Below the pieces are notes generated by a model, which was not told where the DNA came from, did not search any database, and was given only the letters and a program-made list of their open reading frames with translations. Positions 1 to 64,000 of a stretch of 64,000 nucleotides of DNA are shown piece after piece. The stretch lies in the NCBI GenBank assembly GCA_000388065.2, contig KB932206.1; one strand, given 5' to 3'. The position numbers and the translations under genes are program-made. Numbering within the stretch: position 1 is the stretch's first letter; the number at the start of each line of letters is the position of its first letter. The DNA is from Fonticula alba ATCC 38817. Taxonomy: Eukaryota; Protista; Nucleariida.

Positions 1-275
1 TCTCTCTTCCCCCTGTTGCGTCATGCGCCTCCTTCACCCTTGCTCCCGGCATGGAAAATGCGCACACACAAGTCCGTGCATGTGCGTGGCCGGTCTCCCT
101 TCTTTGAATTTCAATATCAATTTCACGACAAACTCCCAAAAAAAAAATACACGCCCAATGCGCGCGCGCATACACACACACACACTCCAGGGGGTGCTCG
201 GCTTTATGTGGCGGCACACGCGTCTGGCTCGGCCAACAGGAGGAGGGGGGGAGGGGCGGGTCTGCGAGGATTGAC

Positions 276-299
276 GGTCTTTTTTGGTGTATTGTCTCA
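276..299 (-). promoter_or_regulatory. 24-bp 3'-end motif, copy 1 (minus strand TGAGACAATACACCAAAAAAGACC), overlapping the stop codon of the upstream gene
   Basis: 22/24 identical to 3382-3405; contains AATACA, a poly(A)-signal-like hexamer. Function is inferred. Confidence 0.4.
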
Positions 300-1772
300 C
301 AGGGTGTCCCAGCTGGGGAAGAGGCCGCCCACGCCGGAACCGCCGCCGGAAAGAGGAGCGGCCGGCGGGAGCCCGACCTTCACGCCGAAGCTCGGGGAAA
401 AGACCGTCTTGGAGATGGCAATCAGGTCGGAGTAGGCCACGCGCGAGTTGTGGCTCGAGTCCTGCAGGGGGGGGGGGGGGGGGGGGTCGGGGCCACACAT
501 GTCGAGTGCACCACGGGAGACGCGAGTGAAATAAACGCGCGAAGGGGGTGAATATGGTGCAGGAGAGAAGTGAACCGCATGAGGATGGCCAGAGCACCAT
601 GAGGACGACGTACACGCAGGGCATCGCCCATCGGGTCCGAGCTACTCCCATAGGCCAGGGCCGTAATGCGGGAGAGGCGTGAGGAGCCGGCGGCGCTGGC
701 GGCGGCGCCTGTCCCACCGGGCGAGGCGCCGACCCCCGAGGAGGCCCCCCCAGGGAGAGGCCCCTCATCCGAGGCAGAGGCGGAGGCGGAGGCAGAAGCG
801 GACGTCGGGTCGCCTCCGGCTGGGCCCGCGGCGGCCCGCTGCGCGGCCCACTGACGCTGGCGGCTTTGAAGGTGGGTGGTGGTATCCACACCGGTGGCAT
901 TGCCCAATTGCCGGAGCACCTGCCGCAAGGACGCGGCAATGCGCCCGTCAATATTTTGCGTGAGGGACTCATTCAGAGTGACTGGCGGTGGGGAGGGCGC
1001 ATCGGGAGTGAGCGGGCCTGGCGGCTGGGATGTCAAGTGGTCGGCGGCTCGAAGCAGGCGACAGAGATCGGCAAAGCGGCAGAAACGCACCCAGACGCTT
1101 GTAGTTGGACGACCGCGCCGGACCGGGCCCAGTGGATGGGCGAATGCCGGCGGCATGGGCCTCGACAGCCGACGTGGTTGAGGTCCGGCGCGCCGGCGAG
1201 CCCTGCCCCGGTGAGGCCTGCCCCGGCGACGCAGAGGCCGTCGGGTAAAGGGAACCGCTTGACGAGCTGGACGGTAGTTGGGGCTGTGGGGTGGCCGGGC
1301 ACGCATCGCCATGATCCAGGGAGGCTGGCAGGGGGGCAGGCGGCGCAGGCTCCTCCAGTTTAGCGCCCGGGTCGATGTCCGACGCGGAAGCGCCCGAGGT
1401 GGGGGCGGGGCCGGGCCCGGCCGGCTCGCTGGGCGCCTCAGCTTCGGCCGGCTCGGGAGGTGCCTCACAAACCTGCTGGCCGGCGCCGGAGATGTCCTCG
1501 GCAGCAACTTCGGGAACACCAGGAGTGTCTGGAACAGGAGCCGAATCAGGCTCAGCTACGGTGCTCTCGGCTGGAGCTGCGCTGACATCGGACTCAGCGT
1601 CGGCCACAGGCGCGGCCACAGGCGCGGCCACAGGCGCGGCCACAGGGGCGGATACAGAGGCGGATACAGTTGCCTCAGTGGGTGCGGTGCCGGCAGGGTC
1701 GGGGCTGGCGACAGGGTCCGCCTCGCCGGCAACGACGCGACGCCGGCGTCCAGCAGCACGCGGAGGGGCCAT
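297..1772 (-). CDS. Hypothetical Ala/Pro/Ser-rich protein, 3 exons (1772-1091, 1017-614, 461-297)
   Basis: ATG at 1772 (MAPPRAAGRRRR). Phase-consistent introns 1090-1018 (GTGCGT..CAG) and 613-462 (GTACGT..poly-C-CTGCAG) join ORFs 969..1946, 422..1519 and 297..500. Ends ...GLFPSWDTL-TGA. No family motif recognised. Confidence 0.55.
1601..1648 (-). repeat. 12-bp coding tandem repeat x4 (plus strand CGGCCACAGGCG), encoding (APVA)n
   Basis: Directly visible; last copy imperfect. Confidence 0.9.
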
Positions 1773-2374
1773 TGGATGGGGAGAAAAAGAAGGAGAGAGA
1801 GAGGGGGGGGGGGGGGAGGGGGGGGGACGGCCATGCACCCGCCAATACGAGGCGCCCCCGGTGTCGGTGGGCTTTTCTCGGCATTTGATCCCCGGCCCCC
1901 TTTCCTCGGCCCCTCGTCCTCTGTATGGTCGGACGATCAGTCGCATCTAACTTGGGCAGGGGCCCCGGGCGGGCGCGCAAGGGGGGAGAGCGAGAGGTGG
2001 ACTGGTGCGGCCCGCTGTGCGGGGGAACATTGTTGTGCGCGCTCTGTTGCGTGCGGGCCGACGTACCGAGCGCCGGCAGACGGTTCGTGACACGATCATG
2101 TGTGGAGTTGCAGTTAATGCGGTGCTCCCTGGCCGGGGCGGCGATAGTTAAGGCCTGGGGCCATTTAGCTGGCCGATCACTTCCCAGGGACCACGCCGAG
2201 CAATCGCCCCCCGCACCCGCCCTTGCATGCCCCCTCCCCCCCTCCCCCCCCCCCCCCCCCCCCCTCCCGCCTCCCCTCCCTGCTCCACTCTCGCACCTGA
2301 ACCTTTTTTTCTCTCTTTCCCCCCCTCTTCCCCTCTCGGGAGCAAACAAGAAAGGCCCCCTGCTGTCTCGCGCT

Positions 2375-3360
2375 ATGGATCGCGGCCGATCGTCATCCAA
2401 CATCCGCCAGTATGATCCCCTACTGGCGGGGGCACCTACTGGGCAAGCGGTGCTCTACCATGACCGGGGGCTGATCCGCGCGGCACAGGCACGGCCGATG
2501 CATCGGAAGCACTTGCGTGAGCTGCGATTCCCTCCGGCGCCGGAACAGCCGCCAGGGGAGGCCCCTTTGTCCCGGCGCGTGGCGGTCCGGTCGCCTGTGA
2601 CCTCGGCCCTGACGCCAGGTGACTTTGGGCTGTCAGCCGAGGCGCCGGCCCCGGCCCCGGTATGCGCCCCTCCGCCACCATCACCGGCCCCCCCTCCACG
2701 GCGCCGGGATCCCACCCCCGACGACGCGGCCAATGCGGCGCACATCCTCCACACGAAGAGTCTCTTCCTTGGCCGGCTGGTCCCTGCATTGGACACCTTC
2801 GACCTGGAGGGGTTCCTTACGGCTGCCGCCGGCCCGGTGGAGCATCTTGACCGGGTGGTGGACCAGCGTGCGTACATTGCGACGGCCTTCTGCCTGGCTC
2901 TGGCCTTGCCCTTACGTGCTTTTTGTCCGCCACTCCCTCTCCCGCCCTCTCGGCGCACATCCCCCCCCCCTCGCCCTCCTCCGCATGCCCGACAGGCGAT
3001 GGGTCCCTCCGGCCGTATGCTTTCGTCACATTTCGCTACGCCCACCATCGGGACCGGCTATACCACGCAGCGGACGCCGGGTCCGGGCTGCTTCCCCTGG
3101 GCAACGGCTTTTCCATCTTGGTGGATGCGGTGCGCGGGGCCGGGCCCCGTATGGAAGCCCCGGTCGAGGGCTGCCCTGGCCGCCGGCGTACCCGGCTGGC
3201 GGACACCCTGATGCCGGGCTGGGTGCCACGACGCCTGGGTGGCGGTCTCGGGGGGCGCATCCAGAGCGGGCAACTGCGCTTTGGCGGCCGGACAACGCCT
3301 TTCCGCTCGGGCCCGGTGGCGCCCCGACGGGGGCCCCCCTTCCGCACTCGCCCGCGCTAG
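2375..3360 (+). CDS. SNRNP35: U11/U12 snRNP 35 kDa protein (minor spliceosome RRM protein), 2 exons (2375-2867, 2996-3360)
   Basis: YDPLLAG..HDRGLIRA, SLFLGRL (RNP2), spliced VVDQRDGSLRPYAFVTF (RNP1) and [30 protein letters not shown] match remembered human SNRNP35 ([45 protein letters not shown]). Intron 2868-2995 is GTGCGT..CAG and in phase. Confidence 0.9.
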
Positions 3361-3381
3361 TGCCGGTGCACCCGAGCCCAT

Positions 3382-3405
3382 GGTCTTTATCGGTGTATTG
3401 TCTCA
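3382..3405 (-). promoter_or_regulatory. 24-bp 3'-end motif, copy 2 (minus strand TGAGACAATACACCGATAAAGACC), in the 60-bp gap between convergent genes
   Basis: 22/24 identical to 276-299; contains AATACA and GATAAA on the minus strand and TGTA on the plus strand. Confidence 0.4.
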
Positions 3406-3420
3406 AGGAAGGGGGCTGCC

Positions 3421-6400
3421 CTACACGCGCAGGGCAGCTGGACGGCCGGCCGCCGGGTCTGGTCCTCCGCCACCTGGCACGACATCCGGGTAGCCGAAGT
3501 CCAGGAGAATGCGGCGACGCAGGGCCGGCTCTAGGTCCGCGGTGTAGGAGATCACTCGGCCATCCCGGCCGGCGCTTACCAGGAAGGTGTCCCCATCAGG
3601 CCCGGCCCCCAGGCCCAGGTCGGCAAGCTGTGCCATACAGGCGTCCGGCAGCAGATGCCCGATGGGTGTCGGGGTGGCGACACTGGCGGGGGCGCTTCTG
3701 GCAGCGACAGAAGCAGCGGCCGCAGCGGCCGCCGTGGTGGTGGTATTGGTATTGGCAGCGGTGGCAGCCGGCCATCCTGGTGACTGGTCCGTTGGCCACC
3801 CTGCCGGCACCGACTGGGCCGGCGCCGGGATGGCTGCCAAGGCGGCTGTCCCCGGGAGGGTGCCATTCTCCGCTGGGCCGCACCGCCGGCGCCGGCGCCG
3901 GCGAGCATCGGCCTCCGGCGAGGAACGGGGCGTGTTGGGCCCGGCGGCCGGGCGCTTGGCGTCCATCCCCGAGCCGGGGGCCCGGCGCCGAGTGGCCGCC
4001 AGCAGCGGGCTTGCCAGGTGCTTGAGCCCGGTGACCACATGCCCGTGAGACTCCCAGCTGTATGCCACTTGTGGGGCAGGCTGGCGGCTGGGATCGGCCA
4101 GGGATACGGCCAGGCGCCCGGGAGAATTGGCGCCAGCCACTCGGGCTGACAGCAGGCTACGCAGCTCATAGGTATATACCCGGCCGTCGGAGCCCCCGAG
4201 GAAGAGGAGTCGCGCGTCGGCCTCACGACCGGCGGCCGCCGCGGCACTGGCCTCATCCTCGCCTCCGTTGGGGGTGCAGGGCTCTGTCTCGGCCCCGGGG
4301 CGGATCTCATCGACCAGGAGCAGCGAATGCTCGGTCAGTGGGGTGGTGGCGATGCTTTTGGCCCACACGCCCTCCGGGAGGGTGATTTCCAGGAGCGGGC
4401 TGTCAGCCAACCGGGCGCTCGGGTCGGCGGGGTTGACAACTGCGCCCATGTGCAGGAAGGGTGTCAGTAAGAGCCGACATGTGTGACTTCCCTCCTCCCG
4501 TCCAGGAGGGAGGGGGGGGCGGAGCAGGAACGGCACGGGCGAAAGGGCGCGCTTTTCGCCGGGCCCCGGGGAAAGACCGCGAAGAGGATCACAGGCCACC
4601 ACAACGCACAGACCACCTTGCCGCAGGACAGCGAGCAGGCCACCAGGGAAAAGGCGCTGACCGACACGCCTGGGACCTCGCACAGGGTCACCACCGGCGA
4701 GGCGAACAGCCATACCGCCAGCTCGGTCGGGGCGGTTTCCTCCTCCGGGTGCAAGCGCCAGAGGCGCACGCTCCGGTCGAATGAGCACGTCATGACCAGT
4801 GGCAGGCCGCCATGCGAGTATGCCGCGCGGATGGCCGCCGGGATGGACCGCTCCCCGGGGACAAGGCCCTGCTGCTGTGAAACATACTCCGGGGCAAACA
4901 GCTCCAAGGTGGCCGGGAACCGCAGGAACACCGAACAGTAGATGTCCGACGCGTGCCCCGCAAGCTGGTGGGCGACGGCAGGGGCACGGAGGGCAGCGAA
5001 GGGCACGGGCGATGAGATGGCCCGAGGAGGGGACCGGGGGGGGGGGGGGCAGGGGGGCGGCCACATGCGACCGTGGGTCCGGCATGGGCGAGGGGCACAG
5101 GAGGCGGGCGTACGGTGCAAAGCTGGCGCAGTTCGGGCGTGCTGGTCCGGCCAGCGGCCGACACGGTCCAAATGTGGACCATGGTATCGAAGCCGCCGGT
5201 GGCGATGAGGACATCCACGCCGCCGGACCGGGCCGTGTCGAGACCGGCGGTTTCCGGCCGCGTCCATGAGCCGATGGTCACCAGCGGGCCCTCGTGGGCC
5301 GGAAGGGCGACATGGGCCGGTGATCCGCCGAGCGCCAAGGCCGGGAAGAGATCCCGGCCGGGGGCGGCGGCTGGCCCGGGGTGCGCCGAGCTGGCCGCCG
5401 GCAGGAGCCACGTGTAGGTGACGGACAGCCAGCCGTGCGAGTCGCCGGTCAGGGCGATGCTCCGCCCTGCGGCCGGCTCATTCGCCGGGGCCGAGGCGGA
5501 TGCCCCCCGATCGAGAGACACCAACCGCACGGCCAGGCAGGGCCCGCGAGTGGGAATGCTCCCGCCACGAGCCGGCGCCCGGCGCAGTGGCAGCGCCAGC
5601 ACCTGGCCGGCGGGTGTCGGTGCCGCGGCCGGCGGCGGCGGCGGCGGCGGCGGCGACTGGTCGCGACCCGCGCGCGCGGCCTGGGGCGACAAGATCAGTG
5701 ACAGCTTGTCGCCCAGCTGGCGGAAGAAGGCCAGCGCCGGGCGCACACTCTCGGGCCGAGGCATGCCCTCCTCCAGGGCGGGCAGCGGCGGAGCCGGGGG
5801 GACATCGCCCGGGGCCTGGGGCTGGGCCTCATCGATGGGGGGGCCGCCGGCGGCCACCGGCGACATGCCCAGATCGTCGGTGGAGTTGGGCCCCGTCGGC
5901 CCGGGGCCTGGCGGCGCAGCGGGGCTGGCAGGCGGCCCCGTGTCGAACCAGCTAAGCAGACGCCGAATGCCCGGGGGGACGTTGGAGGGCCCCTCGGCCT
6001 GGGAGGCCGGGGTGGCCGAGGCAAGGGGTGCTGTGGCTGCGGCCGGGGCAACGCCGGCAGCGGCATCTGATCCGGCCGGCGAGATGCCCTCGGGCGTGGG
6101 CGGCACCACGCGGCCCGGGCTGGCCTTCGCCTCGCGCTGGCATGTGGCCACGGCAGTGGCGTCGATCGTTCCGCCGGCCGACTTGGCCAGGTGCCGGAGA
6201 ATTGGCGAGTCCGGCAGGGTGATCTGGCTGAGGAGAACCCCCTCTTCGGGGTCCAGGCCGGGAGTCGGATCGCCGAGGTCCATCCGACTGACCAGGATCG
6301 CGCGGCTGTCCTTGGCTGCGACGAGTATCCACCCTGCGTCGACGTCGAGATCGAACAGGTCCACCGGGTCGGGGCGGGTGTCGGGACTGTCCTCGCGGTG

Positions 6401-7130
6401 GGTCTCCGGTGGCACACTGAGCGGCCCGGGGGCCAGGCACGAGGAGGCATCTTTCGGGTGAATGCCAGGAGCCGGGTGAGTTAGTGCGAGGGCAGGGAGC
6501 GGGGCGGCATGACAATGGGGTGATGCACATGTGTGCGTGTGCATGTGTGCGTGTGCATGTGTGCATGTGTGCATGTGTGCGTGTGCGTGAATGAGGCAGC
6601 GGACAGCGAAGAGGCAGAGGAGGATGAAGAGCGAGCACAGGGCGCAGAGGGCCGAGGCAAGCGGGAACATCGCGCGCACCGGACTCGGGTGTGGGAAGTA
6701 GGGCCGTGGCCGCCTGGCCGGCGAGCAGGCCGCGCAGGGCAGCCCGCTGCCCGGCCTGGCGGACAAGGAAGTAGTTGGCCTGCGCCAGACCAAAGCGAAA
6801 AGCCAGGCTGCGGTGGCAGTGCTCCATGTACACAAAGCGCCACAGGTTGAAGGGTCGCGGGGGCCGGTCGCGCGGGGCGCTGAGATCATTGCGCCAGATG
6901 TTGACGTCGCATTGGTCGAGCTCCGGCGCAAGCCAGCCCTGGCGAGCGCAATGGGCACGCCAAAGGACCGGGTCATCTTGACAAGCCACGCGCCAGCGTT
7001 CACTGACCCCGGCGCAGGCCAGCAAGTCGGCCACCGGCAGGTGGAGGAGCACGCGACGAAAGAGGTCTGCCGGCAGGACCACAGCCGGGTCGGTGCACGG
7101 TTGTCGGAGAGGCGAGGGGGCTGGTGTCAT
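3421..7130 (-). CDS. F-box/WD40-repeat protein (SCF substrate adaptor), 4 exons, with long low-complexity inserts
   Basis: N-terminal F-box LPADLFRRVLLHLPVADLLACAGVSERWRVACQDDPVLWRAHC. WD40-like repeats include HEGPLVTI..IATGGFDTMVHIW, GHASDIYC..MTCSFDRSVRLW, LFLGGSDGRVYTY and HGHVVTGL..LVSAGRDGRVISY. Intron 6679-6451 has a CACTAAC branch point. Confidence 0.8.
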
Positions 7131-7618
7131 GTCGCGGGAGCCGCGCACCGGCTGGTCATCGGAAGGGCGCGATGCGACGATAGGGCGATAGGGGGCGGGA
7201 GAGGGGAAGGAGAGAGAGAGAGAGAGAGAGAGACCGAGGGAAAGCTAGTGAGCTGGGACGGGCGGGAGGATGTTGGCGGAGAAGGAGGTGGATGATGACA
7301 TGAAGTCTGTCTGCCGGGGAGGGGGGGGGGAGGGTGGGAGTATGTCGCTGCCACTTGTTCTCGGAGCCTTGGTCATGTTGTCGGCGGCCATGGGGCCGGG
7401 CGGAGGCACTGCCGGATCTATGGCGCTGCTGAGGGCGGTGAACAGGAAGGTCCGCTAGCGCCGGGTTGGATGTCAGATCGCGAATGAGGGCAGCGAGCGG
7501 GGGAGATCTTCGCCTCGCGGGGGTCCGAACGGGAGCCAAGCAAGCGTCCGCGGTCCTGTAAGAGGGGCAGATCGCCAGCAGCCTGGGGCCGTTGCAACGC
7601 ACAAAGATCGGGAAAACC

Positions 7619-7661
<43 letters not shown>

Positions 7662-9858
7662 GGGCGGGTCAGCAATTGAGACCCCCTTGTCCCGGACGGC
7701 AGACGGACAGAGCATCGGAAGGGGGCGGGCCAGCAGCACAGTGTGCCCGTCGCAACCGGCTTATTTTCCGGCAGGTTGAGCAGGGACCCGCACGATCGGC
7801 ACAGATCGCGCCCCGGGACCCCCGCTAAAAGGCCGGGGCCGCATGAAAATGCCACCCACAGCCACGTACGGGGGGGGGGGGCAGGGAGTGCAGTGGAGTG
7901 GAACATTAGCGGCGCGCCCCCCCCCCCCCCTCTCCGGAAGGCCGCCAGGTCCAACGGCCAGTCCTGCGAGGACCTGGGTGGTGCGGCGACGAGGTCACGA
8001 ACACCCAGAGCCTTCCGGTGCCCCGGCCAGCGGCAGGGTGAAGTCCCGACAAGAGACTCCCCCGCCACTTAGCTCCCAGTGATGTGCTCGCTCGCCCAAA
8101 GGAGCTGGCAGCGCCCATATGATGGACAGCTGCTCCAAACACATGTCTATATTGCCCCTCTGCTCTGCGCGAGAGGGGGGGGNNNNNNNNNNNNNNNNNN
8201 NNNNNNNNNNNNNNNNNNNNNNNNNNNNNNNNNNNNNNNNNNNNNNNNNNNNNNNNNNNNNNNNNNNNNNNNNNNNNNNNNNNNNNNNNNNNNNNNNNNN
8301 NNNNNNNNNNNNNNNNNNNNNNNNNNNNNNNNNNNNNNNNNNNNNNNNNNNNNNNNNNNNNNNNNNNNNNNNNNNNNNNNNNNNNNNNNNNNNNNNNNNN
8401 NNNNNNNNNNNNNNNNNNNNNNNNNNNNNNNNNNNNNNNNNNNNNNNNNNNNNNNNNNNNNNNNNNNNNNNNNNNNNNNNNNNNNNNNNNNNNNNNNNNN
8501 NNCGCCAACGCCCCCCCCCCCCTCCCCCCTGGTAGCGTGCCGATCGCTTTGATCCCTGCCAGGGGCTCACGCTACGAACTCCCCAAAAGCCCCCGGCCCC
8601 GGCCCCGGCCCCCAGCCAATGATGCTCCCTCACTTGCTCCTGACCAGGGCTCCACCTGTCCATCTATGAAAAATGATTCACTCGCCCTCCCGGCCCGGGG
8701 GAGAATCCCCGGCCAACCGTTGGGCGTTGCTCGGGTCCTGGTGAGCCGTTCGTCCTCGGCATGAATGCAAGCATGCACCCACACGGCCGCCCGCCCGCCC
8801 GCCCGCCCGCCCGCTGGAGGCCCTGCCATGATCGCGGCCTGGGCGCGTGAATCATCCCCCGCCCGCCTCCCGCTGGGCCATCTAGGGCGGCCACTACCGC
8901 CGGCTAGACCCAGCCAGACAGGCACCCACGCACCCCCCCTCTCGTGCATGTCTTTTCTGGTAGATTTATATTTAATTGGTTCGGGGCGTAGTAATATTAC
9001 AGGGGGCAGAGAGAGAGAGAGAGAGAGAGAGGAGGGGGAAGTAAAGGAGGGGCAGATACCACGAATGCATGACTGAGAGACGCTCCTAGAGGTGGAGGGA
9101 AGAGGAGGAAAAAAAGCCCCAGGAACATCCCACCGCGCGCACGCACGCACACACGCGCACCCTTCCCGGAAATCTTGGCCCCTGGTAGGGGGGGGGGGAT
9201 CAGATACGAAGGCAGGGAAGGGTGGGGGGCGCCACGGCTGGTGGAGGAGGAAAATGGAGAGGCGTCATCTCAAACGAGCAAACGGGGGGGAGGAGGAGAG
9301 GAGCATGACGGGGGGGGGGGGGATAAAGGAGTGTCTCCCCTACACGGACCCGCCCCCTCCCCAACTCATCGGGTAACGGAGAAGGGGGCCGTGCGCGGGG
9401 AGAGGTGCGACAGCGACGAGATGGCAATGCGCCCACCGCGGCGCATGGCGCCCCTACCTCCGCAAGTGATGCACTTTCCCCGTCCCATGCGGAGGAGGAG
9501 GGAGAGGACACACAAGAGGGGAACGCACGCGTGCGCACTGGCCCACCCGATGCCTGGCCGGGCTGACCGGCACAGGGACGAGAAAGGCAGAGGGGAGAGA
9601 GAAGGAAAGAGGGCGTCACGAGGCCGGCTTGTGACTGTGAAAATGGAAGGGGAGATGTGCGTTTGCGCCCCGTCCCTCGCCTCGTCCTGCCTCCGTCCGG
9701 CTCCCCTGCGCGGTCTCCAAGGAGAAAGGTGGAGAGAACATGTGCGGACAGCATATGGAGGGCGAGAAGGGGAGAGGAGAGATGAGCGGGCTCTCATGCA
9801 TCGGAAGTGCGCGGCCGCGCGGCCGCGCGCGCACCGGAGGAACATCGCGCCTTCTCAC

Positions 9859-11421
9859 TTACAGGAAGTAGTCGGTGGTGGTCCGGCGGTGAGGGGTGTC
9901 TGGCCCGGGCTGGTTCGGGGCATCCTTGAAGATGGTGAACTGCGGCATGAGCGACTCATCCAGCTTGAGGATGGCGGCCACATTGTTGCACCGGTAGCAG
10001 TAGTTTGGCGCCGACCAGACGGTGACGATGCGCTGGTCGAACATGTACTTGTAGCCCTCCATGACCAGCTGATGTGCACGAGCGATGAGCGAAAGGCCGT
10101 TGGCATCGTTAAACTGTGAACGATTCCGGGCAGGAGGGAAGGGAGCAAAGATGGGACACGTGTGTGCGTGTGTGCGTGTGTGCGTGTGTGCGTGTGTGCG
10201 TGTGTGTGGAGGGGGTGGTGGTAGAAGAGCGGCGAATGAGTCAGCGAACACCGAAGGACCGAACGGAAAGGGCGACCCGGAGGGAGGATGAAAGGAAAGC
10301 GCAACGAGGAGAAGGGAGCAAGAGGGGCAAACAAGCAGGCACGCACGCCCTCCACCACGTCGCGGCCGAAGAGGAAGCCAGCCCCTCGAGGGCTGACACC
10401 CCAACTGCTGATTTCCTCCGGGTCGGACCAGAGCAGGTCGCACATGGCACCCTCGTGCGGGACCTCCTGCTTGCGGTCAATCGTCCGGATCTGATCCAGG
10501 GTGTTGATGGACGGCGACAGACCACCATGCACACAGAACACCCGGTCGGACACAATGGCCGAGAGACTCAGGTGGTCGAACACCTCGCAGCAGTAGCGCC
10601 ACACATTGACCGAGTTGTACTTGCGCACACACTCGTCGTAGAAACCGTAGATCTGGGTGATCTGTCGCGACTCGTGGTTCCCGCGGATGAGGGTGATCCG
10701 GTTGGGGTAGCGAACCTTGAGGGCCAGCAGCAGGAGGAAAGTCTCGATACTGAAGTGGCCACGGTCGACGAAGTCACCTGTCGGGGCAGCGAAAAAGGGA
10801 GGCAGAAAGGAAGGTGTGTCGGGAAATCAGTAAGGAGGCACAGGCGAGGGGGGCCGGAAGGCGGAGGAGGAGGGGAGGGGGTAGAGGGGAGCGGGCTTGA
10901 AAACGCACCCATGAACATGTAGTTCTCGTGGGGCACCTCGCCACCAATCTTGAAGAGCTCCATCAGGTCCCAGAACTGGCCGTGAATGTCGCCGCAAATC
11001 TGCCAGTCGCAAGCCGGGCGGGAGGGAGGGAGGGCGGGAGGGCGATGGGGGGGGGGGGGAGTCAGCTCCGGGCGCGAGGACGGGAACAACAGCACACAAG
11101 GGGGCAACAGCAACTGGGCAAGCCCCGGAGCAGCGGGGGCGCAGGCGCACAATGACCGGCGGGTCGACGCGCTGGACGTTGCTCTCCTCGACGAGGATCT
11201 CCCGCGCGCGAGAGCACAGCTGCTTGACCTCCCGCTCGGAGATCAGCTCGCAGCGCTTCAGCTTCTCGATGGCGCTGCGAATGGCAGTCCAGCAACGAGG
11301 CGGATGATTAAGCGATGTCAGGGGAGACAGCGGATGATGTCGAGCTGGCAGCACATGGGAAACCAGGAAGAGAGGGAGGCAGAAAGAGGGAGAGAACGCA
11401 CGCATCAAGATTGAGCGACAT
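9859..11421 (-). CDS. PPP4C: Serine/threonine protein phosphatase 4 catalytic subunit (PP4C/Pph3), 5 exons
   Basis: Spliced product [105 protein letters not shown]-terminal DYFL. The [12 protein letters not shown] and DRKQEVPH signatures favour PP4 over PP2A/PP6. Confidence 0.95.
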
Positions 11422-11972
11422 GATGGAAAGAAAGGGAGCTCAGCCTGTAATGGCACACCGATAGGTGGAGGGGCGGGGCCCGAAGAGAGGACAGGGGGAG
11501 GCAACGGACACGGGTGCAGCGATGAAAGGGCGGCGCGCCGTCGAGGTGCCGGGGAGCAAGCGAGTCAGACAACGGGGCGGCTTGCCCAAAGGGAGGCGCA
11601 CAAAAAGCAGGGCCGCGCGGGAGCAGCACAGGGCCGAACGGACCAGACACGGGCGGGCCGGTGGACGTGAGCGGGGGGGGGGGGGGGGCAGGCAGACAGC
11701 ACGGAACCGGGGACTGGGGGGGGGAGGGGTAGGCGGGTGGCAACGACGGCAGCGGTGGCGGCGGTGGCGGCGACGGCGGCGTGGGCACAGAGCAAGGAAC
11801 AGGGGATGGGGGAGGGGAGTTGGAATCAGGGAAGAGGAGTGGTAAACAGGAACGCCCATCCGCGGGCCGGAGGGGCTCGTCCCTGTAAATGCCCCTGAGG
11901 TGGGCCCGGCCCGGGCGGTAAGCGGGCGCGAGCAGCCGTTGTTGGCCGGATAGAGGGGGGGATTACCCAATT

Positions 11973-12007
<35 letters not shown>

Positions 12008-13467
12008 TGCGGGGCACAGTCGCTGGCCCGCCGTCCCGCGTCCGGGCCACTCCAGCCGTCTATCTCCCCCCGTGTGTTTCCCCCTGCGCGTGCCCCACGC
12101 CCGGGGGGTCTCGCACCCCCCCCCCCTGACCGCCCCCCAGGGCCGACCCAATACAGGCGCATGCACATGCATCAAGGGGACCCCAGCCCCGCGCGCTGTG
12201 CGCATGTACGTGCGTGTGCGCGCCTGCCCTTCCGACGGCCCGGGGCGAGGGCGCTCCGGGGCCGGGATGCGCTACCTGTGATCAACGGCGGGAGTCGTCG
12301 GGCGGAGGAGTGGCCGCCCCTCCTCCCGGCCCCCCGTTACAAAGGCCGGGCGCCGTGGGGCCCGGCCGCCAGGTACTCTCACCGGCCGAACTGAAAACCC
12401 AGCCAGACGCACATTGTACCCCGCCCATGCCGGGCCGCACCCCCCCCCCCGAGCGAGGGCCGCGACACTTGCCAGCGAACGAGAGGAACACAGTGCGCGC
12501 CACGACCAAAAGGGCAAGCGACTCGCTGCGGGGGGGGGGGTGGGGGGGGCGCGGGTGGAGAGAACGGGAGAGAGAAGGGCGCGGAGAAAATGAAAGAACA
12601 ACACACACACACACACAGACATGGGACTGGTGTCTATCGGCCGTCCAATAAGACCCCGTCTGTGGCCACCAAGACGACGGGGCCTCCCCCGGGACCCGTG
12701 CGAGAGCAAGCAACAGGGCCCAAGGTGCAGCTGACGCACTGCGCCAGCTCCCCGGCGTCCCGCTCGGACCTTGGGGCCGGCGACGAGGCGCGTGAGTCAC
12801 TCGGGCGCCGCCTCTGTCCGGGGGCCACAGGACAAGCAAAAAGGCGAATGGGCGCGCGACCGGTCGGCACACGCGGGACCTGTCGCGAAGCGCGGCCTAG
12901 GTCCGCTGGGCCGGCCGCCGGTGCTGGGTCGCCCCCGAGACAAGGCCCCCCCCCCCCGCCAGGCCCGGCCACGGCCAGAGGTGCGCAGGTGCGAATACCC
13001 GAGGCTCGCCACGCTCGCCGCACGACAGGGCCGGCACGGTACAGGGCGGCACGGCCGNNNNNNNNNNNNNNNNNNNNNNNNNNNNNNNNNNNNNNNNNNN
13101 NNNNNNNNNNNNNNNNNNNNNNNNNNNNNNNNNNNNNNNNNNNNNNNNNNNNNNNNNNNNNNNNNNNNNNNNNNNNNNNNNNNNNNNNNNNNNNNNNNNN
13201 NNNNNNNNNNNNNNNNNNNNNNNNNNNNNNNNNNNNNNNNNNNNNNNNNNNNNNNNNNNNNNNNNNNNNNNNNNNNNNNNNNNNNNNNNNNNNNNNNNNN
13301 NNNNNNNNNNNNNNNNNNNNNNNNNNNNNNNNNNNNNNNNNNNNNNNNNNNNNNNNNNNNNNNNNNNNNNNNNNNNNNNNNNNNNNNNNNNNNNNNNNNN
13401 NNNNNNNNNNNNNNNNNNNNNNNNNNNNNNNNNNNNNNNNNNNNNNNNNNNNNNNNNNNNNNNNNNN

Positions 13468-13500
<33 letters not shown>

Positions 13501-15917
13501 CGGGACAACAACACGGAAACACTATTCTCGGGACCGGGCCACCCGCGGGGCGCCCGGCCTCCGGAGGCGGCGGAGCAACGCACGCAAGAGCACCGCCGCC
13601 TGTGCCCTCGGCCGCCGCCGCTCTTGCCCCCGCGGCTGAGGCTCGCTCGCCGGCGGGCCAGCTCGCTCGGCCAGTGCGGTCCGACAGGGGCGCGCGCGCG
13701 CGTGTACGCACCTGCCAGCACGCATGCCAGCCCAAACACACACACACACACACCCTCTATCACTCTCACGTACACCGCGGCCTGCCGCGCAGCCTGCCAA
13801 CCAACCGGCAGACCACCATCACCGCCACTGGGGGCGCGCCTTCCAGGCGACGAGAGGCCGCAGGGGAGCCGGACTAGCGGACGGCCGAAGCACGTCGGCG
13901 AGCGCCCCCGGGGGCACTCGCGGGGCATGACGAGCTATCCGATCGAAAACGTGTGTCCGCCCACACCCCCCCCCTGCCCGCTCTGTCCGCCCGTCGGCCG
14001 CAAGGGCTTCCGGCCGAGCCAACTCCCTCACGGACCGGCGCAGGTCGGCGCCCGGCAGAGAGCCGCGGGGGGAGGGGAGGCGCACGCGCGCGCAAGGCCA
14101 CGTTTATTTCTTGCAACTCCGGCAGACGCTTTTTTATTGTTGTTTATATTCCTCCTGCCCTTTTTCTCGGTCTCCAGAAGTAAGCGCTCCGCCACATGGC
14201 GAGCTCATGAGCAGGGCCGCCGCCGGAGGGGCGAGCTTTCTCTCCGCGCCCACCCCCCCCCCCCTCCCCGGCTGACAACGGCGCAGAATGGAGACGGGCA
14301 CCCCGCCCGCCCTGGGGGGGGCGGGAGCCGCCCCCGATGGCCTCCCTTGGGGGATTGGGCGCCCGGGCCGGGAAATGGCCTGACCCTTCCGGGGAAGCTG
14401 CCTGCTTCCTCAGGCCCCACCCTCTCCCGAGCGCCCGACCGCAGGACACCCCGCGCCAAGGCCGGGCGCCCACGGCGGGCGTCAGGCCCCGGGCGCGCGG
14501 GGCCGCCCTTGCCGCCGGAAGCCAGTGCACACCCGCGCGCGAACACGGTAACGTCTAGCCCCCTGCGCCAACCCCCAGCCGGGCACACGACACAAGATGG
14601 GCCACGCGAGGCCCGACAGGGGTGCGCGGGGCTTCGGGCGCAACACGCGCCTGCTCACCTGGCCCCGGCCCCGGGGCCTCGCCTGGCCGATCGCTCCTCC
14701 GCCAGGGGATATGCGGCCCGTCTTCGCACCCGTGCACGCAAACACGAACACACGCGCACGCGCACACAGGCGCGGGCATGGTCCCCCACACGCGGTTATG
14801 GGGCGGACAAACCAGAGAGAGAGAGAGATACGCTTGCACACGGGGATGCACAGACACACATGCTTGGGAGGGGCAGGGGCTCGAACGGCCCTGACGCCGT
14901 GCTGCCACTGGCACACGGTCGGGAGGTACCGACGCACCTCCCCGCCCCCTCTACACCCACCCAGGGCTGGCCCCGCAAACACCCCCCCCCCCCCCCCCCC
15001 CCCCCCCCCGCCTCCGCAGGCCCCGAGGAGAGAGCACCGGCACACGCGCTCGCCCCCTGGCAAAGGAGACCGGGCTGGGGCGAACAGCCGCCGGTTGTCG
15101 AGTCCTCGGTGCAAAGTCCCCGCCTGTCGGAATGGGCGCCACAGTTAAGGGTCTTCGCGGCGGGAATCACACGACCACTGGATGCATATTCCGGATGGCC
15201 ATCCCAAATGATTTTCCCTGCCAAAAGGACATCTCCCGCCGGCTGGGACCGGAAAACTTGTCCCGCACCGCCCCTCCCTCGTCTCTAGATGCTTCTCAGG
15301 CGGAGCGGACGGTGATTGCCGCCGCTCGCCTCGATTGGCGCCCCGGGGGCTTGATCCCGGCGGTGCGGCCATCTCCGCGAGGACTGGTGGCACCTCACGC
15401 GCACCTTCACGCCCGGCCGACGTGTCAGCCATATCTCACTCGCTCGTGCCCATGCTCCGTGGCTGAGCCGCCCCCCCGCCCCCGCCCCCGCCCATTTCCC
15501 CGCAGTCGGTCTAGCGCACAGGACAGGCAGAAAAGGGGCAGCACACCGGCATGCGCAACATGTCCGCGCCTTTGTCGGAGGTGTCGCAGGGACGGGCCGC
15601 CGCCCGCCCCCCGGGCCGGGGCATCATCGCCATTAGTTCCGCCTCTGTCGCTCGGCGGCCCTCGTTCCCGCCCGCCCTGGGCAGCCGTTCTCGATCTTCG
15701 CCCCAGTGGAAGGGTCGGGGAGCTGGCGCGTGCGTGGAACCGTTTTCGGCCAGATCCGCACCCCCCGCGCCCCTCCCGGCGCCGCCTGCACACGCCCCCT
15801 TCTCGCCCTCGCCCTGCCCTACCCTCCCGCCGTGCCCCCCTCCTCCAGCCTCCCTCCCCCCTACCGCTCCTCCCCAACCCTTCTCTCCCACTCGAGACAG
15901 TTCTCCCCCCGTCCACC

Positions 15918-18091
15918 ATGTCGCTCGTGCGTCTCACATTGCTGGCATTTTTTTTCTCTCCTCGCCTCCTCCCCTGCCCCAGTGTCCCCCCCCCCCCCCC
16001 CGGCCAGTGAGTTGCTTACTCACCCACCCTCGCACAGAGCTTCAAGACCGCCGTCGGCAACGTCGTGGAGGGCGCCCTCACATACCCCTTCGTCAAGCTG
16101 GCCCAGCTGAAGTTCACCCTCCAGGCGACCAAGGACTGCCCGGACCTGGCTGCTGCCCAGGAGCAGGCTGTCACCGAGCTCTTCGAGCTCATCAAGAAGC
16201 ACGGTACGGTGGCCCTGCCATGTCGTGCCTTGGCGCGCCCGTTGCCTGTCCATGCTCCTCCCCCCCCACCCGGCCCATGGTGCCACTTGCCGCTTGCTCT
16301 GACTCACCAGCGGTCCCGACTGATCGCCTCAGATATGGCCCCCTTCTATGAGGCGATCTGCGCCTCCGGCCTTTGGCCCAAGCCTCTGGACGCGACCCTG
16401 CTTGCTCAGCTGAAGGAGAGTGCGTATGCTGTCACCATGTGGCCGCCACCGCCGCCGCCGCCGCCCCATTGCTAAATGCCCCCCCCCCCCCTTCCCCTCC
16501 AGGCAACACGGCTGCCCTTGCGCGCTTCGATGCCGAGCTTGAGACCGCCAAGGAGTCCGCTGGACCGTCCGAGGTCCAGGCGGCCAACCAGAAGATCGCC
16601 GAGTACAAGGCCTTCATCGGTGCCCCGGTGCGTGCGCGCGCGGCCTCCTGTCGTCCGTGGCCTCGCCCGTTGATTGTGCCCCGAATGCTGACCCCCCCCC
16701 TGGGCCCTTCCCCCGGCTGCTGCTCCCTTCGCCGATGGGGTGCGGCGGTGCACATGCAATCAGGACGCGGCCGCCGCCCTGGAGACCGTCCTCGAGAGCA
16801 CGGTCGGTGCCGGCCCCCGCCTGGACAACGTCCTCCTGCTGGCTCGGTTTGCCTTTTCCCTGGCTGACAATGCCCTGATTGGCAAGTACATTGACCGCGC
16901 CAAGAAGTGCGTTTGCCCCCCCCCCCCGTCCCCCCCTGCCCACGGCACACAGGGGCCGCCCCATCGCACCCCCTCCCCATTTTGCCCCGTCTGCGCGCCC
17001 TGCCTGTGTGCACCGCTCACCTCCCCCTCCCCCCATTGGCTTCTCCTGCCCTCTCGTCTTCCTTCGTGCCCCCCCCCCCTTTCTCAACCAGGCTGATTGA
17101 TGCCGGTGGCGACTGGGACCGTCGCAACCGCCTGAAGGTCTACGAGGGCACCTATCTCATGTCCATCCGGGACTTTACTCGCGCGTCGGAGCTCTTCCTC
17201 TCGGCCCTGCCCACCTTCACCAGCACTGAGGTACCTTGCTTTGGCATTTCCTCGCACCCCCCCCCCCCCGCCCTCGCGCCGCTTTCTCACATCCTCCCCA
17301 TCCCCACCATCCCACAGCTCCTGCAATATGACACCTTTATCTCGTACTCCATCCTGATGTGCCTGTTCACCCTGGACCGCGAGATGCTCAAGTCCAAGGT
17401 GCGCCCTCGCCTCTCTGTCTTGCGCCCGCTGCCTTGCTTCTCCGCCCCTGACGTCTAACCCCGCCCTGCTTCTGTGGACCCCCGTCAACACACGCAGATT
17501 CTCGACTCGCCCGAGGTCCTTGAGGTCGCCATCAAGGTGGCCCCCTTCCTGAACCTGGCCGAGTCTTTCTACAACTGCGAGTACCGGGCTTTCTTCACCC
17601 ACCTGGCCGAGGTGGAGGCTCTCCTGAAGAAGGATCTTTTCCTCTTCCCCCACTACAAGTATTACGTCCGCGAGATGCGCATCCGGTACGCGACGGCCAT
17701 GCCCCCACGCGGCCACCCTTGCGGCGCCGGTCACCGACCCATTTGGCCCCCATCCATTCACCTTCTCCCTCCCTCCCTCTCGCTCTCCCTCTTTCTCTCT
17801 GCCTTCCCCCTCGCCACTCTGGCCAGTGCTTACGCCCAGTACCTGGAGCCGTACAAGTCGGTCAAGCTCCAGAGCATGGCCGACACCTTTGGCGTGTCGC
17901 CGACCTTCATTGATGAGGAGCTGTCGCGCTTCATCTCGGCCGGGCGCATCCACTGTGCCATCGACGCCGTGTCGGCCACCATCGCCACCCGGCGCCCGGA
18001 CAACCGCAACAGCCACTACCGGTCGATTGTCCAGGAGGGGGACCTGCTGCTGAACCGCATCCAGAAGCTGGCGCGTGTGACCGATCTGTAA
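15918..18091 (+). CDS. RPN7: 26S proteasome lid subunit RPN7/PSMD6 (PCI domain), 9 exons
   Basis: DMAPFYE, GGDWDRRNRLKVYEG, RDFTRASELFL, YYVREMRIR|AYAQYLEPYKSVKLQSMADTFGVS..FISAGRIHCAID, RPDNRNSHY..GDLLLNRIQKL. First exon is 9 nt (ATGTCGCTC|GTGCGT). Confidence 0.95.
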
Positions 18092-18378
18092 GGGAGAACC
18101 GCCGCCAGGAGCGGGCCTTCCAGCGGACGGGGCACCGGCCTCGCCGCTGCTCTTCCCCCGCCCTCTCCCGGCGTGCATTCCGTGTCCTCTGTTTGTCCCT
18201 CTTTCCAATGCTCTCTCTCTCTCTCTCTCTCCCTCCGTCTCTCTTCCTGTCCGGGGCTGATTTTGCCGCCGCGCCCGTCCCTGCATTCTTTTGGGCCAGA
18301 GCGCACCTCACACAGGCAGGGATCGAAGATGAAGGCCGAGGGTGAGAGGGGGGAGGAACACGCCCCCGTCCCCCCCGT

Positions 18379-18393
18379 TGTACAATATAAAAA
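18379..18393 (+). promoter_or_regulatory. Putative polyadenylation element TGTACAATATAAAAA downstream of RPN7
   Basis: AT-rich island about 290 nt after the stop. The 11-mer TGTACAATATA recurs on the sense strand downstream of SURF4 (58935-58945). Confidence 0.5.
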
Positions 18394-18395
18394 CA

Positions 18396-18432
<37 letters not shown>

Positions 18433-18866
18433 CCACTCCGATACTCCTCCCCTGTTCCCCCGGCGGGCCGGGGCGCGCACCAATGTAATCGGCCTACACA
18501 GGTGTTTGGGCTGGCCATCCGATTTGGACAGGTGCCACCGAATGCACATGCGATGGCACTTCGCGAGGCGCCTCGTGTGCCTTGTCCGCGCCGGGTCGTG
18601 TTCTACGCCAGGCCGGATCGCACCGCGTCTCACACCCAGAGGCCGGATGCAGGGNNNNNNNNNNNNNNNNNNNNNNNNNNNNNNNNNNNNNNNNNNNNNN
18701 NNNNNNNNNNNNNNCCTTTTAGCCAGCCCGCGTGCAGTGGCCGCCACCCCCCGCCATTTGACATTCCCCTCCACACACCTCCCCCTCGTCCTGTTTTTCC
18801 TCCTCCCTCCCCTCCACCCTTTTCCCCCCTTCCCACCGGTTTTGCCCCTCGACTACCACACCACAC

Positions 18867-21800
18867 ATGCCGCCCGGCAAGAAGCCCGCCCCGTCGTTGG
18901 ACGACTGGGCCGATGACCTGCCGGAGGCCGTCCTCAAGCAGGCGGCCGCCCAGGCTGGCCCCGCGCGCGCGGTGGTCTCCTCCCTCTTCACCAATAACCC
19001 GACGCTCGCCAAGCGCTCGGACCCGCTGCCGGACGTCAGCACCCTCGAGCGTACGAACGCCGCGTTGGCCGAGGCCAACTTCGACACCATGGGCCTAGAC
19101 CCGCGGGTGGTCCGCGCCCTGCGAGATCGCCTTGGTGTCCAGCGTCCGACAGCCATCCAGCACCAAGGTACACATCGCGAGCCCCATGTCCCCCCCCCCC
19201 TCCCCCCCTCCCTGTCCCCGTCCCCGTCCCCGTCCCCGCCCTGTGGCTCGTGCTCTCCCGCCTCATCCCCTGCGACTTGCCTGCTCCCCCCCCCCCTCCC
19301 CCACTTACCTTTTGTTCCTCCCCTCTTGCCAGCCATCCCGGCCATTCTCAGTGGACAGGATGTCATCATGCGCGCGCAAACCGGCTCCGGCAAGACGCTG
19401 TCCTTCCTGCTGCCGATTCTGCAGCATCTTTTGACCCTGTCGCCGCAGGTCTCCCGCGGTGATGGCGCGCTGTGCATGGTGATTGTGCCGACGCGCGAGT
19501 TGGCCGCCCAGACCCAGGCGGTGCTGGAGCGCCTAATCCAGGCCGCCGGCTGTGTGTGGATCGTGTCCGGGGCTCTGGCCGGTGGCGAGCGCCGCAAGGC
19601 CGAGAAGGCTCGCCTGCGCCGGGGGCTGAACATTGTCATCGGCACGCCGGGTCGGCTGAAGGATCACCTGGATCGGACGGCCGGCATGGACCTTTCGCAG
19701 GTTGGGTGGGTGGTGCTGGATGAGGCGGACCTGCTTCTGGATCTGGGTTTCGAGAAGGACGTCCGTGAGATCCTCAAGACCATCGACGAGGTGCGTGCTC
19801 CTCCCTTGCCTCCTTCCCTCTCGCCCTCTCGCCCTCTCGGCCTTCGGCCTTTGCCTTTTGGCCTCCCTGTGTTTTGTGTTAGGCGCCAGGACTGACACCT
19901 TGGCGGCACCATCGTACCCCTGCCGGGCCTGCTGTCCCTCTTCTCCAGCGTCGGGCTGTTCGCCGGATCGGCGTCCCGCGGGATCGGCGTCAGACTATCC
20001 TCTGCTCGGCCACCATCTCCAAGCGCCTGCAGGCCATCACGCAGTCGGCCATGGAGTCGCCGGTGTACATCTCCACCGACGAGACTCTGGTGGCCGGGGC
20101 TCAGCCGGCACCGGATGCCGAGGCCGCCAGCACCACCGCCCCGATGGTGATTGAGCCCGCCCCCGACATGGCGCCCGATGCCGGGTCGGATGTTGCCGGC
20201 GATGCCCCCAGTAAGGAGGGCGAGGATGCCAAGATGGTGGACACTGAGCTGGGTGAGCGCTTCCACGTGCCGGCGCAGCTGCTGCAAATCTACTATGAGC
20301 TGCCGACCAAGCTTCGTCTGGTGACGCTGGTGACGCTGCTGCAATCGCGTCTCGGCGTGACCGAGGATCAACTCCAGCGCCTGGACCAGACGCTCGCCGC
20401 ACAGGCGGCTTCCGAGACCGCCGGTCCGGAGGGTGCCGATGCGGATTCGACCTCCAAGCCCACGGCCGCGACTCCCAAGCCGGCTGGCACGGCTCCCAAG
20501 TCGGCCGCGGCGCTGGCCGCCGAGAAGGCCCTCGGCAAGCGGCCCTCGGCCACGGACAAGCCCGCGACTGATGGCGCGCCGCCGGCTGCGGAGCCGGCCG
20601 ATCCGGCCCTCGGCTTCGCGGATCCCAAGCGTGGCATTGTCTTCCTCAGCACCACCGACAGTGTGGACTTCCACTTTGCCCTGTTGACTCATGCGGCCAG
20701 TCGGCCGGTGCGCATCGACAACTCCGGTGCGGTGGTCCTCTTCGGGGAGAAGCCCGCCGATGGCGAAGCCGCTGGCGACGGGTCCGGCAGCGATTCCGAC
20801 GACGACGCCGCCGCCGCCGGGGCCCAGGGGTCCAGTGCTTCCGGGCCGGCCGACCCCGACCAGGGTGCGTCTCTCTTCGATTCGGACGAGGAGGATGGCG
20901 GTGCGGCTGGAGGTGGGTCGCGCGCGGCGCGGGCCCGTCGCCAGGGCCGTGCTCGGCACATTGCAGAACTGTCGAGCTCCTTCGACCCGGTGACCGGGAA
21001 GCCTCTGCAGCGCCAGGCGGCGTTGACCCTGTCGGCGTGGGCCACGGCCCCGATCCTCGGTGGGGCACGGGTATACCGCCTGCATGGGGACATGGCGCAG
21101 GCCGATCGGATGGCCACCTTCCGAGCATATCGCGAGGGCGCGGCCCGGGGTGAGGCGGCCGTGCTGCTTTGCTCGGATGTGGCCGCGCGCGGAGTGGACC
21201 TGCCACAGGTGGACTTCGTGGTGCAGTACGACGTGGCCACCAGCGTGCGGGACTACGTCCACCGGATTGGCCGGACCGCGCGTGCCGGGCGCGAGGGGAC
21301 GTCCATTGTCTTCCTGATGCCGCACGAGGCAGCCGGGTACACGGAATTCCTGCGCACCAACCATGAGTTGGTCCTTCTCCGGTCGGACTATGAGGCCATG
21401 CTGATTGGCACCTGGGGCGGTCGCGCCAAGCGCGCGCACCGGCTGGCCGTCAAACAGGCGGTAGACCGGGCTCAGCGGCGTGCGGGACCCACCGCGCGGC
21501 TGAAGCACGAGGAGCGGGAGCGCATTCGTCGCGCGGTGCGCATGCCGGATTGGCGCGAGCTGTTGACCGGCTTGCAGCGGTCCTTCGAGCGGCAGACGTC
21601 GCACCGAGCGGTACGCCAGGACATCCTCGCCTTTTTGTGCCTTTCTTCCCTCCCCCGTCCCCCCCCCCTCTCTCTCTCTCTCTCTTTCATACACATGCAT
21701 ACACTCTCTTTCTCTCACCAGCTGACCTTTTGTCGGTCTTGTGCCCCCCGGGGGGGTGGTTTGCTTCCTGCTGTGCCACTCAGTTCCACAAGCTTTCTGT

Positions 21801-22334
21801 CCGCGCGCTGCGGTCCTACATTCGTGCGTATGCCACGCATCCGAAGGCCATGCGGGCCTTCTTCCACCCGAAGCAGCTCCATCTGGGGCATTTGGCCAAG
21901 AGGTACGTCTCCCCGGGGTCTTTTGGTGGCATACCTTTGGTGCGGGTGCCCGCCGGGTGACAGGGGACATTTACTCACATTGGCATGTGTTCAGCTTTGG
22001 CCTGGTGGATGCGCCGTCTCGCTTTGCCGCCGGCAAGGGCAAGGCCGCCAAGGCTGCCTCCGGCGGTGGTGGTGCTGGCGGCGGCGGGTCTTCCCACTCT
22101 GCGAGCGCCGGGAAGAAGTCCGCCAAGGCCCTGGCGGCCGCGGAGAATGCAGGCACGGCAGCCATCGCCGCACACGAGTACAACCGTCTCTCCTTCGTGA
22201 AGCCCGTGCACGTGGCCCGCGAGGAGGTCAAGCGTGCCAAGCGCAAGGCGGCCTCCGATGAGTTCGGCATTAGTGCCGGCATCGGTGGCATGCTTTCGGG
22301 TCCGATGACGCGCAAGGCCAAAAAGCAGCGTTGA
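18867..22334 (+). CDS. DBP7: DEAD-box RNA helicase DBP7/DDX31 (60S biogenesis), 5 exons
   Basis: Q motif (PTAIQ), AQTGSGKT, PTRELA, GGERRKAEKARLRRG (DBP7/DDX31 signature), TPGRL, DEAD, SAT, ARGVDLP, HRIGRTARAG, and C-terminal SYIRAYATHPK..LHLGHLAKSFGL. Confidence 0.9.
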
Positions 22335-22783
22335 GGCTGCCCTCCTCCCCCCCCTTCTTGTGTTTCCGGACCGGTCCGAGTGTCGCTCTTTCCTCTCTCT
22401 CTCTCTCTGCCCATCCTCAGAATCACGGATAGGCTGGCCTCATTAAAGATAGACGCGCATGTGCCTTGGCCGGGTCTCTCCTGCTGTCCTTCATGTTGCC
22501 CGTGGCCGTGGTGAGATGAAGACGGATCATGTGGGGATATGTTACATTGTTGGGGGCAGGAGGGGGAGGGGAGAGAGGGTACAAGGGAGGGAGGGGGGGG
22601 GGGGATGTGGTGCGTGTGTGCGTGTGTGCGTGGGGGAACTAGGGACACGGCGCGTGTGCGCGTACGCAAAAGCACACGCACACATACACACAAGGTTATG
22701 GCGGAGCGATGGGCGGAGAGGACCGCAGGCAGGCGCCAGGGGGGGGGGGGGGGGGGGGGGGGCTGGCAATGCCGGGCCCATAC

Positions 22784-23456
22784 TCACTCCAGGGTCTCCA
22801 GATGCCGGAAGCGCGTGAGGATGAGCTGCTTCTGGGTCTCATAAAGCTCACCATTGAGGATCAGCTCGTCCAGGATGTGGTACACCTTGTGGAAGAAGAA
22901 GATCAGGTCCAGCTCCGAGACATTCTGGAAGTACTGGTCCAGGGTCTCAACGAAGAGGTGAATGGCCTCCAGGTAGGCGAGGACGTTGTCCTCGGAATCC
23001 ACACACAGGCAGAAGAAGAGCCCGGCGTAGCGCTTGTACACGAGCTTGTGGGTGCGGAACTGAGCAACGCGGCATCAGTTTACCGAGCAAGTCAGGAGAG
23101 AGGGAGAGAGGGAAAGGGGGGAGAACGGGAGGGGGGACTGGGCTTGAGGCCCCGCCGCCGTGCGCGAGAACGAACCTCAACAAAGTTGGACTGGTACTTG
23201 TTGTCGCGGGCGGCGACAACGCGATGCACGTCGTTCTTCAGCTTGATCTTCTCCGCATCATCGAAGGGGACATACCACTTGGCGAGACGGGTCTTGCCCT
23301 GGCGGTTCTGGACAAGCAGGAAGTGGATCTGCGCAATGGGCGCGCCGGGAATGCCCAATCCCAGAGCGGCCGGGTGAAGGCGGTGTGAGTGGGAAAGTGC
23401 TGGCGCAGGGGGCGAGCGGGGAGCGAGCGGGGAGCGAGGCCCAGGGCGCGCACCAT
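22784..23456 (-). CDS. AP2S1: AP-2 adaptor complex sigma subunit, 3 exons (ATG-only exon 23456-23454; 23328-23176; 23059-22784)
   Basis: M|IHFLLVQNRQGKTRLAKWY..SNFVE|FRTHKLVYKRYAGLFFCLCVD..NVLAYLEAIHLFVETLDQYFQNVSELDL..LE. KTRLAKWY and LAYLEAIH are sigma-2 signatures. Confidence 0.92.
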
Positions 23457-24070
23457 TGGGAGGGGGCCGATGGCGATGCGGCGAGAAGGGGGGCGGTGTG
23501 GGAGGAGGGCGAGCACAGGAAAGCAGACGGGGTGGGGGGGGGGGGGGGGGGGGGGGGGAGGAGGAGAGGGTGCCCGGCGCCCGGGGGCCGGGGCGTGGAC
23601 GCGCAGACCCACCTCTTGATAATCCTCCCCCGCCCTCCTCCGCCCGCCAGGGGAAAAGAGAATGTGGCCGTGACAGATCATCCACCCCAGGGGCCGGCGA
23701 GCCGGGGAGAAGGGAGATCCCGCACAGGCCTGTGGGGCGGCGGCATCCCCCCCCCCCCCCCCCCTTGCTCTCGGCCCGGGGAGAAGAGGGCCCTGGCCAA
23801 CCACAGCCCACGGACGGGCGACCGGCGGCAGTTGGAGATCGAATCACACGGACATCACGCGCCAGGCCGGCGCTCGGGCCGGAGGCATTTGGCCCGGCGC
23901 CTGGCGGCTGCGTTTCCCCCTGGAAAAAAAAGCCTGCCCCTGGAGAAGGTGCTGGTTGCCTCGAGGCCAAGAGGGAGAGGCGGGGAGGGGCCTGCAGGCC
24001 CCGGGCGTGGTGGCCGCCCAGAGATTAGCGGTCTCTCGCCTCGGGGGGGGGGGGGGGGGGGGGGGGGGGT

Positions 24071-24106
<36 letters not shown>

Positions 24107-25041
24107 NNNNNNNNNNNNNNNNNNNNNNNNNNNNNNNNNNNNNNNNNNNNNNNNNNNNNNNNNNNNNNNNNNNNNNNNNNNNGGGGGGGGGGGCAGGGTG
24201 CTTCTCGGGCGAGAGTTGCTTGAGCTGTGGTCTTTTTTACTGCAGCTAATCTTCCGGAACGCGGCGATCGGCCTTTGGGCTGTGTGCCCCGGCGTGGGAG
24301 GGCCGTTCGTCGGCAACTGTGCCGAGAGCGGGCCGCGGCTGCGGCCGAACGTTGGGGTGTGGGCGCGGCAGCCTCCAGCGCCCGCCCCCCCCCCCCCCCG
24401 GAGGGGGTCAGATCGCCCGGCCCAAGCCACCCGACGAGTTGCCCGTGCTCCCTGCCCCTGGCCGGTTGCCCCTTCGGCACGTCTTGGAGACTAGACGCAG
24501 CGGGCCCGTGTTCCCGGTCGCTGTGTCGGGATCTCGATCTGTGTGCGCGAATGGGCGACTCTATTGGGGCGAACCCGGCCCCCTCCCAACCTGCGCGTTC
24601 CTCCCTCCCCCCCGGAGGCTTGGTGCCGAGTAAGCCCCGGTACCCAGGGTGGCAAACCGGTTTGCGGTCGTGCCTACGGTCGCTTCCGGCGGTGGCGGGG
24701 GGGGGGGGGGCGGGGGGGGGGACGGGAAAATTGCCGGCGTGCCTCGTCCGTCAGTCTTGCGGGGAGATCGCTTGGCCCGGCACTAGTGAATGTTCGCACA
24801 GGCTGGCTCGGTCGGGAGTTGCACAGGAGCCACCAAGGACGGAGTGCGGGGGGCGGGGGGCGGGGGGCGGAGAGGGGGAGGGTGGAACAGACTCGGTCGC
24901 GCCCCTCTGCTGAGGATTGCTCCTGGCGACACCTTTCAAATTCCACAACGTCCCGCCCGGGCGAAGCGGTATCTCTCTCTCTCTCTCTCGCTCCCCCCCT
25001 CCGCTCCTTCGTTCCACGTTGCTGCTGGTCTTCGACCGTTC

Positions 25042-25074
<33 letters not shown>

Positions 25075-25232
25075 ATTATACTCGCACACTCCACACTCTG
25101 TCATGGATGTGTGTGTGTGTGTGTGTGGCCCGCTCATGCACCGGCCCCTTCCCCGCTGACGACGCCCGCTCTTTCTGCCACCACCCTCCATCCCTCGGCT
25201 TCCAGCCCTCTCCCCCCCCCTCTCCCCAAAGC

Positions 25233-26146
25233 ATGCTCTCCCGCATTGCCACTTCCGGTATCACCGCCACTGCTGCCCGGACTTTTACCACCTCCGCTGC
25301 CGTCGCCGCCGCCAACATGCCCAAGGATTTCAACCAGATCGCCAAGTCCCTCGAGGAGCACAAGGACTCCGCCGGGAACCTCCCCCTCCTGCGCTTCGGC
25401 GACGTTTCTGACCCCGCGGTCATCGTCCTCCAGGTCCGTGCCTCTTCCGGGCTCCTGCCACGCGCCCGGCCGTGTCTTTTGCTGACCCCTCTGCATGCAT
25501 CCCCCCCCCCCCCCCCCCCCCCCCCCGCCCCCCACCCCCGCCCCTATCCTCATGCACCATGTCGCACCAACAGGAGTGGTGGGGCATCAACGGCGACGTC
25601 AAGGACCACGCCCGGCAGATCGCCGCGCGCGGCTACGAGGCCGTCATCCCCGACCTCTATCGCGGCAAGTCCACCCTGGAGGTGGCCGAGGCCGAGCACC
25701 TGATGAACGACCTGGACTTCGCCAAGGCCATCACCGACCTGGACGCCCTGATCAAGCATGTCCGCGAGACCAAGGGCTGTGCCGGGGTCAACCGCCCTGT
25801 CGTGCTGACTGGCTTCTGCATGGGCAGCATTCTGGCCCTGGCCACTGCTGCCAAGGCGGAGAACCGTGTTGACGGTGTTGTTGGTACCTACATCCTCCTT
25901 GTTCCTTTCTTCTTCTTTTTTTCCCCCCCCTCGGTGCCTGGCCACGGCTGGCATGTCTCTTCTCCCGTCCTCCTCTCCCGTCCTCCTCTCCCTTGTATCG
26001 CACGTGTTGACCACGATCGCCCGACGTCCTCTTGTCTCCCCCTTCCTCCTCCCTGCCCGATGCTGGTCATTCACGCATAGGCTTCTACGGCGTCCCCTCG
26101 GCCGATGTTGCCGACCTGACCCAGATCAAGGCGCCGGTCCAGGTAC

Positions 26147-26210
<64 letters not shown>

Positions 26211-26774
26211 GGTTGTCCTCGTGCCTTGCTCCTGTCGTCGCAAAATGAGCCCAGATTGCCACGCCACATGCTCCTGCTGCTGCGCCTGCCCATGCCCCAC
26301 GTCCAGCGACGCATGAGGAAGTCCACCACTGACACTGCCATTCCCCCCTGCCCTAGGCTCACTTCGGTGTCAAGGACCCCTTCGATATCTCCGACCCCAA
26401 GGCCTCGGCTCGCGTGCGTCCGCCTCCTCTCCCCCTGCCCCGCCGTCTCTTTTTTTTTTCCCCATCCGCGCCACCTCCATTCCTTCCTCTATCTATCTCT
26501 CTCTCTCGCCGTGCCTTTGCTGACTGCCGGCGGTGCATCTGCCTGGCCCATGCCCTGCCTCCCGATCCAGCTGGCCGTCATGCTGGCCGCCTCTGGCGTG
26601 GAGCACGAGATCTTCAACTATGAGGAGCAGGGCCACGGCTTCCTCAACAGCTCCGAGTGGTATGCCGGTATGCGGCCGATCCTCGGCGCCCCGCCCACCG
26701 ACCCGACTGACATCGAGCTGGCCTGGTCTCGCTTCTTCGCCTTCGTCGATAAGGTCACCAACAAGGAGAAGTAA
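25233..26774 (+). CDS. Dienelactone hydrolase family protein with predicted mitochondrial presequence, 5 exons
   Basis: VIVLQ|EWWGI, PDLYRG, nucleophile elbow GFCMG, GFYGVP, HFGVKD (Asp) and GHGF (His) give a Cys-Asp-His triad. N-terminus MLSRIATSGITATAARTFTTS is Arg/Ser/Thr-rich with no acidic residues. Confidence 0.9.
26152..26208. repeat. (CA)n microsatellite within a dienelactone hydrolase intron
   Basis: About 28 perfect CA units visible. Confidence 0.95.
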
Positions 26775-27343
26775 GCGGCATGGCAAGATGGAGGATGTCC
26801 ATCTGGCAAAATGTGCCCCTTCCTTCGGGAGGGCAGCGAAGTAGTTGCTGCGTTCGCATGTGCACCTCCCCCCTCTCGCTGTGTTCCTGTCGCGAGGGGC
26901 GCGCACATGCGGGCAATCGCGTGTGTGTGGGTGTGTCTGTGCCTTAAGATGTGTATGGCTGCGTGTGGATGGGGACCCTCCTCTCCCACTCGGATCACCC
27001 GCACCCACCCACCCACCCACCCACTCGCACACATCGTGCATGTCCTCGGGCGCTCCACCTGCTGGCCTCATGCGCGCAGGGGAGCACAAGCGACTCGCTT
27101 TCCCCCCTCCCCCCCTCTGTCTCGTTGTCCAATCACCTTCCCCCTCGCCCCTCATAAAATGAAACCAAAATAAAGCGGGCCTCCGCGCGCGTGCGTGTGC
27201 ACGCATGGAGATCCCACATTCCGTCTTTCCTTGATCTTTTAGCCTGTCCTCCGGCCGGGCAGGCAGCGGCCAGCTATCTTAGCGAAGCGGCGGGTTCAAG
27301 TGAGCAGCTACTGCCAAAGGCAAATCGAGGAAAGAGAGAGAGG

Positions 27344-27377
<34 letters not shown>

Positions 27378-29467
27378 CCAGCCTGATGTGATGGCTGGCC
27401 GTGAATGTGTATCTGTGTATGTGTGTTGTTGTGTACACGGGATGAACGGAAGAGCCTGGGCCCCGAGAAAAATGCGCTGGGACGCCAGACAAATGAATGT
27501 GAGACCGATGGGCTCCGAAAGGACATCGCCCTTCCGTCCTTCCGTCCTTCCGCCCGCCCGCCTGAAAGGACGCCCAGGCCCACATAGCGCGCTGAGTTAC
27601 CTACATGTAGTTAAGCAATGTGATGATGGGAAGAAGGCAGATGACATGCCGTGGCCCGAGCGCACGAGTGGCAGCTGGCCCCCGTTGTTCGCGCGAAAGT
27701 CACGCCCTCCGGGACGGCCTACCATGGGCTTCGGAGCACCTGCGTGAGAAGGATCCCGGCCCCGGCAGGTTGCACGATGTCCACACGCCGGCGCTGTGAC
27801 AGATTCACGCCGGAGACAACAATGATGGTCCCTGCCCCGCGCTCTCCCTTATTGGCCTCGCCGCCGGGGCCTCCGCGACAAGCGATCGAGCGGGGTGATC
27901 GGCCGGGCCTGGGGCAGGGCGGGGGCCGCCACTTTCGGTGTGTGTGTCAGCCGAGCCGAGGTAAAAACCCCCATGTCTGGCTCGGGCGTCCCGGCCGGGG
28001 CGTGAAAATCGCCCTCGCCTCTTGGCCAGGCGCGGCCACACCCCCGGGCCCCTTGCCCGGGGTGGCAGCGAGGGAGAGGCTTCCCGGAAGGGGGGCGCCG
28101 GGGGGTTAATGATGGCTGGTCCTATCGCATTAAGCGCCGGCACAGGGATGTGCGAAATAGTGAACGGAGCGACAAGGCAGCTGGCGAGGAAAAAAAAAGA
28201 GACATGACAAGATTCCGACCTGCTGTCGATGGGTCACATCTCGAGCGAGAGAGAGGGGGGGGGGGGGCGGGGCAGCACGGCCCCCTGAAGGTATGTGAGC
28301 CCGAGGGACAGCGCAAGACAGAGGGGCCGAGCGGGGGAGGGGGGAGGGAGGGAGAGCGGGCGAGCGAGAGAGCCTGAGGGAGATAAAAGGGCATGCAGCG
28401 ATTGGCCCTGGCTACGCGGGGTCGGGGGCCTGCCAGACTCCAATCGCCTCGGCTTGACTTTGGCATTCCTTGGCAGAGCAGCACCCAGGGACCACCCACA
28501 GGAGGAGAGGCGTGCGACGCATGGAAGGGAGGGACCCGGTGTGGGGCAACTTGTGTTAAGGAAATCCTTTGGAGGTCTTTCTCGGGCACATCTTTCGGAG
28601 GCAGTGCTCTAGGGCCTTCATTCGCAGACACGCGCCTGCCCACGCGCATGCCTGCCTTTAGTAGGCTCAGCCAGTGAGAGGACCAGGAGGAGTGGGAGCT
28701 AAGCCGCCAGTACGACCGCCGGGAGTGACATCTGGTGTCCATTGCGCCAGGCGCCCCGGTGGCCAGATATCCCGAGACGTATGGGGGCTGGGGGGGAGGG
28801 GGAGGGGGGGGGGGGGGGGTGAGCACATGGCATCGCGGCCTCCAACGCCCCCTTGGCCCCTGCTCGCCCTTCGCCTGTCTCGTGCACCATCGTCAGTCGC
28901 GACGAAGGAGGCAGGCCCGGAGGGGCGTCGGCACTGTCAGACCTCTGCCTCGTGGGTGAGCATCCGAGGGCGGTGGGCAGCGGGGGAGTGATGGTGCTCA
29001 GTGGGAGTGCGTGCATTGGGGAGGTTTCTCGATGGAGCCAGCCGCGAAAGTCATACAAGTGGCATGGTGCACGCGATCTCTCTCTCTCTCTCTCTCACTC
29101 TCTCTCTCTCTCTCGATCTGCTGGCGACCCTTTCGTGAGATGTTGCCGCGGCGCCCCCGGGGCCGGGGGATTTTTCAGGTGAATATTTCATCCAATTCCC
29201 CCTGGGGATGGGGTGGGAAACCGACGATATGCCCCGAGGGCGACACTCCAACACCGTGCACCCCCTCCCCCCGCACCCCCGCAGATGCGCCCACCGGCGA
29301 GGGGCGGGGCATGACCGCCTGTGGCCCCTGCCCTGAGTGTCGTGCCTTTGGCTGGTCCAGTCCTCGACGCCCCTGTGGCCGGAGACGAGAGGGGCGCCGG
29401 AGGGAAGCGAAGAGGGGGCAGAGGCTCGGCAGGGCGAGAGCGTTCGTGTGCCTACATATATGTATGT

Positions 29468-29504
<37 letters not shown>

Positions 29505-30846
29505 GCAGCCCTTCAGGAAGCCAATGCTCCGCACTCCTGGGGCAGTAGTAGCCTGTCCGGGTGTTGCCGTGTTGCCCCTCGCGTCCCCCCTTAGATCGGG
29601 TGTTTTTGTTGGTCACCAGAGTACTCTCCCCCCGGGGCCAAACATGGGTCTCGTTGCCCCCCCCCCAGCAGGCCGGCAGGGTCTGGGCATCTGCCAGACG
29701 AGTGGATATCCATGTATTTCCCCACAATCAGACGGGCTGTTGGCGACCGGCACACCACAGCGGCCCTCTCCCGCGCATCTTGGAGGCACCTTCGGAGACA
29801 GGAGGACAGAAGCCGAAAGGGAGGTAAAGGGGGGGGGGGGAAAGTAGGTGCCCCGGCGGCGGGGAGGGCCGTCTTCCTACGGGGCGCCCCGAAGCATACC
29901 TCGCCAGATGCTCCAAGGGGGGCCGCATTTCCCGGCGAAGGGGCCCCCTGCTGACCGGAGGGGGGGCGGGGGGCCCATGCTCGCTCGAACGCTGGGGGGC
30001 TGTGAAATTCACGCTGCCATCCGCAAGGAGGGGGGGCCAATCCGGCCCCCGCCCGAGCCCCGGGGAGGGAGGCGGACACCTAGTGGGTGTGGGGTAGGAG
30101 CCGGGACATTCGCCATTGAGAACGCGCGGATGCGTGTCTGTCCTTCCGCGCACAGACAAGCACGCGTGCGTCCATGTGTCCGCGGAGCGCCCTTCCTTCC
30201 AGGGAGCGAGAGCCAGGAGAAGGGCGAGGGCTTCTATGGCGCCACACCCGCCGGTGATGCTGCGCTCTTTCATGGCACGCCCTGGCTGAAGGCCCGAGGA
30301 GGGAGGGAGAGGGGGGGGGGCGGACCTTAAGCCAGGGCCGGCTGCAAAGCAGACAGGCCCCTTCGGCGAGACGCACCTCCACCCTCTCGCATGCTTCGCC
30401 CTGCCATGTGCCAATGTCTACATCAGATCAAAAGGGCTCCTCAAATGCCCCTTCATGCCATTGCAAAATCACCCTCCCCCTTCCTACTACCTTCTCACGC
30501 GCAAACACACACACACGCACACGCACACATACATACATACATACTCGCTCGCCGACACGCGCGCAGGCACGCACGCACGCACGCACGAGAGCAAGCCCAA
30601 ACGAGGGGAAGCAGAGAACGAGAAAGCGCGAAAGCACGAGCAAGACAACCACAGCAAATCGACCACCGGTTTCCAAGAGCCCGTGTAGCCTGCTCTCGGC
30701 CTCTGCTCCTCGCCACGCCCGGCCGACCGTATCTGTCCCTGTCTGCCGCCGGGGAAGCAGGCGGCGCGCATTATTTCCCTTTTTCTTTCCCCATCCCCCC
30801 CCCCCCCCCCAACACACACACACACACACACACACACACAGCACCA

Positions 30847-33800
30847 ATGCGAGGCGTGTCGCTGTACCGGATCTTTGGCGCCGGCATCGGGGCTGGAATT
30901 GTCAGCCTCGGCGTGGTGCTCCATGTGGCCAGCACACACACGGTGCGGGAACTCCTCCAGCCGGACCGGCTGCTGGCCATGACAACCGGCGTCCTGGCCT
31001 TTGCCCAGGCATGCTTCTCCTTCTTCCTGGTGACCACCCTCACGCCCTATGCTGTGACCTTTGGCAAAATCATCCTCTACTCCTACCCGCCGTATGTGAT
31101 GGAGTCCAGCCCGGTGCTGTGGGTCTTCCTCGGCCTCTACATCATGGGCCTCGTGGGGGCGGCAGGCTGGTGGCATTTGGCCGAGACGGCCTTCGGCCCG
31201 GTGGCCAGCCTGACGCTGCTGTCGCCGGTGACCGTGCGTCTGGCGCGCCTGACCGCCGAGAGCCTGGCCTCCCGGCCGGCCAGCTGGCCCGGCGTGGCCC
31301 GGCAATTCCTCGCCGGGGCCGGCCATTGGATCTGGTATCGGTGGCTGTCGAGCCGCGGAGCCCAGCTGGTGGCCATTTGGCTGGTGGCCAATGTGGCCGC
31401 CACGGCCTACATCACCGTGGCCAATTTGCGCTCGGTGCGTCCCCTGCGCTTGTCGCAGATGCGCTGGAAGTTGGTCGAACGCCGGGCCCGGTCCACTCGG
31501 GTGACGGCCACGCCGCTTTCCGGGCCCACGCCGGATCTCCGGTCCGCCGAGGCCGGCGGCGCCGCCTCGCGCTCCCCCGCCGGCAGGGGGACCGCCTCGG
31601 CCGGAAGCTGCTGCAGCTTTGGCATTGTCAATGAGGCCGCATGTGCCGGGCCGAACTCCGGCCACTTGGGCCCCCTCGACGAGGGGGAGGACCACCTGGC
31701 TGCCAGCCAGCCTGGCCAGCAGCATCACCAGTGCGGCAATATGTCCTGCCTCGGGCGGCTGCATGGGGCCGCGCGCCCGCTGACCGCGGCCGAGGAACGC
31801 CTCGAGGAGGAACTGGACCAGCTGGTGGAGAAGGCCAATGCCCGGACCTTGGAGCAGGTGTCGCCGGAGCTGCTACAAATGCTGGCCCCGAAGACCGGCG
31901 AGCTGTTCGGCTCGTCGACGCTGGCCACACCACGCTTGAGCCGGAGCCCGGGCTCCCTGGACGAGGAGTACTCCGAGGAGGAGCTGTCCGAGTCGGAAGA
32001 GGAGGAGGTCGCCAAGGAGACCCTCTCGCCAAGTGCCGATGCCAGGGCCCTGTCGTCCATCCGGCGCCGGGCCATTCGCAAGGCCCGGCCATTCGAAGCC
32101 ACCACCATGCTCGACACGCTGGAGCGCGATGTGCTGGAGGGCTTGAGCCAGGCCCCCCTGCCGGGGGGGCTGCTACACCAGTGGTTCAGCGGCCTCAATT
32201 GGCGCTCGGTCCTGACCGGGTCCTGGTGCTTCGACCCGCAGCCGGGCGTCATCAAAACCAAGCACATCCTCTACTGGCATGGGGGGGCAGATGGTGGGGA
32301 TCGGCACTTCGCCGGCCTGCCGCCTGACACCACGGACCCGGAGATGGTGGCCGGGCGCTCGTGGGCCGAGTTCCTCGACCCCCCGGCCGAGGAGTATGCG
32401 GTGCGTCTTTCGGCGGCCGCACCAAGCCGATGCCACGCGGCCAGGAACGGGGGGAGAAGCCACATGTGCCCCCGGGGGGGAGGGGGGGGGGGGGGCGAAA
32501 GGAAACGCACACACACTCCGAGAGGGAGACACGGGGCGAAGGGGAGGCTGAAAGCGACAGGGCGAAGACCACGACGAAGCACCGGCTTCCGGCTGCGCGC
32601 GCACCACCCACCGCGGAGGTTGCTAACGATCCTGTCTGCTTGCTCTGCCCCCTCCTGGCACGCGGCACCAACGGGCGCCCATGGGTGTCCCAGGCGACGG
32701 CCGCATCGCGCCTGGTTGACAGCGATTTCACCATGGACATCCTGATCCCGGACCATGTTGACCCGACGAACTTGGCCGCCGTGGCGGCCCTCCCGCGGGT
32801 GGTCAACATCCACGGCGGGGCCTGGGTCATCGGCGACAAGAGCCTGGCCTCGCTGCCGATGACATATGCCCTGGCCCGTGCCGGCTTCCTGGTGGCCACC
32901 TGCAATTACCGGCTCTGCCCGCGGGCACACAGCGTGGTGGAGATGCTGCGCGACTGCCGCCGAGCCATGGAGTTCGTGCGCACCGGTCGCGCGGTGTCGC
33001 GCTTTGTCGAGCGCGCCCGTCGGGTCCATGGCAGCCGGGCGGCCCTCCTCCGGATGAATCCCACCCGTGACTGGGACCACCCCCTGTCGGGGGATCTGCA
33101 TCCTGCTGGGGCGAGCTTCCTCGAGCATCGTCGCGTGTTTTTGGCCGGCGATTCGGCCGGCGGTCATATTGCCCTTGTTCTGTCCCTCGGCCAAGCACAC
33201 ACGGCCACGCGCGTGGAGCACCAGCGTCGACTGGCCGAGGTGGGCAAGGTGGCCGGGACCCGGGTGGCAGCGGCGGCGGCGGCGGCGGCGGCTCCTGCCG
33301 GGCCGGTCGCCGACCCAGTGTCGGGACCTCGGCACAAGGCCGCCCCCGGTGATCTGGCGCCTGTGGCCGATGCCGAGGCCGTTCGAGCGCATCTGACCAA
33401 TCCACGGCGCGACACCGATCCCCGAGTGGCTGCCGTGCTGGACTTCTTCGGTGTCGGGGATTTCCTCAATGAACAGCAATTCATCAAACACCGGCAGCTA
33501 ACCACCCTGCTGGAGGAGTACCTCTTGCGTCGATCGCCCGATGGGGACCCCACCTCGCGGCGCTTTTCCCCGCATCACATGGTGCAGGACATGATCGCCG
33601 ACATTCGTGCCCGGCAGGTGGCCCGACGGACCGACGGTAAGCCCAAGCCATCGGCTGAGGCGGGGAGACTGCCCTGCACCGAGGAGGTGTGGCTGCCGCC
33701 GCAGTTCGGCATCAGCGGCACGCGCGACACCCTCGTCCCGTCACCCATGTCCGTGTCCCTGTACAAGGAGCTGAAAGTGCGTACCAGGTCCAAGGGCCGG

Positions 33801-34226
33801 CATGTGCCATGGCGCGGGAGCCGGTCAGTGGGGGGCGTCCCGCCAGGCGGGCGACCGGCGGAGGGGGGGAGAGGGGAAAAAAAGAACCCACGGCTTAGAG
33901 GGGGGAAGGGACAAGCAACAGGCGGGGGAGTATCCGGCAAAGGCGCGGGCAAGGAAAGATAGGTATCCGGCTCCGCGGTGCGCCGCATGCATGAAGCTGA
34001 CTGACAAGCTTCCCCCTGGCCCTGGCCTCCTTGCCCCCCCCCCCTCTCCATGTGAGAGAAGACTCTTCGTCTGCTGCGCAATGAGCTGTCCTTGACCGAT
34101 GACATGGTTCGCGTGTCGAATGCCCACCACATCTTCAACTATTACGAGTCGCCACGCACGGCGGCCACAAACCAGGCGGCAATCGCCTTCCTCCGGGCCC
34201 AGATCGCCCTCGGACACTACTATTGA
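30847..34226 (+). CDS. Multi-pass membrane alpha/beta hydrolase of the HSL/GDXG (BD-FAE-like) family, 3 exons (30847-32400, 32694-33776, about 34062-34226)
   Basis: Several N-terminal hydrophobic segments, then HGGAWVIGDK (oxyanion), NYRLCP, GDSAGGH (Ser), GTRDTLVP (Asp) and, in the last exon I read by hand, SNAHHIFNYYESPRT (His), ending ..ALGHYY-TGA. Confidence 0.85.
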
Positions 34227-35331
34227 GAGCAGGGCCGAGAGAGGGGCCAGACAGAGGCCCACAGGGGGAGAGAGGTGCCGAGGGAGGAAGCGAGAGAGAT
34301 GCATGGATGCATGCGGCACCGAGGCCCGCCGCACCATGTAGGCAGAGCCGGCGAGGAGTGGTGCGGGGATGCGCAGGGCAATGCGCGTGCCACACTGCGG
34401 ACTTCGCCCTCTCTCCCTGGCCCCGGCGTCCAACCTTTTCGCACTCTGCCACACACACACACACATACATACACACACACACAAGCTAGATAGATTGCGG
34501 GCAGAGGAGGCGCAAAGGGGTGAGGAGGAAAGCGCGGCGCGCAACCGAACCCCACGCCGGGGAATGTGCCTATTCCCCTGGCGCACGCGCCCTGTCCCAA
34601 TACAGATAGATCTTCGAGGGAAAAAAAGGGAAAGACAAAAGAAAAGCCGACTGGCGGAGGGAGAACGGAGATTGGGCGAGATGGAGCTCGCGCCGGCCGC
34701 ACGCCCGGGGCAAGATGGCAGGGCGGCGGGCTTCGCGCCCGGGGAGTGTGCCCCCCAAGCAAGGCGGCAACACAATCCGGCAAGGAAAACAATCGGAGCC
34801 AGATCGATTAGATGCCGATCTATGCTATTCCCGGAGAGTTGGCATTTGTCGTCAATTAATGTTGGACCCGCTGGTGGAGGCGGCGGCGGGAGCCGGGGGG
34901 GGGGGGGGGGAAAACCGGGCCGGGCCGGTGGGGCCGGGGGGCGCAGACAACAGAGAGTACCACCATATCGGGGCCCATGACCTCGGGGAACAGCGGTCCC
35001 CCTCGGCTGCAAACTATCTGACACGGCAGCCAAAGCCCCCCCCCCCCCCCCGCCCGAGTGACGGGACTCGGCGGGCATTTGGCTAGTGAGCGGATGTCGA
35101 GGCCGCCCGCCAGGCAGGGGCGCTTTCCACGGGCCGGACCGGCGACTACCGGCCGGGCCCGGCGAGAAAAGTGACACCTCCGCCGCTGGCCCTCTTGCTC
35201 CGGCAGCTAACGCTCCCTCTGTCCCGTCCTCCGCCCACCTCTCCTCCCTCCCTCCCCTCCCTCCCCTCCCTCCCCTCTTCCCTCCTTTGCCCTCGATCCG
35301 CCCCATCCAAGCGCCCCCTCCCCCTCCAGCC

Positions 35332-36497
35332 ATGTCTGCCCCGATGAGCAACACCTCGCTGGCGTCCATTCGTGGCGTGATGATCCTGGACTCGGCGGGC
35401 AACCGCATCATGGCTCGTTACTACGACCCGCCAGCCCTGCCGAATGCCGGGCGCTCCGCCGCCAACAACGGTGGCTCGCGCCAGCAGACCCAAAAGTCCC
35501 GGAAGGACGTCATCGATCTGTCCACTCTCGAGGGGCAGCGCTCCTTCGAGGCTCGCGTCTGCGATCAGGCTCGGCGCCTCCCCCGTGCGTGTGCCCCCCT
35601 GCGGCCCCCCGTGGGTCTGATCAAGTGCCGGCAGCCCCCTGCCGCCGCATTCACGCGCATCTCGCCCCCCCCCCCTCTCCGGCTCTCTTCTGTCTGTCTC
35701 CCTCACACACACACACACACGCACACACACGCCATCATCTCGCTCTGGCTTCTCTCCTCCGCCCTGCCTGTATCCGCCTCGGTCGACAGACGGCGAGATC
35801 ATGCACCTCCCTCCGATGCTGGTCTCTTACCGCCCCTCGCGCGACCTGATCCTGGCCATGGTGGCCCCGGAGCACGAGAATGAGCTCGCCCTTTGGACTT
35901 CCCTCAGTGCCCTGGCCGATGCCCTCAACAGCCTGCTGCAGTACGTCCGCCAGGTGCCTTCCCCCCCCCCCCCTGCACGTGGATGCACAGCCACTGACCG
36001 ACAAGCCGAACAGATTCCACCTGGAGAAGTCGGTCATCATCGACTACTACGATCTGGCCCTGCTGGCCATCGACGAGGCGGTTGACGGCGGGTGCGTGTT
36101 CACACATGGAAGAGCACGCTCGCTCCGCGATCCATACATGTGAGCATGCATACTGACTCCATTCCCCCCCCCCCCCCCCGCCCCTCAGTATCCTCCTGGA
36201 GATTGACGGGGCCCAGATCGCCGCACGCGTCGCTGCCCGGCATCCAGATGCCCTTGGTGGCCAGGGATCCTCCTCCTCGTCTGGGCCGGACGGCTCTGGC
36301 GGCAGCCTCGGCGAGCAGATGGTCGGCACGGCCTTTGCGACCGCGCGCCTGATCGGCCGTGCCCTGATGTGCGCCCTCTCGCCCTTTTGCCCTCGACTGC
36401 CTGTGTCGGCGTCTGCCCCGGTGTCGGTCCTTTGGCGAGGCAGCTCCCGGCAAAGCCGCCTTTTCTCACCCCTCTCGCCACACCCCACAGTCAGTGA
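35332..36497 (+). CDS. COPZ1: Coatomer subunit zeta (longin/sigma-like fold), 5 exons
   Basis: IRGVMILDSAGNRIMARYY, QRSFEARV, ENELALWTSLSALADALNSLL, LEKSVIIDYYDLALLAIDEAVDGG|ILLEID..IAARV. Confidence 0.85.
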
Positions 36498-37420
36498 ACG
36501 GTCTTCCACACAAAAGGTCCAGCGCCCTGCCCTGCCTTCAGGCGCCCCTTTCGTTGCCGCCGCCGCCGCCGCCGCCGCTGTTGCTGCTGCGGTGCTTTCT
36601 TGCCATCGTGCCTTGCTCGGCGCAGGACCTGAGGCTCGGGGGCGGCTTGCCTTCCCGCCGCCCGCCCTGCGGCTGTGCCTCCTTTGTAACATAGCTCAAT
36701 TGATGAAACTCCCCAAGAACAAAAGAAAAACAACAGTTGGCCCAGCATTGCCAGGAGGAGACGGGGAGGAGGCGGGGGGGGGGGGGGGGGGCTCGAAGAT
36801 GGCCAAGTAGCAGCACGGCGTTGTAATCGCCCGGGGCGGCTCAGGCGCGGATATTCAAACGCCCGGTGTTGTCCTTCCGCATCCCCCCAGACGGGCGTGA
36901 GCACGGAAGATGCCCTGCATCCTTCTTCGCCCCCCCCCCCCCCCCCCCCCCCAACAAAAGCAGCACGGCTGATTCGGATTGGTCCCGTGAGCGGGGCGTC
37001 TAAATAGCATTCCGCTGATTGTCGCTGGCTGGAATATTGATTCCGGCTGGTTCTCCCCTCGGGCCCGCGGCCGGGCCGGCGGGCTGGCCAAACACCGCAC
37101 ACAAAATATACACGCGCACATACATCGCACACAGACAGGGAGAGATAGACACCCGCCTCGTCCATCAGCCGCTCCCAGGTGGGGGGGCGGGTTTCCCGGC
37201 TCGGGGGGGTGTTCTCCGGAGAGGGTTTTTCTCCGCTCGGAAGTCCCTACGCACCAAGATGGCGATGCGCGACCCGAGGCCGTCAGGTGTGCCCCCGCCC
37301 CAGGCGGCGACCCTTCTGGCATATGCGGAAGACCTTTGGAGTAGGACGCGCCGATGTGGATGTGCGGCCGGCACTTGTGTGGTCAGGAGCAGATGCCCCT
37401 GCCTCGCCGCCCTCCCTTCT

Positions 37421-37421
<1 letters not shown>

Positions 37422-37501
<80 letters not shown>
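37422..37501. repeat. About 80-nt poly-C homopolymer (poly-G on the minus strand)
   Basis: Directly visible; true length is uncertain in this assembly. Confidence 0.9.
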
Positions 37502-37503
<2 letters not shown>

Positions 37504-38358
37504 GTGCGCGCCGGGCACGGTTGGCAGGCCTGCGCCAGGCACCGGCCCGTGTCTGCCAGGGCAAGGTGACGCGCGGAGCCTTCGGCCAGGGTCGGCGTGG
37601 GCTGCTGCTGGTCAGCCCAGCGCGTCTAGAGTTGGATACCTCCGTCTCGGATGGTGCGACCCCGCCCGCCCCCCGCCCGCCCCCCGTCCAATATAGACTG
37701 CCGGCATGAGTAATGCCCTCGCCCTGGCGGTTGGTGTCATCCGGCCCCCTCTGCCAGAGCCCTGTCCCCTCCTCTCGCCGGTCCGCTGCCTCCCCTCTGA
37801 AGAGCCAGCCTGGCACCAGGCCCGCGCCGCACCGTCGCAGACAATTCGGGATTGCTTCGCTCGCTCCTTCCTTGTGCGATTCCCTCCCTCCTCTTCCCCC
37901 TCCCCTTCCCCTTCCGCCCTCCGCCCTTTCCGCTCGCCCCTCGCTCTTCGCCCCTTTCCCTTGCCCACTTTCGCGCCGCCGGCTGGCCCCGGTGAGAGCC
38001 GATCACCGCCACCCCGCTGGCCTGGCAGCCGCCACACCCGTCCCTTTGGCCGGCCCGGGCCGGCATGTCCCTCGCCCTTTCTCGTGAGCGCTGGAGCTAT
38101 TCGGCATGGCTGCTGCGGAAAATGCGCCCGCCGCTCCTCTGTCCCAGGCAACAAGGCAGACACACACACACATACATACACGCACACACTCCCTCCCGGG
38201 TCGCCCGCGAGGCCGTGTGCCCAACTCCCTGTCTCTCCCTCCTCCCCCCCCCCTCTCCTTCCTTCGTCCCTGTCTCCTGCTGACCCCCCTTCCTCTCTCT
38301 TTCTTTCGCCGCCGCTCAGAAGACGTCGAGTGCCCTCCCAGTGGATCTTTCATCCAGG

Positions 38359-40105
38359 ATGTTCCGCCGTGCCCTTTCCCTGCCCACCCGCAGCCTCACT
38401 GCCGTCCCTCGCCGGTACATACGCCTCTCGGTTCCTTCCACACGGCTCCCGGTTCCGTCAACTTACATTCTTCTTGCTCACTCTCTCTCCCTCTCCCCTC
38501 CTCTCCCCTCCCACACACACACACACACGCGCCTCTCCTGCTTCGGCCACCAAACAGCGCCTTCGCCTCGGCTGCCCCCGAGATTGGCCAGGCCCCCGCC
38601 AGCTCCGGCATGAGCTCCCCCAACCGCTGGATCATCGGCGCCACCATCGTCTCGGCCGTCGCGCTGGCCTGCTTCTCCATGAAGAGCAAGACCGACGATC
38701 GCTCGTCCCTTGGCTACTCCCCCTACACCCCGCGGGCCCTGACCCTCGAGTCGCTGATCACCGCCCAGGCCGCCGCCGAGGATCGCGACCCGACTGCCGA
38801 GCTCAAGGCCCTGCACAGCATCTTTGCCCCGTACCAGCCGCTGGATGACATCATCGCCGCCAAGGCCGCCGCCGCCTCCAAGGCCGCCCTCCCGGCCGGC
38901 CCCGTGTCCGAGGCCATGAAGATCTTCGCCGGTGACCTGTCCAACCTGGCCATCTCCATCGACCAGCTGGCCACCGTCCCGGCCGCCCTGGCCACCGCCC
39001 TGGTGCACATCTTCGCCGGGCCGACCGCCAACCGCCTGGCCAAGCCCGAGTATTCGGCCGAGTCGCTGCTGGCCGCCAAGGAGATCACCGCCCTCTTTGC
39101 CAACTCCCCGGACCGCGCCGCCCTGCTGAAGCAGATTGCCGCCGATGCCGAGGTCCCTGCCCTGTCCGGCAACAAGGCTGCCGCTTCGGCGGCCCCGGTC
39201 ATCCCGGTGGCCCTCGGCACCGCTGGCGAGTCCGTCTGGCTGATGGCCGGCGGCCGGGTCTTCCTGAAGAACCTCTACCAGTTCCTGAACAGCGGGTACT
39301 ACTCGGTCCGCCCGGAGGATGGTGCCGACCCGAAGGTCGTGCGCGAGGCCATCCTGGCCAAGTCCAAGGGCGAGCCGGTTCCCGCCGCCGGGGATGGTCG
39401 CGTCTTTGTCGCCTGGTCTGGCTTCCCCTTCGAGAACACTTCCGAGGTCCTGGCCCTGACTGGTCTGCTGTCCGGCAACTTTGTCCTCGGTGTGTCCAAG
39501 GACGCCGCCGAGCACCTGCTCTCGCATGCCGTCTTCCCGGCCGACTCGAAGCTCTCCCTGGCTGAGAAGCTGGCCCAGATGTATGGCGACTATGTGGTCA
39601 TCGTGGCCGACTCCAAGGGTGCGTGTCCTCCTCCCTCCAGCGGCGGCGGCCGCACACACGCGCACGCACGCACGCACGCACGCACGCCCCTGCTGCTGGG
39701 CTGGGCCTTTGTCTGCCCATCCTTCGCCGCCGTTTTGCCTCGTGCTCTGACACTCATATCCCCGTGCCTCCGCCTCCTCCCTTTCGCTCCTGCCTGTGTG
39801 TGTGTGTGTGTTTGTGTGTATGCGCGCGCACACCTGCAGTCCCGACCGTGGTCATGCCCGAGATCGAGATCAAGAAGCCCGAGCCCAAGCCCGCCGCCGC
39901 CGCCACCGCCGCCGCTCCTGTCCCTGCCGAGAAGAAGGCCGACGACCTTGATGACCTGCACATCGTCATCACCGAGGCTGAGGATGAGACCGCCAACAAG
40001 CCGGCCGCCGGCATTGACACCGAGGAGGTCCTCTTCGTCGTCGATGACCCGTCCACCAACACCCACGAGGCCGCTGTTCTGACCATCCCGGCTGAGCGCA
40101 AGTAA
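38359..40105 (+). CDS. Uncharacterised mitochondrial protein: presequence, single TM helix and about 430-aa soluble domain; 3 exons (38359-38414, 38558-39619, 39839-40105)
   Basis: Splicing the GTACAT..CAG intron (38415-38557) gives MFRRALSLPTRSLTAVPRRAFASAAPE (R-3 cleavage-like RRAF|AS), then TM RWIIGATIVSAVALACFSMKSK. Codons are strongly C/G-ending. No family recognised. Confidence 0.8.
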
Positions 40106-41270
40106 GCACGCACGTGTGCTGGCTTTCCCTCGTCCTCCTCCCCCTCTCTCTGTCCTGCCTCGGCGGGGGGGAGGGTAAAGACCGGGCGGGGATGTCGCGC
40201 CCCGTCCACTCGTCCTCATGCGGTGTGGGCCATACGTCACCCCCCTCCCCTGCCGCCCCTTCCCTCTCCGTGCTTTCCTCTCCCCCCCCCCCCTTCTCCC
40301 ACTTCCCCTGGTGGTGGTGTATGATGCGCTCCCACGAGAGTGCACCCTTGACCTCACCTCCTTAGAGCCCATCTGCAGGGCGGCGCAGTGTGTGCGGGGG
40401 GGGCGATGGGGCACGCCCCCCTCTCCCCGTCCGTCTCCTCTCGCCTCCCCCTCTCCGGTGCCCGTGGCATCAGAAAGATCCCTACATCACAATGCGTGGC
40501 ACAGTGCCCTCCTGCCTGCGTCCCCTCCCCCCTCCTTGCTTTCCCTGTTGTACAGTGTCCCCCCTCCCCCTCAATAAATATAATGTATTTTCTACACACA
40601 CACACACACTCGCTTGTCATGGGTGGGCGGCTTCTCATTTGGACCGCCCCAAAGAGCAGAGATTCGGCGGGAGAAAAAGGGGGCAGACCCATCCTCCAGC
40701 ACCGGCGCCCCCGCCACCCCGCACACGGCGGGAAAGAGGAGGAAGACGACACGCCCGCCAGAGAGGAGCAGGACAAGCGGCGAGGGGCCGGCCCAGCGGC
40801 AGCGGAGACTGCCCGGCTGATGTTAGATGTCACGTGCATCCACCCAGAGGGAGCACCTTGCGCGCCTTGATCGGCAGCGCGGCGCGAGGTGCCGACTTTG
40901 GGCCTCTGCTGGGGATGCCTGCCCGTGCCCCGGCCCCGCACCACGCGCTCCTCCCATCCGGGAGCCCACACGCATCGTCTTGCATCTCTCGAACGCCTCC
41001 CCCCCCCCCCTCCCCAGTAGATGTCGGGCCATACCCAGAAGCTACCCCGTCGCGAGATCTCGTCTAATATGCCGCCCGCCACGCGCCCTTCCTCCCTTAC
41101 TTCCTTCACCTCTCCTTCCCCTGTCCGGACGCATACGCGCCACACGCGCACACGTGCACATCCTCCCTCTCTCTCATACACACACACACACACGCACGCA
41201 CGCACGCACGCACACGCACGCACGCACGCACAAACTCGGCGGGACCTTGCCGCGCGTGCACGTCGCCAGG

Positions 41271-42101
41271 ATGACCCACTTGCTTGGTCACACCACCGAG
41301 CCATACCGGACCTACGCGCCTGGTGCCTGGCCGCAATCTTTCCACACACCGGGCCCCGACAAGCGTCCTGCCCCTTCGACCAGCGTGTCCGGCCCATCTG
41401 ACACAGCGGCTCCCCTGCCTGCTGCCGTTGAAGCCTTGATGTCCGAGCATGTCCTTAGCCGGTCGGTGCGTCCGGAGACAGACCCATCGCGCGACCACCC
41501 CTCCATCCATCCATCCATCCATCTAACGCGCATGCTTGCACTTGGCACAGGCGAGTGTCGTCTATGTCGTGCCACTGAGGACGGCTCAACCGAGTCCGAG
41601 CGTTGAACAGCACTTTGCTCCGGGGCCGACCAGCATGGACTCGCCTCCTCTGGCCCGGCTGCGTCTTGCCCCGGCGGCCACCTCCCATCAGGGCAGCTTC
41701 ACGTCGACTGTTCTGCGGCTTCGTGACTTTCTTGGAGCCGATGGTGCCCCCGCCGATGAGGCTTTCCGTGACTGGCTGGCCAGCTCGGCCGCGGCCGGCA
41801 CCCTGAGCGCCCTCTCGGAGGGGCCATTCCTCCTGCAGGCCGAGTCGCCTGTGGTGCATGATGCTGCCGGGATCGCGCAGGACACCGCCTCGCCCCATCT
41901 CCGGGAGGCTGTCGCCGGGTATTTCTCGTTTGCCGTGGTTCGCGGCTTTGTGTATGTCTTTCTCGATCGGGCCGCCTACCATCGTGCCGGGTTGGTTGGT
42001 GTCCCCGTGGCCCCGGGAGATTCCCATTACGGTGCGTATTGGAGATATGCCCCGGTCCCAGGCATGGAGGCCGACTGACACGCACGCACGCACATGCACA
42101 A

Positions 42102-42136
<35 letters not shown>

Positions 42137-43721
42137 TACACACACGTACGCACGCACACCCATACACCCCCTATGGATGTAGTTTATTCCGGCTCACTTG
42201 CCAACCAGAGTACCATCCGTGAGCTCGCCGCCGCATGTCGCCGCACATTGAATCACATCCTGCCGGCATCGGAACACAATGTCATTCGCATTTCCGCCTC
42301 CTCGGCCTCGACCCAAGGTGCGCCAAATCCACTCTAATCCATGCATGCACCACATTCCCCCGGTCTACTTGAGTCCGCCTCCCTCACCGGCGCGCCTCCT
42401 GCGTCCCCCTCTATCCCTCCCTCCCTCTCTCTCTCTCTCTCTGTTTCCCGTCCGCCCTCGAAGGCGCGCCAGCAACCATGGAGCGGTTCCTCACTCCGAT
42501 TGAGCCAACCAGCAACGTGGGCATCTTCACTCACGACGATCTGTACCGCGTGGCAGATGGCGCATTCGCCTACTCACCTGTAACCGCCCCGGCCTGGCCG
42601 GCCCTCGACAACGAGACCCCCCTCTCGCCGGCTGACATCTCGGATCTGGTTGAATGGCTGGGTGTTGTGGCGATCGGTGGATTGAAGTGCGCCAGACTGC
42701 GGGGGCGGAAACCCCCGAATGTCTCTTTCATTATTTACCGTGCCAGCGTGTGTCTGTGTGGGGGGGGGAGGGAGGAAGAGACAGGGTGCACCCCCTTGTG
42801 CCCGATCATGCAGTGACTTACCCCCTCGTCCATCTTGCCTTCCGCCTGCCCCTGCCCCTCGGCCGGCCGCCGCCCGTAAGACCCCCGCCGGTGACGGACT
42901 CCATGATGACATACATTAGCACCTATGAGCCGGGCGTATCGGCCTTCATGACGAATTGCTTGGGTGCGCTCCGCCTTCCTGCCTGGCATCTGGACGATCA
43001 GCTGCACGCCTAGTCCAACGCCCACTCACACCGGAGGATGTCCCGCATGCCGGGACCCAGTTGTCTCGCACACGCTACCGCATGGGCCCCTTGCCACCGG
43101 GGCCATCCGCTCCCTCGTCGGAGAGGTCCAGTACGTACTGCCCCGCCTCTCCCCCGCCCCTCCCTCTCTGCTCATGGGCGAAAGCACGCAGAATGGCACA
43201 TTGCCACACTCTTGTGACTGACCACTCCCGTCACCGATGGAAGGTCTAATTTGCTTGCCCTGCAGGAGGCGGCCCTCGACCAGACGGCTGGAGGGGGCAA
43301 CGTGCCGGCCCCGGCCCCAGCCCCGGCCTCGGCGCCGGAACAACTTGCGAACGTCCATCCCGCCAAGCGCGGTCGCTTCGGGCATCTCTTTAAGTCTCGC
43401 ACTGCCGCGGCCGAACCCCAGGCCGACGCTCCTCCCCTGGCGGCAGCTGTCCCGACGGCGTCCGGGGGCGGGCCACGCGCCTGGGCCGCCATCTCGGTGC
43501 AAGGATACGCCTCGGTGCCGGGAATGTGCACCTGGCTGCGCGGAGCCGGGGACCGGAACGTCGAGCGTGGCGGGCCGGCCGGGACCCGGCATCTGAGGCC
43601 GGCCGGGCCACTATTGGCGAAGGCTCCGGTCTTGGCCTCCCAATCCAGCGGGTACACCCTGATGGTGGCCCTCGGCGGTGAGGGGGCGACCGACTTCAAG
43701 TACATTCAGGAGCGGCACTGA
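41271..43721 (+). CDS. RPP40: Ribonuclease P/MRP protein subunit p40-like, multi-exon; stop codon abuts an assembly gap
   Basis: VYVFLDRAAYHRAGLVGVP (cf. remembered LSLDKDTYEETGLQGHP), DLVEWLGVV (cf. LFDWLGAV) and WAAISVQGYASVP (cf. WVTLSVQGFADSP). In-phase GT-AG introns found for the first exons. Confidence 0.7.
42212..42330 (+). repeat. 119-bp direct repeat, copy 1 (most of RPP40 exon 3 plus its donor site)
   Basis: Identical to 47681-47798 except one G. Confidence 0.95.
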
Positions 43722-45330
43722 NNNNNNNNNNNNNNNNNNNNNNNNNNNNNNNNNNNNNNNNNNNNNNNNNNNNNNNNNNNNNNNNNNNNNNNNNNNNNNN
43801 NNNNNNNNNNNNNNNNNNNNNNNNNNNNNNNNNNNNNNNNNNNNNNNNNNNNNNNNNNNNNNNNNNNNNNNNNNNNNNNNNNNNNNNNNNNNNNNNNNNN
43901 NNNNNNNNNNNNNNNNNNNNNNNNNNNNNNNNNNNNNNNNNNNNNNNNNNNNNNNNNNNNNNNNNNNNNNNNNNNNNNNNNNNNNNNNNNNNNNNNNNNN
44001 NNNNNNNNNNNNNNNNNNNNNNNNNNNNNNNNNNNNNNNNNNNNNNNNNNNNNNNNNNNNNNNNNNNNNNNNNNNNNNNNNNNNNNNNNNNNNNNNNNNN
44101 NNNNNNNNNNNNNNNCCCCCGCAATAAATAGAGGCCCCGCCAGTCTGGGCATAGTGTACCGGGGCCGCGGTGGAGGGAGGGGCGCGGGCACGGAGGGTCC
44201 GTCCCTCGGTCATCATGGTGCCATTCCCTTTTGGGGCGTCCCTGGGCTTGGGCGATATCAATCTCGCTGGATCTCGCAAGAGAATGACCTGTGCCCTTTG
44301 TCTTGGGGCGTGAGCTTTGGGCCTGCGAAAGGGCACACTCCCCCTGCTTCTGCGGTTCCCCCGTGGGGGCGCGGGGGGGCGCGGGGGGGGGGGCGCGATG
44401 CCGGGATCTCCCCGGCCAACTGTGCCTGGGGAGGGGCGGACCGCGAGGAACAGCCGGCGGGGGCGGGCCACGGGCCGGGGAAGTGGTGCCTGCCCAACCC
44501 CGGGGACGGGGCACTCCGGGCTGTGAGCATACATGGCAAACGCAATCTACGCAGGTACGCAGGTGGTTGGCCCAACGGTGAGCCCGAGCCAGCGCGGGCG
44601 CACATTCCCACACGAGCCGGAGCGTGGAGGGGCCCCAGCTCTACGGCGGGGTGGCCGGCGCGCGTCCGCGGGGCAGGGGGGGGGGGGGGGGGACAGGGGC
44701 GCTGGCGCGGGCGAAGAAGCACGGCACGCGTGCGGATGATCTCCCCAAGTACAGGCAGTGGCGAAGAACAGCCCCCTTCCCCCCTCGTCCCGGCGCGCGG
44801 ACCGGCCGCCGGCGGCCCCAATCCGCCAAGATGCTGGCTAGTTGCTTGTGCTGCGGCAGCCGCGCGGGGGCACGCTCGCGATTGCCCAGGGCACGAGGCC
44901 GCCCGGCTATGGCACGCAAAATCCTCGTCACTCGCCGCCGGGGCCGGCGCCTGGGACGACCGGGAATCGTTCACTGCATTCCTCTCCCCCGGACAGCCCC
45001 AGGACGGGCAGCCCGCCACGCTCGCCCCGTAAAGGGGGGTGGGCGGACAGCCCTCGGCGAGCGCGCCCCCCCCCCCCCCCCCCCCGCCCGAGGGGACTTG
45101 AGCCCGGGGAGGGAAGCGGGGGTGGACGCCTAGCCCTTCTCCCCTCAGCCACAAAGGCTCGGGCCTCAACGCGGGCACGTATGTCGAGGGGGAGGGGCAC
45201 AGTCATTGGCATGTGGCCGGGCGGAGATGGCCCCCGGCCGGCTGCCACAGCGCGGAGGCGGGCGGGGGCACGATCGGGGGCCGTATCGCACGGCGGGCCG
45301 CACGCGCGCATGCCGGCCCGCCCGCCCGCC

Positions 45331-45370
<40 letters not shown>

Positions 45371-47128
45371 CACGCGCCGACACGGCGCCCCGCCGGGTCA
45401 GGTTGCCGCCTCCGAGCAATCTCCGGCCGGCCGGGTCGGTTCTCCGGGACAAACGAAGTTGAGAGCCGAGCAAGGGGGAGGCAGGGGGGGACACATGAAA
45501 CAGCACAGCCCCGCGGCCGGCCCCTCCCCGGGTGTCCCCTCGGGAGCGAACCCGAGTTCCGGCATTCCACCGGTCGCCCCGCGGTGGGAGGGGGCGCCGC
45601 GCCCCAGCGGGAGGGCTCGCCCTTGGTGGCGGTGTTCTCTCGGCCGCCCCTGGCCGCCACGCCCAAAAGGGCGGGAGCATGACGAATGTACCCGGTGAAA
45701 AGGGCTTGGGGAAACAGCAAAAAAAAAAAAAAGGGCATTAATATATCGGAGGTGTGCCCGGGATTTGCCCTCGTCCCTGCCGGGGATCCCCCCTCTCCCC
45801 GGGCCGGCTTCCCCGCCCCTGCTGGTGCCCTCCTTGAGCAGAGGGTTCTTGCCCGTTGGCTCCCCCCCCCGGCCAGGGAGGCACACTTTGCCGTGCATTG
45901 GGCCATCTCGCGCGAGTGCACACGCACACAGATGCGCGCGCGTCTGCGGCGTGGTGGCGGGGGCGGCTTACGGCAACAACTGACCGGGGCCGGGGGCGTG
46001 ATGCTGCGCACCATCGCACGCGCTCCCGGGGTCCCCCGCCCGGGCAGGGGAACGGCCTTCGGGCTTGGGCCACTGTGTGCGGGCGCCGCCCGCCAGTCGC
46101 CCTTGGCCGGAGGAGCACAGAAAAGGGCCCAGCTGGGCCTCGACCGACCCTGGCCCCTCATGCGTGCGCGCCATACGCGCACAGTCTAGAGCCCCCGGCC
46201 CTTCTCAGGGCGGGGTTCTGTTTCAGGCCGCACCGGCCGGTCCGGGGTCTTTGTGGCCGGCGCGCGCACGTCCCGCCGTCCCCCCCCCCCCCGCCTCCGC
46301 GGCCTCCCCCGCGGACGGCTCCGGCGGGCGTTGCCTGTTTTCCCGGCCGTGGCAGAAACCGGTGGGGGGCGGAGGCGGAGGCGGAGGCGGGGGACGGGCG
46401 GGCGGGGGCGATTCCCCCATGGTGCACCCGCGGCCGGTGACCGATCCCGGAAGGGGAATGCACACGCGCGCCCCCTGATCCCCGGGCCCTTCCCCGATTT
46501 TACATCTCCCTCCCCATCTCGCCATCGCCCCAGTTTCCCGTCCCAGTGGGCTCCCCCTCCCGGCCTCGCGCGAGACCCGGCCCCCGGCCAGACCGGCCTG
46601 TGGGGGCATATCGGCCGCCAGTTTTCGACTCCTCCCTACCAACCGCGCACACCTTTCTCCAACACCTCCCCCCCCCTCTCTCTCTCTCTCTCTCNNNNNN
46701 NNNNNNNNNNNNNNNNNNNNNNNNNNNNNNNNNNNNNNNNNNNNNNNNNNNNNNNNNNNNNNNNNNNNNNNNNNNNNNNNNNNNNNNNNNNNNNNNNNNN
46801 NNNNNNNNNNNNNNNNNNNNNNNNNNNNNNNNNNNNNNNNNNNNNNNNNNNNNNNNNNNNNNNNNNNNNNNNNNNNNNNNNNNNNNNNNNNNNNNNNNNN
46901 NNNNNNNNNNNNNNNNNNNNNNNNNNNNNNNNNNNNNNNNNNNNNNNNNCCCCCCCCCCCACCCCACCCCGGTCGGATCTCACGTCTGAGTTGCGCTCGC
47001 TGGCCCCCGCAGGAGAGGTCATTTCCCTGCCGCCCTCGCGCGCGGACCCCTCCGGTCGCGCGCTCTAGCGCTCCTTACCGCCCCCTCCTCACTACCACCA
47101 CTCCCACCACCACCACCACTCCCACCGT

Positions 47129-47164
<36 letters not shown>
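47129..47164 (+). repeat. (CAG)12 trinucleotide repeat upstream of the SOS-like start codon
   Basis: Directly visible; preceded by CCA/CAC repeats. Confidence 0.9.
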
Positions 47165-47169
<5 letters not shown>

Positions 47170-47259
47170 ACACCAACAGCACGCACTGTCATTATCGTTG
47201 CTCGCTCACCCCCCCACCCCCTGGCTGTGTGCGCAGGAGAGAAAGAGAAAGACACAACC

Positions 47260-50200
47260 ATGGCCACACGTCGGCCATCGGCTCCGCACGATCGGGCCCT
47301 CACCATGACGGCCCCGTTGCATCGGACGCCGCAGCCCCTGGTCTTCCAGCCTTTCTTGGACCAAATCCTCCCGAAGGTGCATCTGATCGCCTCGAACGGT
47401 CTGCAATTGGAGCCCGGCGCGTTGAATCGCCTCGATCGCTACCTCTTCCTGGTGTTGGTATACATTCTTTCTGGACTCGAGGCCTCCGGAGCCACGCCGG
47501 GCCCGGCCGGCGGGGCCCCGGCCGTCGTCCCACCCGCCGGCCATGCCTCAGTGCCCCACTCGCGCACCGGCTCGGCCGGCACCATCGGGGCCACCTCGTC
47601 CACTGTCCCGGCCGCCAGCCCAGCCCCCACCGGCCCGGAGATGGCTCCCTATGGCCTTGCACATGTGGAATTCCAAGACCACCATCCGTGAGCTCGCCGC
47701 CGCATGTCGCCGCACATTGAATCACATCCTGCCGGCATCGGAACACAATGTCATTCGCATTTCCCCTCCTCGGCCTCGACCCAAGGTGCGCCAAATCCNN
47801 NNNNNNNNNNNNNNNNNNNNNNNNNNNNNNNNNNNNNNNNNNNNNNNNNNNNNNNNNNNNNNNNNNNNNNNNNNNNNNNNNNNNNNNNNNNNNNNNNNNN
47901 NNNNNNNNNNNNNNNNNNNNNNNNNNNNNNNNNNNNNNNNNNNNNNNNNNNNNNNNNNNNNNNNNNNNNNNNNNNNNNNNNNNNNNNNNNNNNNNNNNNN
48001 NNNNNNNNNNNNNNNNNNNNNNNNNNNNNNNNNNNNNNNNNNNNNNNNNNNNNNNNNNNNNNNNNNNNNNNNNNNNNNNNNNNNNNNNNNNNNNNNNNNN
48101 NNNNNNNNNNNNNNNNNNNNNNNNNNNNNNNNNNNNNNNNNNNNNNNNNNNNNNNNNNNNNNNNNNNNNNNNNNNNNNNNNNNNNNNNNNNNNNNNNNNC
48201 ACCTGCCAGCATTTCATGATCATCCCCTGCGATTGGCAGCCCTCTGACTTGCATTCGCCCCGCCCCCGACGGGCGGTTCAACACCCGAAGCTTTCCAGCG
48301 AGGCAGGCGTCTTCCTGAGTGGCGTCATCGAGTACCTGGCGATGGACATCATCAAGCTCGCCGGGTATTACACGCTCAATGACCGGCGGCGCTCGATCAC
48401 CGACTCCGACATTCATGAGACTGTGCGTCCTTCCCTGGCCTTCCCTCGCCCGCCCTCTTCCTCGCCTCGCTCCCCTGTCTGCACTGGCATATGCCCCCAT
48501 GTGCCCGTGAGCACAGTACATGTGCATGCCTGTGGTCCAAACTGACCCCCCCCCCCCCCCCTGCGTGCCAGGTGTTCATTGATCCCGATCTTCGTGCGCT
48601 GCTCCGCCGGGCCAATGGAGCCTTCTACTTCCGAAACTGCGTCTCCACTCTGAGTCGCTGTCATTCGGACCTGGTCCTCCTGCAGAAGTACTTCGGTGAA
48701 ACGCTGCGTGTGCTGAAAAGTGACATCGACTCGCTGCCGGCCTTCTTCCGTGGATCGATCGAGCCGCTGATGATCGCCGTTGAGGAGATCATCCGGCAGA
48801 TCCGCGACATGCGCCCGGGCGCCGATGCCCTGCCCTGTGCGTCTCTGCTTCCCCCTCTCGCCGCTTCTCTCCCTCTCCCTCTCTCTTCCCACCCTTGCGT
48901 CCTGGTTGCTGACCGCCACCCGCCTGCCCACGCCAGTCCTTTGCAAGGCCATTGATTTGCTGGTGTCCATCTCTCCACAGATCTTGGACTACGCCCAGAA
49001 GGCCATGAACCTCTACACGCGCTTGCCCATCTGGCTCGAGCAGCCCTCGGTCAAGCACCTGTTCAGTGTGCGTCGTGAAAAAGGGGCCCATCCTCCCCGA
49101 CCACCGCCGCCACATTGTCTAACCCCGTCCTGTTCCCGTGCCCTGTGCAGGAGCGCAAGATGCTTTCCTCGGCTTACCACCACCTGGGATGGCTGCTGCT
49201 GATTCCTCTCCGCTCGACCATCTACTGCCACTCCATGCTCGAGCGGCTTTTCTTCAACTTCTTCCGCTCCGAGACCCCCTTCATCGACCATTTGGAGAAG
49301 GTACACCATCTCCCCCGCCCTCCAGAGGGGCCCTTCTCTCTCCCCTCCTCTCTCTCTCTCTCTGCCCTGTGACAGCCCGCTGACCAGCTGCTCCTTCTCT
49401 CCCAGGCACGCGATGCGTCGCAAGCTGTACTGCGCATGAGTGATGCATTTGGCATCCCGCTGGTGCCCGGGTCCGATCGTCCGTACGCCGGGTCCTACTC
49501 GTCGCTGATTTCCTCGAACTCGGCAGCGGTGGCCTCCGGCTCGGTCGAGGCCGCCTCCTCGCCGTTCTGGCTGCTGGCCGAATCGGCCTTCGCGGCCGAT
49601 GATCCGCGCTATGCTTACTGGCTGGTGCGTGGCCAGCATGGTGGGGCCTGTGCTGCAGGGCCGCACCCAGGCTCCCTTTGCCTCCCCTCGCCATCTCATC
49701 AACTCCCCCTGCCCCCGGGGTGTCCCCTGGTCCTCGGTTGCTCCCCACTCACCCACGGCACTTCCCCTCGCCTCGTCCCCCCCCCCCCCCGCCTCCCAGA
49801 TCACCACTTCTCGGGATTACATCCGGCGCGTTGCCGGCTGGCCGAGCACGGGCGCCACCCCGGCCAGTCGGCTCCATGGGGCCCTGGCAGCTGGCATCCC
49901 GCGCATCCTCTTCGACTGTGTCCTCTCCACGTATGAGCTTTATCCCCTGTCTCCCAGCGGCCCGGCCAGTACCGCGGCCAATGCCCTGCCGGCCTCCCTG
50001 CAGGGCGCACATTTGGCTTTGGCCGGGGCCGGGGCCGGTCTGGAGGCCGGGATGGCCGGCGTCGAGACGCCCGTTCGAAGCAGCGATCCCCTGGTGGAGG
50101 GGGTGCTGGCCGGGTTCCAGGCCCTTCGTGGGGGTAGTGGCGGCGGCTTGACCGACCCACTACCGCCAGGGTTCCTGGACTTCCCGGCTCCGGAGGACCC

Positions 50201-53200
50201 ATCCCAGCAGCCAGCCCTGCAGGCCGAGCTGGTCCAGGCGCAGGGTCCCCCCCATGAGTACATGACCGATGTGCTTTGTCAAATCCCGGCATATGACCCG
50301 GCGCAGCTCCCCGGGTACAACGCCGCGCCGGCCCCCTCGACGCGGAGATCGCGCAAGTGCAAGGACCGTCTTCTTGTGGTGCTGGATCGTCACATCATCA
50401 TCTCCAAGCAGTTGCTTGTGCCGCCGTCTGCCGGGGGCACCTGGGCGCCGCTGGCTCTGGGCGGCGGTGGCGGGCCCCACACGGGAACCGTGGCCGCACC
50501 GCGCGACATCGCCGGCGCCCTGTACATGATCTTCAATTTGATGTCGGTGTCCATTCGCGAGGGCGGCGCGGTGGACGACCACCGGTCCTGTGCGTTCCCT
50601 CCGTCAACCACCCTCCCCCCTCCTGTCCGCCGAGAGTATGCTCCCGCTGACGTATCCTGCCTGCCTCTCGTCTCTCTCTTTCTCTCTCCCCCTCCTCGCT
50701 CTCTCCCTCTCCTTGCTCTCCCCCTCTCCTTGCTCTCTCCCCCTCTCCTCGCTCTCTCCCCCTCTCCTCGCTCTCTCTCCCTCTCTCTCCTCGCTCTTTG
50801 CCTTTCTCCGCGGCAAACCCACCCTCCACAGATATTGAGCTCATCCACAATGAGCCACCGTACGGCGGATTCCTCCTGTGTCTGCGTGATGCCGAGACCC
50901 ATCGGTCGGTGTACGCGGGGCTGCTGCGCGCCCAAACGGCATACCACCTGGCAGTGGCCCGGTCCCGGCTTCGGGCACACCGCTCCCTGACCACGCATCT
51001 GTTCCTGCTGCCGAGCATGCGCCTTAGCATGGACGCCTACAAGTTCGCCATCCCGGACACCAGCGACAATATCATCTTTGAAGTTCTCCTGCCGAATGAC
51101 AATGCCGCCTTGACGGCTGCCGCGGCCATGATCGATCTCAGTTCCGAGGAGTCGTGGTCCGGCGCAGCGGTCCAAGACTCGCCGCAGATTCGAGTGCGCC
51201 ATGCTCCATTTGCCCTGCCCGCACATGTGCATGCACATGCACATGTGCCACTTGCCCTCGATCCATACTAGTCCTCCCCGTGTCCCACTCGCGCTCCAGG
51301 CGGCATCGGTGGCCAAGTTGGTCGAGCACCTGACCCACGAGCGCTACAACAACCCCCACTTCATCGGCGAGTTCCTCCTCACATACCGGTCCTTCACCGA
51401 GCCAGGCACCCTGCTTCGCTTGCTCACCGAGCGCTACTACATGCCCGAGCCCACCTCGCCCGACCTGACTCCGGAGGACCTGGCCTACTTCCGGTGCGCC
51501 GAGGCCGCATGGCTGCCTCCTCGCTCGCTCTTTCGCCCTCGCTCCTCCCTCCATGCTGCTCCGCCTTTCGGCCATCCCAATTGACATGCCCCCCCCCCCC
51601 CTGCCCCCCGATTGTGCTGATGGCCCGCCTTGACAAAGGTCCCGCATCAAGCAACCGGTCCAGCGCCGCGTGAAGAATGTCATCAAGAACTGGGTGGACA
51701 AGTACTACTCGTATGACTTCATGTTTGCTCCGGAGCTGACCGAGCAACTCCTGCTGTTTGTGGCTGACATCGCCAAGGCCGAGGGTGCCGAGCGGGAAAT
51801 GCGGCACATGACGGCCGGTGCCAACTCGGCCGTCGACTCCACCGGGGCTTTGCTGTCCCCCTCGCCAACCGGGTCGCTTCCCCTGGCGCAGGTGTCGACG
51901 ACCAGCTCCGGCGAGGTGCCGCGCACCTTCTTCGAGACCATCTCGTCCTTGATCGAGCGCCGGCGCCTGGAATTCGAAGCCACCTCGCCAGTGGCCGACC
52001 CCAGCGAACTGACTGCCCTCAGCCTGCTGGCCGGGATGTGGCGCTCGCCGGTGGCCGTCACCAATCTCCTGCTGGCACGCGATCCCCACGAGGTGGCTCT
52101 TGCCCTGACCCTCTACGACTCGCGGCTTTTCTGCCGGATCCGGTCTCTGGAGTGCCAAAACCAGGGCTGGGTCAAGCGTCGCCCGGCCGAGGGCGGCAGC
52201 TTCGCCTCGGCCCCAGCGGATGAGTGCGCTCCAGATGCCGCGTCGCCCGCCGCCGCCGCCGCCGCCACCACCACCACCACCACCGCTGCTGCTGCTGCTG
52301 CGGCTGCCCCCNNNNNNNNNNNNNNNNNNNNNNCCCCCGCCACTGTCGCTGGTACTTCCACCACCTCGGACACCGCCTTCACGGCCACGGTCGATGCGCA
52401 TCCGGCCTCGCCGCTGGCTCTGCTGCGCGACGCACCAAACATCCACGCGCTCACGCTGCGCTTCAATCGCACTGCCGGCTGGGTGAAGACCCTCATTCTC
52501 GGGGTGCCGGATGCGCAGAAGCGTGCCGAGGTGCTGGAGCGCTTCATCCTCATTGCCGAGCGGTGCTTCCGCCTGAACAACTTCCATGCCACCATGGCCA
52601 TGGTGTCGGCCATCAATTCCTCCTCCATCCGGCGCTTGCGGAATACCTGGGCCCTGGTCAGCCAGCGCGCCAGGACCATTCTGTCGGATCTGCAGAAGAT
52701 CGTCCACACGGAGCGCAGCTACGCCACTTACCGGCGTCTGCTGCACACCGCGCACCCTCCGCGGGTCCCCTACTTCGGGGTGTACCAGTCGGATTTGACC
52801 TTCATCGAGGACGGCAATCCGGACCTCATCCCCGGCACGGCACTTGTGAACTTCTCCAAACGCCGGCGTTTGGCCCAGGTCATCTGGGAGATCCAAACCT
52901 ACCAGCAGCAGGTGGGCGGCTACGAGCAGAAGGCCGAAGCGCTGTTCGGGTCGGCCGGGCTGGGTCCCGGCCGGCCCGGGTCCCCCACCACTGGCATGGT
53001 TTTGACCGCTGGTCCTGGGGCTGGGCTCCCCCGGTCTGAGTCGCTCCACGATTCGGCGTCCCTCGGGGGCGCAGTGGCCACCGTCGGGGGCACCGCGTCG
53101 TCGGTGGCATCGCCGTCCTCCGGCTCCGGGGGAGCTGCCACCGCGTCTGCTGCTGCCGCCACTGCCGCCACTGCTGCTTCCTCGGCGACTGCTGCTACTA

Positions 53201-55116
53201 CGGCCGGTGGTGGTGCCGCTGCCAGCACCACCGCAGCTGCGCCCTCGGTTGTTCAGGCGGAGATCCAGCTCCTGCTGGTGATTGCGCAGAATCTCGAGCC
53301 GGCGGAAGACGATGACTTCTGCTATGAGCAATCGCTGCGCCTCGAGCCGCGGGACCCGTCTGCCGGTGCTCCTCCGGCCCCGGCCCCGGCCCCGGCGATT
53401 GACCACCAGCAGCCCGCGTCCGGGCTGCCCGGGGGCCATGCAGACAGCGCGACCTCCTCCGGCAGCGGAGGCGGCGGTAGTGGCGGCGTTCCGGACGACG
53501 TGGCGCCGGGTCGGACGCGCGCAGCCTCCACCGAAACAACCACCGACACGGTGCCGGCCTCCGGCGCCACCGCCGATCCCGGGGTCGACCTGGAGGGCGA
53601 CCTTCTGGCCACCTCCGGCTCGACAGACTCGGTTCAGTCTGTTACGTCCCCCTCCACGACCAAGTCCCTGGTGGGGTCGGCCAAGCACCGGCATGTGGGA
53701 TCGGTCTTGTCTTCGGCCCAGCCGACACACTCGCCGGGGGGCACGTCGCCGGTGGTGTCCCGGCCGCCCTCCTCCCTGAGCACACACTCGCGCGTGGTGT
53801 CCACATGGAAGCGGGGCATCACCAACCTCTATGAGTCCATCCGCGACTCGGGGTCGCACGAGCGCCAGCGGGAGTTGTCCAGCACCACCGCCTCGGAGGC
53901 CGCCGGACATCGACTGTATGGGCTTCGCCGGCCGAGCACCGAGGCTGCCGACACCGTCCGGCCCCGGTCCCAATCCACGCGGCCCGGGCTGACCGCCAAC
54001 AACTCCGGGACCCGCATGTCCTCCTCGCCCGTGGGGGGAAGCTCCCTGGCCGGGTCTGCGGGTGCATCCATCTCCGTGGGCGATCTGTCACAGCACCACT
54101 CGACCGCGGCACCAGGCAGCACGGTCAGGCTGGCCATCACCACCGACACCCCGCCATCGCGCGTGTCTTCCCGCGAGCAGACCCCCTCGCCGACGTCCTG
54201 GTCGCCGCTACACGCGCAGAATGCCGAGCAGCAGGCTGCCCAGCAACAGCAGCAGGCGGCGGCCGACGAGTACTTCCTCCACCGGGGCTACTCATCGAAT
54301 GAGTCCCTCTCGCCGACGCTGTCAGTGTCTCACAACTCCTCGGTCTCAAGCCTCGGCGGGTCGCATCATCGGTACGACTCCCCCTGCCCGGCATGCGGGT
54401 TACGCCGCTTCCCCCTTCACATCTCCCCCCATCCGCCGCCCGCCATCCCCCGGCTGCCCCTTGTGATCGCCTCGCCTGACATCCCCATGACCGGCAACCA
54501 GTGCCCGAAGCCAGAGCACGAATGAGGTCCCCCTCCAGCTGTTGGCGCCAGTGGGCAACATCGAGCGTGACTTGTCGCCAGACTCGCTGGTCGCCCTGCA
54601 AGATAGCTCGGATCCGGTATGTCCTGCCGCATAAGTTCCTGGCCGCCCTAGCACGAGGCAATTCCCGCTGTCTTTGCTAACTCGCACATGTGTCTATGGC
54701 GCCCCCACTTGCTCCCTTCCTCCTCTTCCCTCCCTTGTTCCCCCCCCCCCCCCTTGGAGCAGCGTTCGAGCCGGGCCCTTCGTCGGTCCCACACCTTCAA
54801 CAGCCTCTCGGTGGTCGGTCCCTCCTCCGGCCCAGGATCTGAGCTGTCCGCCTCGTCGACTGACCACGCCGGATCCGCGCCGTACACCCCCACTCGGAAG
54901 GGGAGTTTGGCGTTGCATGATGACGATCGCCACGCGTCGCCAGTGGTGTCCGGCGGGCTGGACCTCTCCGGGGATATGCTGACGCCAGACATCCTGACCG
55001 GGTCTCCGATGGCTAGCGCGGCCCAGGCATCTCGGTTGGCCCGTGCATCTGCCAGTCCCTCCGGGCGCCGGCTTCCTCCTCGAGGGTCGGTCATGCTGCA
55101 TCCGGAGCAGTTTTAG
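47260..55116 (+). CDS. SOS: Son-of-Sevenless-like Ras GEF: histone-fold pair, DH, PH, REM, CDC25 and long S/T-rich tail; multi-exon, interrupted by gaps at 47799-48200 and 52312-52333
   Basis: Histone fold AGVFLSGVIEYLAMDIIKLAGYYTLNDRRRSITDSDI (cf. SOS1 [35 protein letters not shown]). DH WLLLIPLRSTIY. PH DRLLVVLDRHIIISK. Linker YKFAIPDTSDNIIFE (cf. YRFAEPDSEENIIFE). REM LVEHLTHERYNNPHFIGEFLLTYRSF. CDC25 LNNFHATM, PPRVPYFGVY, EDGNPD, VNFSKRRRLAQVIWEIQTYQ. Start codon (47260 or 47305) uncertain. Confidence 0.9.
47681..47798 (+). repeat. 118-bp direct repeat, copy 2, at a contig edge inside the SOS gene (probable mis-join)
   Basis: Matches 42212-42330 and ends exactly at the N-gap starting at 47799; puts a TGA in the SOS frame. 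Confidence 0.9.
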
Positions 55117-55513
55117 TGCAGACCCGCCATATGTCCCCTCGTCCCTTGCCTCATGGCCATGCCCGAGCAAAGGCGAGGACAGACAAGGTGTAGCATCCAC
55201 CACAAAGGGGACGAGGGTGTGAAGAGCATGATGAAGGGGGGGGGGAGCAAACTAGGTCAAGCCGAAGGAGAAAAAAAAACCCGACAATTAGAAACCCCAC
55301 GCTCCCCGCCCCTCTTACAGGGGGGAGGGGAAATACCTCCCCGCATTCCCTTCACATCCGATCCCGCCGCGCGGCGCCATGCGCCGATTGTCCTTGATCC
55401 TCCTTCGCTCCTGCCGAACCCCACCCACGCGCCTTTGGCCGCGTCGTGGTCTCTCTCCCGAGCCGGCGTGCGATGGAATATACCCGTACCCTTGAGCTTC
55501 TATGTCTCTCTCT

Positions 55514-55518
<5 letters not shown>

Positions 55519-55566
<48 letters not shown>
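55519..55566. repeat. (GT)n microsatellite between the convergent 3' ends of SOS and the EMI1-like gene
   Basis: About 24 GT units visible. Confidence 0.95.
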
Positions 55567-55572
<6 letters not shown>

Positions 55573-55705
55573 CGGGGGCTAACCAGCGTGCTGGCCTCGG
55601 GCGAATGTGATGCTTTTGAGTCTATAAATTTTGAGCAGGTTGTGAGAGGGAGAGAGACAGAGACAGGGAGGAGGAGCTCGAGAATGTGGGATCCACACAA
55701 TGGAA

Positions 55706-55850
55706 CTAGTAGTGGGCACGCTCGCAGTAGGCCGGGGGATTGAGAGGGGGGAAGTCCGCCGGCGGGGAGTCCCGCATAGTCAGAGGATGTGTGTCGACCA
55801 CAACATCCTTCTGCTTCTCAGCCAGCACTTCATTCCACCGATCCTGTGCG

Positions 55851-55887
<37 letters not shown>

Positions 55888-56532
55888 GGGGAGAGAGAGA
55901 GAGGGGGGGGGGGCAGGGGGCGTTGTGTGCGGAACAGAGAAAGATACATGCACACATGTGCGAAGTGTCTGGCACATCGCGCCAAGACAGGAGGATGACC
56001 CGAGCGCACCAGCTGATTCTCGCGGTGGTTGTACTTCACCATGAAACAACTCTTCACGAGATCCCACTCCTTGTCACAGTTTGTCAAACCACCATGGACG
56101 TAGTACATCTTCCACTTGTGATATGACTCTAGGGTGGTCGAGCGGATGTCCAGCAAGACGAAAGGGCGTCAGTAAGAAAGACCAGGGGACTGGGGAGGGG
56201 GGCGGCAAAATGGCCGAAGGGGGGAGGCAATCAGCCTTCGCAGGGCCACACGCACTGTTGCAATAGAAAAACATTTCGAAATAGTGCTTGCACGAGAGAG
56301 ACTGCGAGGATTCACTCTCTGCCATCTTGGTGAGCTGCTGCATCAGGGTCTCGGTGTGCTGAGCCATCTCACTGGCGGATGCGGCGACCGACTGCTCGGC
56401 CACCATCGGCGCGGCAGCATCGCCAGCGGGAACCGGCTGCTCGGCGACCGGGCTGCTAGCAGTCGACTGCCCAGTGTGTGCACCGGGCACAGGAGTGTCC
56501 TCGGCGGCCGGCTTGCTCGAAAATGGCCACAT
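55706..56532 (-). CDS. EMI1: EMI1/C22orf39-like twin-CX9C mitochondrial intermembrane-space protein, 3 exons
   Basis: Spliced: MWPFSS..SCKHYFEMFFYCN|KSYHKWKMYYVHGGLTNCDKEWDLVKSCFMVK..|DRWNEV..HPLTMRDSPPADF. Two exact CX9C motifs flank YYVHG. Confidence 0.72.
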
Positions 56533-56640
56533 GGCTGGCAGTCCGGAAGGAAAGAGGGGGAAATCCGAAGCGGCAGGGGGAGAGAGAAGGAGGCGCAAGG
56601 GACGAGGGGGGAAGGGGCGGAGCGGGGGCGGGGGCGGGGG

Positions 56641-56679
<39 letters not shown>

Positions 56680-57232
56680 CTGGGGAACACCCTTTGGACA
56701 GGCCACGAGTAGCCCCCACATCACCATCGCCGCCATCCCACCATCCGATCGTGCCCCGATCCGGCCAAAGTGCCCCCTCCCTGCACAGAGGGAAGACGGC
56801 ACATGAAAACATGCCGGCAGACGGCTCGGGGGGGAGGGAGCTCTCTGGATGAGGGGCATGGAGGCGACGGAGGGGGGGGGGGGGGGNNNNNNNNNNNNNN
56901 NNNNNNNNNNNNNNNNNNNNNNNNNNNNNNNNNNNNNNNNNNNNNNNNNNNNNNNNNNNNNNNNNNNNNNNNNNNNNNNNNNNNNNNNNNNNNNNNNNNN
57001 NNNNNNNNNNNNNNNNNNNNNNNNNNNNNNNNNNNNNNNNNNNGAGAACGCCGGGGGAAAGCAAATGGATTGGCATCTGATGCGTGTGTATTGAGGTGGC
57101 AGTTGAGGACCGCCGATCCCCATCGCGCCCGGGGGCTCTTTCTCGCGCAAGGACAAGAAACAACTCCCGGGAGGCCGGGCAGGGCGGCCCCTGCCGAGGC
57201 CCACGACGCCGGGGAGTAGTCGGCAGCATGAT

Positions 57233-57416
57233 CTAGGTGCGCTGCATTGGCCGGAAGGGGGCCCCTCTCCCCTGTGGCTCCTCAAGAACCTCGGCCAGGG
57301 TGTGCTCGGCTGTGTGGAATTGGACACCCAAGAGATCGGACAGAGCGGCCTCGGCGCCGGAAATATCGGCATCCTGAGGAGGAGGGGGGGGCGTTAGGAG
57401 AGGCGGAGAGAGGGGG

Positions 57417-57451
<35 letters not shown>

Positions 57452-58551
57452 GAGGGTGGGATGGATCGCCGTGCATGGGGGAGAGCAAACGCAGGTAGAC
57501 GTACCGACAGCGGGCGCTTGGTGAGGCACTCGGACCCGGGGGCCGAGTCGTCATCGGCGTCCGAGATTGGGGATGCATACGGACGCAGGGCGCGAATTGA
57601 ATCCCAGAATTGACTACTCTCCGCGTCAAATGCTGCCAGGTCCTCGGTCAGAGACTGCTGCAGGGCAGCCGAGTCGTGGAGGTATGCCGGGAGATCGACA
57701 TCGCGGTGGTCCTCCGGCCGCTGGGCCACCTCCTCCGCCGGGATGTCAGACAGGAGCCGCTCGAGAAGTAGACGGCTGTGGCAGAAGCGCTGGAAGGACA
57801 GCTGCCCGGGAGTGATGGCGGCCCCGGATGCCAGGGCTGAAATGGAGGGAGGCGGCCCGGCGGCATCCGCCAGCAGGCCGGCCTGCATGATGACATGGTG
57901 CGCGGCGTAGGATGTGTCGCCGGAGGGGATGGGAAGCTTATGCGCCGCAAGGGCGGCGAGGTCCTCCGGGACAATGTGTGGAAAGGGGCCGCCATGTTCG
58001 GCCACCGAGGGATGGAAAACACGCGTCTGGGTTGGAGAACTGGTCATCTGCGGACTGGCCAGTGTGGGTGAAGAGGGCCCCGCCGCGGGGGCCGAAGCAC
58101 TCGAGCTCGAGCCATCAGCCGACCCGGAAGATGTCGCCAGCGACAAGACGGGTGGCCCATTGGTTTGTAGATTTGAAGTTTGCTGATGAGGCTCCTGCTG
58201 AGCCTGCGGGGCCTGTTGTGCATGTTGCTGAAATAGTTGCTGCTGCTGCTGTTGCTGCTGTTGCTGCTGCTGTTGCTGCTGCTGCTGTTGTTGGTGGAAA
58301 TGCTGGAGTTGCTGGAGCTGCTGAAGTTGCTGGAGCTGGTGCTGCTGCTGAGCGAGAGCAAGCTGCTCAGGTGTGAGTTGGCCGCTCGGAGATCCCAGCG
58401 CCAGGGACAATTGCGGGTGACCTGTCCCGAGGCCCGGGTGCGGGGCGCCGCCCAGGAACATGGCGCTCAATGGAAAGTGGTCTGGGGCCACACCGGGATG
58501 AGGACCGGCCGCCGGGGGCGGCTGGCCGTTGGGTGGCTGAAAATGTGACAT
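57233..58551 (-). CDS. Polyglutamine/low-complexity protein of unknown function, probably 2 exons
   Basis: ATG at 58551 (MSHFQPP), long Q tract, then a more complex helical region (SFQRFCHSRLLLERLLSD..QQSLTEDLAAFDAESSQFWDSIRAL). GTACGT donor and a CT-rich intron lead to DADISGAEAALSDLLG..TAG. Confidence 0.65.
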
Positions 58552-58932
58552 CAACCGGGAATACGTGGCCTGCAAAATCGGGAAAGGTGGGAGGGGGGGG
58601 GACGAAGGGCGGAGCTAAATGGCAAGAGGGGACGCGAGGAGAGAGGGGGGGGGGGGGCAAAATCAGGGGACGATGGATCTTCTCGGGAAAGGAGGCTCGA
58701 TCGGCGACCCAGGAGCCTGAAAAAAAAAAACGCCCGCACACTGGAAGCCTGTTTCCCTCTCTTGCCTGCACGCCAGCGAGGCACACTTGCTCTCCTGCTC
58801 CTGGGCCCTTCCTCCGGGGGGAGATGGGCAATTCGGGAAGAAAAAAAAAACGAGCCGGCCAGCTCCCCCCGCATTCCGGCCCCCGGAGGATGCGCGATAC
58901 ACACAGAGGGAGGGACATCGTTGGCAGTTCGA

Positions 58933-58945
58933 TGTATATTGTACA
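58933..58945 (-). promoter_or_regulatory. Putative polyadenylation element TGTACAATATACA downstream of SURF4
   Basis: Same TGTACAATATA 11-mer as downstream of RPN7, on the sense strand of SURF4. Confidence 0.45.
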
Positions 58946-59604
58946 GGGATGTGTGAGTTGCTGGAGATCGCCTCGCTCCTACCTCCACTTTTGGGAGCCC
59001 GTTCGGAACGGGAGAGAAAGAGAGGGGTGCGAGAAGGGGGAAACAGAGGAGAGGGGGGAGAGAGGTATATCTGTTCCCACATCTGGAAGAGACGCCAGGA
59101 TGTGCTTTGTGAAGAGGAGGGGAGGCGGCGAACAGGGAGACAGGGAGGCATATGCGCACAGCCCTCCACTCCCAGCCATCTCCCCCCGCAACACATGGGG
59201 TGGAAGGGCACACACGGCGCACGAGAGGGGGCGGGAGGAGGGAGGAGGGCAGATGGAGGAAAGGAGAGGAGAGCACCAGGCCATGCGCTCTCACGGGACG
59301 ACGGGGGGGGGGGGGGGGGGAGGGGGAGAGGGCGTGAGAATGCGAGGCATCCTCCCCTCACAGCACGGGCCGAGGGGGGGGGGAATGCGGGAAGGAGAGG
59401 CAACATGACCCAGCCAACTCATGGCATGCGTGCGTATCGCGCAGTGCTCTCGCTTGCAGTCTCGCCCCCTCCCCCTCCCCCCCCCCTCCCCACCGCTCCG
59501 CCCATTTGGGCTTTCTCTCTCGCGCTCTCGCCCGTGCTCCGGGGCTCTGGTCGTGTCTCGCGCGCTTCGCCCGGGCGGTGAGAGACGGCGGTGCCCATCG
59601 GCCC

Positions 59605-60570
59605 TCAGCGGCTCTTCTTCATCTTGTCGATGCTGAACTCCCCAGCGCCAAGGTTGGCCAGCAGCAGCAGGCCACCAATGACAGACCAAGTCTGGTAGAA
59701 GCTGTACATCATGGTGTCGCGCAGAACGTGGTAGTAGCTGACGGACCAGTAGTCGTTGACGGTGAAGTTGTGCACCACCAGGATGACCACCAGCAGCACG
59801 GCATTGGCACGCGCATGGAAGCCCACCATCACGGCACCGCACATGACCGTCACGAACATGGCATACAGAACACCGAGCAGGTCCATCTCAATGTCGAAGA
59901 GCAGGGCCACAATGAGGCTCATGTAGAACAGACGCCCGGCCACCTGGAGGTAGGCCGCCGGCTCGAAGGCATCCAGCTCCGGGAGCCCGGCATACAGGTT
60001 CCGCCGGCTGGTGTCCTTGGCATTGCGGCCGCGCCGGGTGTCCAGCGCCTCGGAGGCCAAAAGACACAGGCCACCACAGAGGGACAGCGTCCGACTGAGC
60101 ATGCTCAAATCCGAGTAGATGGCATACCCGAAGGTCTGCAGCACCAAGCCGTAGAAGAGCGAGCCAACGCCCACGGGAGCCAGCTTGCCGAAGCCGATGA
60201 CAATGAAGCTGCCCAGCGTCTGCAGCATGATGTTGCTCGTGAGGAAGAACATGGCGAAGTAGCCGTTGAAGCCACGCCGCGAAATGAGATAAGACATCTG
60301 ACAGGCGACAAGGGCAAAGGGGTGAGTGGCCAAAAGCCCCTTGAGGGGGAGGGGGAGGGGGAGGGGGGGGGGAAGGCGGGCAAAATGCCGGCAGGGGCGC
60401 GCAAGTGGAAAGAGGGGCACATCGGGCCAGGCGGCGCACCTGCTCATCCCAGTTCATGAACAGACGGATGGCATCCTCGAGGAAGGTAAGGACAATGAGG
60501 AACCGAGCGACGTAGGGCTGTGCAGTCGGGGGGGGGGGGGGGGGGGGGGGGGGGGNNNNNNNNNNGCAGT

Positions 60571-60602
<32 letters not shown>

Positions 60603-61217
60603 GGGGGGGGGGCGGGGGGGGGGGGGGGGGGAGAGAGGGTGAGAAGGCAGTGAGCGACGGGCGGAGGGGGGAGAATTCCCGCTCCTCAGTCCTCCTGCAG
60701 ACACACAGACACACACACATATATATATATGCATATGTGAATGGCTATGCGCATGTGCGCAAACATATCCACAAACACGTACCAGGTACTTGCCAATGGG
60801 CCGGGACACCTGATCGACGATCTCCTCGGTAGACTGAAGGAAACGGTTGAACTTGGTCGAGACCGCCTGCAGTGGGGCCGGCAGGACGAAGGCGCTGCCA
60901 GACTGGGCAGGGACAGCGGCCGCGATGCCAGCCGCGGCCGACATGCTTGTGTGATGGCTGCTGGACATGGGTGGCGAGCCGGTGGAGGACGTCGGCAGGT
61001 GACCCTTGCTGGTCTGAAGTGGTTGCTGGTGCTGTGAGGGGTGTGCGGGGAAGGCAGACGGGTGCGAATGCTGCTGGCCCGGCTGGTGAGGGAAATCGTG
61101 GCCCGAGAAGTGAGAGGCGCCAGCCGATGCGGCCTGTTGACCGGGGAGGGGCAGGGAGGCAGTCTTCAAGGGATTGACATTAGATCGCGAGAAGGGGCCG
61201 AAAGACGCTGCAGACAT
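59605..61217 (-). CDS. SURF4: SURF4/Erv29 ER-export cargo receptor with long low-complexity N-terminus, 3 exons
   Basis: PYVARFLIVLTFLEDAIRLFMNWDEQ, LSLCGGLCLL, YLQVAGRL, FYQTWSVIGGLLLLANLGAGEFSIDKMKKSR (C-terminal KKxx). Confidence 0.92.
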
Positions 61218-62169
61218 GGCGCGAGTGCTGTGGAGGAGGAGGAAACGACAGAAGCATGCATGGGAAGGGGGGGGGGGGCAAAATCAGGGGACGATGGATC
61301 NNNNNNNNNNNNNNNNNNNNNNNNNNNNNNNNNNNNNNNNNNNNNNNNNNNNNNNNNNNNNNNNNNNNNNNNNNNNNNNNNNNNNNNNNNNNNNNNNNNN
61401 NNNNNNNNNNNNNNNNNNNNNNNNNNNNNNNNNNNNNNNNNNNNNNNNNNNNNNNNNNNNNNNNNNNNNNNNNNNNNNNNNNNNNNNNNNNNNNNNNNNN
61501 NNNNNNNNNNNNNNNNNNNNNNNNNNNNNNNNNNNNNNNNNNNNNNNNNNNNNNNNNNNNNNNNNNNNNNNNNNNNNNNNNNNNNNNNNNNNNNNNNNNN
61601 NNNNNNNNNNNNNNNNNNNNNNNNNNNNNNNNNNNNNNNNNNNNNNNNNNNNNNNNNNNNNNNNNNNNNNNNNNNNNNNNNNNNNNNNNNGGCGAGGGGG
61701 GAGGGGCACCATGAGGCCCCGCTGGTCGGGAGGGGAAGCGGGTGGAAACGCACGAGAAGCGACAGCAGGGAGGTGAATCGCGCTGACGATTGGAGGAGGC
61801 GGGGTGTGGCGGGATGCGACTATCGGCCAGGTGTTCCTTGCAAGGAGGCGATCCTCTGAAGGGCAAGAGGGGCGCGCAGGGGGCGGGGGACGGGGACAGG
61901 GGGAGGGAGAGAGAGAGAGAGAGGGGGGGGAGGAAAGCTCGGGTCAGGAATAACATGGGAAGGGAAACGGGGGATGGGTGGGGCTCCTCTCGAAACTGGC
62001 CGACCGCGAGGAGGGGAAGAGCACGCACTGCCCCCACACACCACCGCCAGTAGACCACCGACGGCCGGGGCGCACCGGGAGGGGGGGCCAGAGGCACGGG
62101 CAGGCCTCCCGGGCAATGGGGCGGAGATGGGGGGGGGGGGGGGGGGGCAGGCATACAAAAGGAGGAGGG

Positions 62170-62214
<45 letters not shown>

Positions 62215-64000
62215 ACAGTGCGAGGGTGGTGGCAGCAGGGAGAGGAAAGCAGCCGGAGATAAGATCGTGTCGGGTCAGCGGGGGCGCGGGCCAGGGCCAG
62301 GGTGCCACATGAGCTCCATGCAGGCACGGGGGGAGGAGTATTCTTGCGAGCGGGACATTGGACCTCGGTCGTGGGATCGCAAGAGACGGGCCGGTCCAAG
62401 GGCGGGGGCCCCGGGAGGATGCACACGGCGACAGAGGACCCGACGAATCGGGGCAGGAGTACCACACGATGCGCGGGGCCCGGAGGGGCAAAGAGACACC
62501 CAAGGGGGAGGCGAGGGGAGCGAGAGAAGGCCGAAAATCGCAGGAACCGGGCTCCGGTTGCCTGACCCCTGCCTGGCCACCTTGCTTGATTGGTCGTCGG
62601 CTGCTGCTGCGGGGGGGGGGGGGGGGCCTGCGCTCGAAAGGCCAGATAGGTTGGGAGTCCAGCGGAGGCCCGGCCCTCGGCCAGGGGGCGGGGGCGTGCT
62701 GGCCGGCGTCCGGCCCGCGAGAGGAGGGCACTTCGGCAAGTGGGTGGGTGCAGCGATGAGAGCCGGGTGAGATCGGCGCCGGGGGGTCTTCGGGTGGTAT
62801 GGCCCCGGATCCTGGCCGCCGCTGTGAGGCATGGGGGCAGGGGCGGGGGAGCGGGGGGGGGGGNNNNNNNNNNNNNNNNNNNNNNNNNNNNNNNNNNNNN
62901 NNNNNNNNNNNNNNNNNNNNNNNNNNNNNNNNNNNNNNNNNNNNNNNNNNNNNNNNNNNNNNNNNNNNNNNNNNNNNNNNNNNNNNNNNNNNNNNNNNNN
63001 NNNNNNNNNNNNNNNNNNNNNNNNNNNNNNNNNNNNNNNNNNNNNNNNNNNNNNNNNNNNNNNNNNNNNNNNNNNNNNNNNNNNNNNNNNNNNNNNNNNN
63101 NNNNNNNNNNNNNNNNNNNNNNGGGCGCGCGGCGGCCGGCCCGGGCCGGCGGCCAGCCGGACGGAAAGCGTCGGGGGAGGCCAACTGCCAATCGAGCTGC
63201 CGGTATGCTTCCCCCCCCCCGGCCGGCGCTCGCCTCCGGGGGGGGGGGCCGCGGTGGAAAGGCGGCCCCCCAGCCGGGCAGACGCCGGCGGGGGGGCCCC
63301 GGAAGCGGGCGCGCTCACGCCCCAAGAAAGAGCCAGCGGGGTGTCACTGAAAGGGGAATTGGCAACTGGCCGTATATCGCCTCCCTCCGCTGGGCCTGGG
63401 GTCGGGCCGAGCAGAGGAGGACGTGGTCGAGGCATCCCGCGGGCCCGCTCGGAGCCGCGGAGCCGCGCCGGGGAATAGTCGAGGGAAACGGGGCGTGCCT
63501 CCCAGCGCGCGCCTCTGCCCGGGGGAGGGTGGGGAGGCCGGGAAGAAGGGAGGCGCAGCACACGGGCAAGCGAGAAAATGAGGGAGATACTGGCGGGCCC
63601 TATCACCGGGCGCGATCTCGGGGCGATTGTGACATGGCGCCCAGCATGCGAGCTGCCTCGGCCAGGGCCGCTGACACAAATCACCGTGAGCATCACCCGG
63701 GGAGATTGCTCCCCCGGGGATCCGGGAAAAGCCCACACCGGTGGGGACTCCCCCCCGGCAAGAGGACGCCCACATGTGCGCACGCTCGACCGGGGGATGC
63801 GGAGCGCGCGCCGATGCTCTGCGCGCCAAGGGCCGCGGTTGTCGATAGCAGGGCGGGAGATTATTCCGCCCGATGGTGGGTCAAGACGTACGGGCCTGAC
63901 CCAGAGAGCGGAGGTATCCCCCGCACCAGCCGAGGGGCGCGGCCAAGTAAGCGGCCCTCTTCCTGGGGGCAACCCCCCCCCCCCCCCCCCCCCCCCCCCC

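Follow-up and report, generated by a model that had tools for sequence, protein, structure and literature searches.

A transcribed, highly divergent SOS-family Ras exchange factor gene in Fonticula alba, on the fungal side of the opisthokonts

Son of Sevenless (SOS) is the textbook connection of receptor tyrosine kinases to Ras, and the family is marked by tandem histone folds and a characteristic linker motif. One survey recorded SOS in animals and a choanoflagellate and scored it as absent from fungi and slime moulds (PMC3141262), and our limited search of the literature returned no report of SOS outside Holozoa. Whether the SOS design is older than the holozoans is the question raised by a locus of the amoeba Fonticula alba ATCC 38817, a member of the Rotosphaerida, an order that falls with the fungi in the opisthokont tree. 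The window, that is the whole stretch of DNA analysed, comprises 64,000 nucleotides of contig KB932206.1, and positions 47260-55116 of its plus strand are one multi-exon gene. This gene probably encodes an SOS-family Ras guanine nucleotide exchange factor (GEF) that begins with two histone folds, continues through a DH domain of divergent sequence, what is probably a PH domain, a helical linker, and the REM and CDC25 domains, and ends in a long disordered tail.

The encoded protein is 100% identical to H696_04019 (NCBI, Fonticula alba, 1831 aa, "hypothetical protein"), which confirms the guess of the original prediction that the DNA came from Fonticula, a non-holozoan. The spliced sequence is a single open frame, and translation of the exon model gives the deposited protein of 1831 aa without a difference. 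Transcription and splicing are shown by RNA contigs from four runs, which define GT..AG introns at 48423-48571, 48837-48936, 49068-49150, 49301-49405, 49625-49799, 50590-50831, 51194-51299, and 51494-51638, and all eight share GTGCG/GTACA-type donors. In the public annotation the locus is divided into two genes. Positions 47260-47691, which contain histone fold 1, are annotated as a separate 143-aa orphan gene, and the main gene, labeled a hypothetical RasGEF, begins just past the first assembly gap. The features of the locus are as follows.

47260-47550, plus strand: exon 1 in frame A, which begins the coding sequence and carries alpha1-alpha2 of histone fold 1, followed by an Ala/Pro/Gly-rich insert
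47642-47785, plus strand: inter-fold segment in frame B (LPxxLxxW...IRELAAA), aligned to SOS
47799-48199: assembly gap 1, 401 N, within the histone domain
48201-48422, plus strand: histone fold 2 (H2A-like), in a frame open from the gap edge
48572-49462, plus strand: end of histone fold 2, then the modeled DH domain (from 48602; residues 80-270), based on RNA introns and structure search
48572-48836, 48937-49067, 49151-49300, and 49406-49624, plus strand: the four exons carrying the DH domain
49463-50309, plus strand: low-complexity insert of ~224 aa between DH and PH (residues 271-494), spanning intron 49625-49799
50310-50944, plus strand: putative PH domain (residues 495-625), one loop of which contains a Gly/Pro-rich insert, spanning intron 50590-50831
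50945-51094, plus strand: SOS-type helical linker, from phmmer and Smith-Waterman alignment
51185-51759, plus strand: REM domain (RasGEF_N, residues 706-813), spanning introns 51194-51299 and 51494-51638
51928-52929, plus strand: CDC25 catalytic domain (residues 870-1195), from Pfam
52312-52333: assembly gap 2, within an Ala/Thr-rich insert of the CDC25 domain
52930-55116, plus strand: Ser/Ala/Gly-rich disordered tail (residues 1196-1831, 636 aa), where the exon model equals the deposited protein
54372-54501 and 54617-54762, plus strand: tail introns, placed by exact agreement with the deposited protein
55114-55116, plus strand: stop codon

The 5' end of the gene contains a frame break, an assembly indel, and an assembly gap. 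Positions 47260-47798 do not form one open frame, since the coding sequence passes from frame A, which carries fold 1, to frame B before ~47642. In alignment, the frame B stretch at 47642-47785 coincides with a segment conserved in SOS, (F/L)PxxLxxWAxxEA, and exon 1 has nonzero RNA depth in X2 and X4. All four RNA runs contain an extra G after 47764, and its absence from the contig is an assembly indel. Several GT..AG pairs of suitable length (for example, 47551-47623) could place an intron behind the shift from frame A to frame B, but none has the GTGCG donor together with the CTGAC branch motif seen in introns confirmed by RNA; an assembly indel as at 47764 is as likely an explanation. No RNA contig from the four runs spans gap 1. 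When its coding flanks are aligned to the SOS of a choanoflagellate and of Capsaspora, they fall on neighboring positions, which argues that both sides belong to the same gene and that little coding sequence has been lost. A consensus candidate donor (GTGCGC) starts at 47786, suggesting that part of the gap may be intron. Gap 2 is likewise unspanned by RNA contigs of the four runs; its flanks share one frame as written and match positions 1-33 and 36-181 of the RasGEF profile.

Both of the predicted tandem histone folds are present, at the positions cognate to those of SOS. Fold 2, which ends in the next exon at 48589, has the SOS histone domain 1q9c as its best PDB match (phmmer, E 4.8e-5) and aligns to the SOS of the choanoflagellate Salpingoeca urceolata with z 11.6 and p 2e-7 (Smith-Waterman); the Pfam Histone match to it, at E 0.003, is under the cut-off. 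The start codon of the deposited model (ATG 48216) falls inside this fold, upstream of which no stop interrupts the frame as far as the edge of the gap. Fold 1 aligns to residues 15-53 of S. urceolata SOS (Smith-Waterman, z 6.5, p 1.4e-4) and is connected to the downstream gene across the frame break and gap 1, with no RNA bridge. A two-sequence SOS HMM scores just 4.2 bits, yet this exceeds 500 of 500 shuffles. In the Smith-Waterman shuffle tests, non-cognate domain pairs gave no signal. The N-terminus of RasGRF consists of PH, coiled-coil, and IQ elements and has no histone folds; in Fonticula this arrangement is not found, and SOS-type histone folds occupy the N-terminus instead.

Generic searches with the N-terminal half recovered little. 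With E up to 10, Pfam returned nothing on the DH, PH, linker, and exon 1 regions except the weak Histone match. A word-index protein search with the histone-DH region found no match beyond H696_04019 itself; of two further word-index searches, one was dominated by low-complexity words and the other found generic and fungal RasGEFs only. No match was obtained with residues 1-705 against a set of 182 other proteins (phmmer), no relative with residues 15-720 in a metagenome scan, and no usable match with residues 1-330 in the Atlas. A gene model that is split and truncated at a gap, with DH, PH, and histone regions below Pfam thresholds, will be overlooked by domain-based surveys.

A DH domain following the histone domain is proposed with modest confidence and at the fold level. 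No Pfam RhoGEF or PH match exceeded threshold anywhere in the protein, these regions included, and phmmer of the DH region and of each DH exon against PDB found no DH match. The best Foldseek matches of both AlphaFold models, from a single sequence and from a three-row alignment, are DH domains (E 0.02-0.04); their confidence is low, the single-sequence model having a pLDDT of 38 and the three-row model, whose alignment included two SOS rows, a pLDDT of 58. Human SOS1 DH ranks first in VIA-align (1xdv, Z 13.4, rmsd 3.5, 185 residues aligned), and 1dbh gives Z 13.1, values near 13 being attainable by chance for helical folds. The DH region also gave an hhalign E of 0.0044 and a Smith-Waterman p of 2e-3 against the DH domain of Capsaspora SOS. 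The 224-aa insert that follows has no counterpart in holozoan SOS.

A PH domain next in order is probable, on indirect support. Together with the linker, the region matches an SOS PH-linker profile (hhalign, E 5.4e-5, 66% probability, 151 columns), in an alignment that begins in the PH strands and to whose score the linker contributes a part. The PH region of the AlphaFold model has a pLDDT of ~30, and the single-sequence model of residues 1-720, given its pLDDT of 38, is unusable for PH. Evidence for the linker is more direct. The predicted SOS-specific motif YKFAIPDTSDNIIFE lies at 51038-51082, the helical segment between PH and REM ends in the form Y(R/K)FA.PD...NIIFE typical of SOS members, phmmer of the linker exon against PDB matched SOS chains only (best E 0.035), and alignment to S. 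urceolata SOS gave p 5e-4 (Smith-Waterman). Thus, of the full SOS-order architecture originally proposed, the two histone folds, linker, REM, and CDC25 stand and DH stands at the fold level, while PH taken alone is not significant (Smith-Waterman p 0.03-0.15).

The catalytic half is readily recognized. REM matches Pfam RasGEF_N with E 1e-23 and aligns to SOS1 residues 599-720 with 62.5 bits; CDC25 matches Pfam RasGEF over the full profile with E 3.8e-53 and contains the predicted motif NFSKRRRLAQVIWEIQTYQ at 52849-52905. With REM and CDC25 taken jointly, SOS1 is the best PDB match (164 bits versus 127 for yeast Cdc25). With the CDC25 core alone, RasGRF1 scores best (E 1.1e-30), and SOS1 (E 1.6e-24) is weaker and also stands below yeast Cdc25. 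The catalytic hairpin reads DLTFIEDGNP, a canonical general RasGEF form, compared with NILKTEEGNP in SOS1. The distal (allosteric) Ras site looks partly conserved in the phmmer alignment to SOS1: R688 and N691 are kept, whereas L687 is replaced by Arg and W729 by Phe, the latter in a stretch aligned at just 2.5 bits.

The order of parts is the same as in animal SOS1/SOS2 and Drosophila Sos (3KSY, 1XD4, 1DBH, 1Q9C), and SOS ranks first among PDB structures for histone fold 2, for the linker, for the DH model, and for REM plus CDC25. Unlike animal SOS, the Fonticula protein has DH and PH regions too divergent for Pfam and carries large low-complexity inserts between DH and PH (224 aa), between REM and CDC25 (~43 aa), and within CDC25 (70 aa, Ala/Thr-rich, enclosing gap 2). 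SOS proteins of S. urceolata (P0095) and Capsaspora owczarzaki (P0192/XP_004349414) are colinear with it across the N-terminal half, with significant similarity in both histone folds and the linker and, for Capsaspora, in DH, but they have Pfam-detectable RhoGEF and SOS1_NGEF_PH domains, neither of which is detected in Fonticula. Fungal Cdc25/Sdc25-type RasGEFs have CDC25 cores 44-49% identical to that of Fonticula. Ahead of REM-CDC25, these fungal relatives have SH3, WW, and DUF7783/DUF7784 domains, whereas Fonticula has none of them and an N-terminal half of SOS type.

To place the catalytic region, we constructed a maximum likelihood tree of REM-CDC25 (40 rows, LG+C20, animal SOS and RasGRF left out). 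Fonticula sits on an end branch of 1.9 with no supported partner; the S. urceolata and Capsaspora SOS proteins form a pair (100/100) that does not include it, and the fungal clade is split from the group containing Fonticula at 100/100. The SOS grouping expected of the CDC25 domain was thus not recovered, yet AU tests do not reject it (p 0.345), nor a grouping with the fungal Cdc25 clade (p 0.37). A FastTree of 136 rows joined Fonticula to two long branches and was dismissed as long-branch attraction. In an Atlas comparison of language-model features, SOS makes up the 17 nearest clusters (0.93), and RasGRF follows (0.81). RasGRF1/2 share the DH-PH-REM-CDC25 core with the Fonticula protein, and the gene could be a pre-duplication or sister homologue descended from an older factor of that composition, also ancestral to RasGRF, rather than a strict one-to-one SOS orthologue. 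The lead of RasGRF1 for the CDC25 core alone, the lack of resolution in the tree and AU tests, and the place of RasGRF behind SOS in the Atlas ranking are consistent with this reading. It is nonetheless unlikely, given the tandem histone folds and SOS linker motif, the rise of SOS1 to best PDB match once REM is added, and the higher Atlas score of SOS.

It is quite improbable that the gene encodes a standard RasGEF of the REM-CDC25 type whose helical N-terminus has no relation to SOS, the 143-aa frame being a separate gene and the likeness to SOS due to chance or convergence. The two genes of the public annotation, the restriction of Pfam domains to RasGEF_N and RasGEF, the weak DH and PH signals, and closest CDC25 relatives (amoebozoan and fungal GEFs) without DH would all suit such a gene. 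Against it, five separate segments match SOS at cognate positions and in SOS order, with four shuffle p-values from 2e-7 to 2e-3 and non-cognate pairs not significant; both structure searches are topped by DH folds, and the annotated start lies within a histone fold in a frame open to the gap edge. Horizontal transfer from a holozoan, or contamination, would leave the locus uninformative on the opisthokont ancestor, and among the sequences retrieved SOS-type proteins came only from the holozoans S. urceolata and Capsaspora. This origin is very remote, since the gene lies on a 2.5-Mb Fonticula scaffold in a window of ~66% G+C, its RNA-checked introns share one donor type, its inserts are lineage specific, and its divergence from holozoan SOS, with the long end branch, is far above that among the holozoan SOS proteins. 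The locus is a real, highly divergent member of the SOS family on the fungal side of the opisthokonts.

The tail differs from that of animal SOS in being 636 aa long and Ser-rich, without a Grb2-type proline-rich cluster. A search for clustered PxxPxR/K motifs found none in the Fonticula tail, which has a single such motif; the tails of Capsaspora and S. urceolata SOS are short and have four and two, respectively. Action without receptor tyrosine kinases, as originally suggested, would be consistent with such a tail. In modeling the tail, pairing of donor 54372 with an acceptor at 54538 was ruled out on frame, and 54372-54501 fits. We treat the proline-rich tail as a regulatory add-on outside the fold-defining SOS core. 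The Fonticula protein would activate Ras at the membrane. By analogy with animal SOS, the histone and DH-PH modules would hold it inactive, and membrane lipids, possibly also Ras bound at the distal site of REM-CDC25, might release this autoinhibition. The missing PxxPxR cluster and the abundance of Ser and RxRxxS/T sites in the tail suggest that recruitment and regulation by lipids and phosphorylation are likelier than by Grb2. Tentatively, the ancestral opisthokont SOS might have been gated by lipids and phosphorylation without Grb2 or receptor tyrosine kinases, with the Grb2-binding tail a later holozoan acquisition; Fonticula may keep the older mode, perhaps under its own receptor kinases in aggregation.

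The presence of an SOS-built gene in a relative of fungi suggests that the SOS design is older than the animal-fungal split. The SOS architecture probably existed before Holozoa and Holomycota diverged and was then lost in Fungi, which retain SH3-type Cdc25. The origin of the autoinhibitory histone and DH-PH design would thereby move before the animal-fungal split, with a loss in Fungi implied. Fonticula, which aggregates, would offer a natural SOS without a Grb2-binding tail, and with it a view of the role SOS may have had before the expansion of phosphotyrosine signaling.

The plus strand at 47260-55116 carries a chain of open pieces with RasGEF-related translations, in a window with a G+C content of about 66%. 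Transcript contigs came from four small runs of a single 2012 study and were mapped over 47200-53199; because these contigs skip GT..AG segments, the four runs are RNA in practice. They define eight introns, and two more were inferred from the sequence in agreement with the deposited model.

48423-48571, plus strand, intron, RNA contigs
48837-48936, plus strand, intron, RNA contigs
49068-49150, plus strand, intron, RNA contigs
49301-49405, plus strand, intron, RNA contigs
49625-49799, plus strand, intron, RNA contigs
50590-50831, plus strand, intron, RNA contigs
51194-51299, plus strand, intron, RNA contigs
51494-51638, plus strand, intron, RNA contigs
54372-54501, plus strand, intron, inferred from sequence, as in the deposited model
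54617-54762, plus strand, intron, inferred from sequence, as in the deposited model

The donor is GTGCG in six of the eight RNA-defined introns, with one GTACA-type donor among the remainder. The spliced sequence forms a single open frame, and an all-against-all HMMER search found an 1831-aa protein 100% identical to the gene product. This protein is the NCBI entry "hypothetical protein H696_04019 [Fonticula alba]" (UniRef name "Ras-GEF domain-containing protein"), which the exon list, including the two 3' introns and the stop at 55114-55116, reproduces exactly. The identity bears out the suspicion in the original prediction that the DNA comes from Fonticula. The gene sits on a 2.53-Mb scaffold of GCA_000388065.2. 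Fonticula alba is placed by taxonomy lookup in the Rotosphaerida (Opisthokonta), an order that is sister to Fungi.

Several features of the locus and its RNA contigs were noted in passing. A run of CAG repeats at 47130-47170 precedes the start codon by about 90 to 130 bases and presumably belongs to the 5' untranslated region. Higher-depth contigs (25-35) from all four runs connect 50038 with 50943 through 32 letters of other sequence, and many loose contig ends occur at 50021-50067 and 50964-50970; GC-rich low-complexity sequence of another locus probably cross-matches here. The downstream spacer holds (GT/CA)n and (GA/CT)n microsatellites at 55540-55600 and 55850-55900, and the downstream neighbour is as follows.

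About 55706-56532 (10491-11317 in the scaffold piece L001), minus strand, 177-aa gene with a PANTS-like domain (PF11326)

The REM and CDC25 domains are unambiguous (Pfam E-values 1e-23 and 3.8e-53, respectively) and stand in the order of Son of Sevenless (SOS). Among solved structures, human SOS1 is the best match for the pair (164 bits), followed by yeast Cdc25 (127) and RasGRF1 (110), although the RasGRF1 entry contains the CDC25 core only. For the CDC25 core alone the order is reversed (RasGRF1 1.1e-30, Cdc25 3.3e-27, SOS1 1.6e-24), and the catalytic hairpin DLTFIEDGNP has the general RasGEF form. The gene is expressed and its REM-CDC25 unit is intact.

The segments specific to SOS lie outside this unit. 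In the PDB, histone fold 2 matches the SOS histone domain 1q9c best (E 4.8e-5), with H2A histones ranking behind it, and Smith-Waterman comparison with SOS of the choanoflagellate Salpingoeca urceolata gave z 11.6 (Gumbel p 2e-7). Histone fold 1, encoded by exon 1, matches residues 15-53 of the same protein (z 6.5, p 1.4e-4). The linker exon matched 13 PDB sequences by phmmer, all of them SOS (best E 0.035; Smith-Waterman p 5e-4), and non-cognate domain pairs, run as a shuffle-test control, gave no signal. The tandem histone folds and SOS-specific linker of the original prediction are thus both recovered. Lineage-specific inserts rich in Ala, Gly, Pro, Ser and Thr interrupt otherwise conserved domains at residues 271-494, 822-864 and 955-1025 of the deposited protein (P0035); one lies inside CDC25, and all are transcribed and in frame.

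An assembly gap of 401 N (47799-48199) falls within the histone domain, and the public model starts at the ATG at 48216, just past it, although the same frame runs on without a stop upstream as far as the edge of the gap. The first residues after the gap, FMIIPCDW..., align with the SOS segment LS(F/L)PVEK. Upstream, the public annotation places a separate gene.

47260-47691 (L001 2045-2476), plus strand, 143-aa gene, no Pfam match

This annotated gene encodes histone fold 1, the N-terminal part of the SOS gene, which the gap and a frame break have severed from the rest. The residues on either side of the gap correspond to adjacent positions in SOS, so little coding sequence is missing. The consensus donor GTGCGC found at 47786 is a sign that part of the gap is intron; no RNA contig from the four runs bridges it. 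RNA contigs from all four runs have an extra G after 47764, so the assembly lacks one base at this point, close to the gap. The frame of fold 1 must switch before about 47642 to that of the inter-fold segment (47642-47785). No convincing intron was found for this change, which may stem from an atypical intron or from an error in the assembly; indels like that at 47764 may explain the break. A second assembly gap (52312-52333) lies within the Ala/Thr-rich insert of CDC25, where the sequence as written keeps a single frame across the gap and the two flanks correspond to positions 1-33 and 36-181 of the RasGEF profile. The deposited coding sequence skips 52312-52335, and none of the RNA contigs from the four runs bridges this gap.

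The DH region has no Pfam or phmmer match but is colinear with the SOS DH in a short-context MAFFT alignment. By Smith-Waterman it resembles the DH of Capsaspora owczarzaki (p 2e-3), with no significant match to that of S. urceolata, and its C-terminal helices reach an hhalign E of 0.0044. The AlphaFold model built from the single sequence of residues 1-720 is of poor quality (pLDDT 38 overall, 50-62 in the DH part), yet all 13 of its best Foldseek matches are DH domains. Foldseek again returned DH domains for a model of residues 1-290 (pLDDT 58 overall, 60-79 in the DH part), whose input alignment contained two SOS rows. VIA-align placed human SOS1 DH first (1xdv Z 13.4, 1dbh Z 13.1, 1xd4 Z 12.7, 3ksy Z 12.3; about 185 residues aligned), although the Foldseek E-values are only 0.02-0.04, comparable Z scores arise by chance among helical folds, and the second model was built with SOS in its alignment. 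PH together with the linker aligned to an SOS PH-linker profile (hhalign E 5.4e-5, 66% probability, 151 columns starting in the PH strands); PH-only tests against SOS were not significant. Of the DH and PH domains predicted in SOS order, DH is supported at the level of the fold and PH indirectly, by the PH-linker alignment. The histone module and the DH-PH module, with its PH putative, match the SOS type.

Language-model features of residues 1-1210 in the Atlas placed 17 SOS clusters nearest (score 0.93); next came RasGRF at 0.81 and 0.78, then a RasGEF from a fungus at 0.76. The best 150 of 10,074 HMMER matches fall into three groups: fungal Cdc25-type proteins with SH3, WW and DUF7783/7784 domains; amoebozoan GEFs, many with tandem REM-CDC25 modules; and two true SOS proteins, from S. 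urceolata (Pfam RhoGEF and SOS1_NGEF_PH) and Capsaspora. Two tandem modules were seen in many proteins of Filamoeba, Balamuthia, Vermistella and Planoprotostelium (P0036, P0037-P0049 and P0185). The Balamuthia entries are titled 'Son of sevenless 1', a name that seems to have been transferred in error, since Pfam detects neither DH nor PH nor histone domains in them.

We constructed a tree of 40 REM-CDC25 rows (LG+C20). Fragments lacking REM, twelve rows on long branches and the lower-scoring sequences in each group were omitted; animal SOS and RasGRF were also absent. The fungal clade is split at 100/100 from a group of amoebozoan GEFs, the two holozoan SOS proteins and Fonticula, which has a long branch (1.9) and no supported partner. 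On these rows the AU test rejects neither Fonticula with SOS (p 0.345) nor Fonticula with the fungal clade (p 0.37). The predicted place in the SOS clade is therefore permitted by the CDC25 phylogeny without being supported by it, and it is the architecture and the segments specific to SOS, rather than the tree, that place the protein in the SOS family.

By analogy with SOS1, the Fonticula protein would activate Ras at membranes, and its DH-PH and histone modules would hold it inactive. At the distal Ras site, read from the sequence alignment, R688 and N691 (human SOS1 numbering) are conserved, L687 is replaced by Arg and W729 by Phe; the allosteric site expected of an SOS protein is thus possible. 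A Glu early in DH, part of the conserved region CR1, is present in both SOS rows and is Leu in Fonticula (alignment A1). This hints, dependent on that alignment, that the DH may be regulatory rather than a Rho exchanger. The C-terminal tail (636 aa, 18% Ser) departs from that of holozoan SOS: it has one PxxPxR/K motif compared to four in the Capsaspora SOS tail, and four of the five RxRxxS/T sites of the whole protein. From these motifs, Grb2-type recruitment is doubtful and phosphorylation control plausible.

Counts of the SOS subfamily have been given as none in fungi, one in Monosiga and none in slime mould (Díez et al. 2011, PMC3141262), and SOS has been annotated in a unicellular relative of animals (2026 Nature paper, PMC13366479). 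A limited search found no publications on SOS in Fonticula or other holomycotans; prior mention elsewhere is possible. The Fonticula gene adds a divergent member, from a new lineage, to a known family. Its assignment to SOS corrects the public annotation of the gene, and the presence of SOS in Fonticula has a clear evolutionary implication.
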